DNA of 64,000 nucleotides from Escherichia coli (lineage in GTDB: Bacteria > Pseudomonadota > Gammaproteobacteria > Enterobacterales > Enterobacteriaceae). This document shows, one piece after another, positions 1 to 64,000 of the stretch. The notes below the pieces were generated by a model, which worked only from the letters and a program-made list of their open reading frames with translations, was not told the DNA's origin and searched no databases. Location of the stretch: the NCBI RefSeq assembly GCF_045037415.1, contig NZ_CP173438.1, one strand, 5' to 3'. Position numbers and translations under genes: made by a program. How positions within the stretch are numbered: the first letter of the stretch is position 1; each line of letters begins with the position of its first letter.

Positions 1-550
1 CAAAATTGCCGGGATGATAATCACACCCAGCATCCAGCGCCATGCACCGGTGTAGCTGAAGGCGGTATCAGAAAGATAAGCACCGAGGATCCCAATAGTG
101 ATCATCAACTGATACATCGAGATCATACTGCCGCGAATTTTTTCCGGCGCAATTTCTGACAGGTACAGTGGTGCGGTATAAGAAGCCACACCCACCGCCA
201 GCCCCAGCAGAACGCGGGAAAGAATCAGTACTTCAACGTTTGGCGCAGCCGCAGAGAACAGTGAACCGGCAACAAACAGGATTGCGCCGATCATCAGGCT
301 CTTTTTGCGCCCGAGTTTAAAGGAGAGCCAGCCGCTGCCCACCGCACCGACTGCCGCACCGAACATCATGGAGCTTACGACCCATTCTTGCGTGTGCGAA
401 GTAATCTGGAATTCATCTGCAATAAACGGCAGTGCGCCAGCAATTACACCGATATCCAGGCCAAAGAGTAATCCCGCCAGAGCAGCAAGGAAGCAGACGA
501 AAAACGTCATTGCCTTGTTTGACCGCCCCTGTTTTTTAGCGTCAGGCATG
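1..550 (-). CDS. galP: Galactose:H+ symporter GalP, N-terminal part; gene continues past the window start
   Basis: Minus-strand ATG at 550 translates [42 protein letters not shown]..., an MFS sugar-porter N-terminus. No stop before the window edge, so it is missing from the ORF track. Confidence 0.88.
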
Positions 551-932
551 ATGCCCTCCAATATGGTTATTTTTTATTGTGAATTAAGATAGGTGAGTAC
601 GACGTAAAAAGATGTGAAGCAAATCACATCAGTGTAATCGCTTACACTAACATTTATCTTAGTTATGATTTAAGTACATGAAAATAATTGAGTTATATCA
701 TCATAGATTAAACGCTGTTATCTGCAATTAAGACTTTACTGAAAAGAAATGTAACAACTGTGAAAGCTGAATAATAATATGAAAATATTACAAATATTTG
801 GCTGGCGTGGTTGGTGTAATCGGTTTCAGTAGCGATGATAATTTGCGGTAAAACGTGTTCAGGAAGAATGATGTTATTGTGCGGGCAGCTTTTTGCCGGA
901 TGCGGCATGAACGCCTATCCACCGCGGTGAGG

Positions 933-962
933 TAAAAGAAAAAGGCCAGCGCGAGGCTGGCC
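933..962 (-). terminator. Rho-independent terminator downstream of metK
   Basis: GC hairpin ggccagcgcgaggctggcc with an adjacent A-run on the plus strand (T-run on the minus strand), just 3' of the metK stop. Confidence 0.6.
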
Positions 963-984
963 TTTAAAAGCAGGTGAAGAAAAA

Positions 985-2139
985 TTACTTCAGACCGGCA
1001 GCATCGCGCAGCAGCTGCGCTTTGTCGGTTTTTTCCCACGGGAAATGTTCGCGACCAAAGTGACCGTATGCTGCGGTTTCTTTGTAGATTGGGTGCAGCA
1101 GATCCAGCATCTGAATCAGACCGTATGGACGCAGGTCAAAGAACTCACGTACCAGCAGAGTCAGTTGTTCAGAAGGCACTTTCTCGGTACCGAAAGTTTC
1201 CACCATGATAGAGGTCGGTTCAGCCACGCCGATTGCGTAGGAAACCTGAATTTCACAACGATCGGCCAGGCCAGCAGCAACGATGTTTTTCGCGACATAA
1301 CGTGCTGCGTACGCTGCGGAACGGTCCACTTTTGATGGATCTTTACCAGAGAATGCACCACCACCGTGACGTGCCATGCCGCCGTAGGTATCAACGATGA
1401 TTTTACGACCAGTCAGACCGCAGTCACCCATCGGGCCACCGATAACAAAACGACCGGTCGGGTTGATGAAGAATTTGGTGGCAGAAGTCAGCCATTCAGC
1501 GGGCAGAATCGGCTTGATGATCTCTTCCATTACCGCTTCTTGCAGCGATTTCTGGTCGATTTCTTCAGAGTGCTGAGTGGAAAGCACGACAGCATCGATA
1601 CCAACGATTTTGCCGTCGTCATACTGGAAAGTCACCTGGCTTTTCGCGTCCGGGCGCAGCCACGGCAGAGTGCCGTTTTTACGCACTTCAGCCTGACGCT
1701 GTACCAGACGGTGTGCATAGGTGATAGGCGCTGGCATCAGCACGTCGGTTTCATTGGTTGCGTAGCCAAACATCAGACCCTGGTCACCCGCGCCCTGTTC
1801 CAGCGGATCGGCACGGTCAACGCCCTGGTTGATGTCAGGAGACTGTTTGCCGATGGCGCTCAGAACCGCACAGGAGTTAGCGTCAAAGCCCATGTCGGAA
1901 TGTACATAGCCAATTTCGCGAACGGTGTTACGGGTGATCTCTTCGATGTCTACCCAGGCGCTGGTGGTGATTTCGCCGCCAACTAAAACCATGCCGGTTT
2001 TTACGTAGGTTTCGCAAGCAACGCGTGCTTTCGGATCCTGTTCGAGGATCGCGTCTAAAACGGCATCAGAGATTTGGTCAGCAATTTTGTCAGGATGCCC
2101 TTCAGAGACGGACTCGGACGTAAAAAGGTGTTTTGCCAT
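985..2139 (-). CDS. metK: S-adenosylmethionine synthetase
   Basis: ORF 985..2151; start taken at [22 protein letters not shown]; 384 aa with the GGGAFSGKD motif. Confidence 0.96.
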
Positions 2140-2179
2140 ATTTAATATCACCTAAAGAGAATTTGGTTAGCTCAAACTG

Positions 2180-2446
2180 TTGTGTGGATTTTCTGTGGTA
2201 GCGGATCCTACCACGACTCTGCAGGTTAAAAACACTGGCAGTCTGAGTGTTAATCGGTATGGATGGATTAACATCTGGATGGCTATTTTAGGTCAGTTCT
2301 TCACCCAATTTCCACTTTTTTTTGAATCGTGTCTCATTCTGTTAAAAACGTGGCTGGAAATTTTTCCTGACAATGCTGGCATTCTGCGTATTTATCTTTT
2401 GCAATTTTCTGCCATTGTGGGGTATAAAACGCGGCGCGCGGCTTAA
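2180..2446 (+). CDS. Small hypothetical protein, possibly yqgD-like
   Basis: 88-aa ORF between metK and speA. Position and size resemble the K-12 small gene yqgD; no domain recognised. Confidence 0.3.
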
Positions 2447-2658
2447 ATAAAAAGCACACGACGTTTCTTTCGTGTTGCCACTTCCAGCCGGGTTGAAAAC
2501 AGAGTTTTGGCTTGTGGGTTCGTCTTAACAGGCGGCCGTGGAGGTGATACGAAATAATGAACCGTTGTCTGCTGCTTAACCTGTCTCACCGTTCTGGTGA
2601 AGATTCGTTCCCCGCACTCTGCATCTCTGCTTTGCATACCTGCCGATGTTATACCCAT
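2443..2658 (-). CDS. Small hypothetical protein, possibly yqgC-like
   Basis: 71-aa ORF; length and position match my memory of K-12 yqgC; weak coding evidence. Confidence 0.3.
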
Positions 2659-2793
2659 CTCGGCGCTTCTCAGGATTCAAGAGCTGGTTACAGCTACTGA
2701 GGACTGAACAAGGGCGCTCTTGTAAAAACAAGAGTTTTCTCGTGGTTTCGCCGAACTGTCACACTTACGTTCGGTTATGTGCTTAATAATGTT

Positions 2794-2925
2794 ATGAAAA
2801 AGAAACCGGTTGCGCAGTTGGAGCGTCAGCATTCACTGCTGGAAAATCCATGTGCTTATGGGTTGTTATCGCAGTTCCAGGCTGCGATAGTCGTTAACTG
2901 TTTTACACTTAATAAAATAATTTGA
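2794..2925 (+). CDS. yqgB: Small protein YqgB (43 aa) immediately upstream of speA
   Basis: ATG at 2794; translation [43 protein letters not shown]; stop 8 bp before the speA start. Confidence 0.6.
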
Positions 2926-2933
2926 GGTTCGCT

Positions 2934-4910
2934 ATGTCTGACGACATGTCTATGGGTTTGCCTTCGTCAGCGGGCGAACACGGTGTACTACGCTCCATGC
3001 AGGAGGTTGCAATGAGCTCCCAGGAAGCCAGCAAGATGCTGCGTACTTACAATATTGCCTGGTGGGGCAATAACTACTATGACGTTAACGAGCTGGGCCA
3101 CATCAGCGTGTGCCCGGACCCGGACGTCCCGGAAGCTCGCGTCGATCTCGCGCAGTTAGTGAAAACTCGTGAAGCACAGGGCCAGCGTCTGCCTGCACTG
3201 TTCTGTTTCCCGCAGATCCTGCAGCACCGTTTGCGTTCTATTAACGCCGCGTTCAAACGTGCGCGGGAATCCTACGGCTATAACGGCGATTACTTCCTCG
3301 TTTATCCGATCAAAGTTAACCAGCACCGCCGCGTGATTGAGTCCCTGATTCATTCGGGCGAACCGCTGGGCCTGGAAGCCGGTTCCAAAGCTGAGTTGAT
3401 GGCGGTGCTGGCACATGCTGGCATGACCCGTAGCGTCATCGTCTGCAACGGTTATAAGGACCGCGAATATATCCGTCTGGCATTAATTGGCGAGAAGATG
3501 GGCCACAAGGTCTATCTGGTCATTGAGAAGATGTCAGAAATTGCCATTGTGCTGGATGAAGCAGAACGTCTGAATGTCGTTCCTCGTCTGGGCGTGCGTG
3601 CACGTCTGGCTTCGCAGGGCTCCGGTAAATGGCAGTCCTCCGGCGGGGAAAAATCGAAGTTCGGCCTGGCGGCGACTCAGGTACTGCAACTGGTTGAAAC
3701 CCTGCGTGAAGCCGGGCGTCTCGACAGCCTGCAACTGCTGCACTTCCACCTCGGTTCGCAGATGGCGAATATTCGCGATATCGCGACAGGCGTTCGTGAA
3801 TCCGCGCGTTTCTATGTTGAGCTGCACAAGCTGGGCGTCAATATTCAGTGCTTCGACGTCGGCGGCGGTCTGGGCGTGGACTATGAAGGCACCCGTTCGC
3901 AGTCCGACTGTTCGGTGAACTACGGCCTCAATGAATACGCCAACAACATCATCTGGGCGATTGGTGATGCGTGTGAAGAAAATGGTCTGCCACATCCGAC
4001 GGTAATCACCGAATCGGGTCGTGCGGTGACTGCGCATCACACCGTGCTGGTGTCGAATATCATCGGCGTGGAACGTAACGAATACACGGTGCCGACCGCG
4101 CCTGCAGAAGACGCACCGCGCGCCCTGCAAAGCATGTGGGAAACCTGGCAGGAAATGCACGAACCGGGAACTCGCCGTTCTCTGCGTGAATGGTTACACG
4201 ACAGCCAGATGGATCTGCACGATATTCATATCGGCTACTCTTCCGGCACCTTTAGCCTGCAAGAACGCGCATGGGCTGAGCAGCTTTATTTGAGCATGTG
4301 CCATGAAGTGCAAAAGCAGCTGGATCCGCAAAACCGTGCTCATCGTCCGATTATCGACGAGCTGCAGGAACGTATGGCGGACAAAATGTACGTCAACTTC
4401 TCGCTGTTCCAGTCGATGCCGGATGCGTGGGGGATCGACCAGTTGTTCCCGGTTCTGCCGCTGGAAGGGCTGGATCAAGTGCCGGAACGCCGCGCTGTGC
4501 TGTTGGATATTACCTGTGACTCAGACGGTGCTATCGACCACTATATTGATGGTGACGGTATTGCCACGACAATGCCTATGCCGGAGTACGATCCGGAGAA
4601 TCCGCCGATGCTCGGTTTCTTTATGGTCGGCGCATATCAGGAGATCCTTGGCAACATGCACAACCTGTTCGGTGATACCGAAGCGGTTGACGTGTTCGTC
4701 TTCCCTGATGGTAGCGTAGAGGTAGAACTGTCTGACGAAGGCGATACCGTGGCGGACATGCTGCAATATGTGCAGCTCGATCCGAAAACGCTGTTAACTC
4801 AGTTCCGCGATCAGGTGAAGAAAACCGATCTTGATGCTGAACTGCAACAACAGTTCCTTGAAGAGTTCGAGGCAGGTTTGTACGGTTATACCTATCTTGA
4901 AGATGAATAA
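2934..4910 (+). CDS. speA: Biosynthetic arginine decarboxylase (PLP-dependent)
   Basis: 658-aa frame from [49 protein letters not shown]; the ORF track starts 4 codons upstream. Confidence 0.95.
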
Positions 4911-4927
4911 TTAAGATTATTCCGCTG

Positions 4928-4969
4928 GCGGGGCGATTTATTTACGTAAATCGGCCCGCTTTCTTTTTA
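4928..4969 (+). terminator. Rho-independent terminator after speA
   Basis: Hairpin gggcgatttatttacgtaaatcggccc followed by tttcttttt. Confidence 0.55.
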
Positions 4970-5055
4970 TATATTCTTAAAAATAATTTAGCTGCTTTTC
5001 TTATTAAATAATCTCCCTACAATCGCTGCATTAATTAAATGCAGAGGGAACGGTT

Positions 5056-5787
5056 ATGAAAAAATGGAAATTACGTAGCGCGTTGATAGCATTAGCCGTG
5101 CTGCTGGCCGGTTGTTCCAGTAATGCGCAGTATAATAGCAGTGCATCGGGTAATGTCGGCACCGCCTGGGGTGGGGATGTGCACTCAACGGTTCAGGGCG
5201 TATCTGCTGAACGAGCCTGGCGCGATCCGGCAGAGATGATCGTTATTAGTTATTCGACTAATGTTCCTTCCGGCTACGACCGCGTTTATAGTATTCGTAT
5301 TAACGAACTGGAATATGCTATTCGCGATGGTAATTTTAATTCTCTACCTATTACGCGGGTTTATGATTCATCCAATAATGAACCACGCTATATTGTCCAT
5401 GCCAGAATCGGAATGAATTATCAATTATATATCCGTAATTACAGTCGTAACACCAACTACGAGATCGTTGCTACGGTTGATGGCCTGGATGTGCTGAACG
5501 GCAAGCAAGGTTCGCTGAATAACAACGGTTATATTGTGAATGCCGGAGATTCGTTAGCGATTAAAGGATTCCGCAAAGATAAACATACCGAAGCGGCTTT
5601 TCAGTTCGCCAACGTTGCTGATTCCTACGCAGCCAATTCGGCGCAAGGCGATGTGCATAATACCGGTGTAATCGGCTTTGCCGCCTTTGAATTACAAGGC
5701 CCGGCGCAAAACGCGCTGCCGCCGTGCTCTGGACAAGCGTTTCCGGCAGATAACAATGGCTATGCGCCACCACCGTGTCGGAAATAG
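5056..5787 (+). CDS. Hypothetical lipoprotein (243 aa), no recognised domain
   Basis: Signal peptide with lipobox LLAG|C (MKKWKLRSALIALAVLLAGCSS); Asn/Tyr-rich; about 36% GC in the sampled coding stretch; own RBS and terminator. Confidence 0.65.
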   Translation: MKKWKLRSALIALAVLLAGCSSNAQYNSSASGNVGTAWGGDVHSTVQGVSAERAWRDPAEMIVISYSTNVPSGYDRVYSIRINELEYAIRDGNFNSLPITRVYDSSNNEPRYIVHARIGMNYQLYIRNYSRNTNYEIVATVDGLDVLNGKQGSLNNNGYIVNAGDSLAIKGFRKDKHTEAAFQFANVADSYAANSAQGDVHNTGVIGFAAFELQGPAQNALPPCSGQAFPADNNGYAPPPCRK

Positions 5788-5854
5788 CAACCTCGCTTGA
5801 TGCCTCGCCCATTTAAGGCGATAATTAGCACAAACTTGTGTTTCGCAAATCCAA

Positions 5855-5894
5855 CCCTTCCTCGTCGGGCCTAACGACGCGGAAGGGTTTTTTT
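5855..5894 (+). terminator. Rho-independent terminator after the lipoprotein gene
   Basis: Hairpin cccttcctcgtcgggcctaacgacgcggaaggg followed by ttttttt. Confidence 0.6.
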
Positions 5895-5922
5895 ATATCG
5901 ACTTTGTAAAAGGAGTCCATCC

Positions 5923-6843
5923 ATGAGCACCTTAGGTCATCAATACGATAACTCACTGGTTTCCAACGCCTTTGGTTTTTTACGCCTGCCGATGAACTTC
6001 CAGCCGTATGACAGCGATGCTGACTGGGTGATTACTGGCGTGCCGTTCGATATGGCCACTTCTGGTCGTGCGGGTGGTCGTCACGGTCCGGCAGCGATCC
6101 GTCAGGTTTCGACGAATCTGGCCTGGGAACACAACCGCTTCCCGTGGAATTTCGACATGCGTGAGCGCCTGAACGTCGTGGACTGCGGTGATCTGGTATA
6201 TGCCTTCGGCGATGCCCGTGAGATGAGCGAGAAGCTGCAGGCGCACGCCGAGAAGCTGCTGGCTGCCGGTAAGCGTATGCTCTCCTTCGGTGGTGACCAC
6301 TTTGTTACGCTGCCGCTGCTGCGCGCTCATGCGAAGCATTTCGGCAAAATGGCGTTGGTACACTTTGACGCCCACACCGATACCTATGCGAACGGTTGTG
6401 AATTTGACCACGGCACCATGTTCTATACCGCGCCGAAAGAAGGTCTGATCGACCCGAATCATTCCGTGCAGATTGGTATTCGTACCGAGTTTGATAAAGA
6501 CAACGGCTTTACCGTGCTGGACGCCTGCCAGGTGAACGATCGCAGCGTGGATGACATTATCGCCCAGGTGAAACAGATTGTGGGTGATATGCCGGTTTAC
6601 CTGACCTTTGATATCGACTGCCTGGATCCTGCTTTTGCACCAGGCACCGGTACGCCGGTAATTGGCGGCCTGACCTCCGATCGCGCCATTAAACTGGTAC
6701 GCGGCCTGAAAGATCTCAACATCGTTGGGATGGACGTAGTGGAAGTGGCTCCGGCATACGATCAGTCGGAAATCACCGCTCTGGCTGCGGCGACGCTGGC
6801 GCTGGAGATGCTGTATATTCAGGCGGCGAAAAAGGGCGAGTAA
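5923..6843 (+). CDS. speB: Agmatinase (agmatine ureohydrolase)
   Basis: 306 aa, [32 protein letters not shown]...; arginase-family motifs GGDHFVT and DAHTD. Confidence 0.95.
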
Positions 6844-6874
6844 GCGCCAGATAAGAGGCGCACGGGTGATGTGT

Positions 6875-7265
<391 letters not shown>

Positions 7266-7272
7266 CCATGCC

Positions 7273-8031
7273 TTACTTAACTCCATCCGCGCTCATACGA
7301 TCGCGAATATGTTGGGCGCGTTCGGCGGATGCTGGGTGGTCGTCAAACATTGAACTTTGGCGACCTTCTTCCAGTTTAGCCAGTTTTTCAAAGCTGGTGG
7401 CAAGGCCAGCCGGACTGATGCCGCGTTGGCGCAGCAAATCGTAGGAGTAATCATCGGCCTCTGCTTCCTGGCGCTGGGAGAATTGCGAATTGACTAGCTT
7501 TTCGCCCAGGTCTCCTAGTTGTGATTGTGACAAACTGCCGACAATTCCGCCTGCAGAGGCCGCCGCAACGCGAATTGCGTTTGTACCAAGTGCTACCTGC
7601 ATTCCTTTCTTCACATGGCCTAATGCCACGTGCCCCATTTCGTGACCGAGCACCGCTTCGACTTCGTTATCCGTCATCATATCCATCAGCCCGCTATAGA
7701 CGCGGATACAGCCGTTAGCCATTGCAAAGGCGTTCACATCCTTCGCCATATACACTTTGTAATTCACCGGCTGACCATTGATGTTATCGCCTAACGCGCG
7801 AGAAATTGTCGTCAGACGTTTAGCGTATTCGCTATTGGCTGGCGCAATCGTCGCCTTGCTGTCCATATCCTGACATGCCTGATCGCTCAGGGTTTTCACC
7901 TGCGCATCACTCAAACTGTAAGCCTGAAAAGCTTCCGCTCCTGATGAGAGCAGTCCACTGGAGTCCATATTCTGGCAACCAGTCAGTACCGTTGCCACGC
8001 TCATTGCTACCAATAAGGCGCGAATTTTCAT
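7273..8031 (-). CDS. loiP: Outer-membrane metalloprotease LoiP (M48 family lipoprotein)
   Basis: Start at MKIRALLVAMSVATVLTGC (lipobox); HEMGH zinc motif; 252 aa. The ORF track extends spuriously upstream to 8250. Confidence 0.92.
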   Translation of the reverse strand: MKIRALLVAMSVATVLTGCQNMDSSGLLSSGAEAFQAYSLSDAQVKTLSDQACQDMDSKATIAPANSEYAKRLTTISRALGDNINGQPVNYKVYMAKDVNAFAMANGCIRVYSGLMDMMTDNEVEAVLGHEMGHVALGHVKKGMQVALGTNAIRVAAASAGGIVGSLSQSQLGDLGEKLVNSQFSQRQEAEADDYSYDLLRQRGISPAGLATSFEKLAKLEEGRQSSMFDDHPASAERAQHIRDRMSADGVK

Positions 8032-8308
8032 GTTTTCTCTTCCGCACAAGGTCAGGATTATTCTAAAAATGCGCCATCTGCAGGTGAATTGACGCTCAAT
8101 CGAAGTATAAGGAAAAGTGCAGTGGACCGGCGAGTAGATTGCGCAACATGCGAGCATGATCCAGAGATTTCTGAAGCGGCAAAAGGATGTTCCATGTACA
8201 TGACGCGCGGCTTGCGGTAAATTGTTGGCAAATTTTCCGGCGTAGCCCAAAACGCGCTGTCGTCAAGTCGTTAAGGGCGTGCCCTTCATCATCCGATCTG
8301 GAGTCAAA

Positions 8309-10300
8309 ATGTCCTCACGTAAAGAGCTTGCCAATGCTATTCGTGCGCTGAGCATGGACGCAGTACAGAAAGCCAAATCCGGTCACCCGGGTGCCCCTAT
8401 GGGTATGGCTGACATTGCCGAAGTCCTGTGGCGTGATTTCCTGAAACACAACCCGCAGAATCCGTCCTGGGCTGACCGTGACCGCTTCGTGCTGTCCAAC
8501 GGCCACGGCTCCATGCTGATCTACAGCCTGCTGCACCTCACCGGTTACGATCTGCCGATGGAAGAACTGAAAAACTTCCGTCAGCTGCACTCTAAAACTC
8601 CGGGCCACCCGGAAGTGGGTTACACCGCAGGTGTAGAAACCACCACCGGTCCGCTGGGTCAGGGTATTGCCAACGCAGTCGGTATGGCGATTGCAGAAAA
8701 AACGCTGGCGGCGCAGTTTAACCGTCCGGGCCACGACATCGTCGACCACTACACCTACGCCTTCATGGGCGACGGCTGCATGATGGAAGGCATCTCCCAC
8801 GAAGTTTGCTCTCTGGCGGGTACGCTGAAGCTGGGTAAACTGATTGCGTTCTACGATGACAACGGTATTTCTATCGATGGTCACGTTGAAGGCTGGTTTA
8901 CCGACGACACCGCAATGCGTTTCGAAGCTTACGGCTGGCACGTTATTCGCGACATCGACGGTCATGACGCGGCATCCATCAAACGCGCAGTAGAAGAAGC
9001 GCGCGCAGTGACTGACAAACCGTCCCTGCTGATGTGCAAAACCATCATCGGTTTCGGTTCCCCGAACAAAGCCGGTACCCACGACTCCCACGGTGCGCCG
9101 CTGGGCGACGCTGAAATTGCCCTGACCCGCGAACAGCTGGGCTGGAAATACGCGCCGTTCGAAATCCCGTCTGAAATCTATGCTCAGTGGGATGCGAAAG
9201 AAGCAGGCCAGGCGAAAGAGTCCGCATGGAACGAGAAATTCGCTGCTTACGCGAAAGCTTATCCGCAGGAAGCCGCTGAATTTACCCGCCGTATGAAAGG
9301 CGAAATGCCGTCTGACTTCGACGCGAAAGCGAAAGAGTTCATTGCTAAACTGCAGGCTAACCCGGCGAAGATCGCCAGCCGTAAAGCGTCTCAGAATGCT
9401 ATCGAAGCGTTCGGGCCGCTGTTGCCGGAATTCCTCGGCGGTTCTGCAGACCTGGCGCCGTCTAACCTGACCCTGTGGTCTGGTTCTAAAGCAATCAACG
9501 AAGATGCTGCGGGTAACTACATCCACTACGGTGTACGTGAATTCGGTATGACTGCGATTGCCAACGGTATCTCCCTGCACGGTGGTTTCCTGCCGTACAC
9601 CTCCACCTTCCTGATGTTCGTGGAATACGCACGTAACGCCGTACGTATGGCTGCGCTGATGAAACAGCGTCAGGTGATGGTTTACACCCACGACTCCATC
9701 GGTCTGGGCGAAGATGGCCCGACTCACCAGCCGGTAGAGCAGGTCGCTTCTCTGCGCGTGACCCCGAACATGTCTACATGGCGTCCGTGTGACCAGGTTG
9801 AATCCGCGGTAGCGTGGAAATACGGCGTTGAACGTCAGGACGGCCCGACTGCGCTTATCCTCTCCCGTCAGAACCTGGCGCAGCAGGAACGTACTGAAGA
9901 GCAGCTGGCAAACATCGCGCGCGGTGGTTATGTGCTGAAAGACTGTGCTGGTCAGCCGGAACTGATCTTCATCGCGACCGGTTCTGAAGTTGAACTGGCT
10001 GTAGCGGCATACGAAAAATTGACTGCCGAAGGCGTGAAAGCGCGCGTGGTTTCCATGCCGTCTACCGACGCATTCGACAAGCAGGACGCGGCTTACCGTG
10101 AATCCGTACTGCCGAAAGCGGTTACCGCTCGTGTTGCGGTGGAAGCTGGCATTGCTGACTACTGGTACAAGTATGTTGGCCTGAACGGTGCTATCGTCGG
10201 CATGACCACCTTCGGTGAATCTGCTCCGGCAGAGCAGCTGTTTGAAGAGTTCGGCTTCACCGTTGACAACGTTGTTGCGAAAGCAAAAGCGCTGCTGTAA
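8309..10300 (+). CDS. tktA: Transketolase 1
   Basis: 663 aa from [41 protein letters not shown]; thiamine-diphosphate enzyme. Confidence 0.96.
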
Positions 10301-10363
10301 TCGGTAAGATGCTTTGTGAGAAGGGCCGCAAATGCGGCCCTTCAGATTGTTGGCAAAGTGCGC

Positions 10364-10457
10364 GTTGTTTATGCCGGATGCGGCGTGAACGCCTTATCCG
10401 TCCTACAAGATTTTGCAAATTCAACATATTGCAGCCTGATAAGCGTAGCGCATCAGG
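10364..10457. repeat. REP palindromic units in the tktA 3' flank
   Basis: gccggatgcggcgtgaacgccttatccgtcctac and gcctgataagcgtagcgcatcaggc palindromes. Confidence 0.8.
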
Positions 10458-10483
10458 CAGTTTTGTCTTTGCTATCAGTCTCA

Positions 10484-10508
10484 AGGGCCGCGAAAGCGGC
10501 CTTTTTTT
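10484..10508 (+). terminator. Rho-independent terminator (tktA side), overlapping the stop codon of the SPFH gene
   Basis: ggccgcgaaagcggcc hairpin followed by ttttttt. Confidence 0.6.
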
Positions 10509-11415
10509 ACTTAGTAGAGATAAACGGAACTGTGCTGCCGGGGATCATGGTATCGGGCAGTTTACCGTCCCAACGCTCAGCAGTGGTGAGGGCAACAAGT
10601 CCGGGATTCTCCCGCAGAGCTTCACCGCGCAGGCGGATAGCTTCTGCTTCAGCCGCACTTTTTAAACGAATAGTTTCAGCCTCTGCCGCGCCTCTTACGC
10701 GAATGGTCTCAGCTTCTGCTTTGGCTGCCGCCAGTTTACTGTCTGCTTCTGCCTGGGCCTGAGTTACTGCTATTTGCGCTTGGATTTTCTCTGTTTCCAG
10801 ATTTTGCTTACGTGTGGCAATGGCGACTTCTGCTTTCATTCGGTCTTCAATCGACTTTTCATAAGCGTCAGAAAAATCAATATTTTCAATCTGGACACCA
10901 TCAATCACCACCGGGCCAACAACGGCTTTACGCATTGCATTTTGCAGATCCTGAACCAGTTTTGTACGATCCTGTACCGCGCTGATGGCGGTATATTGGC
11001 CGAAAACGTTCTCCAGTTGAGTTGGCAACTGACGGACAATCAGACGATCTTTTAATGCTTCAATGGTGTTGTAGGTGGTATAAACCGCGCCTGCTTCTGA
11101 AGGTTTAATGTGGAAGCTGACTGATACCGTCATTTGTGCCGGTTGCTGGTCGCGGCTGTAGGCCTGTAATCCCTGATAGACCACAGCCTGATTACGCGTG
11201 GAAATTTTCTCTACACTTTCCATAAAAGGGATCTTAAAACCCAGCCCCGGCTCGGCAACTTTTACGATTTTTCCGTAGCGCAGCAAAATGCCGCGTTCAC
11301 CTTCATTAACGGTGTAATACGAGAGAAATGGCAGCACAACCACGGCAAGCACGCCAATGGCGATAGCAATAGATTTTTGTGGGCGAAATGAGGTTATTGA
11401 AACAGGTGCTTTCAT
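10507..11415 (-). CDS. SPFH/band-7 (prohibitin/HflC-like) membrane protein, 302 aa
   Basis: N-terminal TM segment (SIAIAIGVLAVVVLPFLSYYTV), band-7 core, C-terminal Ala/Glu-rich repeats (AEAETIRVRGAAEAETIRLKSAAEAEAIRLRGEA). Confidence 0.75.
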   Translation of the reverse strand: MKAPVSITSFRPQKSIAIAIGVLAVVVLPFLSYYTVNEGERGILLRYGKIVKVAEPGLGFKIPFMESVEKISTRNQAVVYQGLQAYSRDQQPAQMTVSVSFHIKPSEAGAVYTTYNTIEALKDRLIVRQLPTQLENVFGQYTAISAVQDRTKLVQDLQNAMRKAVVGPVVIDGVQIENIDFSDAYEKSIEDRMKAEVAIATRKQNLETEKIQAQIAVTQAQAEADSKLAAAKAEAETIRVRGAAEAETIRLKSAAEAEAIRLRGEALRENPGLVALTTAERWDGKLPDTMIPGSTVPFISTK

Positions 11416-11792
11416 ATGAATCTTCCTTGAGTAAAGTATGGGAATATGTCACATGGGGGGAGGAGAAAACAGCTGGCAGGTGAGAATTCAGAATCTATAA
11501 AGGGGTATAGCGAAAAAACATTGCATTAGAAAAGTATGCTTTCGGACATTCAATAAATAAATAGAGATATGCATCACAAATACAATAACAAACAAAATAT
11601 TTATTTTGTGATAAACATAACAAATACAAAATTGACTTTAAAAATATCAATTTCATGTTGTTGTTATTTAAAGTTTTATTATTTTTACTCATGAGGTTTT
11701 TCTTCTCGCGTGCCCAATTGCTTTCATTAAACTGCACGAGTATTTTATTTTTACCGCCGGACGGTACCCTAAAAATAAAATAAGGATAATTT
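11416..11792. promoter_or_regulatory. AT-rich divergent promoter region between the SPFH gene and cmtB
   Basis: About 330 bp of very AT-rich sequence with short direct repeats (acaaatacaaaattgac); no credible ORF. Confidence 0.3.
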
Positions 11793-12236
11793 ATGCGGCT
11801 TATTGATTATTTTCCAGAATCATCAATCTCAGTTATACATTCAGCAAAAGACTGGCAGGAAGCTATCGATTTCTCGATGGCATCATTGCTGGATAAAAAC
11901 TATATCAGCGAGAATTACATTCAATCTATTAAAGACTCCACCATCAGCAATGGTCCTTATTATATTCTCGCACCAGGCGTGGCAATGCCTCATGCGCGAC
12001 CGGAATGTGGGGCGCTTAAAACCGGGATGTCTTTGACGTTACTTAAACAAGGCGTTTATTTCCCGGGGAAGGACGAACCGATTAAATTACTCATCGGGCT
12101 TTCTGCTGCCGATGCCAATTCGCACATTGGCGCTATTCAGGCGTTAAGTGAATTACTGTGCGAAGAAGAAATACTCGAACAACTCTTAACAGCATCATCA
12201 GAAAAACAATTAGCGGACATTATCAGCCGCGGATAA
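11793..12236 (+). CDS. cmtB: PTS mannitol-type EIIA component (cryptic)
   Basis: 147 aa, MRLIDYFPESSISVIHSAKDWQEAIDFSMASLLDKNYI; PTS EIIA-2 fold motifs. Confidence 0.9.
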   Translation: MRLIDYFPESSISVIHSAKDWQEAIDFSMASLLDKNYISENYIQSIKDSTISNGPYYILAPGVAMPHARPECGALKTGMSLTLLKQGVYFPGKDEPIKLLIGLSAADANSHIGAIQALSELLCEEEILEQLLTASSEKQLADIISRG

Positions 12237-12263
12237 TTACTCTCTCCTCTACAGGATAATATT

Positions 12264-13652
12264 ATGGAAAACAAGTCTGCTCGTGCAAAGGTCCAGGCTT
12301 TTGGGGGCTTTTTGACTGCAATGGTCATCCCCAATATCGGTGCTTTTATTGCCTGGGGATTTATAACGGCATTATTTATTCCCACCGGCTGGCTGCCGAA
12401 TGAACATTTCGCCAAAATTGTTGGTCCGATGATTACCTATTTATTGCCCGTGATGATTGGTTCTACCGGTGGTCATCTGGTCGGCGGTAAACGCGGCGCG
12501 GTCATGGGCGGAATTGGTACGATTGGTGTGATCGTCGGCGCTGAAATCCCGATGTTCCTTGGCTCGATGATTATGGGGCCGCTCGGTGGTCTGGTGATTA
12601 AATATATCGACAAGTCGCTGGAAAAACGCATACCTGCTGGTTTTGAGATGGTTATCAATAACTTCTCATTAGGTATCGCGGGGATGCTCTTTTGTCTGCT
12701 GGGTTTTGAAGTTATCGGTCCGGCGGTGTTAATTGCTAATACTTTCGTCAAAGAGTGTATTGAGGCGCTGGTACATGCGGGTTATCTGCCTTTGCTGTCA
12801 GTCATCAATGAACCGGCGAAAGTGCTTTTCCTTAATAATGCGATTGATCAGGGCGTCTATTATCCGCTGGGAATGCAACAGGCTTCGGTTAACGGTAAAT
12901 CCATCTTCTTCATGGTGGCCTCCAACCCAGGTCCTGGTCTGGGGCTGCTGCTGGCGTTTACCTTGTTTGGTAAAGGGATGAGTAAACGTTCTGCGCCCGG
13001 GGCGATGATTATTCACTTCCTCGGTGGGATCCACGAACTGTATTTCCCGTATGTGCTGATGAAGCCGCTGACCATTATTGCCATGATTGCGGGCGGTATG
13101 TCTGGCACCTGGATGTTTAACTTACTGGACGGTGGTCTGGTGGCTGGCCCAAGTCCGGGGTCTATCTTTGCTTACCTGGCACTGACGCCGAAAGGCTCGT
13201 TCCTGGCGACAATTGCCGGTGTTACGGTAGGTACCCTGGTGTCCTTTGCTATCACTTCGCTGATACTGAAGATGGAAAAAACGGTGGAAACGAAGAGCGA
13301 AGATGAGTTTACCGAGTCAGCCAATGCGGTTAAGGCGATGAAACAAGAAGGTGCATTCTCGTTAAGCCGTGTTAAGCGTATTGCCTTTGTTTGCGATGCA
13401 GGGATGGGCTCCAGTGCGATGGGCGCAACCACCTTCCGTAAACGCCTGGAAAAAGCGGGGCTGGCAATAGAAGTAAAACATTACGCCATAGAAAACGTGC
13501 CTGCGGATGCGGATATCGTCGTTACTCACGCCAGTCTGGAAGGGCGCGTGAAACGTGTGACGGATAAACCACTGATATTGATTAATAACTATATTGGCGA
13601 TCCAAAACTCGACACTTTATTTAATCAATTAACCGCTGAACATAAACACTGA
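12264..13652 (+). CDS. cmtA: PTS mannitol-type EIICB component (cryptic)
   Basis: 462 aa polytopic membrane protein with a C-terminal EIIB domain (FVCDAGMGSSAMG). Confidence 0.9.
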   Translation: MENKSARAKVQAFGGFLTAMVIPNIGAFIAWGFITALFIPTGWLPNEHFAKIVGPMITYLLPVMIGSTGGHLVGGKRGAVMGGIGTIGVIVGAEIPMFLGSMIMGPLGGLVIKYIDKSLEKRIPAGFEMVINNFSLGIAGMLFCLLGFEVIGPAVLIANTFVKECIEALVHAGYLPLLSVINEPAKVLFLNNAIDQGVYYPLGMQQASVNGKSIFFMVASNPGPGLGLLLAFTLFGKGMSKRSAPGAMIIHFLGGIHELYFPYVLMKPLTIIAMIAGGMSGTWMFNLLDGGLVAGPSPGSIFAYLALTPKGSFLATIAGVTVGTLVSFAITSLILKMEKTVETKSEDEFTESANAVKAMKQEGAFSLSRVKRIAFVCDAGMGSSAMGATTFRKRLEKAGLAIEVKHYAIENVPADADIVVTHASLEGRVKRVTDKPLILINNYIGDPKLDTLFNQLTAEHKH

Positions 13653-13666
13653 TTACAGAGGTAAAA

Positions 13667-14944
13667 ATGAAAACCAAAGTTGCTGCTATTTATGGCAAGC
13701 GGGATGTCCGTCTGCGCGAATTTGAACTGCCAGAAATTACTGATAATGAACTGTTAGTGAGTGTAATTTCTGACAGCGTTTGTTTATCCACCTGGAAAGC
13801 GGCGTTGCTTGGTAGTGAACATAAACGCGTCCCCGACGATTTAGAAAATCATCCGGTTATTACCGGGCATGAATGTGCTGGGGTTGTTGTCGAAGTGGGT
13901 AAAAATCTCACTGGCAAATATAAAAAAGGGCAGCGTTTTGTATTGCAACCGGCGATGGGGCTACCAAGCGGATATTCAGCCGGATACAGCTACGAATATT
14001 TTGGTGGCAATGCCACCTATATGATTATTCCCGAAATCGCGATTAATTTAGGCTGTGTATTACCGTATCACGGCTCTTATTTTGCTGCGGCGTCGCTGGC
14101 AGAGCCTATGTGCTGCATTATTGGTGCTTATCATGCCAATTATCACACCACGCAATATGTTTATGAGCATCGTATGGGCGTCAAACCTGGCGGCAATATT
14201 GCCCTGCTGGCGTGTGCTGGCCCGATGGGCATTGGCGCTATCGATTACGCCATTAACGGCGGCATACAACCGGCGCGGGTGGTGGTAGTCGATATCGACG
14301 ACAAACGGCTGGCGCAGGTGCAGAAGTTGCTGCCGGTGGAGCTGGCGGCCAGTAAAGGCATTGAGCTGGTGTATATGAATACCAAAGGGATGAGCGATCC
14401 GGTCCAGACGCTGCGGGCGCTGACGGATGATGCCGGATTTGATGACGTATTTGTCTATGCAGCGGTGCCTTCAGTCGTCGAGATGGCTGATGAATTACTG
14501 GCTGAAGATGGCTGCCTGAACTTCTTTGCCGGTCCGACGGATAAAAACTTCAAAGTGCCGTTTAATTTCTACAACGTCCATTACAACAGTACGCACATTG
14601 TCGGCACGTCTGGCGGTTCCACGGACGACATGAAAGAGGCGATTGCCCTTAGCGCCACGGGGCAGTTACAGCCGTCGTTTATGGTGACCCATATTGGTGG
14701 CCTGGATGCGGTGCCAGAAACCGTGCTCAATCTGCCGGATATCCCTGGCGGTAAAAAACTCATTTATAACGGCGTGACCATGCCGCTGACCGCCATTGCC
14801 GATTTTGCCGAAAAAGGCAAAACCGATCCGCTGTTTAAAGAGCTGGCGCGGCTGGTTGAGAAAACGCACGGTATCTGGAATGAACAGGCCGAGAAATATC
14901 TGCTGGCACAATTTGGCGTTGATATTGGGGAGGCCGCGCAATGA
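13667..14944 (+). CDS. yggP: Zn-dependent alcohol/polyol dehydrogenase-like protein
   Basis: 425 aa; MDR-family motifs (GHECAG; GAGPMGIGAI). Confidence 0.88.
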   Translation: MKTKVAAIYGKRDVRLREFELPEITDNELLVSVISDSVCLSTWKAALLGSEHKRVPDDLENHPVITGHECAGVVVEVGKNLTGKYKKGQRFVLQPAMGLPSGYSAGYSYEYFGGNATYMIIPEIAINLGCVLPYHGSYFAAASLAEPMCCIIGAYHANYHTTQYVYEHRMGVKPGGNIALLACAGPMGIGAIDYAINGGIQPARVVVVDIDDKRLAQVQKLLPVELAASKGIELVYMNTKGMSDPVQTLRALTDDAGFDDVFVYAAVPSVVEMADELLAEDGCLNFFAGPTDKNFKVPFNFYNVHYNSTHIVGTSGGSTDDMKEAIALSATGQLQPSFMVTHIGGLDAVPETVLNLPDIPGGKKLIYNGVTMPLTAIADFAEKGKTDPLFKELARLVEKTHGIWNEQAEKYLLAQFGVDIGEAAQ

Positions 14945-15906
14945 TGTCCCTGGCGTGGCCATTATTTCGCGTTACGGAACAGGCAGCGTTGGCTGCCTGG
15001 CCGCAAACCGGCTGTGGCGACAAAAATAAAATTGATGGCCTTGCGGTCACCGCGATGCGCCAGGCATTAAACGACGTTGCTTTTCGTGGGCGAGTGGTTA
15101 TCGGCGAGGGGGAAATTGACCATGCGCCGATGCTGTGGATTGGCGAAGAGGTGGGCAAAGGCGATGGGCCAGAAGTCGATATCGCGGTCGATCCCATTGA
15201 AGGCACGCGGATGGTGGCGATGGGGCAGAGCAATGCGCTGGCGGTCATGGCTTTCGCCCCTCGAGATAGCCTGTTACATGCGCCCGATATGTATATGAAA
15301 AAGCTGGTTGTTAATCGACTGGCTGCCGGGGCGATAGATCTGTCTTTGCCTCTGGCGGACAACTTGCGTAACGTGGCGCGGGCGTTAGGTAAACCGCTGG
15401 ACAAGCTGCGCATGGTTACGCTGGATAAACCGCGCCTGAGTGCCGCAATTGAGGAAGCAACACAGCTCGGCGTGAAGGTTTTTGCCCTGCCGGATGGCGA
15501 TGTCGCCGCCAGCGTGCTGACTTGCTGGCAGGATAATCCTTACGATGTGATGTACACCATCGGTGGCGCACCGGAAGGTGTTATTTCTGCCTGTGCCGTT
15601 AAAGCATTAGGCGGGGATATGCAGGCCGAGCTGATTGACTTTTGTCAGGCTAAAGGGGATTACACGGAAAATCGGCAGATTGCAGAGCAGGAGCGCAAGC
15701 GTTGCAAGGCAATGGGCGTTGACGTTAACCGTGTATACTCGCTCGATGAACTGGTGAGGGGGAACGATATCCTCTTTAGCGCTACGGGCGTGACGGGCGG
15801 CGAGTTGGTGAACGGTATCCAACAGACGGCGAATGGGGTGCGGACGCAGACATTACTGATCGGCGGCGCGGACCAAACGTGTAATATAATAGACTCCCTG
15901 CATTGA
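14941..15906 (+). CDS. yggF: Class II (GlpX-type) fructose-1,6-bisphosphatase
   Basis: 321 aa; overlaps the yggP stop; GlpX-like DPIEGT motif. Confidence 0.9.
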   Translation: MMSLAWPLFRVTEQAALAAWPQTGCGDKNKIDGLAVTAMRQALNDVAFRGRVVIGEGEIDHAPMLWIGEEVGKGDGPEVDIAVDPIEGTRMVAMGQSNALAVMAFAPRDSLLHAPDMYMKKLVVNRLAAGAIDLSLPLADNLRNVARALGKPLDKLRMVTLDKPRLSAAIEEATQLGVKVFALPDGDVAASVLTCWQDNPYDVMYTIGGAPEGVISACAVKALGGDMQAELIDFCQAKGDYTENRQIAEQERKRCKAMGVDVNRVYSLDELVRGNDILFSATGVTGGELVNGIQQTANGVRTQTLLIGGADQTCNIIDSLH

Positions 15907-15927
15907 TGGTGATCTATCGGAAGACCA

Positions 15928-16437
15928 ATGGCGACGCTGACAGAAGATGATGTGCTTGAGCAACTGAATGCACAGGACAATTTATTTTCATTTATGAAAA
16001 CTGCGCATTCTATTTTGCTCCAGGGGATACGCCAGTTTCTGCCGTCGCTGTTTGTCGATAACGATGAAGAGATCGTCGAATATGCAGTGAAGCCGTTACT
16101 CGCCCAAAGCGGCCCGCTTGACGATATTGATGTTGCGCTGCGTTTGATTTATGCGCTGGGGAAAATGGATAAATGGCTGTACGCCGATATCACGCATTTT
16201 TCCCAGTTTTGGCATTACCTGAACGAACAGGATGAAACGCCCAGATTTGCTGATGACATAACCTGGGATTTTATCAGCAACGTCAATAGCATAACCCGCA
16301 ATGCGACGCTCTATGACGCGTTGAAAGCGATGAAGTTCGCCGATTTCGCCGTCTGGTCAGAGGCGCGTTTTAGCGGGATGGTCAAAACGGCGCTGACGCT
16401 GGCAGTAACGACCACCTTAAAGGAATTAACGCCGTGA
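15928..16437 (+). CDS. yggD: MtlR-like putative transcriptional regulator
   Basis: 169 aa, MATLTEDDVLEQLNAQDNLFSFMKTAHSILLQG. Confidence 0.85.
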   Translation: MATLTEDDVLEQLNAQDNLFSFMKTAHSILLQGIRQFLPSLFVDNDEEIVEYAVKPLLAQSGPLDDIDVALRLIYALGKMDKWLYADITHFSQFWHYLNEQDETPRFADDITWDFISNVNSITRNATLYDALKAMKFADFAVWSEARFSGMVKTALTLAVTTTLKELTP

Positions 16438-17147
16438 AAATCGAACTGACGGTGAATGGACTAAAGGTACAGGCGCAGTACTCTGATGATGAAATTGAAA
16501 ATGTACATAAACCATTGCTGCGTATGCTGGCGGCCTTACAGACAGTAAATCCGCAGCGGCGTACGGTGGTTTTTCTTTGCGCTCCGCCGGGGACGGGTAA
16601 ATCTACCCTAACCACCTTCTGGGAATATCTCGCGCAACAAGACCCGGAACTGCCCGCTATTCAGACGCTGCCGATGGATGGTTTTCACCAGTACAATAGC
16701 TGGCTGGATGTGCATCAATTGCGACCCTTCAAAGGCGCACCAGAGACATTCAACGTTGCGAAACTGGCGGAAAATCTGTGCCGGGTTGTGGAAGGGGATT
16801 GTACGTGGCCGCAGTACGATCGACAAAAGCATGATCCTGTTGAAGATGTGTTGCACGTTACCGCACCACTCGTCATCGTCGAAGGAAACTGGTTGTTGTT
16901 GGACGACGAGAAGTGGTGCCAGCTTGCGCAATTTTGTGATTTCTCGATCTTTATCAAAGCTCCCGCATCTGCGTTGCGGGAGCGTCTGGTGGGGCGCAAG
17001 CTGGCGGGAGGGTTATCGCTGGCAGACGCAGAAGCCTTTTATGACCGTACCGACGGGCCGAATGTTCGCCGGGTGCTGGAAGAGAGTCTGCCTGCAAATT
17101 TGACCTTAATGATGACCGCTACGGGTGAATATCGTCTGATGGATTAA
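16434..17147 (+). CDS. yggC: P-loop kinase-like protein
   Basis: 237 aa; Walker A GTGKST; overlaps the yggD stop. Confidence 0.88.
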   Translation: MKIELTVNGLKVQAQYSDDEIENVHKPLLRMLAALQTVNPQRRTVVFLCAPPGTGKSTLTTFWEYLAQQDPELPAIQTLPMDGFHQYNSWLDVHQLRPFKGAPETFNVAKLAENLCRVVEGDCTWPQYDRQKHDPVEDVLHVTAPLVIVEGNWLLLDDEKWCQLAQFCDFSIFIKAPASALRERLVGRKLAGGLSLADAEAFYDRTDGPNVRRVLEESLPANLTLMMTATGEYRLMD

Positions 17148-17829
17148 CGTTCCTGATTACACCATCTTCCAGTCGCACCACACGAGAGAAATGACGCCGG
17201 GTAAATGCGGCGTCATGACTGATTGCTACGACGCTCGTGCCTCGCTGGCGGCACTTTTCCAGCCAGCTTTCAAACACGCTCAACCAATTTTCGTCAAAAT
17301 CCCGACTCGGCTCGTCCAGTAGCAATAGTGGCGGAGAGAGTGCTTCCAGGCAGGCGACGGCGACCATCCGTCGCTGCGCACTATGCAGATCTAACGGATG
17401 CGCGCTGGCAGTGTCTGCTAACTGACAGCATTGCAGGGCAGCATTGGTACGTTGAGTGATTTCATCCGCCGGGCATTTTTGCAGTATCAAACCAAATGCG
17501 ATTTCGTCAGCAACGGTGCTGTGAAAAAGCTGATTTTCCGCTTCCTGAAACAGTACGCCAATCTTTGCCGCGCGCTGGCGGTTTTTCAGGTTTTTCATCG
17601 CTTGTTGTTGCAGCATAACCGTACCGGCTGTGGGCGTAAGAAGACCTGCCATTACTCGTAACAGCGTCGATTTTCCCGCGCCATTGTCGCCGGTCAGCGC
17701 CAGCCATTCACCTTGTTTGAGTTGCAGAGAAATGTCGCAAAGACAATCCGTAGCCGCGCCAGGCCAGCGATAAGATATCTGATTTAACGTTAACATAGTG
17801 GCTGGAGCGCTCCGTTTTGCAATTGCCAC
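17119..17829 (-). CDS. ABC-type ATPase, second subunit (A'), with a degenerate signature motif
   Basis: Walker A GDNGAGKST; Walker B LLLLDEP; signature position reads LHSAQRRM instead of LSGGQ; H-loop ISHD. Confidence 0.8.
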   Translation of the reverse strand: MAIAKRSAPATMLTLNQISYRWPGAATDCLCDISLQLKQGEWLALTGDNGAGKSTLLRVMAGLLTPTAGTVMLQQQAMKNLKNRQRAAKIGVLFQEAENQLFHSTVADEIAFGLILQKCPADEITQRTNAALQCCQLADTASAHPLDLHSAQRRMVAVACLEALSPPLLLLDEPSRDFDENWLSVFESWLEKCRQRGTSVVAISHDAAFTRRHFSRVVRLEDGVIRNVNPSDDIHP

Positions 17830-18473
17830 GCTTGCTGGCAGTGGTTCAGGAAAGGTGTGTGATGACGTTCAAAAAGAATAATCAGCGAACCACGTTCAAG
17901 CGCCCAGTGTTGTAAGCGCTGCAACAGCATTTCGCGGGCCTGCGGCGTCAGGCGGCTAAAGGCTTCATCAAGAATTAAGAGCTTTGGCTGCATCGCGATG
18001 GCGCAGGCGATGACCACACGCTGTGTCTCTCCACCGGAGAGTGTTGCCGGGTGACGATGGCGCAACGGCTGGCACTCGGTCAGGGCCAGGGCGGCGTCAA
18101 TCCGCGCCATAATCTCTTTTTCAGCAAGACACAGATTTTCTGGCCCAAAGGCAACTTCTTCTTCCACGCTAAAGGTACAGCCGGAGAGCTGCAAATAGGG
18201 CGATTGCTGGACGAGCTGGATGGTGGCGGATTGTTCATTAAGCGGGAGACGCCCAATGGGCGTACCGAGAAGCGTCCCCGTGCCGGTTATCTCTCCTGGT
18301 AGAAAGTCCGGATACCAGCCCGCCATCAGCTGTGCCAGCGTACTTTTGCCACTGCCGTTGTCACCAAAGATGGCGACCATCCCCGGTTTGACATAGTGAA
18401 AGTCATAACAGAACGGAGGATGCGTTGAGTGTGTCGGGCAATAGCGAAACTGTTCTAACGTAACCATATCCAC
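17790..18473 (-). CDS. ABC-type ATPase (A), canonical motifs
   Basis: Walker A GDNGSGKST; signature LSGGETQR; Walker B LLILDEA; overlaps the downstream A' gene by 40 bp. Confidence 0.82.
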   Translation of the reverse strand: MDMVTLEQFRYCPTHSTHPPFCYDFHYVKPGMVAIFGDNGSGKSTLAQLMAGWYPDFLPGEITGTGTLLGTPIGRLPLNEQSATIQLVQQSPYLQLSGCTFSVEEEVAFGPENLCLAEKEIMARIDAALALTECQPLRHRHPATLSGGETQRVVIACAIAMQPKLLILDEAFSRLTPQAREMLLQRLQHWALERGSLIILFERHHTPFLNHCQQAWQLQNGALQPLC

Positions 18474-19162
18474 GCTCCGAATTCAGCCAGCATTAGCAAT
18501 ATCATGGCGTAACGTGCTACGCATTGTAGGGTGCTATCGGCTGGTGCCCATAACGTAGTGCGCCTATTGTTGATTCGAAATGCCCGCATATCCAGCGCCG
18601 CACCACGGACAGCAAGATCGTTTAGCGCATTGTGTGTTAGCGGAATAATTAACGCGGGCATCGCACGTAAACGCTGATACCAGCCCTCATCCAGCGGCAC
18701 GCCGCGGGCGCACTGCGCTTCATGAATAATCGCCAATTGCCGTTTTAACTGCTCAACGACCAATAACGGCCCGGCAAACAGATAAGCGACGCCCGGCGGC
18801 AGGCGAGAAGCAAACAAAGCGCGGATAAAACGTTGCACGGGGACGTACTGCATCCACAACTGTGAGGTTGAAACAATCGCCAGAATCCGCAACCAGAGCG
18901 TAATAGCATGCGCCCACCGTTCTGGAGAGTGTGGCGTGCCGCTTAGCCATTCTGTCAGCCAGCCACCGTGCACCAGCCACAGTCCAGCCCCCAGCGAGAA
19001 CATCAGCCAGACGACATATTTTGCCCGCCGCCGCGTGGCCTTTAGCGCAATAAGGCAGAAAAAGGTCGCCGCGCTATAGACTGGCAATATTGTCTGTGTA
19101 GGCAGGATAAGCGTGGTGCAGGCCGCCAGCGCCCACAGCGTTAAGGATGTAAAAGGATGCAT
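18455..19162 (-). CDS. ECF-transporter transmembrane T component (CbiQ/EcfT-like)
   Basis: 235-aa polytopic protein with the characteristic C-terminal A-x-x-ARG motif (AQCARGV); overlaps the ATPase gene by 19 bp. Confidence 0.65.
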   Translation of the reverse strand: MHPFTSLTLWALAACTTLILPTQTILPVYSAATFFCLIALKATRRRAKYVVWLMFSLGAGLWLVHGGWLTEWLSGTPHSPERWAHAITLWLRILAIVSTSQLWMQYVPVQRFIRALFASRLPPGVAYLFAGPLLVVEQLKRQLAIIHEAQCARGVPLDEGWYQRLRAMPALIIPLTHNALNDLAVRGAALDMRAFRINNRRTTLWAPADSTLQCVARYAMILLMLAEFGAWIWLR

Positions 19163-19741
19163 TTAGCGCACGGCAGCCATTGCCGGAAAATGGCGCGTGG
19201 TGCGAATCGGCAGCTGACGCAGTAAAAGCCAGACTATCACCGCTGTAAGAATTTTATCGACCAGGTTCGCGCCTATCACCGTAATCGCCACCGACTCCAC
19301 CAGGTTTTGCCCCATCGAGTGCATCCAGGCAACGAACAAATCGGCTCCGCTTCCTGTCACGCCGCCGAACAGCGCAGTACGCAGCGGTACAGCGACGACC
19401 GTTACCGCAAGCGTAATAATCACGCCGCTAACAACGACTTTTGGCAGGGTGCGAAACCAACCCGCTCGCGCCAGCCAACCGGCGACCAGGCCGATGACCA
19501 TCGCGACGGGCGCAAATGCGGCGGCGATCGGGTCGGTCAGCAATCCCCAGAGTAAATTGGTCAGTAAACCGGTCAGCATCCCGATTATCGGACCAAGCAG
19601 TACCGCGCTAATAAGTGTGCCGATGGAGTCGAGAAAAATAGGTAATTTAACCATGCTGGCCAGTTGCCCGCCGATCATATTGATGGCGATAGAGATAACG
19701 ATCAACACCAGTGCCTGACTGGAAAAGTGGCGACGCGCCAT
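19163..19741 (-). CDS. Small integral membrane protein, candidate ECF substrate-specific (S) component
   Basis: About 192 aa with roughly 5-6 TM helices; motifs FLDSIGT and VLLGPIIG typical of S components. Start taken at MARRHF (ATG 19741) with GAGAGG RBS; the track ORF starts further upstream at 19840. Confidence 0.6.
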   Translation of the reverse strand: MARRHFSSQALVLIVISIAINMIGGQLASMVKLPIFLDSIGTLISAVLLGPIIGMLTGLLTNLLWGLLTDPIAAAFAPVAMVIGLVAGWLARAGWFRTLPKVVVSGVIITLAVTVVAVPLRTALFGGVTGSGADLFVAWMHSMGQNLVESVAITVIGANLVDKILTAVIVWLLLRQLPIRTTRHFPAMAAVR

Positions 19742-19763
19742 AAGAAAACCTCTCTGAAAATAG

Positions 19764-20195
19764 TTATTTAACGGGGGAAATATGCAACTCGTCGTAACCA
19801 GAAAGCGCGCAAAGCTGGCGGCTAAACGCCAGTTCCTCAAGGCAGCCGATCACCAGTTCAAGCGTGGTCCGCACGGTACAGCCGGGCATCATATGACCGC
19901 CAAGCATCGTGCCGTGTGGATCGGAAACGCAGAGATGAAGATGTTCACCACTCTGTTCCAGCGTGCCGTTCAATGCGATGACTTCGAACTTACCGCTTAG
20001 CAGGGCAGTGTTTTCTTGCCCGGCATAGCGTAAGGCGACGTCAGTCAGACTGCCGGTACAACCTGCAATCCACGCGGCGTGAAGTTGTTGTTGCTGCGCG
20101 AAGGCGCGTAATTGGGAGAGAACTTCCTGCCCGGGGAGCAGGCGCAGCGCGTAAAAGCGTGCGGAGGAAGAATATGGGTAGGGCAATGTCATCAT
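19764..20195 (-). CDS. PPC/DUF296-domain protein, first gene of the cluster
   Basis: 143 aa, MMTLPYPYSSSARFYALRLLPGQEV...GKFEVIALNGTL...HLHLCVSD; 22 bp upstream of the S-component gene. Confidence 0.6.
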   Translation of the reverse strand: MMTLPYPYSSSARFYALRLLPGQEVLSQLRAFAQQQQLHAAWIAGCTGSLTDVALRYAGQENTALLSGKFEVIALNGTLEQSGEHLHLCVSDPHGTMLGGHMMPGCTVRTTLELVIGCLEELAFSRQLCALSGYDELHISPVK

Positions 20196-20429
20196 TGGAG
20201 TACTCCGAAACTCGGACGTATTGCGGATAATATCGACGCTGCATCAGTCATATTCTGATATAAGTCAGGGTTTGTGACCGCACAACGAAAAGATATTGCT
20301 ACGCTTATTCGTGATTCTGCAAAGTGGAATAAATTCCACAGGGGCGGGGATGAAAACGTGACATAAGTCAGATAATTGTCTTCTTTGACTGGACAAACAT
20401 TCCTTTTATTCCACGTTTCGCTTATCCTA

Positions 20430-20444
20430 GCTGAAGCGTTTCAG
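20430..20444. promoter_or_regulatory. Candidate Cra (FruR) operator upstream of epd
   Basis: gctgaagcgtttcag matches the Cra consensus GCTGAAnCGnTTCAG, about 120 bp upstream of the epd start. Confidence 0.5.
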
Positions 20445-20566
20445 TCGATTAAATGTTCGACAATTAACCAATCAGTCGCAGTTTGCGACAGGTAAGGTTT
20501 CCCCGAACGATTTGCTGGATTACTCTGTCTGGCAAATTTGCTCAGGGAAAACCTTGCAGGAGATCT

Positions 20567-32923: not shown

Positions 32924-33526
32924 TCACCACTCCCAGACTTTCGACGGTGTAACCACCGCAGGCAGTGGGATATCCCACTCTTCAACGGGGAGTTTTTCCA
33001 CCAACTGACAATCATGCGCATAACCCACCGGTTGCATTTTATAGTGCTGCCAGTTTTGTAAGGTCCGATCATAAAAACCACCGCCCATTCCCAGGCGCTG
33101 ACCGTACTCATCAAAGGCGACCAGCGGTGTAATCAACACGTCTAATCGGGAAAGGGGTAGCACGTCACGCACATCCAGTTTTGGCTCATGGATCTTCAAC
33201 TTGTTCATCACCAGTTCGCTTTGTGGATGGTAATTCAGGAACAGCAAATTACCGGCACTAAAGGGATGCAAAACTGGAAGATATACGCGCTTACCGGCGC
33301 GCCAGAGTTGTTCTATGAGTGGCTGGGTGTCGAGTTCGCCATCAAAAGAGAGGAATACAGCGACCGTATGTGCCATCACCACCGGGGGATAAGTCATCAT
33401 CCGGGTAGCGGCTTGTTGACCCATTTCCTGCTGTTGTTCCGGCGTTAACGCACGACGACGTTGCCGAATCATTTTGCGGATTTCTTGTCGGGATAATGTC
33501 AGTGGGAGTTCTGGTAATTGCGTCAT
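32924..33526 (-). CDS. fau: 5-formyltetrahydrofolate cyclo-ligase
   Basis: Start taken at MTQLPELPLTLSRQEIRKMIRQRRRALTPEQ (an alternative start at MIRQ is possible). The track ORF extends into ssrS. Confidence 0.8.
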   Translation of the reverse strand: MTQLPELPLTLSRQEIRKMIRQRRRALTPEQQQEMGQQAATRMMTYPPVVMAHTVAVFLSFDGELDTQPLIEQLWRAGKRVYLPVLHPFSAGNLLFLNYHPQSELVMNKLKIHEPKLDVRDVLPLSRLDVLITPLVAFDEYGQRLGMGGGFYDRTLQNWQHYKMQPVGYAHDCQLVEKLPVEEWDIPLPAVVTPSKVWEW

Positions 33527-33544
33527 GGCTGGTGCCAGATAAGA

Positions 33545-33730
33545 AGGGAATCTCCGAGATGCCGCCGCAGGCTGTAACCCTTGAACCCTTGGTTCAAGGT
33601 GAATGTGTCGTCGCAGTTTTAAGGCTTCTCGGACGGACCGAGCATGCTCACCAACCGCGGAGCGCCACATTCTTGTGGTATGAAATATCGGCTCAGGGGA
33701 CTGGCCCGCTTGCGAACATCTCAGAGAAAT
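33545..33730 (-). ncRNA. ssrS: 6S RNA
   Basis: The reverse complement of 33545..33730 reads atttctctgagatgttcgcaagcgggccagtcccctgagccgatatttcataccacaagaatgtggcgctccgcggttggtgagcatgctcggtccgtccgagaagccttaaaactgcgacgacacattcaccttgaaccaagggttcaagggttacagcctgcggcggcatctcggagattccc, which matches E. coli 6S RNA. Confidence 0.92.
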
Positions 33731-33771
33731 TTTGTCTTCACGGTTACTCTACCACAGTAAACCGAAAAGTG

Positions 33772-34167
<396 letters not shown>

Positions 34168-34268
34168 CTATAGCTACCCTGATGAGAAGAGACAAGCCCT
34201 TTTCTGGTCCACCAGGGCCCAAAGTGGTAGCATATCATGAATATTCCTCCCTTTGACGACGAATGCTT

Positions 34269-34847
34269 ATGTCTATACAGAACGAAATGCCTGGTTACAA
34301 CGAAATGAACCAGTATCTGAACCAACAAGGGACGGGTCTGACCCCTGCTGAGATGCATGGTTTAATCAGTGGGATGATATGTGGCGGTAACGATGACAGC
34401 TCATGGCTGCCGCTACTTCACGACCTGACGAACGAAGGCATGGCTTTCGGTCATGAGCTGGCACAGGCACTGCGCAAAATGCACTCTGCCACCAGCGATG
34501 CCCTGCAGGATGACGGCTTCCTTTTTCAGCTTTATCTACCTGATGGCGATGATGTCAGCGTTTTCGATCGGGCTGATGCGCTGGCTGGTTGGGTCAATCA
34601 CTTCCTGCTTGGTCTTGGCGTTACGCAACCGAAGCTGGACAAAGTGACCGGCGAAACCGGTGAAGCCATCGACGATCTGCGTAACATCGCGCAGTTGGGT
34701 TACGACGAAGACGAAGATCAGGAAGAGCTTGAAATGTCGCTTGAAGAGATCATCGAGTACGTCCGTGTTGCCGCGCTGTTATGCCACGACACCTTTACTC
34801 ATCCGCAACCGACCGCGCCAGAAGTACAAAAACCGACTCTACACTAA
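34269..34847 (+). CDS. ygfB: UPF0149-family protein YgfB
   Basis: 192 aa from [21 protein letters not shown]; divergent from zapA. Confidence 0.88.
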
Positions 34848-34872
34848 AAACAAAAAACGTAAGGAGAGTGTT

Positions 34873-36198
34873 ATGAGTGATATATCCCGGCAAGAATTTC
34901 AGCGTCGCCGTCAGGCCCTGGTAGAGCAAATGCAACCCGGCAGCGCCGCGCTGATTTTTGCTGCACCAGAAGTAACACGTAGCGCCGACAGCGAATACCC
35001 CTATCGTCAGAACAGTGACTTCTGGTACTTCACCGGCTTTAACGAACCGGAAGCGGTGCTGGTGCTGATTAAAAGCGATGACACTCATAACCACAGCGTT
35101 TTGTTTAACCGCGTTCGCGACCTGACGGCAGAGATCTGGTTTGGTCGTCGCTTAGGCCAGGATGCCGCGCCAGAGAAACTGGGCGTTGACCGCGCACTGG
35201 CATTCAGCGAAATCAATCAACAACTTTATCAACTACTTAATGGTCTGGATGTGGTTTACCACGCCCAGGGCGAATATGCATATGCTGATGAAATCGTGAA
35301 CAGCGCGCTTGAGAAACTGCGTAAAGGTTCGCGGCAAAATCTCACCGCACCGGCAACGATGATCGACTGGCGTCCTGTTGTTCATGAAATGCGCCTGTTC
35401 AAATCACCAGAAGAGATTGCCGTACTTCGCCGCGCGGGTGAAATCACCGCACTGGCGCATACACGGGCGATGGAAAAATGCCGTCCGGGGATGTTCGAGT
35501 ACCATCTGGAAGGCGAAATTCACCACGAATTTAACCGCCACGGTGCGCGTTACCCTTCCTATAACACCATTGTTGGCAGCGGTGAAAACGGCTGCATTTT
35601 GCATTACACCGAAAACGAGTGTGAACTGCGTGACGGTGACCTGGTGTTGATTGACGCGGGTTGTGAATACAAAGGTTACGCTGGCGACATTACCCGCACC
35701 TTCCCGGTCAACGGCAAATTCACTCAGGCTCAGCGTGAAATCTATGACATTGTGCTGGAGTCTCTTGAAACCAGCCTGCGCCTGTATCGTCCGGGAACTT
35801 CCATTCAGGAAGTCACTGGTGAAGTGGTGCGCATCATGGTTAGCGGTCTGGTAAAACTCGGCATCCTGAAAGGTGATGTTGATGAACTGATCGCTCAGAA
35901 CGCCCATCGTCCTTTCTTTATGCATGGCCTTAGCCACTGGTTAGGACTGGATGTTCATGACGTTGGTGTTTATGGTCAGGATCGCTCGCGTATTCTGGAA
36001 CCGGGTATGGTACTGACCGTAGAACCAGGACTGTATATTGCGCCGGATGCAGAAGTGCCAGAACAGTATCGCGGTATCGGCATTCGTATTGAAGACGATA
36101 TTGTGATTACCGAAACCGGTAATGAAAACCTCACCGCCAGCGTGGTGAAAAAGCCGGAAGAAATCGAAGCGTTGATGGCAGCTGCGAGAAAGCAATGA
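34873..36198 (+). CDS. pepP: Xaa-Pro aminopeptidase (aminopeptidase P)
   Basis: 441 aa from MSDISRQEFQRRRQALVEQMQPGSAALIFAAPE; M24 metal-binding motifs. Confidence 0.95.
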   Translation: MSDISRQEFQRRRQALVEQMQPGSAALIFAAPEVTRSADSEYPYRQNSDFWYFTGFNEPEAVLVLIKSDDTHNHSVLFNRVRDLTAEIWFGRRLGQDAAPEKLGVDRALAFSEINQQLYQLLNGLDVVYHAQGEYAYADEIVNSALEKLRKGSRQNLTAPATMIDWRPVVHEMRLFKSPEEIAVLRRAGEITALAHTRAMEKCRPGMFEYHLEGEIHHEFNRHGARYPSYNTIVGSGENGCILHYTENECELRDGDLVLIDAGCEYKGYAGDITRTFPVNGKFTQAQREIYDIVLESLETSLRLYRPGTSIQEVTGEVVRIMVSGLVKLGILKGDVDELIAQNAHRPFFMHGLSHWLGLDVHDVGVYGQDRSRILEPGMVLTVEPGLYIAPDAEVPEQYRGIGIRIEDDIVITETGNENLTASVVKKPEEIEALMAAARKQ

Positions 36199-37373
36199 GC
36201 GTAATCATCGTCGGTGGCGGCATGGCGGGCGCGACGCTGGCGCTGGCTATTTCCCGGTTAAGTCACGGGGCGCTGCCAGTACATTTGATTGAAGCGACCG
36301 CGCCAGAGTCACATGCGCATCCGGGCTTTGATGGACGAGCTATTGCGCTGGCGGCGGGTACCTGTCAGCAACTGGCGCGCATCGGCGTCTGGCAATCTCT
36401 GGCTGATTGCGCAACTGCCATCACCACCGTGCATGTTAGCGATCGTGGTCACGCTGGATTTGTCACCCTCGCCGCAGAAGATTACCAACTGGCGGCGCTG
36501 GGGCAGGTTGTCGAATTGCACAATGTCGGGCAACGGCTGTTTGCATTGCTGCGCAAAGCACCTGGCGTAACGCTGCATTGCCCTGATCGCGTGGCTAACG
36601 TTGCCCGTACTCAGAGCCACGTTGAAGTGACGCTGGAGAGTGGCGAGACGCTGACGGGCCGCGTGCTGGTAGCCGCTGATGGCACCCATTCAGCGTTAGC
36701 CACCGCGTGCGGTGTTGACTGGCAGCAGGAGCCTTACGAACAACTGGCTGTGATTGCCAACGTTGCGACTTCCGTTGCGCATGAAGGGCGCGCTTTTGAA
36801 CGCTTTACACAATATGGCCCGCTGGCGATGTTGCCGATGTCTGACGGACGCTGTTCGCTGGTCTGGTGTCATCCACTGGAACGGCGCGAAGAGGTGCTGT
36901 CGTGGAGCGACGAGAAGTTCTGCCGTGAACTCCAGTCGGCCTTTGGCTGGCGACTGGGGCAAATTACCCACGCCGGAAAACGTAGTGCTTATCCGCTGGC
37001 GTTAACCCGCGCCGCCAAACCTATTACCCATCGTACCGTGCTGGTGGGGAATGCGGCGCAAACTCTGCATCCCATCGCCGGGCAAGGATTTAACCTCGGT
37101 ATGCGTGATGTGATGAGTCTTGCAGAAACCCTGACTCAGGCGCAGGAACGCAGAGAAGACATGGGTGATTACGGCGTATTGTGCCGTTATCAGCAGCGTC
37201 GACAGCGCGATCGCGAAGCAACCATCGGCGTCACGGACAGCCTTGTACATCTTTTTGCCAACCGTTGGACGCCGCTGGTTGTCGGGCGCAACATCGGGCT
37301 GATGACGATGGAATTATTTACCCCGGCACGCGATGTGCTGGCGCAGCGCACTCTTGGTTGGGTGGCGCGTTGA
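36195..37373 (+). CDS. ubiH: 2-octaprenyl-6-methoxyphenol hydroxylase (FAD monooxygenase)
   Basis: 392 aa, MSVIIVGGGMAGATLALAIS. Confidence 0.93.
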   Translation: MSVIIVGGGMAGATLALAISRLSHGALPVHLIEATAPESHAHPGFDGRAIALAAGTCQQLARIGVWQSLADCATAITTVHVSDRGHAGFVTLAAEDYQLAALGQVVELHNVGQRLFALLRKAPGVTLHCPDRVANVARTQSHVEVTLESGETLTGRVLVAADGTHSALATACGVDWQQEPYEQLAVIANVATSVAHEGRAFERFTQYGPLAMLPMSDGRCSLVWCHPLERREEVLSWSDEKFCRELQSAFGWRLGQITHAGKRSAYPLALTRAAKPITHRTVLVGNAAQTLHPIAGQGFNLGMRDVMSLAETLTQAQERREDMGDYGVLCRYQQRRQRDREATIGVTDSLVHLFANRWTPLVVGRNIGLMTMELFTPARDVLAQRTLGWVAR

Positions 37374-37395
37374 AGGCGGTTTTAAGGAATAAACA

Positions 37396-38598
37396 ATGCA
37401 AAGTGTTGATGTAGCCATTGTTGGCGGCGGCATGGTCGGGCTGGCGGTTGCCTGCGGCTTACAGGGTATCGGCTTACGCGTTGCCGTACTGGAGCAGCGC
37501 GTACCGGAACCTCTGGCGGCGGATGCACCACCACAACTGCGCGTTTCGGCTATCAATGCCGCCAGCGAAAAATTACTCACCCGTCTTGGCGTCTGGCAGG
37601 ACATTCTCTCTCGTAGGGCCTGTTGCTATCACGGCATGGAAGTGTGGGACAAAGACAGCTTTGGTCACATCTCGTTTGACGATCAAAGCATGGGCTATAG
37701 CCATCTTGGGCATATCGTTGAAAACTCAGTGATTCACTACGCGCTGTGGAACAAAGCGCTGCAGTCGTCAGATATCACTCTGTTGGCCCCCGCAGAATTA
37801 CAGCAGGTCGCCTGGGGTGAAAATGAAACCTTCCTGACGTTGAAAGATGGCAGCATGTTAACGGCGCGTCTGGTGATTGGCGCGGACGGCGCTAATTCCT
37901 GGTTGCGCAACAAAGCCGATATTCCGCTGACTTTCTGGGATTATCAGCATCACGCGCTGGTGGCGACCATTCGCACGGAAGAACCGCATGATGCGGTGGC
38001 GCGACAGGTTTTTCATGGCGAAGGCATTCTGGCCTTTTTGCCGCTTAGCGATCCGCATCTTTGCTCGATTGTCTGGTCACTGTCGCCAGAGGAAGCGCAG
38101 CGGATGCAGCAGGCAGGCGAAGACGAATTTAATCGCGCGTTAAATATCGCTTTTGATAATCGCCTGGGCTTATGCAAGGTTGAAAGTGAGCGCCTGGTGT
38201 TCCCGCTAACGGGGCGTTATGCGCGCCAGTTTGCCGCGCACCGTCTGGCGCTGGTGGGCGACGCCGCGCATACCATTCACCCGTTGGCGGGGCAGGGGGT
38301 AAATCTCGGCTTTATGGATGCTGCAGAGCTGATTGCTGAACTGAAACGGTTGCATCGTCAGGGTAAAGACATCGGGCAGTACATTTACCTGCGTCGCTAT
38401 GAGCGTAGCCGCAAGCACAGCGCGGCGCTGATGCTGGCTGGTATGCAGGGATTCCGCGATCTGTTTTCCGGGGCTAATCCGGCGAAAAAATTGCTGCGTG
38501 ATATTGGTCTGAAACTGGCTGATACGCTTCCTGGCGTTAAGCCACAACTTATTCGCCAGGCAATGGGATTAAACGATTTGCCTGAATGGCTGCGTTAA
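37396..38598 (+). CDS. ubiI: 2-octaprenylphenol hydroxylase (FAD monooxygenase)
   Basis: 400 aa, MQSVDVAIVGGGMVGLAVACGLQ. Confidence 0.93.
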   Translation: MQSVDVAIVGGGMVGLAVACGLQGIGLRVAVLEQRVPEPLAADAPPQLRVSAINAASEKLLTRLGVWQDILSRRACCYHGMEVWDKDSFGHISFDDQSMGYSHLGHIVENSVIHYALWNKALQSSDITLLAPAELQQVAWGENETFLTLKDGSMLTARLVIGADGANSWLRNKADIPLTFWDYQHHALVATIRTEEPHDAVARQVFHGEGILAFLPLSDPHLCSIVWSLSPEEAQRMQQAGEDEFNRALNIAFDNRLGLCKVESERLVFPLTGRYARQFAAHRLALVGDAAHTIHPLAGQGVNLGFMDAAELIAELKRLHRQGKDIGQYIYLRRYERSRKHSAALMLAGMQGFRDLFSGANPAKKLLRDIGLKLADTLPGVKPQLIRQAMGLNDLPEWLR

Positions 38599-38642
38599 AA
38601 ATTTCTCTTCTGCTGTTTATTTGATACCCATCACACTTTCAT

Positions 38643-38672
38643 CTCCCGGTTTTTTCGCCGGGAGATTTTCCT
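38643..38672 (+). terminator. Rho-independent terminator after ubiI
   Basis: tctcccggttttttcgccgggaga hairpin followed by ttttcc. Confidence 0.55.
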
Positions 38673-39045
38673 CATTTGAAATAAACTAATTTCACCTGCG
38701 ATTTCGCATTATATTTTCTAATGCCACGAATTTTTGATTTAGTGTTTTTTGACATTTTTTTAGTTCTTAATGTTGTCTTATTCAAATTAACTTTCTCATC
38801 TATTTATCTTTATATAGAGATTTGTTCATTTTTTGGTTTTTTATTCTGTTACGATTTTGGCGTTTTTTAACCATAAGCTAATGTGATGATCAATTTTACC
38901 TTATGGTTAACAGTCTGTTTCGGTGGTAAGTTCAGGCAAAAGAGAACGATTGCGTTGGGGACCGGGAGTGGCTCCGATGCTGGGTTTCGTGGTGATAATT
39001 TCGCCATAGAAAAGTTGTCAGCCCCGCTTATTCAATGAGGACAAG

Positions 39046-40140
39046 ATGGCACAACAGACTCCTTTGTACGAACAACACACGCTTTGCGGCGCTCGCATGG
39101 TGGATTTCCACGGCTGGATGATGCCGCTGCATTACGGTTCGCAAATCGACGAACATCATGCGGTACGTACCGATGCCGGAATGTTTGATGTGTCACATAT
39201 GACCATCGTCGATCTTCGCGGCAGCCGCACCCGGGAGTTTCTACGTTATCTGCTGGCGAACGATGTGGCGAAGCTCACCAAAAGCGGCAAAGCCCTTTAC
39301 TCGGGGATGTTGAATGCCTCTGGCGGTGTGATAGATGATCTCATCGTCTACTACTTTACTGAAGATTTCTTCCGCCTCGTTGTTAACTCCGCCACCCGCG
39401 AAAAAGACCTCTCCTGGATTACCCAACACGCTGAACCTTTCGGCATCGAAATTACTGTTCGTGATGACCTTTCCATGATCGCCGTACAAGGGCCGAATGC
39501 GCAGGCAAAAGCTGCCACACTGTTTAATGACGCCCAGCGTCAGGCGGTGGAAGGGATGAAACCGTTCTTTGGCGTGCAGGCGGGCGATCTGTTTATTGCC
39601 ACCACCGGTTACACCGGTGAAGCGGGCTACGAAATTGCGCTGCCCAATGAAAAAGCGGCCGATTTCTGGCGCGCGCTGGTGGAAGCTGGCGTTAAGCCAT
39701 GTGGCCTGGGCGCGCGTGACACGCTGCGTCTGGAAGCGGGCATGAATTTGTATAGCCAGGAGATGGACGAAACTATTTCTCCTTTAGCCGCCAATATGGG
39801 CTGGACTATCGCCTGGGAACCGGCAGATCGTGACTTTATCGGTCGTGAAGCTCTGGAAGCGCAGCGTGAACATGGCACAGAAAAACTGGTTGGTCTGGTG
39901 ATGACCGAAAAAGGCGTGCTGCGTAATGAACTGCCGGTACGTTTTACTGATGCGCAGGGCAACCAGCATGAAGGCATTATCACCAGCGGTACTTTCTCCC
40001 CAACGCTGGGTTATAGCATTGCGCTGGCGCGCGTGCCGGAAGGTATTGGTGAAACGGCGATTGTGCAAATTCGCAACCGTGAAATGCCGGTTAAAGTGAC
40101 GAAACCTGTTTTTGTGCGTAACGGCAAAGCCGTCGCGTGA
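39046..40140 (+). CDS. gcvT: Glycine cleavage system T protein (aminomethyltransferase)
   Basis: 364 aa, [41 protein letters not shown]. Confidence 0.96.
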
Positions 40141-40163
40141 TTTACTTTTTTGGAGATTGATTG

Positions 40164-40553
40164 ATGAGCAACGTACCAGCAGAACTGAAATACAGCAAAG
40201 AACACGAATGGTTGCGTAAAGAAGCCGACGGCACTTACACCGTTGGCATCACCGAACACGCTCAGGAGCTGTTAGGCGATATGGTGTTTGTTGACCTGCC
40301 GGAAGTGGGCGCAACGGTTAGCGCGGGCGATGACTGCGCGGTTGCCGAATCGGTAAAAGCGGCGTCAGATATTTATGCGCCAGTAAGCGGTGAAATCGTG
40401 GCGGTAAACGATGCACTGAGCGATTCTCCGGAACTGGTCAACAGCGAACCGTATGCAGGCGGCTGGATTTTCAAAATCAAAGCCAGCGATGAAAGCGAAC
40501 TGGAATCACTGCTGGATGCAACCGCATACGAAGCATTGTTAGAAGACGAGTAA
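40164..40553 (+). CDS. gcvH: Glycine cleavage system H protein (lipoyl carrier)
   Basis: 129 aa from [30 protein letters not shown]; lipoyl-lysine context ESVKAASD. Confidence 0.96.
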
Positions 40554-40671
40554 CGGCTTTATTCCTCTTCTGCGGGAGAGGATCAGGGTGAGGAACATTT
40601 ACGCCTCACCCTCACTCTCTTCGTAAGGAGAGAGGTTCACAATTCACTGCACGTTTCAGGAACCATCGCTC

Positions 40672-43545
40672 ATGACACAGACGTTAAGCCAGCTTGAAAA
40701 CAGCGGCGCTTTTATTGAACGCCATATCGGACCGGACGCCGCGCAACAGCAAGAAATGCTGAATGCCGTTGGCGCACAATCGTTAAACGCGCTGACCGGC
40801 CAGATTGTGCCGAAAGATATTCAGCTTGCGACTCCGCCGCAGGTTGGCGCACCGGCGACCGAATACGCCGCACTGGCAGAACTCAAGGCTATTGCCAGTC
40901 GCAATAAACGCTTCACGTCTTACATCGGCATGGGTTACACCGCCGTGCAGCTACCGCCGGTTATCCTGCGTAACATGCTGGAAAATCCGGGCTGGTATAC
41001 CGCGTATACTCCGTATCAACCTGAAGTCTCCCAGGGCCGCCTTGAAGCACTGCTCAACTTCCAGCAGGTAACGCTGGATTTAACCGGGCTGGATATGGCC
41101 TCTGCTTCTCTTCTTGACGAAGCCACCGCTGCCGCCGAAGCAATGGCGATGGCGAAACGCGTCAGCAAACTGAAAAATGCCAACCGCTTCTTTGTTGCTT
41201 CTGACGTTCATCCGCAAACGCTGGATGTGGTCCGTACTCGTGCCGAAACCTTTGGTTTTGAAGTGATTGTCGATGATGCGCAAAAAGTGCTCGACCATCA
41301 GGACGTCTTCGGCGCGCTGTTACAGCAGGTCGGCACTACTGGTGAAATTCACGACTACACTGCGCTTATTAGCGAACTGAAATCACGCAAAATTGTGGTC
41401 AGCGTTGCCGCCGATATTATGGCGCTGGTGCTGTTAACTGCGCCAGGTAAACAGGGCGCGGATATTGTTTTTGGTTCGGCGCAACGCTTTGGCGTACCGA
41501 TGGGCTACGGTGGCCCACACGCGGCATTCTTTGCGGCGAAAGACGAATACAAACGCTCAATGCCGGGCCGTATTATCGGTGTATCGAAAGATGCAGCTGG
41601 CAACACCGCTCTGCGCATGGCGATGCAGACTCGTGAGCAACATATTCGTCGTGAAAAAGCGAACTCCAACATTTGTACATCCCAGGTCTTGCTGGCAAAC
41701 ATTGCCAGTCTGTATGCCGTTTACCACGGTCCGGTTGGCCTGAAACGTATCGCTAACCGCATCCACCGTCTGACCGATATCCTGGCGGCGGGCCTGCAAC
41801 AAAAAGGTCTGAAGCTGCGCCATGCGCACTATTTCGATACTTTGTGTGTGGAAGTGGCCGACAAAGCGGGCGTGCTGGCGCGTGCCGAAGCGGCTGAAAT
41901 CAACCTGCGTAGCGATATTCTGAACGCGGTTGGGATCACCCTTGATGAAACCACTACGCGCGAAAACGTGATGCAGCTTTTCAGCGTGCTGTTGGGCGAT
42001 AACCACGGGCTGGACATCGACACACTGGACAAAGACGTGGCTCACGACAGTCGCTCTATTCAGGCTGCGATGCTGCGCGACGACGAAATCCTCACCCATC
42101 CGGTGTTTAATCGCTACCACAGCGAAACCGAAATGATGCGCTATATGCACTCGCTGGAGCGTAAAGATCTGGCGCTGAATCAGGCGATGATCCCGCTGGG
42201 TTCCTGCACCATGAAACTGAACGCCGCCGCCGAGATGATCCCGATCACCTGGCCGGAATTTGCCGAACTGCACCCGTTCTGCCCGCCGGAACAGGCTGAA
42301 GGTTATCAGCAGATGATCGCGCAGCTGGCTGAGTGGCTGGTGAAACTGACCGGTTACGACGCCGTTTGTATGCAGCCGAACTCTGGCGCACAGGGCGAAT
42401 ACGCGGGCCTGCTGGCGATTCGTCATTATCATGAAAGCCGCAACGAAGGGCATCGCGATATCTGCCTGATCCCGGCTTCTGCGCACGGCACTAACCCGGC
42501 TTCCGCGCATATGGCAGGAATGCAGGTGGTGGTTGTGGCGTGTGATAAAAACGGCAACATCGATCTGACTGATCTGCGCGCGAAAGCCGAACAGGCGGGC
42601 GATAACCTCTCCTGTATCATGGTGACCTATCCTTCCACCCACGGCGTGTATGAAGAAACGATCCGTGAAGTGTGTGAAGTCGTGCATCAGTTCGGCGGTC
42701 AGGTTTACCTTGATGGCGCGAACATGAACGCTCAGGTTGGCATCACCTCGCCGGGCTTTATTGGTGCGGACGTTTCCCACCTTAACCTGCATAAAACTTT
42801 CTGCATTCCGCATGGCGGTGGTGGTCCGGGTATGGGACCGATCGGTGTGAAAGCGCATCTGGCTCCGTTTGTACCGGGTCATAGCGTGGTGCAAATCGAA
42901 GGCATGTTAATCCGTCAGGGCGCGGTTTCTGCGGCACCGTTCGGTAGTGCCTCTATCCTGCCAATCAGCTGGATGTACATCCGCATGATGGGCGCAGAAG
43001 GGCTGAAAAAAGCAAGCCAGGTGGCAATTCTTAACGCCAACTATATTGCCAGCCGTCTGCAGGATGCCTTCCCGGTGCTGTATACCGGTCGCGACGGTCG
43101 CGTGGCGCACGAATGTATTCTCGATATTCGCCCGCTGAAAGAAGAAACCGGCATCAGCGAGCTGGATATTGCCAAGCGCCTGATCGACTACGGTTTCCAC
43201 GCGCCGACCATGTCGTTCCCGGTGGCGGGTACGCTGATGGTTGAACCGACTGAATCTGAAAGCAAAGTGGAACTGGATCGCTTTATCGATGCGATGCTGG
43301 CTATCCGCGCAGAAATTGACCAGGTGAAAGCCGGTGTCTGGCCGCTGGAAGATAACCCGCTGGTGAACGCGCCGCACATTCAGAGCGAACTGGTCGCCGA
43401 GTGGGCGCATCCGTACAGTCGTGAAGTTGCAGTATTCCCGGCAGGTGTGGCAGACAAATACTGGCCGACCGTGAAACGTCTGGATGATGTTTACGGCGAC
43501 CGTAACCTGTTCTGCTCCTGCGTACCGATTAGCGAATACCAGTAA
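40672..43545 (+). CDS. gcvP: Glycine dehydrogenase (decarboxylating), P protein
   Basis: 957 aa, [47 protein letters not shown]. Confidence 0.96.
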
Positions 43546-43567
43546 TTTACTGATTCGACTATCTTCT

Positions 43568-43590
43568 AAAGGCGCTTCGGCGCCTTTTTC
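43568..43590 (+). terminator. Rho-independent terminator after gcvP
   Basis: aaaggcgcttcggcgccttt hairpin followed by ttt. Confidence 0.6.
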
Positions 43591-43710
43591 GCTTGTTAAT
43601 AAAGTGCGCTTTGTGTGTTTCGGTTGAGGCGTAATATAAAATATTGCGAGCTCAATATATTAAAAGAGTGCCAGGCCTGATGAGCGGAGCACATCAGGCA
43701 CATCGGCTAA

Positions 43711-45171
<1,461 letters not shown>

Positions 45172-45188
45172 TTACAGGAAATATTACC

Positions 45189-45500
45189 ATGCAGCCAAAC
45201 GACATCACTTTTTTTCAACGTTTCCAGGATGACATTCTGGCTGGGCGTAAAACCATCACCATCCGCGACGAGTCTGAATCGCACTTCAAAACGGGTGATG
45301 TGCTTCGTGTCGGACGTTTTGAAGATGACGGTTATTTTTGCACGATTGAAGTCACCGCAACCTCAACCGTAACGCTGGATACGCTGACGGAAAAACATGC
45401 AGAGCAGGAAAATATGACCCTGACTGAACTGAAAAAGGTCATTGCCGACATCTATCCCGACCAGACACAGTTTTATGTGATTGAATTTAAATGTCTTTAA
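45189..45500 (+). CDS. yqfB: ASCH-domain protein YqfB
   Basis: 103 aa, [41 protein letters not shown]. Confidence 0.88.
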
Positions 45501-45660
45501 ATTGAACTCACGCCTGTTAGTTGAAATTTCGCATTTAATTTCATGATTTTTCGGAGATTAATCTCAAATCAGAATTTATTTTAGCTAACAGGTGTTCACT
45601 GGAACTATTCTCAGTTACGCTGGAGAGGTATACATGTGCGTGTACGTTTTTCCGGAGTAA

Positions 45661-46323
<663 letters not shown>

Positions 46324-46399
46324 TTGGCGTGCCTTTGTAGGCCTGAAAAGACACACCAGTGTCGCATCAGGCGATAAATGCCTGATGCGATACAGAGAT

Positions 46400-47380
46400 T
46401 TACTCTTCCAGCGAATATGGCAGTGGCTCAATACGCAATGTATTCGCATCGTCACGCACGCGGAAGATGCTGTCCGGTTCCATATCGTTATTCATGACAA
46501 CCTGCACCACAACCTGACCATCTTCCAGTTTGACCGCAGCCAGCACCGTACCGGTACGACGCCAGTTCTCGCCCATTTTCAGCTCTAAGTCTTCACCAGC
46601 TTCCGGCAGTCGGCTGGCGCTACCCGTCAGCAACCAGAGCGCGCGTTTGTTGGCACCACGGAATTTTGCTCGCGCCACCATCTCTTGTCCGGTATAGCAG
46701 CCTTTCTTAAAGCTGATGCCGCCCAGCGCCTGGAGGTTGGTCGCCTGGGGGATAAACTGCCCGCTGTTGGCGGCATCAATCACCGGAAAACCCGCTTCAA
46801 TGTTTAATGCCAGCCACTGTTGGCTATTGTTCAGTTCCGCTTCACCGCGCAGTTTATCGGTCAGCATATTGGCAGTAGCTTCATCGGTTACGATCAGGAA
46901 ACGTTCTGCCGGGTGTTCAAACCATAGCAACGTGGTCGCGCCTTCTTTGACTACCTGTTTTTCTCTCGAAGGTAGTTCACTAAAGAGATTTGCCAACGCG
47001 GTGCGCGCCTGAAAACCGGCAACACCAAGCAGCACACGCTCGTCGTCTGGCGCGATGGTCACTTTAGAGAACACCGCATATTTTTTCAGTTCAGTCAGCT
47101 GCGGTTCACGCACGCTGCGCCGTTCAATCCATGCAAAGCCATCGCCGTCGCGGAACAGACGTAAATTGCTCCACATTTTACCTTTGGCGTCGCAATGGGC
47201 GGCGAGCAGGTGCTGATCTTCAGTCATCTGGCTGACATCTGCTGTCACCTGGCCTTGCATATATTTTTCGCTGTCCGCGCCAGTAATAGTGGCAAGCGCC
47301 CAGTCATCAAGCGTCATCAGCGTCAGTGGCAAACGGGCAGAAGCCGTAGGCTGACGGGGAGGAAAAGGTGTAAAAGCCAT
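46400..47380 (-). CDS. ygfZ: Folate-dependent Fe-S cluster repair protein YgfZ
   Basis: 326 aa, [57 protein letters not shown] motif. Confidence 0.93.
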
Positions 47381-47610
47381 AATAGAGTCCTGAGTTGCTT
47401 AACGGCGTATTAATCACTAATGGTAAAAGAGCTATGAGGCAATGCAAGTGCTTTCACTGCGCGATCTGTGCCTTCTGCGAGGCGACTTCCAAAAAAATGA
47501 AGCCCTTGAATTGTTGTGAATTAATTTCGCGATCGCGATTGTGTTTACTGATATTCCCGTAAAAGAAGTCGAAAAACACGTTACAATAGCCGGGTACTGG
47601 ATTTTCGTGA

Positions 47611-48277
<667 letters not shown>

Positions 48278-48316
48278 AGATGACGGCAAAGCATATGTGC
48301 TAAGCCGTCAGTGACA

Positions 48317-48838
48317 TCAGGCGTAATGCTCTGCCATTTCGTTGAGGATTTGCTCGCACCAGCTTTGAATACGCTCGTCGCTAAGGTCATACTGGTTAGT
48401 TTCATCCAGCGCCAGACCCACGAACAGTTGCCCGTCAGCAATCACCGGTTTCGGACTGGTAAATTCATATCCTTCCGTTGGCCAGTAGCCGACGAACTTC
48501 ACGCCTTTGGTCGAGAGTTTGTCATGCAGCATACCGAGCGCATCGAGGAACCACTCGCCGTATCCCAGTTGATCGCCAAGCCCATACAGCGCAACAATTT
48601 TACCTTCGAGGTTCAGGTCGTCGAGCTGATCCCAGACGGCTTCCCAGTCTTCCTGGATTTCGCCAAAATCCCAGGTCGGGATACCCAGAATGAGCACATC
48701 GTACTGCTCCATTAATTTCGGGGAGTCGTCCTTGAGGTTATGTAAGGTCACCAGTTCTGGGCCGATAATATCGCGGATTTTTTCTGCCGCCATTTCGGTG
48801 TAACAGGTGCTGGAACCGTAAAAAAGACCCATATTCAT
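48317..48838 (-). CDS. fldB: Flavodoxin 2
   Basis: 173 aa, [60 protein letters not shown]. Confidence 0.95.
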
Positions 48839-48949
48839 AACGTAAGCTTCTCGATTCTGCTGTGGCTTTTGCGGCTAGTGTATCAGAATCGCTTTAGTCA
48901 CGGCACAATAAGGCATAATGGATCAAATGAGTGACCATAAGGGGCGCAA

Positions 48950-49846
48950 GTGAAACAGGATCTGGCACGCATCGAGCAGTTTCTTGATGCTCTGTGGCTG
49001 GAAAAAAATCTGGCTGAAAATACGTTGAACGCTTACCGTCGCGATCTGTCAATGATGGTGGAGTGGTTGCATCACCGCGGGTTGACGCTGGCGACGGCGC
49101 AAAGTGACGATTTGCAGGCATTACTGGCAGAACGGCTGGAGGGCGGGTATAAAGCCACCAGCTCAGCGCGTTTGCTGAGTGCAGTGCGCCGATTGTTCCA
49201 GTATCTTTATCGCGAAAAGTTTCGTGAAGATGATCCCAGTGCGCATCTCGCTTCACCGAAATTGCCCCAGCGTTTGCCAAAAGATTTAAGCGAAGCGCAG
49301 GTCGAACGTTTATTACAGGCACCATTAATTGATCAGCCACTGGAGCTACGCGATAAAGCCATGCTTGAAGTGTTGTATGCTACCGGACTGCGTGTCTCTG
49401 AACTGGTCGGGCTGACAATGAGTGATATCAGCCTGCGTCAGGGCGTGGTGCGGGTCATTGGTAAAGGCAACAAAGAGCGCCTGGTGCCGTTAGGTGAAGA
49501 GGCGGTTTACTGGCTGGAAACCTATCTGGAACATGGGCGTCCGTGGCTGTTGAATGGTGTGTCAATTGACGTGTTGTTTCCCAGCCAGCGTGCGCAGCAG
49601 ATGACGCGACAGACCTTCTGGCACCGCATTAAACATTATGCCGTGCTGGCGGGTATCGACAGCGAAAAGCTGTCACCGCATGTGTTGCGTCACGCTTTTG
49701 CCACTCACTTATTAAATCATGGTGCGGATTTACGCGTGGTGCAGATGCTACTGGGCCACAGCGATCTCTCCACCACGCAAATTTATACGCATGTCGCTAC
49801 CGAGCGTCTGCGACAACTTCATCAACAGCATCACCCGCGGGCGTGA
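48950..49846 (+). CDS. xerD: Tyrosine site-specific recombinase XerD (chromosome dimer resolution)
   Basis: 298 aa; GTG start; catalytic RHAFATHLL...HSDLSTTQIYTHV motif with Tyr. Confidence 0.95.
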   Translation: MKQDLARIEQFLDALWLEKNLAENTLNAYRRDLSMMVEWLHHRGLTLATAQSDDLQALLAERLEGGYKATSSARLLSAVRRLFQYLYREKFREDDPSAHLASPKLPQRLPKDLSEAQVERLLQAPLIDQPLELRDKAMLEVLYATGLRVSELVGLTMSDISLRQGVVRVIGKGNKERLVPLGEEAVYWLETYLEHGRPWLLNGVSIDVLFPSQRAQQMTRQTFWHRIKHYAVLAGIDSEKLSPHVLRHAFATHLLNHGADLRVVQMLLGHSDLSTTQIYTHVATERLRQLHQQHHPRA

Positions 49847-49870
49847 TGTCTGAAAAGAACAGGAAAATTT

Positions 49871-50581
49871 ATGAAGAAAGGTTTTATGTTATTTACCTTG
49901 TTGGCAGCGTTTTCAGGCTTTGTTCAGGCTGATGACGCGGCAATTCAACAAACGTTAGCCAAAATGGGCATCAAAAGCAGCGATATTCAGCCCGCGCCCG
50001 TAGCTGGCATGAAGACAGTTCTGACTAACAGCGGTGTGTTGTACATCACCGATGATGGTAAACATATCATTCAGGGGCCAATGTATGACGTTAGTGGCAC
50101 GGCTCCGGTCAATGTCACCAATAAGATGCTGTTAAAGCAGTTGAATGCGCTTGAAAAAGAGATGATCGTTTATAAAGCGCCGCAGGAAAAACACGTCATC
50201 ACCGTGTTTACTGATATTACCTGTGGTTACTGCCACAAACTGCATGAGCAAATGGCAGACTATAACGCGCTGGGGATCACCGTGCGTTATCTTGCTTTCC
50301 CGCGCCAGGGGCTGGACAGCGATGCAGAGAAAGAAATGAAAGCTATCTGGTGTGCGAAAGATAAAAACAAAGCGTTTGATGATGTGATGGCAGGTAAAAG
50401 CGTCGCACCAGCCAGCTGCGACGTAGATATTGCCGACCATTACGCACTTGGCGTCCAGCTTGGCGTTAGCGGTACTCCGGCAGTTGTGCTGAGCAATGGC
50501 ACACTTGTTCCGGGTTACCAGCCGCCGAAAGACATGAAAGAATTCCTCGACGAACACCAAAAAATGACCAGCGGTAAATAA
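49871..50581 (+). CDS. dsbC: Periplasmic disulfide-bond isomerase
   Basis: 236 aa with signal peptide; CGYC thioredoxin motif. Confidence 0.95.
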   Translation: MKKGFMLFTLLAAFSGFVQADDAAIQQTLAKMGIKSSDIQPAPVAGMKTVLTNSGVLYITDDGKHIIQGPMYDVSGTAPVNVTNKMLLKQLNALEKEMIVYKAPQEKHVITVFTDITCGYCHKLHEQMADYNALGITVRYLAFPRQGLDSDAEKEMKAIWCAKDKNKAFDDVMAGKSVAPASCDVDIADHYALGVQLGVSGTPAVVLSNGTLVPGYQPPKDMKEFLDEHQKMTSGK

Positions 50582-50586
50582 TTCGC

Positions 50587-52320
50587 GTGAAACAACAGAT
50601 ACAACTTCGTCGCCGTGAAGTCGATGAAACGGCCGACTTGCCCGCTGAATTGCCTCCCTTGCTGCGCCGTTTATATGCCAGCCGGGGTGTGCGTAGCGCG
50701 CAGGAACTGGAACGCAGTGTTAAAGGCATGCTGCCCTGGCAGCAACTGAGCGGCGTCGAAAAGGCCGTTGAGATCCTTTACAACGCTTTTCGCGAAGGAA
50801 CGCGGATTATTGTGGTCGGTGATTTCGACGCCGACGGTGCCACCAGCACGGCTCTAAGCGTGCTGGCGATGCGCTCGCTTGGTTGCAGCAATATCGACTA
50901 CCTGGTTCCAAACCGTTTCGAAGACGGTTACGGCTTAAGCCCGGAAGTAGTCGATCAGGCTCATGCCCGTGGCGCGCAGTTAATTGTCACGGTGGATAAC
51001 GGTATTTCCTCCCATGCGGGGGTTGAACACGCTCGTTCGTTGGGCATTCCGGTTATTGTTACCGATCACCATTTGCCAGGCGACACATTACCCGCAGCGG
51101 AAGCGATCATTAACCCTAACTTGCGCGACTGTAATTTCCCGTCGAAATCACTGGCGGGCGTTGGCGTGGCGTTTTATCTGATGCTGGCGCTGCGCACCTT
51201 TTTGCGCGATCAGGGCTGGTTTGATGAGCGCGGCATCGCAATTCCTAATCTGGCAGAACTGCTGGATCTGGTAGCGTTGGGGACAGTGGCGGACGTCGTG
51301 CCGCTGGACGCTAATAATCGCATTCTGACCTGGCAGGGGATGAGTCGCATCCGTGCCGGAAAGTGCCGTCCGGGGATTAAAGCGTTGCTGGAAGTGGCCA
51401 ATCGCGATCCACAAAAACTCGCCGCCAGCGATTTAGGTTTTGCGCTGGGGCCACGTCTCAATGCTGCCGGGCGACTGGACGATATGTCCGTTGGCGTGGC
51501 GCTGTTGCTGTGCGACAACATCGGCGAAGCGCGCGTGCTGGCAAATGAACTCGATGCGCTAAACCAGACGCGAAAAGAGATCGAACAGGGAATGCAAGTT
51601 GAAGCCCTGACCTTGTGCGAGAAACTGGAGCGCAGCCGCGACACGCTACCCGGCGGGCTGGCAATGTATCACCCCGAATGGCATCAGGGCGTTGTCGGTA
51701 TTCTGGCTTCGCGCATCAAAGAGCGTTTTCATCGTCCGGTTATCGCCTTTGCGCCAGCTGGTGATGGTACGCTGAAAGGTTCCGGTCGCTCCATTCAGGG
51801 GCTGCATATGCGTGATGCGCTGGAGCGGCTAGACACGCTTTACCCCGGCATGATGCTCAAGTTTGGCGGTCATGCGATGGCGGCGGGTTTGTCGCTGGAA
51901 GAGGAGAAATTCGAACTCTTTCAACAACGGTTTGGCGAACTGGTTACTGAGTGGCTGGACCCTTCGCTATTGCAAGGCGAAGTGGTGTCGGACGGTCCGT
52001 TAAGTCCGGCCGAAATGACCATGGAAGTGGCGCAGCTGTTGCGCGATGCTGGCCCGTGGGGGCAGATGTTCCCGGAGCCGCTGTTTGATGGTCATTTCCG
52101 TCTGCTGCAACAGCGGCTGGTGGGCGAACGTCATTTGAAAGTCATGGTCGAACCGGTCGGCGGCGGTCCACTGCTGGACGGGATTGCTTTTAATGTCGAT
52201 ACCGCCCTCTGGCCGGATAACGGCGTGCGCGAAGTGCAACTGGCTTACAAGCTCGATATCAACGAGTTTCGCGGCAACCGCAGCCTGCAAATTATCATCG
52301 ACAATATCTGGCCAATTTAG
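50587..52320 (+). CDS. recJ: Single-strand-specific 5'-3' DNA exonuclease RecJ
   Basis: 577 aa; GTG start; DHH motifs (VTDHHLP). Confidence 0.95.
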   Translation: MKQQIQLRRREVDETADLPAELPPLLRRLYASRGVRSAQELERSVKGMLPWQQLSGVEKAVEILYNAFREGTRIIVVGDFDADGATSTALSVLAMRSLGCSNIDYLVPNRFEDGYGLSPEVVDQAHARGAQLIVTVDNGISSHAGVEHARSLGIPVIVTDHHLPGDTLPAAEAIINPNLRDCNFPSKSLAGVGVAFYLMLALRTFLRDQGWFDERGIAIPNLAELLDLVALGTVADVVPLDANNRILTWQGMSRIRAGKCRPGIKALLEVANRDPQKLAASDLGFALGPRLNAAGRLDDMSVGVALLLCDNIGEARVLANELDALNQTRKEIEQGMQVEALTLCEKLERSRDTLPGGLAMYHPEWHQGVVGILASRIKERFHRPVIAFAPAGDGTLKGSGRSIQGLHMRDALERLDTLYPGMMLKFGGHAMAAGLSLEEEKFELFQQRFGELVTEWLDPSLLQGEVVSDGPLSPAEMTMEVAQLLRDAGPWGQMFPEPLFDGHFRLLQQRLVGERHLKVMVEPVGGGPLLDGIAFNVDTALWPDNGVREVQLAYKLDINEFRGNRSLQIIIDNIWPI

Positions 52321-52410
52321 CGTCATCTTCTCTATAAAAAAGAGCGTGGATTGGGTACAATCCCGCTCTTATCACCGCATTTTGACTAGCTCAATAAAAG
52401 AAATCAGACC

Positions 52411-53509
52411 ATGTTTGAAATTAATCCGGTAAATAATCGCATTCAGGACCTCACGGAACGCTCCGACGTTCTTAGGGGGTATCTTTGACTACGACGCCAA
52501 GAAAGAGCGTCTGGAAGAAGTAAACGCCGAGCTGGAACAGCCGGATGTCTGGAACGAACCCGAACGCGCACAGGCGCTGGGTAAAGAGCGTTCCTCCCTC
52601 GAAGCCGTTGTCGACACCCTCGACCAAATGAAACAGGGGCTGGAAGATGTTTCTGGTCTGCTGGAACTGGCTGTAGAAGCTGACGACGAAGAAACCTTTA
52701 ACGAAGCCGTTGCTGAACTCGACGCCCTGGAAGAAAAACTGGCGCAGCTTGAGTTCCGCCGTATGTTCTCTGGCGAATATGACAGCGCCGACTGCTACCT
52801 CGATATTCAGGCGGGGTCTGGCGGTACGGAAGCACAGGACTGGGCGAGCATGCTTGAGCGTATGTATCTGCGCTGGGCTGAATCGCGTGGTTTCAAAACT
52901 GAAATCATCGAAGAGTCGGAAGGTGAAGTGGCGGGTATTAAATCCGTGACGATCAAAATCTCCGGCGATTACGCTTATGGCTGGCTGCGTACAGAAACCG
53001 GCGTTCACCGCCTGGTGCGTAAGAGCCCGTTTGACTCCGGCGGTCGTCGCCACACGTCGTTCAGCTCCGCGTTTGTTTACCCGGAAGTTGATGATGATAT
53101 CGATATCGAAATCAATCCAGCGGATCTGCGCATCGACGTTTATCGCGCATCCGGCGCGGGCGGTCAGCACGTTAACCGTACCGAATCTGCGGTGCGTATT
53201 ACTCACATCCCAACCGGGATCGTGACCCAATGCCAGAACGACCGTTCCCAGCACAAGAACAAAGACCAGGCCATGAAGCAGATGAAAGCGAAGCTTTATG
53301 AACTGGAGATGCAGAAGAAAAATGCCGAGAAACAGGCGATGGAAGATAACAAATCCGACATCGGCTGGGGCAGCCAGATTCGTTCTTATGTCCTTGATGA
53401 CTCCCGCATTAAAGATCTGCGTACCGGGGTAGAAACTCGCAACACGCAGGCCGTGCTGGACGGCAGCCTGGATCAATTTATCGAAGCAAGTTTGAAAGCA
53501 GGGTTATGA
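52411..53509 (+). CDS. prfB: Peptide chain release factor 2, made by a programmed +1 frameshift after codon 25
   Basis: Frame 0 reads [25 protein letters not shown] then TGA (52486..52488). The slippery site ctt tga c is preceded by the SD-like agggggt, and the +1 frame continues [11 protein letters not shown]... through the GGQ motif to 53509. Confidence 0.92.
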
Positions 53510-53518
53510 GGAACCAAC

Positions 53519-55036
53519 ATGTCTGAACAACACGCACAGGGCGCTGACGCGGTAGTCGATCTTAACAATGAACTGAAAACGCGTCGTGAGAAGCTGGCGA
53601 ACCTGCGTGAGCAGGGGATTGCCTTCCCGAACGATTTCCGTCGCGATCATACCTCTGACCAATTGCACGCAGAATTCGACGGTAAAGAGAACGAAGAACT
53701 GGAAGCGCTGAACATCGAAGTCGCCGTTGCTGGCCGCATGATGACCCGTCGTATTATGGGTAAAGCGTCTTTCGTTACCCTGCAGGACGTTGGCGGTCGC
53801 ATTCAGTTGTACGTTGCCCGTGACGATCTGCCGGAAGGCGTTTACAACGAGCAGTTCAAAAAATGGGACCTCGGCGATATCCTCGGCGCGAAAGGTAAAC
53901 TGTTCAAAACCAAAACCGGCGAACTGTCTATCCACTGTACCGAGCTGCGTCTGCTGACCAAAGCACTGCGTCCGCTGCCGGATAAATTCCACGGCTTGCA
54001 GGATCAGGAAGCGCGCTATCGTCAGCGTTATTTGGATCTCATCTCTAACGATGAATCCCGCAACACCTTTAAAGTGCGCTCGCAGATCCTCTCTGGTATT
54101 CGCCAGTTCATGGTGAACCGCGGCTTTATGGAAGTTGAAACGCCGATGATGCAGGTGATCCCTGGCGGTGCCGCTGCGCGTCCGTTTATCACTCACCATA
54201 ACGCGCTGGATCTCGACATGTACCTGCGTATCGCGCCGGAACTGTACCTCAAGCGTCTGGTGGTCGGTGGCTTCGAGCGTGTATTCGAAATCAACCGTAA
54301 CTTCCGTAACGAAGGTATTTCCGTACGTCATAACCCAGAGTTCACCATGATGGAACTCTATATGGCTTACGCAGATTACAAAGATCTGATCGAGCTGACC
54401 GAATCGCTGTTCCGTACTCTGGCACAGGATATTCTCGGTAAGACGGAAGTGACCTACGGCGACGTAACGCTGGACTTCGGTAAACCGTTCGAAAAACTGA
54501 CCATGCGTGAAGCGATCAAGAAATATCGCCCGGAAACCGACATGGCGGATCTGGACAACTTCGACTCTGCGAAAGCGATTGCTGAATCTATCGGCATCCA
54601 CGTTGAAAAGAGCTGGGGTCTGGGCCGTATCGTTACCGAGATCTTCGAAGAAGTGGCAGAAGCTCATCTGATCCAGCCGACCTTCATTACTGAATATCCG
54701 GCAGAAGTTTCTCCTCTGGCGCGTCGTAACGACGTTAACCCGGAAATCACAGACCGCTTTGAGTTCTTCATTGGTGGGCGTGAAATCGGTAACGGCTTTA
54801 GCGAACTGAATGACGCGGAAGATCAGGCGCAGCGCTTCCTGGATCAGGTTGCCGCGAAAGATGCAGGTGACGACGAAGCGATGTTCTACGACGAAGATTA
54901 TGTCACCGCACTGGAACATGGCTTACCGCCGACAGCCGGTCTGGGAATTGGTATCGACCGTATGGTGATGCTGTTCACCAACAGCCATACCATCCGCGAC
55001 GTTATTCTGTTCCCGGCGATGCGTCCGGTAAAATAA
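53519..55036 (+). CDS. lysS: Lysyl-tRNA synthetase (constitutive)
   Basis: 505 aa, [50 protein letters not shown]. Confidence 0.96.
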
Positions 55037-55056
55037 GCATTACGTTATGCTCACAA

Positions 55057-55082
55057 CCCCGGCAACCGTCGGGGTTTTTTAT
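55057..55082 (+). terminator. Rho-independent terminator after lysS, overlapping the idi stop codon
   Basis: ccccggcaaccgtcgggg hairpin followed by ttttttt. Confidence 0.65.
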
Positions 55083-55627
55083 TTAAGTTGGGTAAATGCA
55101 GATAATCGTTTTCTGGCTTCGCGATTTGTCGCCTGCATCACCATCCACGGACTGAACGCCCACGGCGTAGCATCAATACCGCGTAAAACCGCTGCTAAAT
55201 CACACCATTGATAATCCATCACTTCATCATCGTTGATCTGTAACGCACTGGTCGTGCGTGCGGCAAATACCGGACACACTTCATTTTCCACAATGCCATT
55301 CGGATCGGTGGCGCGGTAGCGAAAGTCAGGATAGATAGATTCAGGAGGCGTAATTTCTACGCCAAGCTCATAACGGCAACGGCGGATCACCGCCTCTTCG
55401 TTGCTTTCTCCCAGTTGTGGGTGCCCACAAACCGAGTTAGTCCACACGCCAGGCCATGCTTTTTTGCTAAGGGCGCGGCGGGTAACTAATAATTGCCCTT
55501 TGGCATTAAACAGCCAACTGGAAAACGCGAGATGTAAGAGGGTGTCTGCCGTGTGTGCGGCATACTTTTCCAGCGTACCCGTGGGAACTCCCTGTGCATT
55601 CAATAAAATGACGTGTTCCGTTTGCAT
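55079..55627 (-). CDS. idi: Isopentenyl-diphosphate delta-isomerase (type 1, Nudix)
   Basis: 182 aa, [41 protein letters not shown]. Confidence 0.94.
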
Positions 55628-55749
55628 AATTTCTCACATGTAATTCTGATCACTCATCATTATAGATAATAGAAGAGTGAAATGATTAACCAAGTGAGCG
55701 TTTATCGACAACCGCCCGTTTTGAGCGGATGTCGACAGGTAAAAACCAT

Positions 55750-55875
55750 TTAAAAAAGCAGCATCATATATTTGAAGCGACTTTCAATGGCCATTGCAAC
55801 ACAATCAGAAATGACAGGAATAGAGAGAGTAAAAAGCAACAGCAGACTGAATATAGCGCGCATTAAAAGATTCAT
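55750..55875 (-). CDS. Small hydrophobic protein (41 aa), single predicted TM helix
   Basis: ATG 2 nt after the uacT stop, with GGAG 7 nt upstream; translation MNLLMRAIFSLLLLFTLSIPVISDCVAMAIESRFKYMMLLF. Not in the ORF track because it is under 60 aa. Confidence 0.4.
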   Translation of the reverse strand: MNLLMRAIFSLLLLFTLSIPVISDCVAMAIESRFKYMMLLF

Positions 55876-55876
55876 A

Positions 55877-57325
55877 TTATTCTCCATGCTCATTTTTCTT
55901 CAGCTTGCGCATCAGAAGCCACATACGTACTGTCCTGACTTTTAAATCTTTATCAGAGACGGATTCCTTCACCAGGTCAGCATGATGCTGGTAGCCATTA
56001 AAGAAGACGTTCAGCACAACGGCGCTAAGGGTTGCGAGCATAATGCCGCTATGCAGCAACGGTTGCAGTACGGCCGGTAACTTAGAAAAGAAATCGTGAG
56101 AGAGCGTTGGCGTCATGCCAACACCGAGACTGATCGCCACAATATAGAGGTTGTAACGGTTAGTGGTGTAGTTACAGCGCGACAGAATTCGAATCCCTGT
56201 CGCCAGTACCATGCCGAACATCACCAGCCCCGCGCCGCCCAGCACAAATTGCGGAATGGAGGCGACCAGCACCGCCATTTTGGGCACCATGCCAAACAGG
56301 ATTAATATAATTCCCGAAGAAATACACACCCAGCGGCTGTGGACGCGCGTCACGCTGACCAGCCCGACGTTCTGCGAAAATGACGTATGTGGGAAGCTGT
56401 TAAACGTGCCTCCAATCATTGTCCCGACCCCATCTACGCGTAACCCACGAATAATGTCCTGGGAAGAGAGTTTGCGACCGACTATTTCACCCAGTGCCAG
56501 GAACATCCCCATTGACTCAATAAATACGATGATGAGTACTGCGGTCATGGTCAAAATGGAAACGGGATCGAAAATCGGCATACCAAATGACATCGGCGTG
56601 ACAATCGCAAACCATGAAGCATCATGTAGCCCGGATAAATTGACTTCATTCATCATCCACGAAAGTAAAAAGCCAAATACAATCCCCAGTAATACGGCGA
56701 CGTTGGACATAAATCCTTTCGCATAGCGAGTAATGAGCAAGATAAAAATTAAGACGGCAAAGGAGATACCTAAATAAACGGGATTACCATATTGCGGATT
56801 CCCTTTACCTCCGGCGGCCCAGTCAATACCCACCTGAATGATGCTAAGCCCGATAGAAGTAATCACCACACCGGTAACCAGTGGCGGGAATAAAGGCATC
56901 AAGCGACCGATAAGTGGCGCTAATAATGTGGTGATAAAACCCGCGGCGATAGTGGCACCGAATATCCCCAGCAGGCCGATATCCGGGTTCATACCAATGG
57001 CTATCATTGGTGTTACAGCGGCGAAGGTCACCGACATAATCACCGGCAGGCGGATCCCCATAAAGCGGCCGATACCGATACATTGCAATAATGTGACGAT
57101 CCCGCAGCAAAAGAGATCCGAGCTAATGAGCATCGCAATAGCTTCTTTTGATAGGCCGAGTCGGTCACCAATCATAAGAGGAACAGCGACTGCACCTGCG
57201 TACATGACAAGGACGTGTTGCAGACCGAGTATGATCAGCTTTCCTGGTGATAATATGCGGTCAACCTCATCAGTTGGGCGGTCTTGCCCAGAAGATGAGG
57301 GAAGTTGGGAATCTATGGCGCTCAT
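55877..57325 (-). CDS. uacT: Uric acid/xanthine-family permease (NCS2/NAT)
   Basis: 482 aa from MSAIDSQLPSSSGQDRPTDEV; NAT-family membrane protein. The track ORF starts 43 codons upstream. Confidence 0.9.
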   Translation of the reverse strand: MSAIDSQLPSSSGQDRPTDEVDRILSPGKLIILGLQHVLVMYAGAVAVPLMIGDRLGLSKEAIAMLISSDLFCCGIVTLLQCIGIGRFMGIRLPVIMSVTFAAVTPMIAIGMNPDIGLLGIFGATIAAGFITTLLAPLIGRLMPLFPPLVTGVVITSIGLSIIQVGIDWAAGGKGNPQYGNPVYLGISFAVLIFILLITRYAKGFMSNVAVLLGIVFGFLLSWMMNEVNLSGLHDASWFAIVTPMSFGMPIFDPVSILTMTAVLIIVFIESMGMFLALGEIVGRKLSSQDIIRGLRVDGVGTMIGGTFNSFPHTSFSQNVGLVSVTRVHSRWVCISSGIILILFGMVPKMAVLVASIPQFVLGGAGLVMFGMVLATGIRILSRCNYTTNRYNLYIVAISLGVGMTPTLSHDFFSKLPAVLQPLLHSGIMLATLSAVVLNVFFNGYQHHADLVKESVSDKDLKVRTVRMWLLMRKLKKNEHGE

Positions 57326-57760
57326 CAGTGTTTCTCCTTTCGCCCGCCAGAGTAAAAAGCAACCGTTTATGTTCATGAAACTGTCTAAACACATGCTCGT
57401 GGAGTGCCAGTTTTTGCGAGGAAGGGGAGTTAGAGACAGGAATTGCGGAGGCAATCACATAATCGTGGTTAAACCACGAAAATGAGAAGAGAACCTGACA
57501 ATGGAATTATCTGTAATTTTCTCATATTGATATTTCATTAATCATTCTGGCATGTCGCACTCTCGCATTTAATCGTTTTTATCTGGATAGCATTCTTTTG
57601 ATCGGCAATGTTGAAATAATGAAAGCGGCATAGATTGAGGGGCAATAATTTGAACTCAGTTGCAAAATTATAATTAAAACGGTCATGCTACCTAATATAT
57701 GCCCGTTTATTGCATCGCGAAATTTGAGAAGACATAACTCATTAAATGAAAGGGATGCAA

Positions 57761-59680
57761 ATGAATAAGTTTATCGCTGCTGAAGCTGCGGAATGTATAG
57801 GCTGCCATGCTTGTGAAATTGCCTGTGCGGTGGCACATAATCAAGAAAACTGGCCGCTGAGTCACAGTGACTTTCGACCGCGTATCCACGTTGTAGGGAA
57901 AGGCCAGGCTGCGAATCCGGTGGCCTGCCATCACTGCAACAATGCCCCTTGCGTTACGGCTTGTCCGGTTAATGCTCTGACTTTCCAGTCCGATAGCGTA
58001 CAACTGGACGAGCAAAAATGTATTGGTTGTAAAAGATGCGCAATCGCTTGCCCCTTTGGCGTCGTTGAGATGGTCGATACGATTGCACAGAAATGCGACC
58101 TTTGTAACCAGCGCAGTTCCGGCACGCAAGCCTGTATTGACGTCTGCCCAACACAGGCGTTACGGCTGATGGACGATAAAGGGTTGCAGCAGATAAAGGT
58201 GGCCCGCCAGCGCAAAACGGCAGCAGGAAAAGCGTCATCAGACGCTCAGCCATCTCGCAGTGCAGCGTTGCTCCCCGTTAACTCGCGTAAAGGCGCAGAT
58301 AAAATTTCAGCGAGTGAACGGAAAACCCACTTTGGCGAAATCTATTGCGGGCTGGATCCACAACAAGCGACTTATGAGAGTGACCGCTGTGTTTATTGTG
58401 CCGAAAAAGCTAACTGCAACTGGCATTGTCCGCTGCATAACGCTATTCCGGATTACATCCGTCTGGTACAGGAAGGAAAGATTATTGAAGCGGCAGAACT
58501 TTGCCACCAGACCAGTTCCTTACCCGAAATCTGCGGCAGGGTATGTCCACAGGACCGTCTTTGTGAAGGTGCATGTACTTTGAAAGATCACTCTGGCGCA
58601 GTCTCTATCGGTAATCTGGAACGCTACATCACCGATACTGCGCTGGCGATGGGCTGGCGTCCCGATGTCAGCAAAGTTGTTCCCCGTAGCGAAAAAGTGG
58701 CGGTGATTGGCGCTGGACCTGCAGGATTAGGGTGTGCTGATATTCTGGCGCGCGCGGGAGTTCAGGTTGATGTCTTTGATCGCCATCCAGAAATTGGCGG
58801 TATGCTGACTTTTGGCATTCCTCCTTTCAAACTCGATAAAACGGTATTAAGCCAGCGGCGAGAGATATTCACCGCAATGGGAATCGATTTCCATCTCAAC
58901 TGTGAAATTGGCCGCGATATCTCTTTCAACGAATTAACGGCGGAATATGATGCTGTTTTCCTCGGCGTGGGGACTTACGGGATGATGCGAGCAGATCTGC
59001 CGCATGAAGATGCGCCTGGTGTCATTCAGGCGTTACCGTTCCTGACCGCCCATACCCGCCAGCTCATGGGATTGCCGGAGTCTGCAGAGTATCCGCTGAC
59101 GGATGTGGAAGGTAAGCGAGTTGTGGTATTGGGCGGTGGCGATACGACAATGGATTGTTTGCGGACTTCCATCCGCCTTAATGCTGCCAGCGTGACCTGT
59201 GCGTATCGTCGTGATGAAGTCAGTATGCCGGGTTCGCGCAAAGAGGTGGTCAATGCCCGCGAGGAAGGTGTTGAGTTTCAGTTCAATGTTCAGCCGCAAT
59301 ATATCGCTTGTGATGAAGATGGACGCTTAACGGCGGTGGGCCTGATTCGTACCGCTATGGGTGAGCCGGGGCCGGATGGCCGCCGTCGTCCTCGTCCGGT
59401 TGCGGGTTCAGAGTTTGAATTGCCCGCCGATGTTCTCATTATGGCCTTTGGTTTCCAGGCACATACCATGCCGTGGTTGCAGGGCAGCGGAATTAAACTC
59501 GATAAATGGGGCCTGATTCAAACCGGCGACGTCGGGTATTTACCCACCCAGACGCATCTGAAAAAAGTCTTTGCTGGTGGTGATGCAGTTCATGGCGCAG
59601 ATCTGGTTGTCACTGCAATGGCCGCAGGAAGGCAGGCGGCGCGCGATATGTTAACTCTGTTTGATACGAAGGCATCGTGA
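57761..59680 (+). CDS. ygfT: Fused 4Fe-4S ferredoxin / FAD-NAD(P)-dependent oxidoreductase
   Basis: 639 aa from [26 protein letters not shown]; several CxxCxxCxxxCP clusters and the dinucleotide-binding [11 protein letters not shown] motif. Confidence 0.92.
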
Positions 59681-60168
59681 TGAAATCGTTAATTATCGTT
59701 AATCCGGCTGACTGTATTGGCTGCCGTACTTGTGAAGTGGCCTGTGTGGTCGCTCACCCTTCAGAACAGGAGTTGAATGCCGATATCTTTTTACCCCGGC
59801 TGAAGGTACAACGGCTGGATAGCATCAGTGCGCCGGTGATGTGCCATCAGTGTGAAAACGCCCCTTGTGTTGGCGCTTGTCCCGTGGGGGCGCTGACGAT
59901 GGGCGAGCAGGTGGTGCAGGCAAATTCTGCCCGTTGTATTGGCTGTCAGAGTTGCGTCAGTGCGTGCCCGTTTGGAATGATCACCATTCAGTCATTGCCG
60001 GGGGATACCCGGCAACAAATCGTGAAATGCGATCTCTGTGAACAGCGGGAAGAGGGGCCAGCCTGCGTTGAATCTTGCCCGACACAGGCGCTGCAGTTGC
60101 TGACTGAAAGAGAACTCAGGCGAGTCCGCCAGCAGCGTATTGTTGCCAGCAGTGAGAATCCTCTGTGA
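59680..60168 (+). CDS. ygfS: 4Fe-4S ferredoxin-type protein
   Basis: 162 aa with multiple Cys clusters ([23 protein letters not shown]); start overlaps the ygfT stop. Confidence 0.9.
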
Positions 60169-60174
60169 AAGAAA

Positions 60175-60198
60175 TCTCCGCGCTGAAAGGCGCGGAGA
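60175..60198. terminator. Hairpin between the convergent genes ygfS and ghxQ
   Basis: tctccgcgctgaaaggcgcggaga, a perfect stem-loop. Confidence 0.5.
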
Positions 60199-60203
60199 AT
60201 CTA

Positions 60204-61571
60204 TTAGATTGCCCAACCACCCGCGTAAAACGCGACCAGTGCGGCAGTAATGATCACCGTACCAATATTCAGCTTTTGCCATTCGCGCGCAAAGACGCGA
60301 CCCACCACCAGTGTTACAAAGCCCAGCATAATACCGGTAACGATATTACAAGTCAGAACGATGAACACGGCACACACCAGGCCAGCCATTGCGTCAATAA
60401 AATCGTTGAAATCCAGCTTCGAGACGTTGCTTAACATCAGCAAACCCACGTACATCAGTGCGGGAGCTGTGGCATAACCGGGGATCAGAAACGATAACGG
60501 TGATAAAAACAGAATCATCAGGAACAACACACCAACCACGGTTGCGGTTAAACCGGTTTTCCCCCCGGCGGCGGTTCCTGCCGCTGATTCGATATAAACC
60601 GCCGCGGGCGCTGCGCCCACCAGGCCGGAGAATATTGAACTTACTGAGTCACTGGTCAGGGCTTTGCCGCCGTTGATGATCTGGTTGTCTTTATCCAACA
60701 AATTCGCCTGACCGGCGACGGCACGGATGGTGCCAGTGGCGTCGAACACTGCGGTCATCACCAATGCCAGTACACTCGGAAGTACAGTTGGCTGGAGTGC
60801 GCCCATAATATCGAGGCTGAAAATCAGAGACTTACCATCTTCGCCAGTCAGGCTTGGCATCGCCACCAGACCGTGGTACTTCACCGCTGGGTCAAAGATT
60901 AAGCCGATGATCGAAATTGCAATAATCACCAACAAGATCCCGCCGGGTACGCGGCACTTTTCCAGACCGAAGATGACCGCCAGCCCCAGTAAGCTCATCA
61001 TCACCGGGAAGGAGGTAAAGGCACCGAGCGCCACTGGCAAGCCTTCAATCGGGTTTTTTATAACCATTCCCACACCGTTAGCAGCAATCAGCAGCAGAAA
61101 CAGGCCGATACCGATACCTGTACCGTGAGCGATCCCCATCGGCAAATTACGTAAGATCCAGGTACGCACACCGGTTACGGAAATAGCGGTGAAGATGACG
61201 CCCATCAGAAAGACTGCGCCCAGTGCGACAGGAACGCTAATTTGTTGCCCGAGTACCAGACTGAATGCGGTAAACGCCGTCAAGGAAATAGCGCAACCAA
61301 TCGCCATTGGCAAATTGGCCCATAACCCCATCAGCAACGAGCCGAAGCCCGCGACCAGACAGGTGGCAACAAACACAGCTGCGGGAGGAAAACCTGCTTT
61401 GCCCAGCATTCCCGGAACGACGATAACGGAATAAACCATGGCCAGAAAGGTCGTTAAGCCAGCCAGTACTTCCTGACGAACGGTACTGCCACGAGCGGTA
61501 ATTTTAAAATAATTATCCAGCGCGCCCTGTGGCTTTGGTGCGTCCGGTGTTTGTAGGATGTCTCCAGACAT
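60204..61571 (-). CDS. ghxQ: Guanine/hypoxanthine permease (NCS2/AzgA-like)
   Basis: 455 aa, [47 protein letters not shown]. Confidence 0.92.
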
Positions 61572-61606
61572 AATGATGTCCTCACGAGGATGTTAAAGTT
61601 TTATTA

Positions 61607-62926
61607 TTAGTTGCGTTCGTACACCAGACGACCATCAACGTAGGTGCGGTAGATCGAACGGTCATCGCCCAACGTCATCATCACGAACAATTTGTCGACT
61701 AAAGAAACAGAGTTGTCATAGCGCAGCTGCTGTAGCGGAGTGGCAGTGGGTTCCATCACCACGAAATCAGCCTCTTTGCCAGGTAAAAAGTTGCCAATCA
61801 AATCGTCAAGGCCCAGAGATTTCGCTCCGCCGAGCGTGGCCAGGTAAAACGCTTCATATGCCGAGAGGCGATAGCCTTGTAATTGCAATACCTTGTAGGC
61901 TTCGTTCAGCGTTTGCAGCATGTTAAAAGTTGTTCCGGCACCGATATCCGTTCCCATGCCCACTTTGACTTTCTTCTGCCATGCTTTTTTCAAGTTGAAT
62001 AAGCCGCTGCCGAGGTAAAGGTTGGAGGTCGGACAGAAAGCAATGCTGGATTTGGTTTCGCTGAGACGATCCCACTCTTTTTCTTCGAGATGGACGCAGT
62101 GAGCAAAGACGCAGTTTTTACCGGTCAGGCCGTACTGATGGTAAACATCAAGATAACCATCATGGTCAGGATAAAGCGATTTCACCCAGGCAATTTCATC
62201 TTTGTTTTCACAGAGATGGGTATGTACCCATGTATCCGGATATTCTTCTTTCAGGCGTTGCGCCATCGCCATCTGTTCAGGAGATGAGGTAGGGGCGAAG
62301 CGTGGCGTAATCGCATACAACAGACGACCATTTTTGTGCCAGCGTTCAATCAGTTCTTTGCTTTGGTGATAGCTGCTTTCGGCAGTGTCGAGCAGATAAT
62401 CCGGTGCGTTTCGGTCCATCATCACTTTACCGGCAATCATACGCATATTGATATGACTGGCGGCTTCAAACAGCGCATCAACGGATTGTGGATGAACAGT
62501 GCCAAACACCAGCGCCGTGGTGGTTCCGTTACGTAAAAGCTGCTTGATGAAGAACGCCGACATCTCGCGGGCGTACTCTAAATCCTCATAACGACGTTCA
62601 GTAGGGAAGGTGTGTTTATTCAACCACTCCAGCAATTGTTCACCATAGGCCCCCACCATTTCACTTTGCGGATAATGGATATGTGTATCGATAAAGCCCG
62701 GTACTATCAGTTTGCCGCGATAGTCGCGCACGCGAATGGTGTCAGGAATTTGATGCTTTCCGTCTTCCCATTCGCCAAACCATTCCACTTTTCCCTGTTT
62801 AATGAGTAATAAACCATCCTCAATAAACCGCAGCGCAGAGGCAATTTCTTCCGGGTTATCGACCGTACGGGTGACATCAATAAAACTGCCTCGTACCGCT
62901 TTTAACGTGTGTTCTCCTGACATCAT
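61607..62926 (-). CDS. guaD: Guanine deaminase
   Basis: 439 aa from MMSGEHTLKAVRGSFIDVTRT; amidohydrolase PGFIDTHIHYPQ motif. The track ORF starts 40 codons upstream. Confidence 0.93.
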   Translation of the reverse strand: MMSGEHTLKAVRGSFIDVTRTVDNPEEIASALRFIEDGLLLIKQGKVEWFGEWEDGKHQIPDTIRVRDYRGKLIVPGFIDTHIHYPQSEMVGAYGEQLLEWLNKHTFPTERRYEDLEYAREMSAFFIKQLLRNGTTTALVFGTVHPQSVDALFEAASHINMRMIAGKVMMDRNAPDYLLDTAESSYHQSKELIERWHKNGRLLYAITPRFAPTSSPEQMAMAQRLKEEYPDTWVHTHLCENKDEIAWVKSLYPDHDGYLDVYHQYGLTGKNCVFAHCVHLEEKEWDRLSETKSSIAFCPTSNLYLGSGLFNLKKAWQKKVKVGMGTDIGAGTTFNMLQTLNEAYKVLQLQGYRLSAYEAFYLATLGGAKSLGLDDLIGNFLPGKEADFVVMEPTATPLQQLRYDNSVSLVDKLFVMMTLGDDRSIYRTYVDGRLVYERN

Positions 62927-62940
62927 TGACTCCTTTACTG

Positions 62941-64000
62941 TTAATCCATCTCTTCCGCTGAGGTAATACCAGGCAGAACGTTTTCCTGTCGGTAGCCACC
63001 AGGGAGGATAATATTTAATAAAATCGCAGTTAACCCGCCAGCACAAATAGGGTTTTCAACTAATACATAAATAGAGGCTGGCAATATTTTAAAAATTTCG
63101 GGATCGTAGGAGATACCAAGCCCTAAACCTAAAGAAGTGGCAACAATAAGCGTTTCACGGCGCTTTAAACCGTTGGTGATGATGATGCGAATCCCTGCGA
63201 TGGCAATCATGGAAAACATCAACGTCATTGCGCCTCCCAGAACTGCTGAGGGAATGGTCGTGAAGAAGCCGCCAATCATCGGAAATAAGCCGAGGATAAC
63301 CAGCATTACCGCGATGGTTCGCCCGACATAACGTGAAGCGACGCCAGTCATCTGAATAACCCCATTATTTTGCGCAAACGTGGTTAATGGTAATGAACCG
63401 ACAGCGGAGGCGATAACAGAAACCAGACCATCTGCCAGCACGCCGCCTTTCAGTCGGGACTGATACTCTTCCCCCTGAATGGGACGGCGGGAAACCATTG
63501 CCGTGGCGGTGATATCGCCGACAGCTTCCAGCACGCTAAGCAGATAAATCGTGCCAACCACCAGGAACTGATGGAAGCTAAAACTAAAGCCGTATTTGAA
63601 CGGATGCGGGATGGTGATTAACGGCAAATTGCGCATACTGCTGAAATCCACCATGCCCAGGCATAACGATGCGATATAGCCGACACATAGCCCAATGGCG
63701 ATCCCTCCCATGCGTAGCAACGGACTGCGACAGCAGTTAAAGCCGATCACCACAATCAAAACCAATAAACCAACGCCGAGATGTTCGTAATTGCCGAACG
63801 TACCGCTGCTTTTGGCTGCAAATCCTCCACCAAAATCAATAATGCCGACTTTAATCAGGCTTAAGCCGATCATCAGCACCACAATGCCGCTGACGGTAGG
63901 CGTAATAACCCGACGTAAATAGGGCAGGATAAAAGAAGAGCCGACAACCAGAAATGCGCCAACGAAGGAGACGCCGAGGAGCGACGACATGATTAACTCT
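62941..64000 (-). CDS. xanQ: Xanthine permease (NCS2/NAT), C-terminal part; gene continues past the window end
   Basis: 349-aa C-terminal portion with no start codon in the window; NAT-family TM pattern. Confidence 0.88.
   Translation of the reverse strand, partial: ELIMSSLLGVSFVGAFLVVGSSFILPYLRRVITPTVSGIVVLMIGLSLIKVGIIDFGGGFAAKSSGTFGNYEHLGVGLLVLIVVIGFNCCRSPLLRMGGIAIGLCVGYIASLCLGMVDFSSMRNLPLITIPHPFKYGFSFSFHQFLVVGTIYLLSVLEAVGDITATAMVSRRPIQGEEYQSRLKGGVLADGLVSVIASAVGSLPLTTFAQNNGVIQMTGVASRYVGRTIAVMLVILGLFPMIGGFFTTIPSAVLGGAMTLMFSMIAIAGIRIIITNGLKRRETLIVATSLGLGLGISYDPEIFKILPASIYVLVENPICAGGLTAILLNIILPGGYRQENVLPGITSAEEMD

Follow-up and report, generated by a model that had tools for sequence, protein, structure and literature searches.

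Organization of the prfB locus

The 64-kb window (i.e., the whole stretch of Escherichia coli DNA that was analyzed) carries prfB between recJ and lysS, and the order of the RefSeq genes in E. coli SK1144 is recJ, prfB, lysS, idi. The sequence and the list of open reading frames (ORFs) agree that an ATG at 52411 opens frame 0, which runs for 25 codons and closes at an in-frame TGA (52486-52488), as the first-pass annotation of this DNA had claimed. The features of the locus are as follows.

52411..53509, plus strand: prfB coding region (ORF1, skipped base, ORF2, and stop; 365-aa release factor 2, RF2); RefSeq span in SK1144 and TIGR00020
52411..52485, plus strand: ORF1, 25 sense codons in frame 0, N-terminus of RF2; residues 1-25 align with 1-25 of the E. 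coli RF2 chains in the PDB
52474..52479, plus strand: internal Shine-Dalgarno (SD)-like element AGGGGG; from the sequence and its anti-SD complementarity
52480..52482, plus strand: UAU codon (Tyr24), the 3 nt that separate the slippery codon from the SD-like element, and the predicted E-site codon during the shift; from the sequence, with the role of the spacing from PMC10798248 and PMC12421855
52483..52486, plus strand: slippery run CUU U (Leu25 codon CUU and the first base of the stop); from the sequence, with the mechanism from the literature
52486, plus strand: base omitted in the annotated join; from the sequence
52486..52489, plus strand: in-frame RF2-specific stop UGA and the following C (UGAC, a weak termination context); from the sequence, with the context effect from PMC12421855 and PMC10798248
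52487..53509, plus strand: ORF2 in the +1 frame, RF2 codons 26-365 and the closing UGA (53507-53509); first in-frame start codon at 52628
53024..53032, plus strand: codons of SPF (residues 205-207), the tripeptide with which RF2 recognizes stop codons; from the joined translation
53147..53149, plus strand: codon 246, GCA (Ala), the canonical, more active "B-type" allele; from the comparison with MG1655 and PMC5373646
53159..53167, plus strand: codons of the GGQ motif (residues 250-252), for peptidyl-tRNA hydrolysis; from the joined translation, with the role from PMC5373646
53519..55036, plus strand: lysS, lysine-tRNA ligase, starting 9 nt past the prfB stop; from the ORF list and RefSeq in SK1144

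The stop lies in a 16-base cassette (AGGGGGTATCTTTGAC; 52474-52489) that is read in frame 0 as AGG GGG TAT CTT TGA C and is preceded by a further CTT codon. All the canonical elements of the site are present (i.e., the SD-like AGGGGG, a 3-nt spacer, CUU, UGA, and C). The pattern AGGGGGNNNCTTTGAC, with up to one mismatch allowed, has a single match in the 64-kb window, compared with 0.05 matches expected from shuffled sequences. The open stretch of the +1 frame begins at 52433, and the earliest ATG, GTG, or TTG in it is the ATG at 52628. Since this is the first start codon available, the mechanical ORF list gives just a 293-aa piece (52628..53509), and the earlier explanation of this gap in the ORF track was thus borne out. 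The first-pass annotation had also named the SD-like element, the slippery CUU, and the UGA, all of which were found, and every coordinate that it gave is correct. Its quotation of the cassette, split as agggggt atc ctt tga c (AGGGGGTATCCTTTGAC), carries an additional C, is divided in the wrong frame, and has no match in the window, a copying error that leaves the substance unchanged.

Because no rRNA gene was found within the 64-kb window by the Rfam gathering scan, the anti-SD sequence was supplied from general knowledge. Against this sequence, the 10-mer at 52475, which overlaps AGGGGG, is the best complement in the prfB coding sequence (CDS) (-11.7 kcal/mol), and its pairing ranks in the top 0.09% of the plus-strand 10-mers of the window.

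Product of the joined reading frames

Joining 52411..52485 to 52487..53509 yields 1098 nt (365 codons and a stop) with no internal stop. The joined protein scored 525.9 bits against the NCBIfam model TIGR00020 (prfB; cut-off, 370), with the profile covering residues 12-362, while the RF1 models scored about 305 bits, under their cut-offs of 400-423. It contains the Pfam domains PCRF and RF-1. Alignments to the E. coli RF2 chains in the PDB run from 1-365 to 1-365 and differ at single residues only: residue 246 is the sole difference from 1ml5_Z (Ala in the window, Thr in 1ml5_Z), and one Leu/Val position is the sole difference from 1gqe_A. The junction (...LRGYL|DYDAKK...) is unbroken in these alignments. 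The protein carries both SPF (205-207), the "peptide anticodon" of RF2, and GGQ (250-252). On this evidence, we identify the interrupted gene as prfB and its predicted product as RF2, an essential termination factor. The earlier proposal that a long RF2 ORF with a GGQ motif goes on in the +1 frame therefore agrees with the position of GGQ at residues 250-252 in a frame open to 53509, and the joined translation is, as had been anticipated, a continuous RF2 of 365 aa that is collinear with the solved E. coli RF2.

The mechanical ORF list contains exactly the two ORFs that would be expected if the locus gave two separate products without recoding (i.e., a 25-aa peptide and a truncated, 293-aa RF2 initiated at the internal ATG 52628). 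We regard this arrangement as having a vanishingly small probability, given that codons 26-72 (52487-52627) have no in-frame start and yet match RF2 residue for residue, and that the same codons fall inside the RF2 profile match (residues 12-362). Two further observations against separate products come from other species and are given below with the cross-species data. The reading of the two ORFs as one recoded RF2 gene is the one we retain.

Conservation of the interruption

Several E. coli chromosomes, that of SK1144 among them, match the region from 52300 to 53600 at 100% identity, and the region has matches in 5,425 of 5,426 complete E. coli genomes. The search of this region left one of the 5,426 genomes without a match, and one of the 5,425 matches is in a record labelled plasmid. 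SK1144 differs from the window by only 2 mismatches between 49800 and 56100. Strict collinearity with SK1144 over the first 50 kb was considered and rejected, as small indels break the position-by-position comparison. In the RefSeq annotation of SK1144, prfB is entered as a CDS in two pieces and labelled "programmed frameshift," and its span (2612..3710 of locus L001) corresponds exactly to 52411..53509 of the window. The site had been described in the first-pass annotation as a known recoding site, and RefSeq indeed marks the identical sequence as such at exactly these coordinates.

An extra base at this point could also be a sequencing error or a real inactivating mutation, in which case prfB would truly be in frame or would be a pseudogene. 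Forms of prfB that are in frame through a homopolymer one base shorter do occur, in three E. coli assemblies (SS17, SS52, and BH100 MG2014). The interrupted form is nonetheless the rule. When a 59-nt query from which the skipped T had been deleted was searched against the E. coli genomes, 5,422 genomes matched; 5,420 of them keep the T (seen as a one-base gap), and the other 2 match the query at 100%, so that the in-frame assemblies are outliers. A blastn search with a word size of 11, which captures variants that megablast misses, showed the central cassette region to be altered in at most 6 of 5,425 E. coli genomes, and the three such variants that we inspected are all one-base homopolymer deletions. 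Two variants sampled from the megablast results (GF131 and A33; 40 nt around the site) have a silent change at 52492 (TAC/TAT) and another change at 52496 (GCC/ACC); the two positions lie past the 3' end of the cassette. Error or inactivation is opposed as well by the position of the break, which falls exactly where the SD-like element, the 3 nt, and CUU UGA C form a context built for the purpose and not at a random spot, and by the presence of the same cassette in prfB of at least 116 to 117 other species. A pseudogene would in addition conflict with the essentiality of RF2, which is general knowledge, and the disruption is not of the pseudogene kind (i.e., one missing in close relatives and outside a conserved signal). 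We therefore consider a sequencing error or an inactivated gene in the window extremely improbable and keep to an intact, interrupted prfB.

The three in-frame assemblies have their changes in the equivalent of 52474-52486 of the window, and RefSeq annotates their prfB genes as uninterrupted CDSs. E. coli O157:H7 strains SS52 (NZ_CP010304.1; locus L125, 1292-1370) and SS17 (NZ_CP008805.1) have TT for TTT (CTTGAC vs CTTTGAC); translated without a shift, this yields an unchanged 365-aa protein. In BH100 substr. MG2014 (NZ_CP024650.2; locus L128, 1180-1258), the G run is GGGG and not GGGGG, so that GYL becomes GIF. These sequences most likely arose from homopolymer sequencing errors or manual "correction." There is a slim chance that they are genuine natural losses of RF2 autoregulation; if so, the intact site in the window would represent one state of a polymorphism.

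Outside E. coli, when one genome per species was scanned for exact matches, the 16-mer was found at 120 or more loci from other species. Since the loci were picked by the exact cassette, this set measures the specificity of the cassette to prfB and not the prevalence of the site in prfB. The taxa among the listed loci include Gammaproteobacteria, Betaproteobacteria, Bacteroidia, Nitrospirae, Rickettsiales, and others. In 116 of the 120 listed loci, the +1 frame after the cassette encodes an RF2 homologue from residue 26 (26-99.7% identity). Two other listed loci are cut by the locus end: L098, which is outside this RF2 count, and L021, which has the RF2 N-terminus upstream of the cassette. The latter illustrates that ORF1 is itself the conserved N-terminus of RF2, a further point against two separate products. 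ORF1 has mostly 24 or 25 codons among the listed loci, the 25 codons of the window being the modal value. Exact cassettes without RF2 similarity were observed in an Aminicenantes metagenome-assembled genome (MAG) (L040, 637-652) and a Cryomorphaceae MAG (L061, 7240-7255); these are consistent with chance matches, some of which are to be expected when about 300 Gb are searched for a 16-mer.

Among the listed loci, the variable third-codon positions follow frame 0 upstream of the cassette and frame +1 downstream. This switch is, at the level of sequence, a direct signature of a phase change, and codon-position conservation that crosses the junction with a +1 change of phase is again at odds with two independent products. 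Earlier surveys put the prevalence of the site at roughly 70-87% of genomes, with site elements that are near invariant across more than 12,000 genomes (PMC12421855). Taken together, the retention of the interruption in E. coli, its recurrence across species, the codon phase, and the SD-like element point to an interruption that serves as a signal rather than being an accident.

Predicted recoding and autoregulation of RF2

We conclude that the window almost certainly carries an ordinary E. coli prfB with an intact textbook programmed +1 frameshift site for RF2 autoregulation, where the slip and its response to RF2 are carried over from the literature on an identical sequence. None of the observations speaks against this reading. 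After translation of the 25 frame-0 codons, the ribosome would pause with its P site at the CUU (Leu25) and its A site at the UGA. With plentiful RF2, the UGA would be recognized and a 25-residue peptide released, recognition of this UGA by RF2 being weak because the next base is C. With scarce RF2, the pause would be longer, the internal AGGGGG, 3 nt upstream of CUU, would pair with the 3' tail of the 16S rRNA, and the peptidyl-tRNA-Leu would move one base forward, from CUU to UUU. The next codon would be GAC (Asp26), and the 340 codons of ORF2 would complete full-length RF2. The site is expected to autoregulate RF2 because the competing reaction (i.e., termination) is catalyzed by RF2 itself (PMC10798248, PMC12421855).

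The +1 frameshift and RF2 autoregulation at prfB of K-12 are attributed to Craigen and Caskey 1986, as cited in PMC10798248 and PMC12421855. Actual shifting, which becomes less frequent as RF2 rises, is experimentally established in E. coli K-12 (PMC10798248, PMC12421855, PMC5373646). The pairing between AGGGGG and the anti-SD has been likened to a compressed spring that aids the slip (PMC10798248, PMC12421855). The frameshift efficiency is about 50% in E. coli reporters (PMC10798248), and ribosome profiling at the native locus gave about 28% for the K-12 allele versus 21% for the Ala246 allele in the MG1655 background (PMC5373646).

Other forms of recoding would also reconcile the two frames, namely, transcriptional slippage with the loss of one U of UUU or a -2 ribosomal shift. 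The sequence alone fits a +1 shift and a U deletion in the mRNA equally well, as both lead to the same 365-aa product. However, the three-U run is far under the length of known slippage sites (general knowledge), and slippage would leave no role for a conserved SD-like element at a fixed 3-nt distance or for the UGA-C context. The product of a -2 shift would be one residue longer (366 aa), in conflict with the 365 aa and the LRGYLDYD of the solved RF2 chains. Mutational work, to the extent that it is cited in PMC10798248 and PMC12421855, ties the efficiency to the SD, the stop codon, and the tRNA, which argues against both forms. We thus judge these forms very improbable and favor the programmed +1 shift on the ribosome.

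Flanking sequences and other features of the window

A consensus scan found no sigma-70-type promoter upstream of prfB in the recJ-prfB spacer; its only promoter-like match lies inside the prfB CDS and is at chance level, and its only terminator-like match is on the minus strand, within a hairpin of the spacer. This stable hairpin (52340-52370) has 13 pairs and one bulge; the folding energy of the 90-nt spacer is -22.1 kcal/mol (z = -3.4). On the plus strand an A-run precedes the hairpin, which is thus terminator-like mainly in the minus-strand reading, and no gene ends on that strand here. The sequence TACAAT occurs within the hairpin's loop and 3' arm. At the other end, prfB terminates in a UGA (53507-53509), a stop read by RF2, that is followed by G, and the ATG of lysS comes after a 9-nt gap (53507-53521; TGAGGAACCAACATG). 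This tight spacing suggests that lysS may be co-expressed with prfB.

The Rfam gathering scan of the whole window yielded no RNA family at prfB; none is expected there because the frameshift site needs no structured RNA. Elsewhere, the Rfam scan located a Sib antitoxin RNA (32748-32898, minus strand; 133.7 bits), opposite which an ibsC toxin gene is annotated in SK1144, and the 6S RNA ssrS (33547-33730, minus strand; 139.8 bits). In SK1144 coordinates (locus L126; indels shift these by about 1 base), RefSeq places two remnants at about 27800-28870, namely, "methylmalonyl-CoA mutase family protein, incomplete" and "acetyl-CoA hydrolase, incomplete." The adjacency of the two remnants hints that this lineage has undergone a deletion in the operon. 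At about 15600-15770 (SK1144 coordinates) there is also a partial pseudogene of class II fructose-bisphosphatase.

Annotation and comparison with known systems

The translational autoregulation described here is of the textbook kind and was described in the 1980s; the case is already known and correctly annotated, and it adds no new biology. Its relevance is for annotation only, in that a caller blind to recoding would miss the essential 365-aa RF2. The first-pass annotation had warned that naive calling would produce a truncated gene. This holds for recoding-blind callers, which would split the gene into a 25-aa ORF and a 293-aa fragment, and does not extend to current pipelines, in which prfB is handled as a rule-based exception (NCBIfam model kind "exception"; RefSeq "programmed frameshift").

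The closest known system is the prfB frameshift of E. coli K-12. The site is identical in the two (i.e., the start codon, ORF1, the cassette, and the first ORF2 codons), as are the 130 nt around it in MG1655, in which the mechanism was elucidated, and the recJ-prfB-lysS order and the RefSeq join are equal. The K-12 gene differs from that in the window by Thr246 and by silent changes farther along the gene; over prfB as a whole, MG1655 shows 16 nucleotide differences and 1 amino-acid difference (Ala246 vs Thr246, encoded by GCA in the window and ACG in K-12), the rest being silent. Thr246 is a peculiarity of K-12 with reduced activity, Ala or Ser at this position being canonical (PMC5373646). 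Ala246 is canonical in non-K-12 E. coli and in other bacteria and is more active in termination (PMC5373646). The Ala246 allele therefore places the window in a non-K-12 E. coli lineage with a fully active RF2.

The paralogous class I release factor RF1 (prfA) has in common with the protein in the window the PCRF and RF-1 architecture with GGQ. The two are set apart by SPF, the RF2 motif, which the window protein carries where RF1 has its own motif, PxT, and by the scores of the RF2 model (525.9 bits) and the RF1 models (about 305). We know of no frameshift in RF1 genes.

With regard to the prfB sites of other bacteria (consensus, AGGGGG N3 CTT TGA C; PMC12421855), every consensus element and the canonical spacing also occur in the window, the exact 16-mer is common to the window and at least 116 other species, and there is no notable difference. 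Judged by its sequence, in which all the defining features are present, the window holds the archetypal site itself, here in an E. coli outside K-12 whose RF2 has the canonical Ala246.

What the first reader, a model, noticed from the sequence alone, without database searches (positions are those of the whole stretch)
55750..55875. Unlisted 41-codon hydrophobic ORF immediately downstream of uacT
An ATG 2 nt after the uacT stop, with a well-spaced GGAG, opens a 41-codon ORF encoding a single-TM peptide (MNLLMRAIFSLLLLFTLSIPVISDCVAMAIESRFKYMMLLF). It resembles the small membrane proteins often found translationally coupled to transporters and may modulate the upstream permease.
Basis: seen in the sequence. 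Interest (0 to 1): 0.3.

Follow-up and report, generated by a model that had tools for sequence, protein, structure and literature searches.

The report
Known small membrane protein gene yqfG
The 41-codon ORF just after the urate permease gene uacT is real, but it is the already annotated E. coli small membrane protein gene yqfG; its function is still unknown, and the one modest new point is that relatives in several enteric genera always sit directly behind uacT.

Summary
On the minus strand, an ATG at 55875 lies one base after the uacT stop codon. A GGAG sits 6 nt upstream, and the ORF encodes the quoted 41-aa hydrophobic peptide.

It is not unlisted. It is yqfG (b4684, UniProt YQFG_ECOLI), annotated in K-12 and in nearly all complete E. 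coli genomes (5359 of 5426). Published work treats YqfG as a small inner-membrane protein of unknown function, predicted N-in/C-out. It is a robust substrate of the intramembrane protease RseP.

My analysis shows purifying selection on this frame: dN/dS is 0.03-0.11 within Escherichia and 0.1-0.4 against Citrobacter-like sequences.

The family is wider than its naming suggests. It occurs in Escherichia, Citrobacter, Kluyvera, Klebsiella and Enterobacter. In every locus examined that reaches upstream, the gene sits immediately after a uacT-type permease, usually with a Shine-Dalgarno inside the permease's last codons.

Many uacT homologues lack it, plasmid-borne UacT alone raises urate uptake, and an AlphaFold fusion test gave no sign of docking.

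Verdict: an already known gene; low interest, with a testable lead on UacT.

The parts
55750..55875 (-). yqfG coding sequence (41 codons plus TAA). It encodes a small hydrophobic single-helix protein.
   Evidence: ORF and translation. Annotated as yqfG at the same place in Nissle 1917 and K-12. The K-12 protein differs only by L3F. Purifying selection in this frame.
55882..55885 (-). Shine-Dalgarno GGAG for yqfG, lying inside the last codons of uacT, 6 nt before the ATG.
   Evidence: Sequence. Duplex energy -6.4 kcal/mol, against -1.9 and -1.0 for the two upstream in-frame ATGs. SD-like G-rich runs sit at the same place in Citrobacter, Klebsiella and Enterobacter loci.
55877..55879 (-). uacT stop codon (TAA), one base before the yqfG ATG; this is the coupling junction TAA-t-ATG.
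   Evidence: The same 1-nt gap is seen in Escherichia and Citrobacter-like loci. Klebsiella and Enterobacter-like loci show an overlap or gaps of up to 5 nt. Kluyvera has a 66-nt gap.
55877..57325 (-). uacT (ygfU), the urate:H+ symporter gene upstream in the same orientation (482 codons).
   Evidence: Annotation in RefSeq records. Translation. The permease upstream of yqfG in every related locus whose gene calls were fetched carries Pfam Xan_ur_permease.
55703..55737 (-). Stable stem-loop 12 nt after the yqfG stop, with no U-tract. It is probably the 3' structure of the uacT-yqfG transcript. Its 3' arm contains the TTGTCG -35 hexamer reported for the idi promoter.
   Evidence: MFE -24.1 kcal/mol, z = -4.1. 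A hairpin of different sequence sits at the same place in all 12 orthologous loci folded. It was not called as an intrinsic terminator. idi promoter TTGTCG-18-AATCAT: PMC3946193.
55885..55893 (-). Two upstream in-frame ATGs (55893 and 55887), which would give 47- or 45-aa forms overlapping the uacT 3' end. These are disfavoured starts.
   Evidence: One search lists the 47-aa ORF. Anti-SD pairing is weak at both. Kluyvera, Klebsiella and Enterobacter homologues begin at the position that aligns with residues 1-4 of the 41-aa form.

Best explanation
Identity (shown, about 0.99): the ORF is yqfG (b4684). It is a known, conserved gene for a 41-aa small inner-membrane protein, lying between uacT and idi.

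Anatomy (from sequence and model): one Arg near the N-terminus (R6) is followed by an apolar stretch of about 24 residues with an invariant Pro (P20). The tail is short and conserved, with an invariant Arg-Phe in the motif S-R-F-x-[FYW]-x-L-L-F. AlphaFold predicts a single helix.

Mechanism (inferred, about 0.4):
- yqfG is transcribed with uacT and translated by coupling. Ribosomes finishing uacT at TAA meet an ATG one base later, with a GGAG inside the last uacT codons. YqfG is therefore made only when and where the permease is made.
- It inserts N-in/C-out. Through its helix and periplasm-side tail it associates with the UacT urate permease as a dispensable accessory, tuning stability or activity.
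- RseP cleaves YqfG within the membrane and so limits its level. This cleavage is shown in the literature with tagged constructs.
For: Identity:
- 100% DNA match at a locus annotated yqfG in Nissle 1917 and other E. coli genomes; the K-12 b4684 protein differs at one residue, 40 of 41 identical.
- The exact protein is named 'protein YqfG' in NCBI and is seen on at least 1000 contigs.
- It is present in 5359 of 5426 complete E. coli genomes.

Real coding gene:
- dN/dS is 0.03-0.11 within Escherichia, 0.27-0.40 against Citrobacter-like sequences, and 0.10-0.22 among Citrobacter-like sequences.
- Synonymous changes are in excess, with P from 2e-5 to 0.06.
- The annotated frame has the lowest pN/pS of the three sense frames.

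Membrane protein and RseP substrate:
- PMC4597795 and PMC10470546.
- YqfG is class I in that work: it is cleaved by plasmid-borne, chromosomal and purified RseP.

Structure:
- AlphaFold gives one helix over residues 3-40, with pLDDT 89-91 over the first 20 residues.

Link to uacT:
- All 24 loci with a YqfG-family ORF have it right after the permease. Genus names come from record titles or source protein names: Escherichia, Citrobacter, Kluyvera, Klebsiella and Enterobacter.
- This holds although the downstream neighbour differs: idi, an AraC-type pair, a yngK-like gene, or an fdhF-like gene.
- The SD-in-permease and stop/start junction is conserved.
Against: Nothing contradicts the identity.

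Against the UacT-partner mechanism:
- Of the 80 UacT-homolog loci fetched by similarity to the permease, 76 have no YqfG-like ORF. These include C. freundii (84% UacT identity), Pluralibacter and Serratia oryzae.
- ygfU expressed alone from a plasmid increases urate uptake in E. coli Nissle (PMC9067508). That host does keep its chromosomal yqfG.
- In an AlphaFold model of UacT-(G4S)5-YqfG with 10 paired rows, the YqfG segment scored lower (pLDDT 60/57/53/42) than when modelled alone (89/91/84/68/51). This test is weak and gives no coordinates.
- Adjacent genes also stay together by descent alone.
- One Escherichia sp. assembly has a frameshifted uacT with an intact yqfG.
- No paper found here states a function for YqfG.
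Confidence: 0.55

Rival explanations
1. YqfG is a real small membrane protein, but its target is not UacT. It would act on another membrane component, for example something tied to the anaerobic, formate-dependent urate-degradation cluster, or on envelope homeostasis through RseP. On this reading the adjacency to uacT reflects co-regulation or descent only.
For: No published function was found. In Klebsiella and Enterobacter the gene lies between uacT and an fdhF-like oxidoreductase, inside a purine/urate gene cluster. The AlphaFold fusion gave no docking signal. UacT alone is active.
Against: Its cytoplasmic part is only about 6 residues, so contact with soluble redox enzymes is unlikely. The one constant neighbour across four different downstream contexts is the permease.
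Confidence: 0.28
2. YqfG is a signal-peptide-like pre-peptide. Residues 1-23 would act as a Sec signal, leader peptidase would cut after PVIS, and a 16-18-aa hydrophobic C-terminal peptide would be released. RseP would then only clear the leftover signal peptide.
For: The layout fits: an n-region with R6, a 13-residue h-region, and P20 followed by small residues at -3/-1 in Escherichia (V, S), Citrobacter (A, S) and one register of Kluyvera (V, A). The most conserved part is the tail. The authors of PMC4597795 chose YqfG because it resembles signal peptides.
Against: In the Klebsiella and Enterobacter members, and in unnamed metagenomic members, the aligned site has Q or R at -3 (AVQQA, AVRQA, LVQTA). 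That breaks the -3/-1 rule, so a cleavage site is not a conserved feature. Purified RseP cleaves YqfG made in vitro with no leader peptidase present. No signal-peptide predictor was available here.
Confidence: 0.07
3. The peptide has no function of its own. Translation of the ORF would matter only in cis, for example by protecting the 3' end of uacT mRNA, or by setting expression of the next gene (idi in E. coli, fdhF-like in Klebsiella).
For: The ORF is tightly coupled to uacT. In E. coli a strong hairpin follows that overlaps the idi promoter -35. In Klebsiella it sits 12-25 nt before the next gene's start.
Against: Selection acts at the amino-acid level, and residues P20, R33 and F34 are invariant across sequences that are only 21-59% identical. 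A purely cis role would not preserve these.
Confidence: 0.07
4. It is a type I toxin-like small hydrophobic peptide (Hok, Ldr, Ibs or TisB style), controlled by an antisense transcript from the yqfH side.
For: It is small and hydrophobic. A convergent overlapping ORF and hairpin lie at its 3' end. RseP also cleaves Hok toxins.
Against: There is a single copy per genome. It depends on uacT for its ribosome-binding site and has no promoter match of its own. No Rfam antitoxin RNA was found. It is conserved with the permease across genera. In the passages read, the RseP papers (PMC4597795, PMC10470546) report no toxicity on overexpression.
Confidence: 0.03

Closest known systems
E. coli K-12 YqfG (b4684, UniProt YQFG_ECOLI)
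   Same: Same gene. Same position between uacT and idi, same length, 40 of 41 residues identical (L3F). It is named 'protein YqfG' in RefSeq for strains whose locus is 100% identical in DNA to the window.
   Different: Only the allele differs: Leu3 here, as in Nissle 1917 and ATCC 11775, against Phe3 in K-12.
Small-protein partners of transporters: KdpF (KdpFABC), AcrZ (AcrB), MgtS (MgtA, PitA), SgrT (PtsG)
   Same: Under 50 aa with a single helix. It is encoded with a transporter gene in the same transcription unit, as kdpF is with kdpABC (my knowledge of these systems; synteny for yqfG).
   Different: No binding or functional effect on UacT has been shown. yqfG lies after the transporter gene rather than before it. 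It is absent from most UacT-type loci. The AlphaFold fusion test gave no support.
RseP (site-2 protease) small-membrane-protein substrates and remnant signal peptides (YkgR, YshB, Blr, HokB)
   Same: YqfG is the founding small-membrane-protein substrate of RseP. It is class I: cleaved in vivo by chromosomal RseP and in vitro by the purified enzyme (PMC4597795, PMC10470546). It is predicted type II, has a short periplasmic tail, and has helix-weakening residues (S10, T16, S18, P20) in the hydrophobic stretch.
   Different: The physiological meaning of the cleavage is unknown, and the experiments used N-terminally tagged, plasmid-expressed constructs.
'Hypothetical protein' small ORFs after uacT in Klebsiella michiganensis/oxytoca, K. 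aerogenes, Enterobacter and Kluyvera
   Same: They are homologous at the profile level (E 1e-4 to 1e-10 against 1.8 billion representatives). They share R6, P20 and S-R-F and the same position and coupling junction.
   Different: They are 38-42 aa and 21-36% identical. In the source names listed here they are not called YqfG. They are followed by an fdhF-like gene instead of a hairpin and idi.

Membership tests
YqfG (b4684) orthologue | Sequence identity to YQFG_ECOLI over the full length | tested here: met
   40 of 41 residues identical to K-12. The exact sequence is in NCBI as 'protein YqfG'.
YqfG (b4684) orthologue | Genomic position: same strand as uacT, directly after it and before idi | tested here: met
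   RefSeq feature tables for Nissle 1917 and MG1655. Window ORF map.
Bacterial small membrane proteins (50 aa or fewer, single-pass) | At most 50 aa with one hydrophobic helix long enough to span the membrane | tested here: met
   41 aa. A 17-residue uncharged run covers residues 7-23, and there are 24 residues between R6 and E31. The Kyte-Doolittle 11-residue maximum is 2.67. AlphaFold gives a single helix over 3-40. PMC4597795 reports a TMHMM type II prediction.
Bacterial small membrane proteins (50 aa or fewer, single-pass) | Protein actually made from the chromosome and found in the membrane | not testable with these tools
   PMC4597795 cites Hemm 2008 for the class of small membrane proteins. 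Hemm 2008 could not be opened, so chromosomal tagging of YqfG rests on my recollection of it. The legend of PMC4597795 Fig. 2-supplement 1 covers integral membrane association of HA-MBP-YqfG. No ribosome-profiling table was available.
Small-protein accessory subunit or modulator of a transporter (KdpF, AcrZ, MgtS type) | Conserved genetic linkage or co-expression with the transporter | tested here: met
   In 24 of 24 loci with a YqfG-family ORF, the ORF lies right after the permease (its 3' end only, in L093), across four different downstream contexts. The stop/start junction carries an SD inside the permease.
Small-protein accessory subunit or modulator of a transporter (KdpF, AcrZ, MgtS type) | Physical association with the transporter | tested here: inconclusive
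   In the AlphaFold model of a UacT-linker-YqfG fusion, pLDDT of the YqfG segment fell rather than rose. There were only 10 paired rows, and no coordinates or PAE were available.
Small-protein accessory subunit or modulator of a transporter (KdpF, AcrZ, MgtS type) | Change in transporter activity or stability when the small protein is removed | not testable with these tools
   No experiment was found. Plasmid-borne ygfU alone raises urate uptake in a yqfG+ host (PMC9067508), which argues only against a strict requirement.
Sec signal peptide / secreted pre-peptide | n-h-c layout with small uncharged residues at -3 and -1, conserved in homologues | tested here: not met
   The rule is met in Escherichia and Citrobacter (V/A at -3, S at -1). 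Klebsiella, Enterobacter and unnamed homologues have Q or R at -3 in the aligned register. This was a rule-based check only; SignalP was not available.
RseP (S2P) substrate | RseP-dependent intramembrane cleavage | not testable with these tools
   Literature only: class I substrate, cleaved by plasmid-borne, chromosomal and purified RseP (PMC10470546 Table 1; PMC4597795).
Type I toxin-antitoxin small toxin | Own promoter plus an overlapping antisense RNA, often in several copies | tested here: not met
   One copy per genome. No promoter match before it on its strand. No Rfam family reached its threshold. It relies on the uacT 3' end for its SD.

The most novel reading that the evidence does not exclude
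The YqfG family would be a dedicated, translationally coupled accessory subunit of UacT-type urate permeases in Enterobacteriaceae. Its invariant Pro and Arg-Phe tail would contact the permease at the periplasmic face, and RseP would set its level. That would give a post-translational control point on urate uptake in gut bacteria. The homologues in Klebsiella, Enterobacter, Kluyvera and Citrobacter, at present listed as nameless hypothetical proteins, would be the same subunit.
Probability: 0.35. Interest if true: 0.45.

Novelty: already known. Interest (0 to 1): 0.15.

Why it matters
As a discovery it adds little: yqfG has been in the K-12 annotation for years and is a standard model substrate for RseP.

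Two things have some value.

First, the gene still has no known function. The strict pairing with uacT, found here in at least five enteric genera, gives a concrete and cheap hypothesis: a partner of the urate permease.

Second, urate uptake by gut E. coli is now being engineered for hyperuricaemia therapy using ygfU alone (PMC9067508, PMC12629798). If YqfG tunes UacT stability or activity, including it or leaving it out would matter for those designs.

Tried and rejected
- Family libraries. Pfam, NCBIfam and PHROGs scans of YqfG and YqfH found no family; the best match was a chance ComGG hit at E = 0.2. A profile search of PDB sequences gave only chance matches to membrane helices, E >= 0.19.
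- Rfam on the region. One sub-threshold hit (20.7 bits against a gathering score of 100), taken as chance.
- Terminator scan. It did not call the post-yqfG hairpin, because there is no U-tract.
- AlphaFold fusion of UacT and YqfG as a stand-in for a complex. There was no rise in confidence for YqfG, and it is uninformative without coordinates.
- Signal-peptide cleavage idea. It looked good from Escherichia, Citrobacter and Kluyvera but failed once the Klebsiella and Enterobacter members were aligned.
- OMP-like C-terminal strand idea. The tail has alternating hydrophobic residues, ends in Phe, and has a higher beta than alpha hydrophobic moment. I considered this a possible PDZ or DegS ligand but dropped it as untestable here. 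AlphaFold models the tail as a low-confidence helix.
- Leader peptide for idi. Rejected because the family keeps the permease as neighbour, not idi.
- Literature look-ups that failed. Hemm 2008, Hemm 2010, Fontaine 2011, the EcoSal small-proteome review, Yadavalli & Yuan 2022 and Papakostas & Frillingos 2012 are not held. No supplement was held for the ribosome-profiling preprint.

Full report
**1. Observation.** The feature is on the minus strand. Read 5'->3' on that strand, the sequence is ...AAT GAG CAT GGA GAA TAA t ATG AAT CTT.... The uacT stop (TAA) is at 55879-55877, followed by one spacer base, then an ATG at 55875. A GGAG lies at 55885-55882, 6 nt before the ATG.

Two further in-frame ATGs lie upstream, at 55887 and 55893; the latter opens the 47-aa ORF listed. 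They pair poorly with the 16S 3' end (-1.9 and -1.0 kcal/mol, against -6.4 for the 55875 start). Homologues in other genera begin at the position that aligns with the 41-aa form.

An ORF of this size is not unusual in itself: the window holds 146 ATG-ORFs of 35-60 aa. Its hydrophobicity is unusual, with GRAVY 1.44.

**2. What it is.** A megablast of the region against 5,426 complete E. coli genomes matched 5,391 of them, and the features under the match are 'yqfG: protein YqfG', uacT, 'protein YqfH' and idi.

- In Nissle 1917 (100% identical DNA) and in K-12 MG1655, the CDS yqfG occupies exactly this ORF. In K-12 it is b4684, YP_002791254.1, at 3032817-3032942.
- The K-12 protein differs by one residue, L3F.
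- The exact window protein is in NCBI as 'MULTISPECIES: protein YqfG' on at least 1000 contigs, and the K-12 form is UniProt YQFG_ECOLI.
- The 126-nt ORF alone is present at >=95% identity and >=80% coverage in 5,359 of 5,426 genomes.

So 'unlisted' is wrong with respect to public annotation.

**3. What is published.** From my own knowledge, yqfG is one of the small membrane protein genes added to the K-12 annotation after Hemm et al. 2008. I could not open that paper.

- Akiyama et al. 2015 (PMC4597795) cite Hemm 2008 for this class of proteins. They describe YqfG as a small membrane protein of unknown function, predicted type II (N-in/C-out). HA-MBP-YqfG is cleaved by RseP, and proline substitutions at residues 8-15 of its helix change that cleavage.
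- A 2023 mBio study (PMC10470546) places YqfG in class I. It is cleaved by plasmid-borne, chromosomal and purified RseP.
- None of the papers I could search or open states a function or mentions a link to UacT.

**4. Is it under selection as a protein?** I collected orthologous DNA from E. albertii, a second E. coli lineage, two cryptic Escherichia clades, Citrobacter sp. R56, C. amalonaticus, C. enshiensis and two unnamed contigs.

- Nei-Gojobori dN/dS is 0.03-0.11 within Escherichia, 0.27-0.40 between E. coli and the Citrobacter-like sequences, and 0.10-0.22 among the latter.
- Synonymous changes are in excess in the pairs tested, with binomial P from 2e-5 to 0.06.
- The annotated frame has the lowest pN/pS of the three sense frames, and every orthologue keeps the frame open.

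**5. A wider family, always behind uacT.** Word-based protein searches found YqfG only in Escherichia, and then in Citrobacter and Kluyvera. A profile search of 1.84 billion representatives found 30 hits at E <= 1e-3, including 38-45-aa proteins only 21-36% identical to YqfG. Source names place these in Klebsiella michiganensis/oxytoca/pasteurii, K. aerogenes and Enterobacter, all as 'hypothetical protein'.

- Synteny. In every context I could fetch, the small gene lies directly after a Xan_ur_permease gene. Where enough upstream sequence was held, that permease is itself divergent from a ygfT-like gene.
- Junction. The stop/start junction is an overlap or a gap of 1-5 nt, with a G-rich SD inside the permease's last codons. 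Kluyvera is the exception, with 66 nt, a hairpin and its own AGGA.
- Downstream neighbour. This varies: idi in Escherichia and Citrobacter, an AraC-type pair in L087, a yngK-like gene in Kluyvera, and a 715-aa fdhF-like molybdoenzyme in Klebsiella and Enterobacter.
- Counts. A family HMM run on six-frame ORFs of all 100 fetched loci found the ORF in 24 loci, all in this position. Of the 80 loci fetched by similarity to UacT itself, 76 lack it, including C. freundii, Pluralibacter, Serratia oryzae, Morganella, Hafnia, Edwardsiella, Aeromonas and betaproteobacteria.

**6. Anatomy of the protein.**

- Family-wide invariant residues are P20, R33 and F34. R6, L14 and S32 are nearly invariant.
- The N-terminal hydrophobic stretch varies freely among apolar residues, and E. 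coli variants tolerate in-frame duplications there.
- The tail motif S-R-F-x-[FYW]-x-L-L-F is the best conserved part.
- About 24 residues separate R6 from E31, enough for one membrane span.
- AlphaFold, with 16 sequences, gives one helix over residues 3-40. Confidence is high for residues 1-30 and low for the tail.

**7. Mechanism and its rivals.** The conserved junction makes co-translation with UacT the best-supported step, but this is inferred from sequence and not shown. The next step, that YqfG acts on UacT, rests on synteny alone.

Evidence against a required role:
- Most UacT-type permeases have no YqfG.
- ygfU alone boosts urate uptake when overexpressed.
- A UacT-linker-YqfG AlphaFold model gave lower, not higher, confidence for YqfG; this is a weak test.

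Rival readings:
- A signal-peptide or pre-peptide reading fits the Escherichia and Citrobacter sequences. It fails the -3/-1 rule in Klebsiella and Enterobacter members.
- A purely cis-acting ORF is hard to square with invariant residues at 21-59% identity.
- A type I toxin is unlikely. There is one copy per genome, no promoter of its own, no antisense RNA family, and the gene is bound to a permease.

**8. Surroundings.**

- A stable hairpin (55737-55703 on the minus strand; -24 kcal/mol, z = -4.1) follows the stop. A hairpin recurs at this position, with different sequence, in all 12 orthologous loci folded. Outside Kluyvera it has no U-tract.
- Its 3' arm carries the TTGTCG hexamer reported as the idi promoter -35 (PMC3946193).
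- The annotated 23-aa yqfH (window 55682-55753, plus strand; PMC6001520) is encoded across this hairpin. It is truncated, altered or absent outside typical E. coli.

**9. Verdict.** Novelty: already known. Interest is low, with one useful lead: the UacT-YqfG pairing across Enterobacteriaceae.

Noticed in passing
window 55682-55753 (+): The annotated 23-aa gene yqfH (b4753; VanOrsdel 2018, PMC6001520) is convergent with yqfG, overlaps it by 4 nt, and is encoded across the post-yqfG hairpin. The ORF is truncated to 17 aa in cryptic Escherichia clades, has a different C-terminus in E. albertii, and is absent from one E. coli-lineage genome and from Citrobacter. Its conservation looks far weaker than that of yqfG.
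   Followed up: partly
window 55703-55737 (-): A strong stem-loop lies after yqfG (-24 kcal/mol, z = -4.1). It has no U-tract, yet a hairpin of different sequence sits at the same spot in every orthologous locus folded. Its 3' arm contains the -35 hexamer reported for the idi promoter. Its role (3' end stabiliser, non-canonical terminator, or insulator for idi) is unknown.
   Followed up: partly
L094 4138-6285, L098 4141-6288, L099 4141-6938, L092 4145-4564: In Klebsiella and Enterobacter-like genomes, the uacT-yqfG pair is followed, 12-25 nt later, by a 715-aa fdhF-like molybdopterin enzyme. In some assemblies this gene is called in pieces that break at residue 139, as an in-frame TGA (selenocysteine) would produce. 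This suggests an operon of urate permease, small protein and formate-dehydrogenase-like enzyme.
   Followed up: no
L005 4444-4520 (Serratia oryzae): At the position where yqfG would lie, between uacT and the fdhF-like gene, there is only a short ORF starting MIRFWFAAALL. It then loses the family motif, so it may be a decayed remnant of a yqfG-like gene.
   Followed up: no
L090 1551-2999 (Escherichia sp. E2593 assembly): uacT carries a frameshift near its 5' end (4 stops in the expected frame), while yqfG downstream is intact. This could be a sequencing error or a case of yqfG outliving its permease.
   Followed up: no
window 38721-38870 (+): This is the most hydrophobic small ORF in the window (49 aa, GRAVY 1.54: MPRIFDLVFFDIFLVLNVVLFKLTF...). 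The region is in 5425 of 5426 E. coli genomes but mostly at only 90-95% identity, and a 'hypothetical protein' is annotated under it.
   Followed up: partly
window 55877-57454 (-): The mechanical ORF for uacT extends to a TTG at 57454 (525 aa), whereas the annotated start is the ATG at 57325 (482 aa). Homologues align from the annotated Met.
   Followed up: no
window 57200-57325 region; UacT residues ~455-482: The cytoplasmic C-terminal tail of UacT (KVRTVRMWLLMRKLKK...) is strongly conserved across Enterobacteriaceae, including species without yqfG. Its last codons double as the yqfG ribosome-binding site.
   Followed up: no
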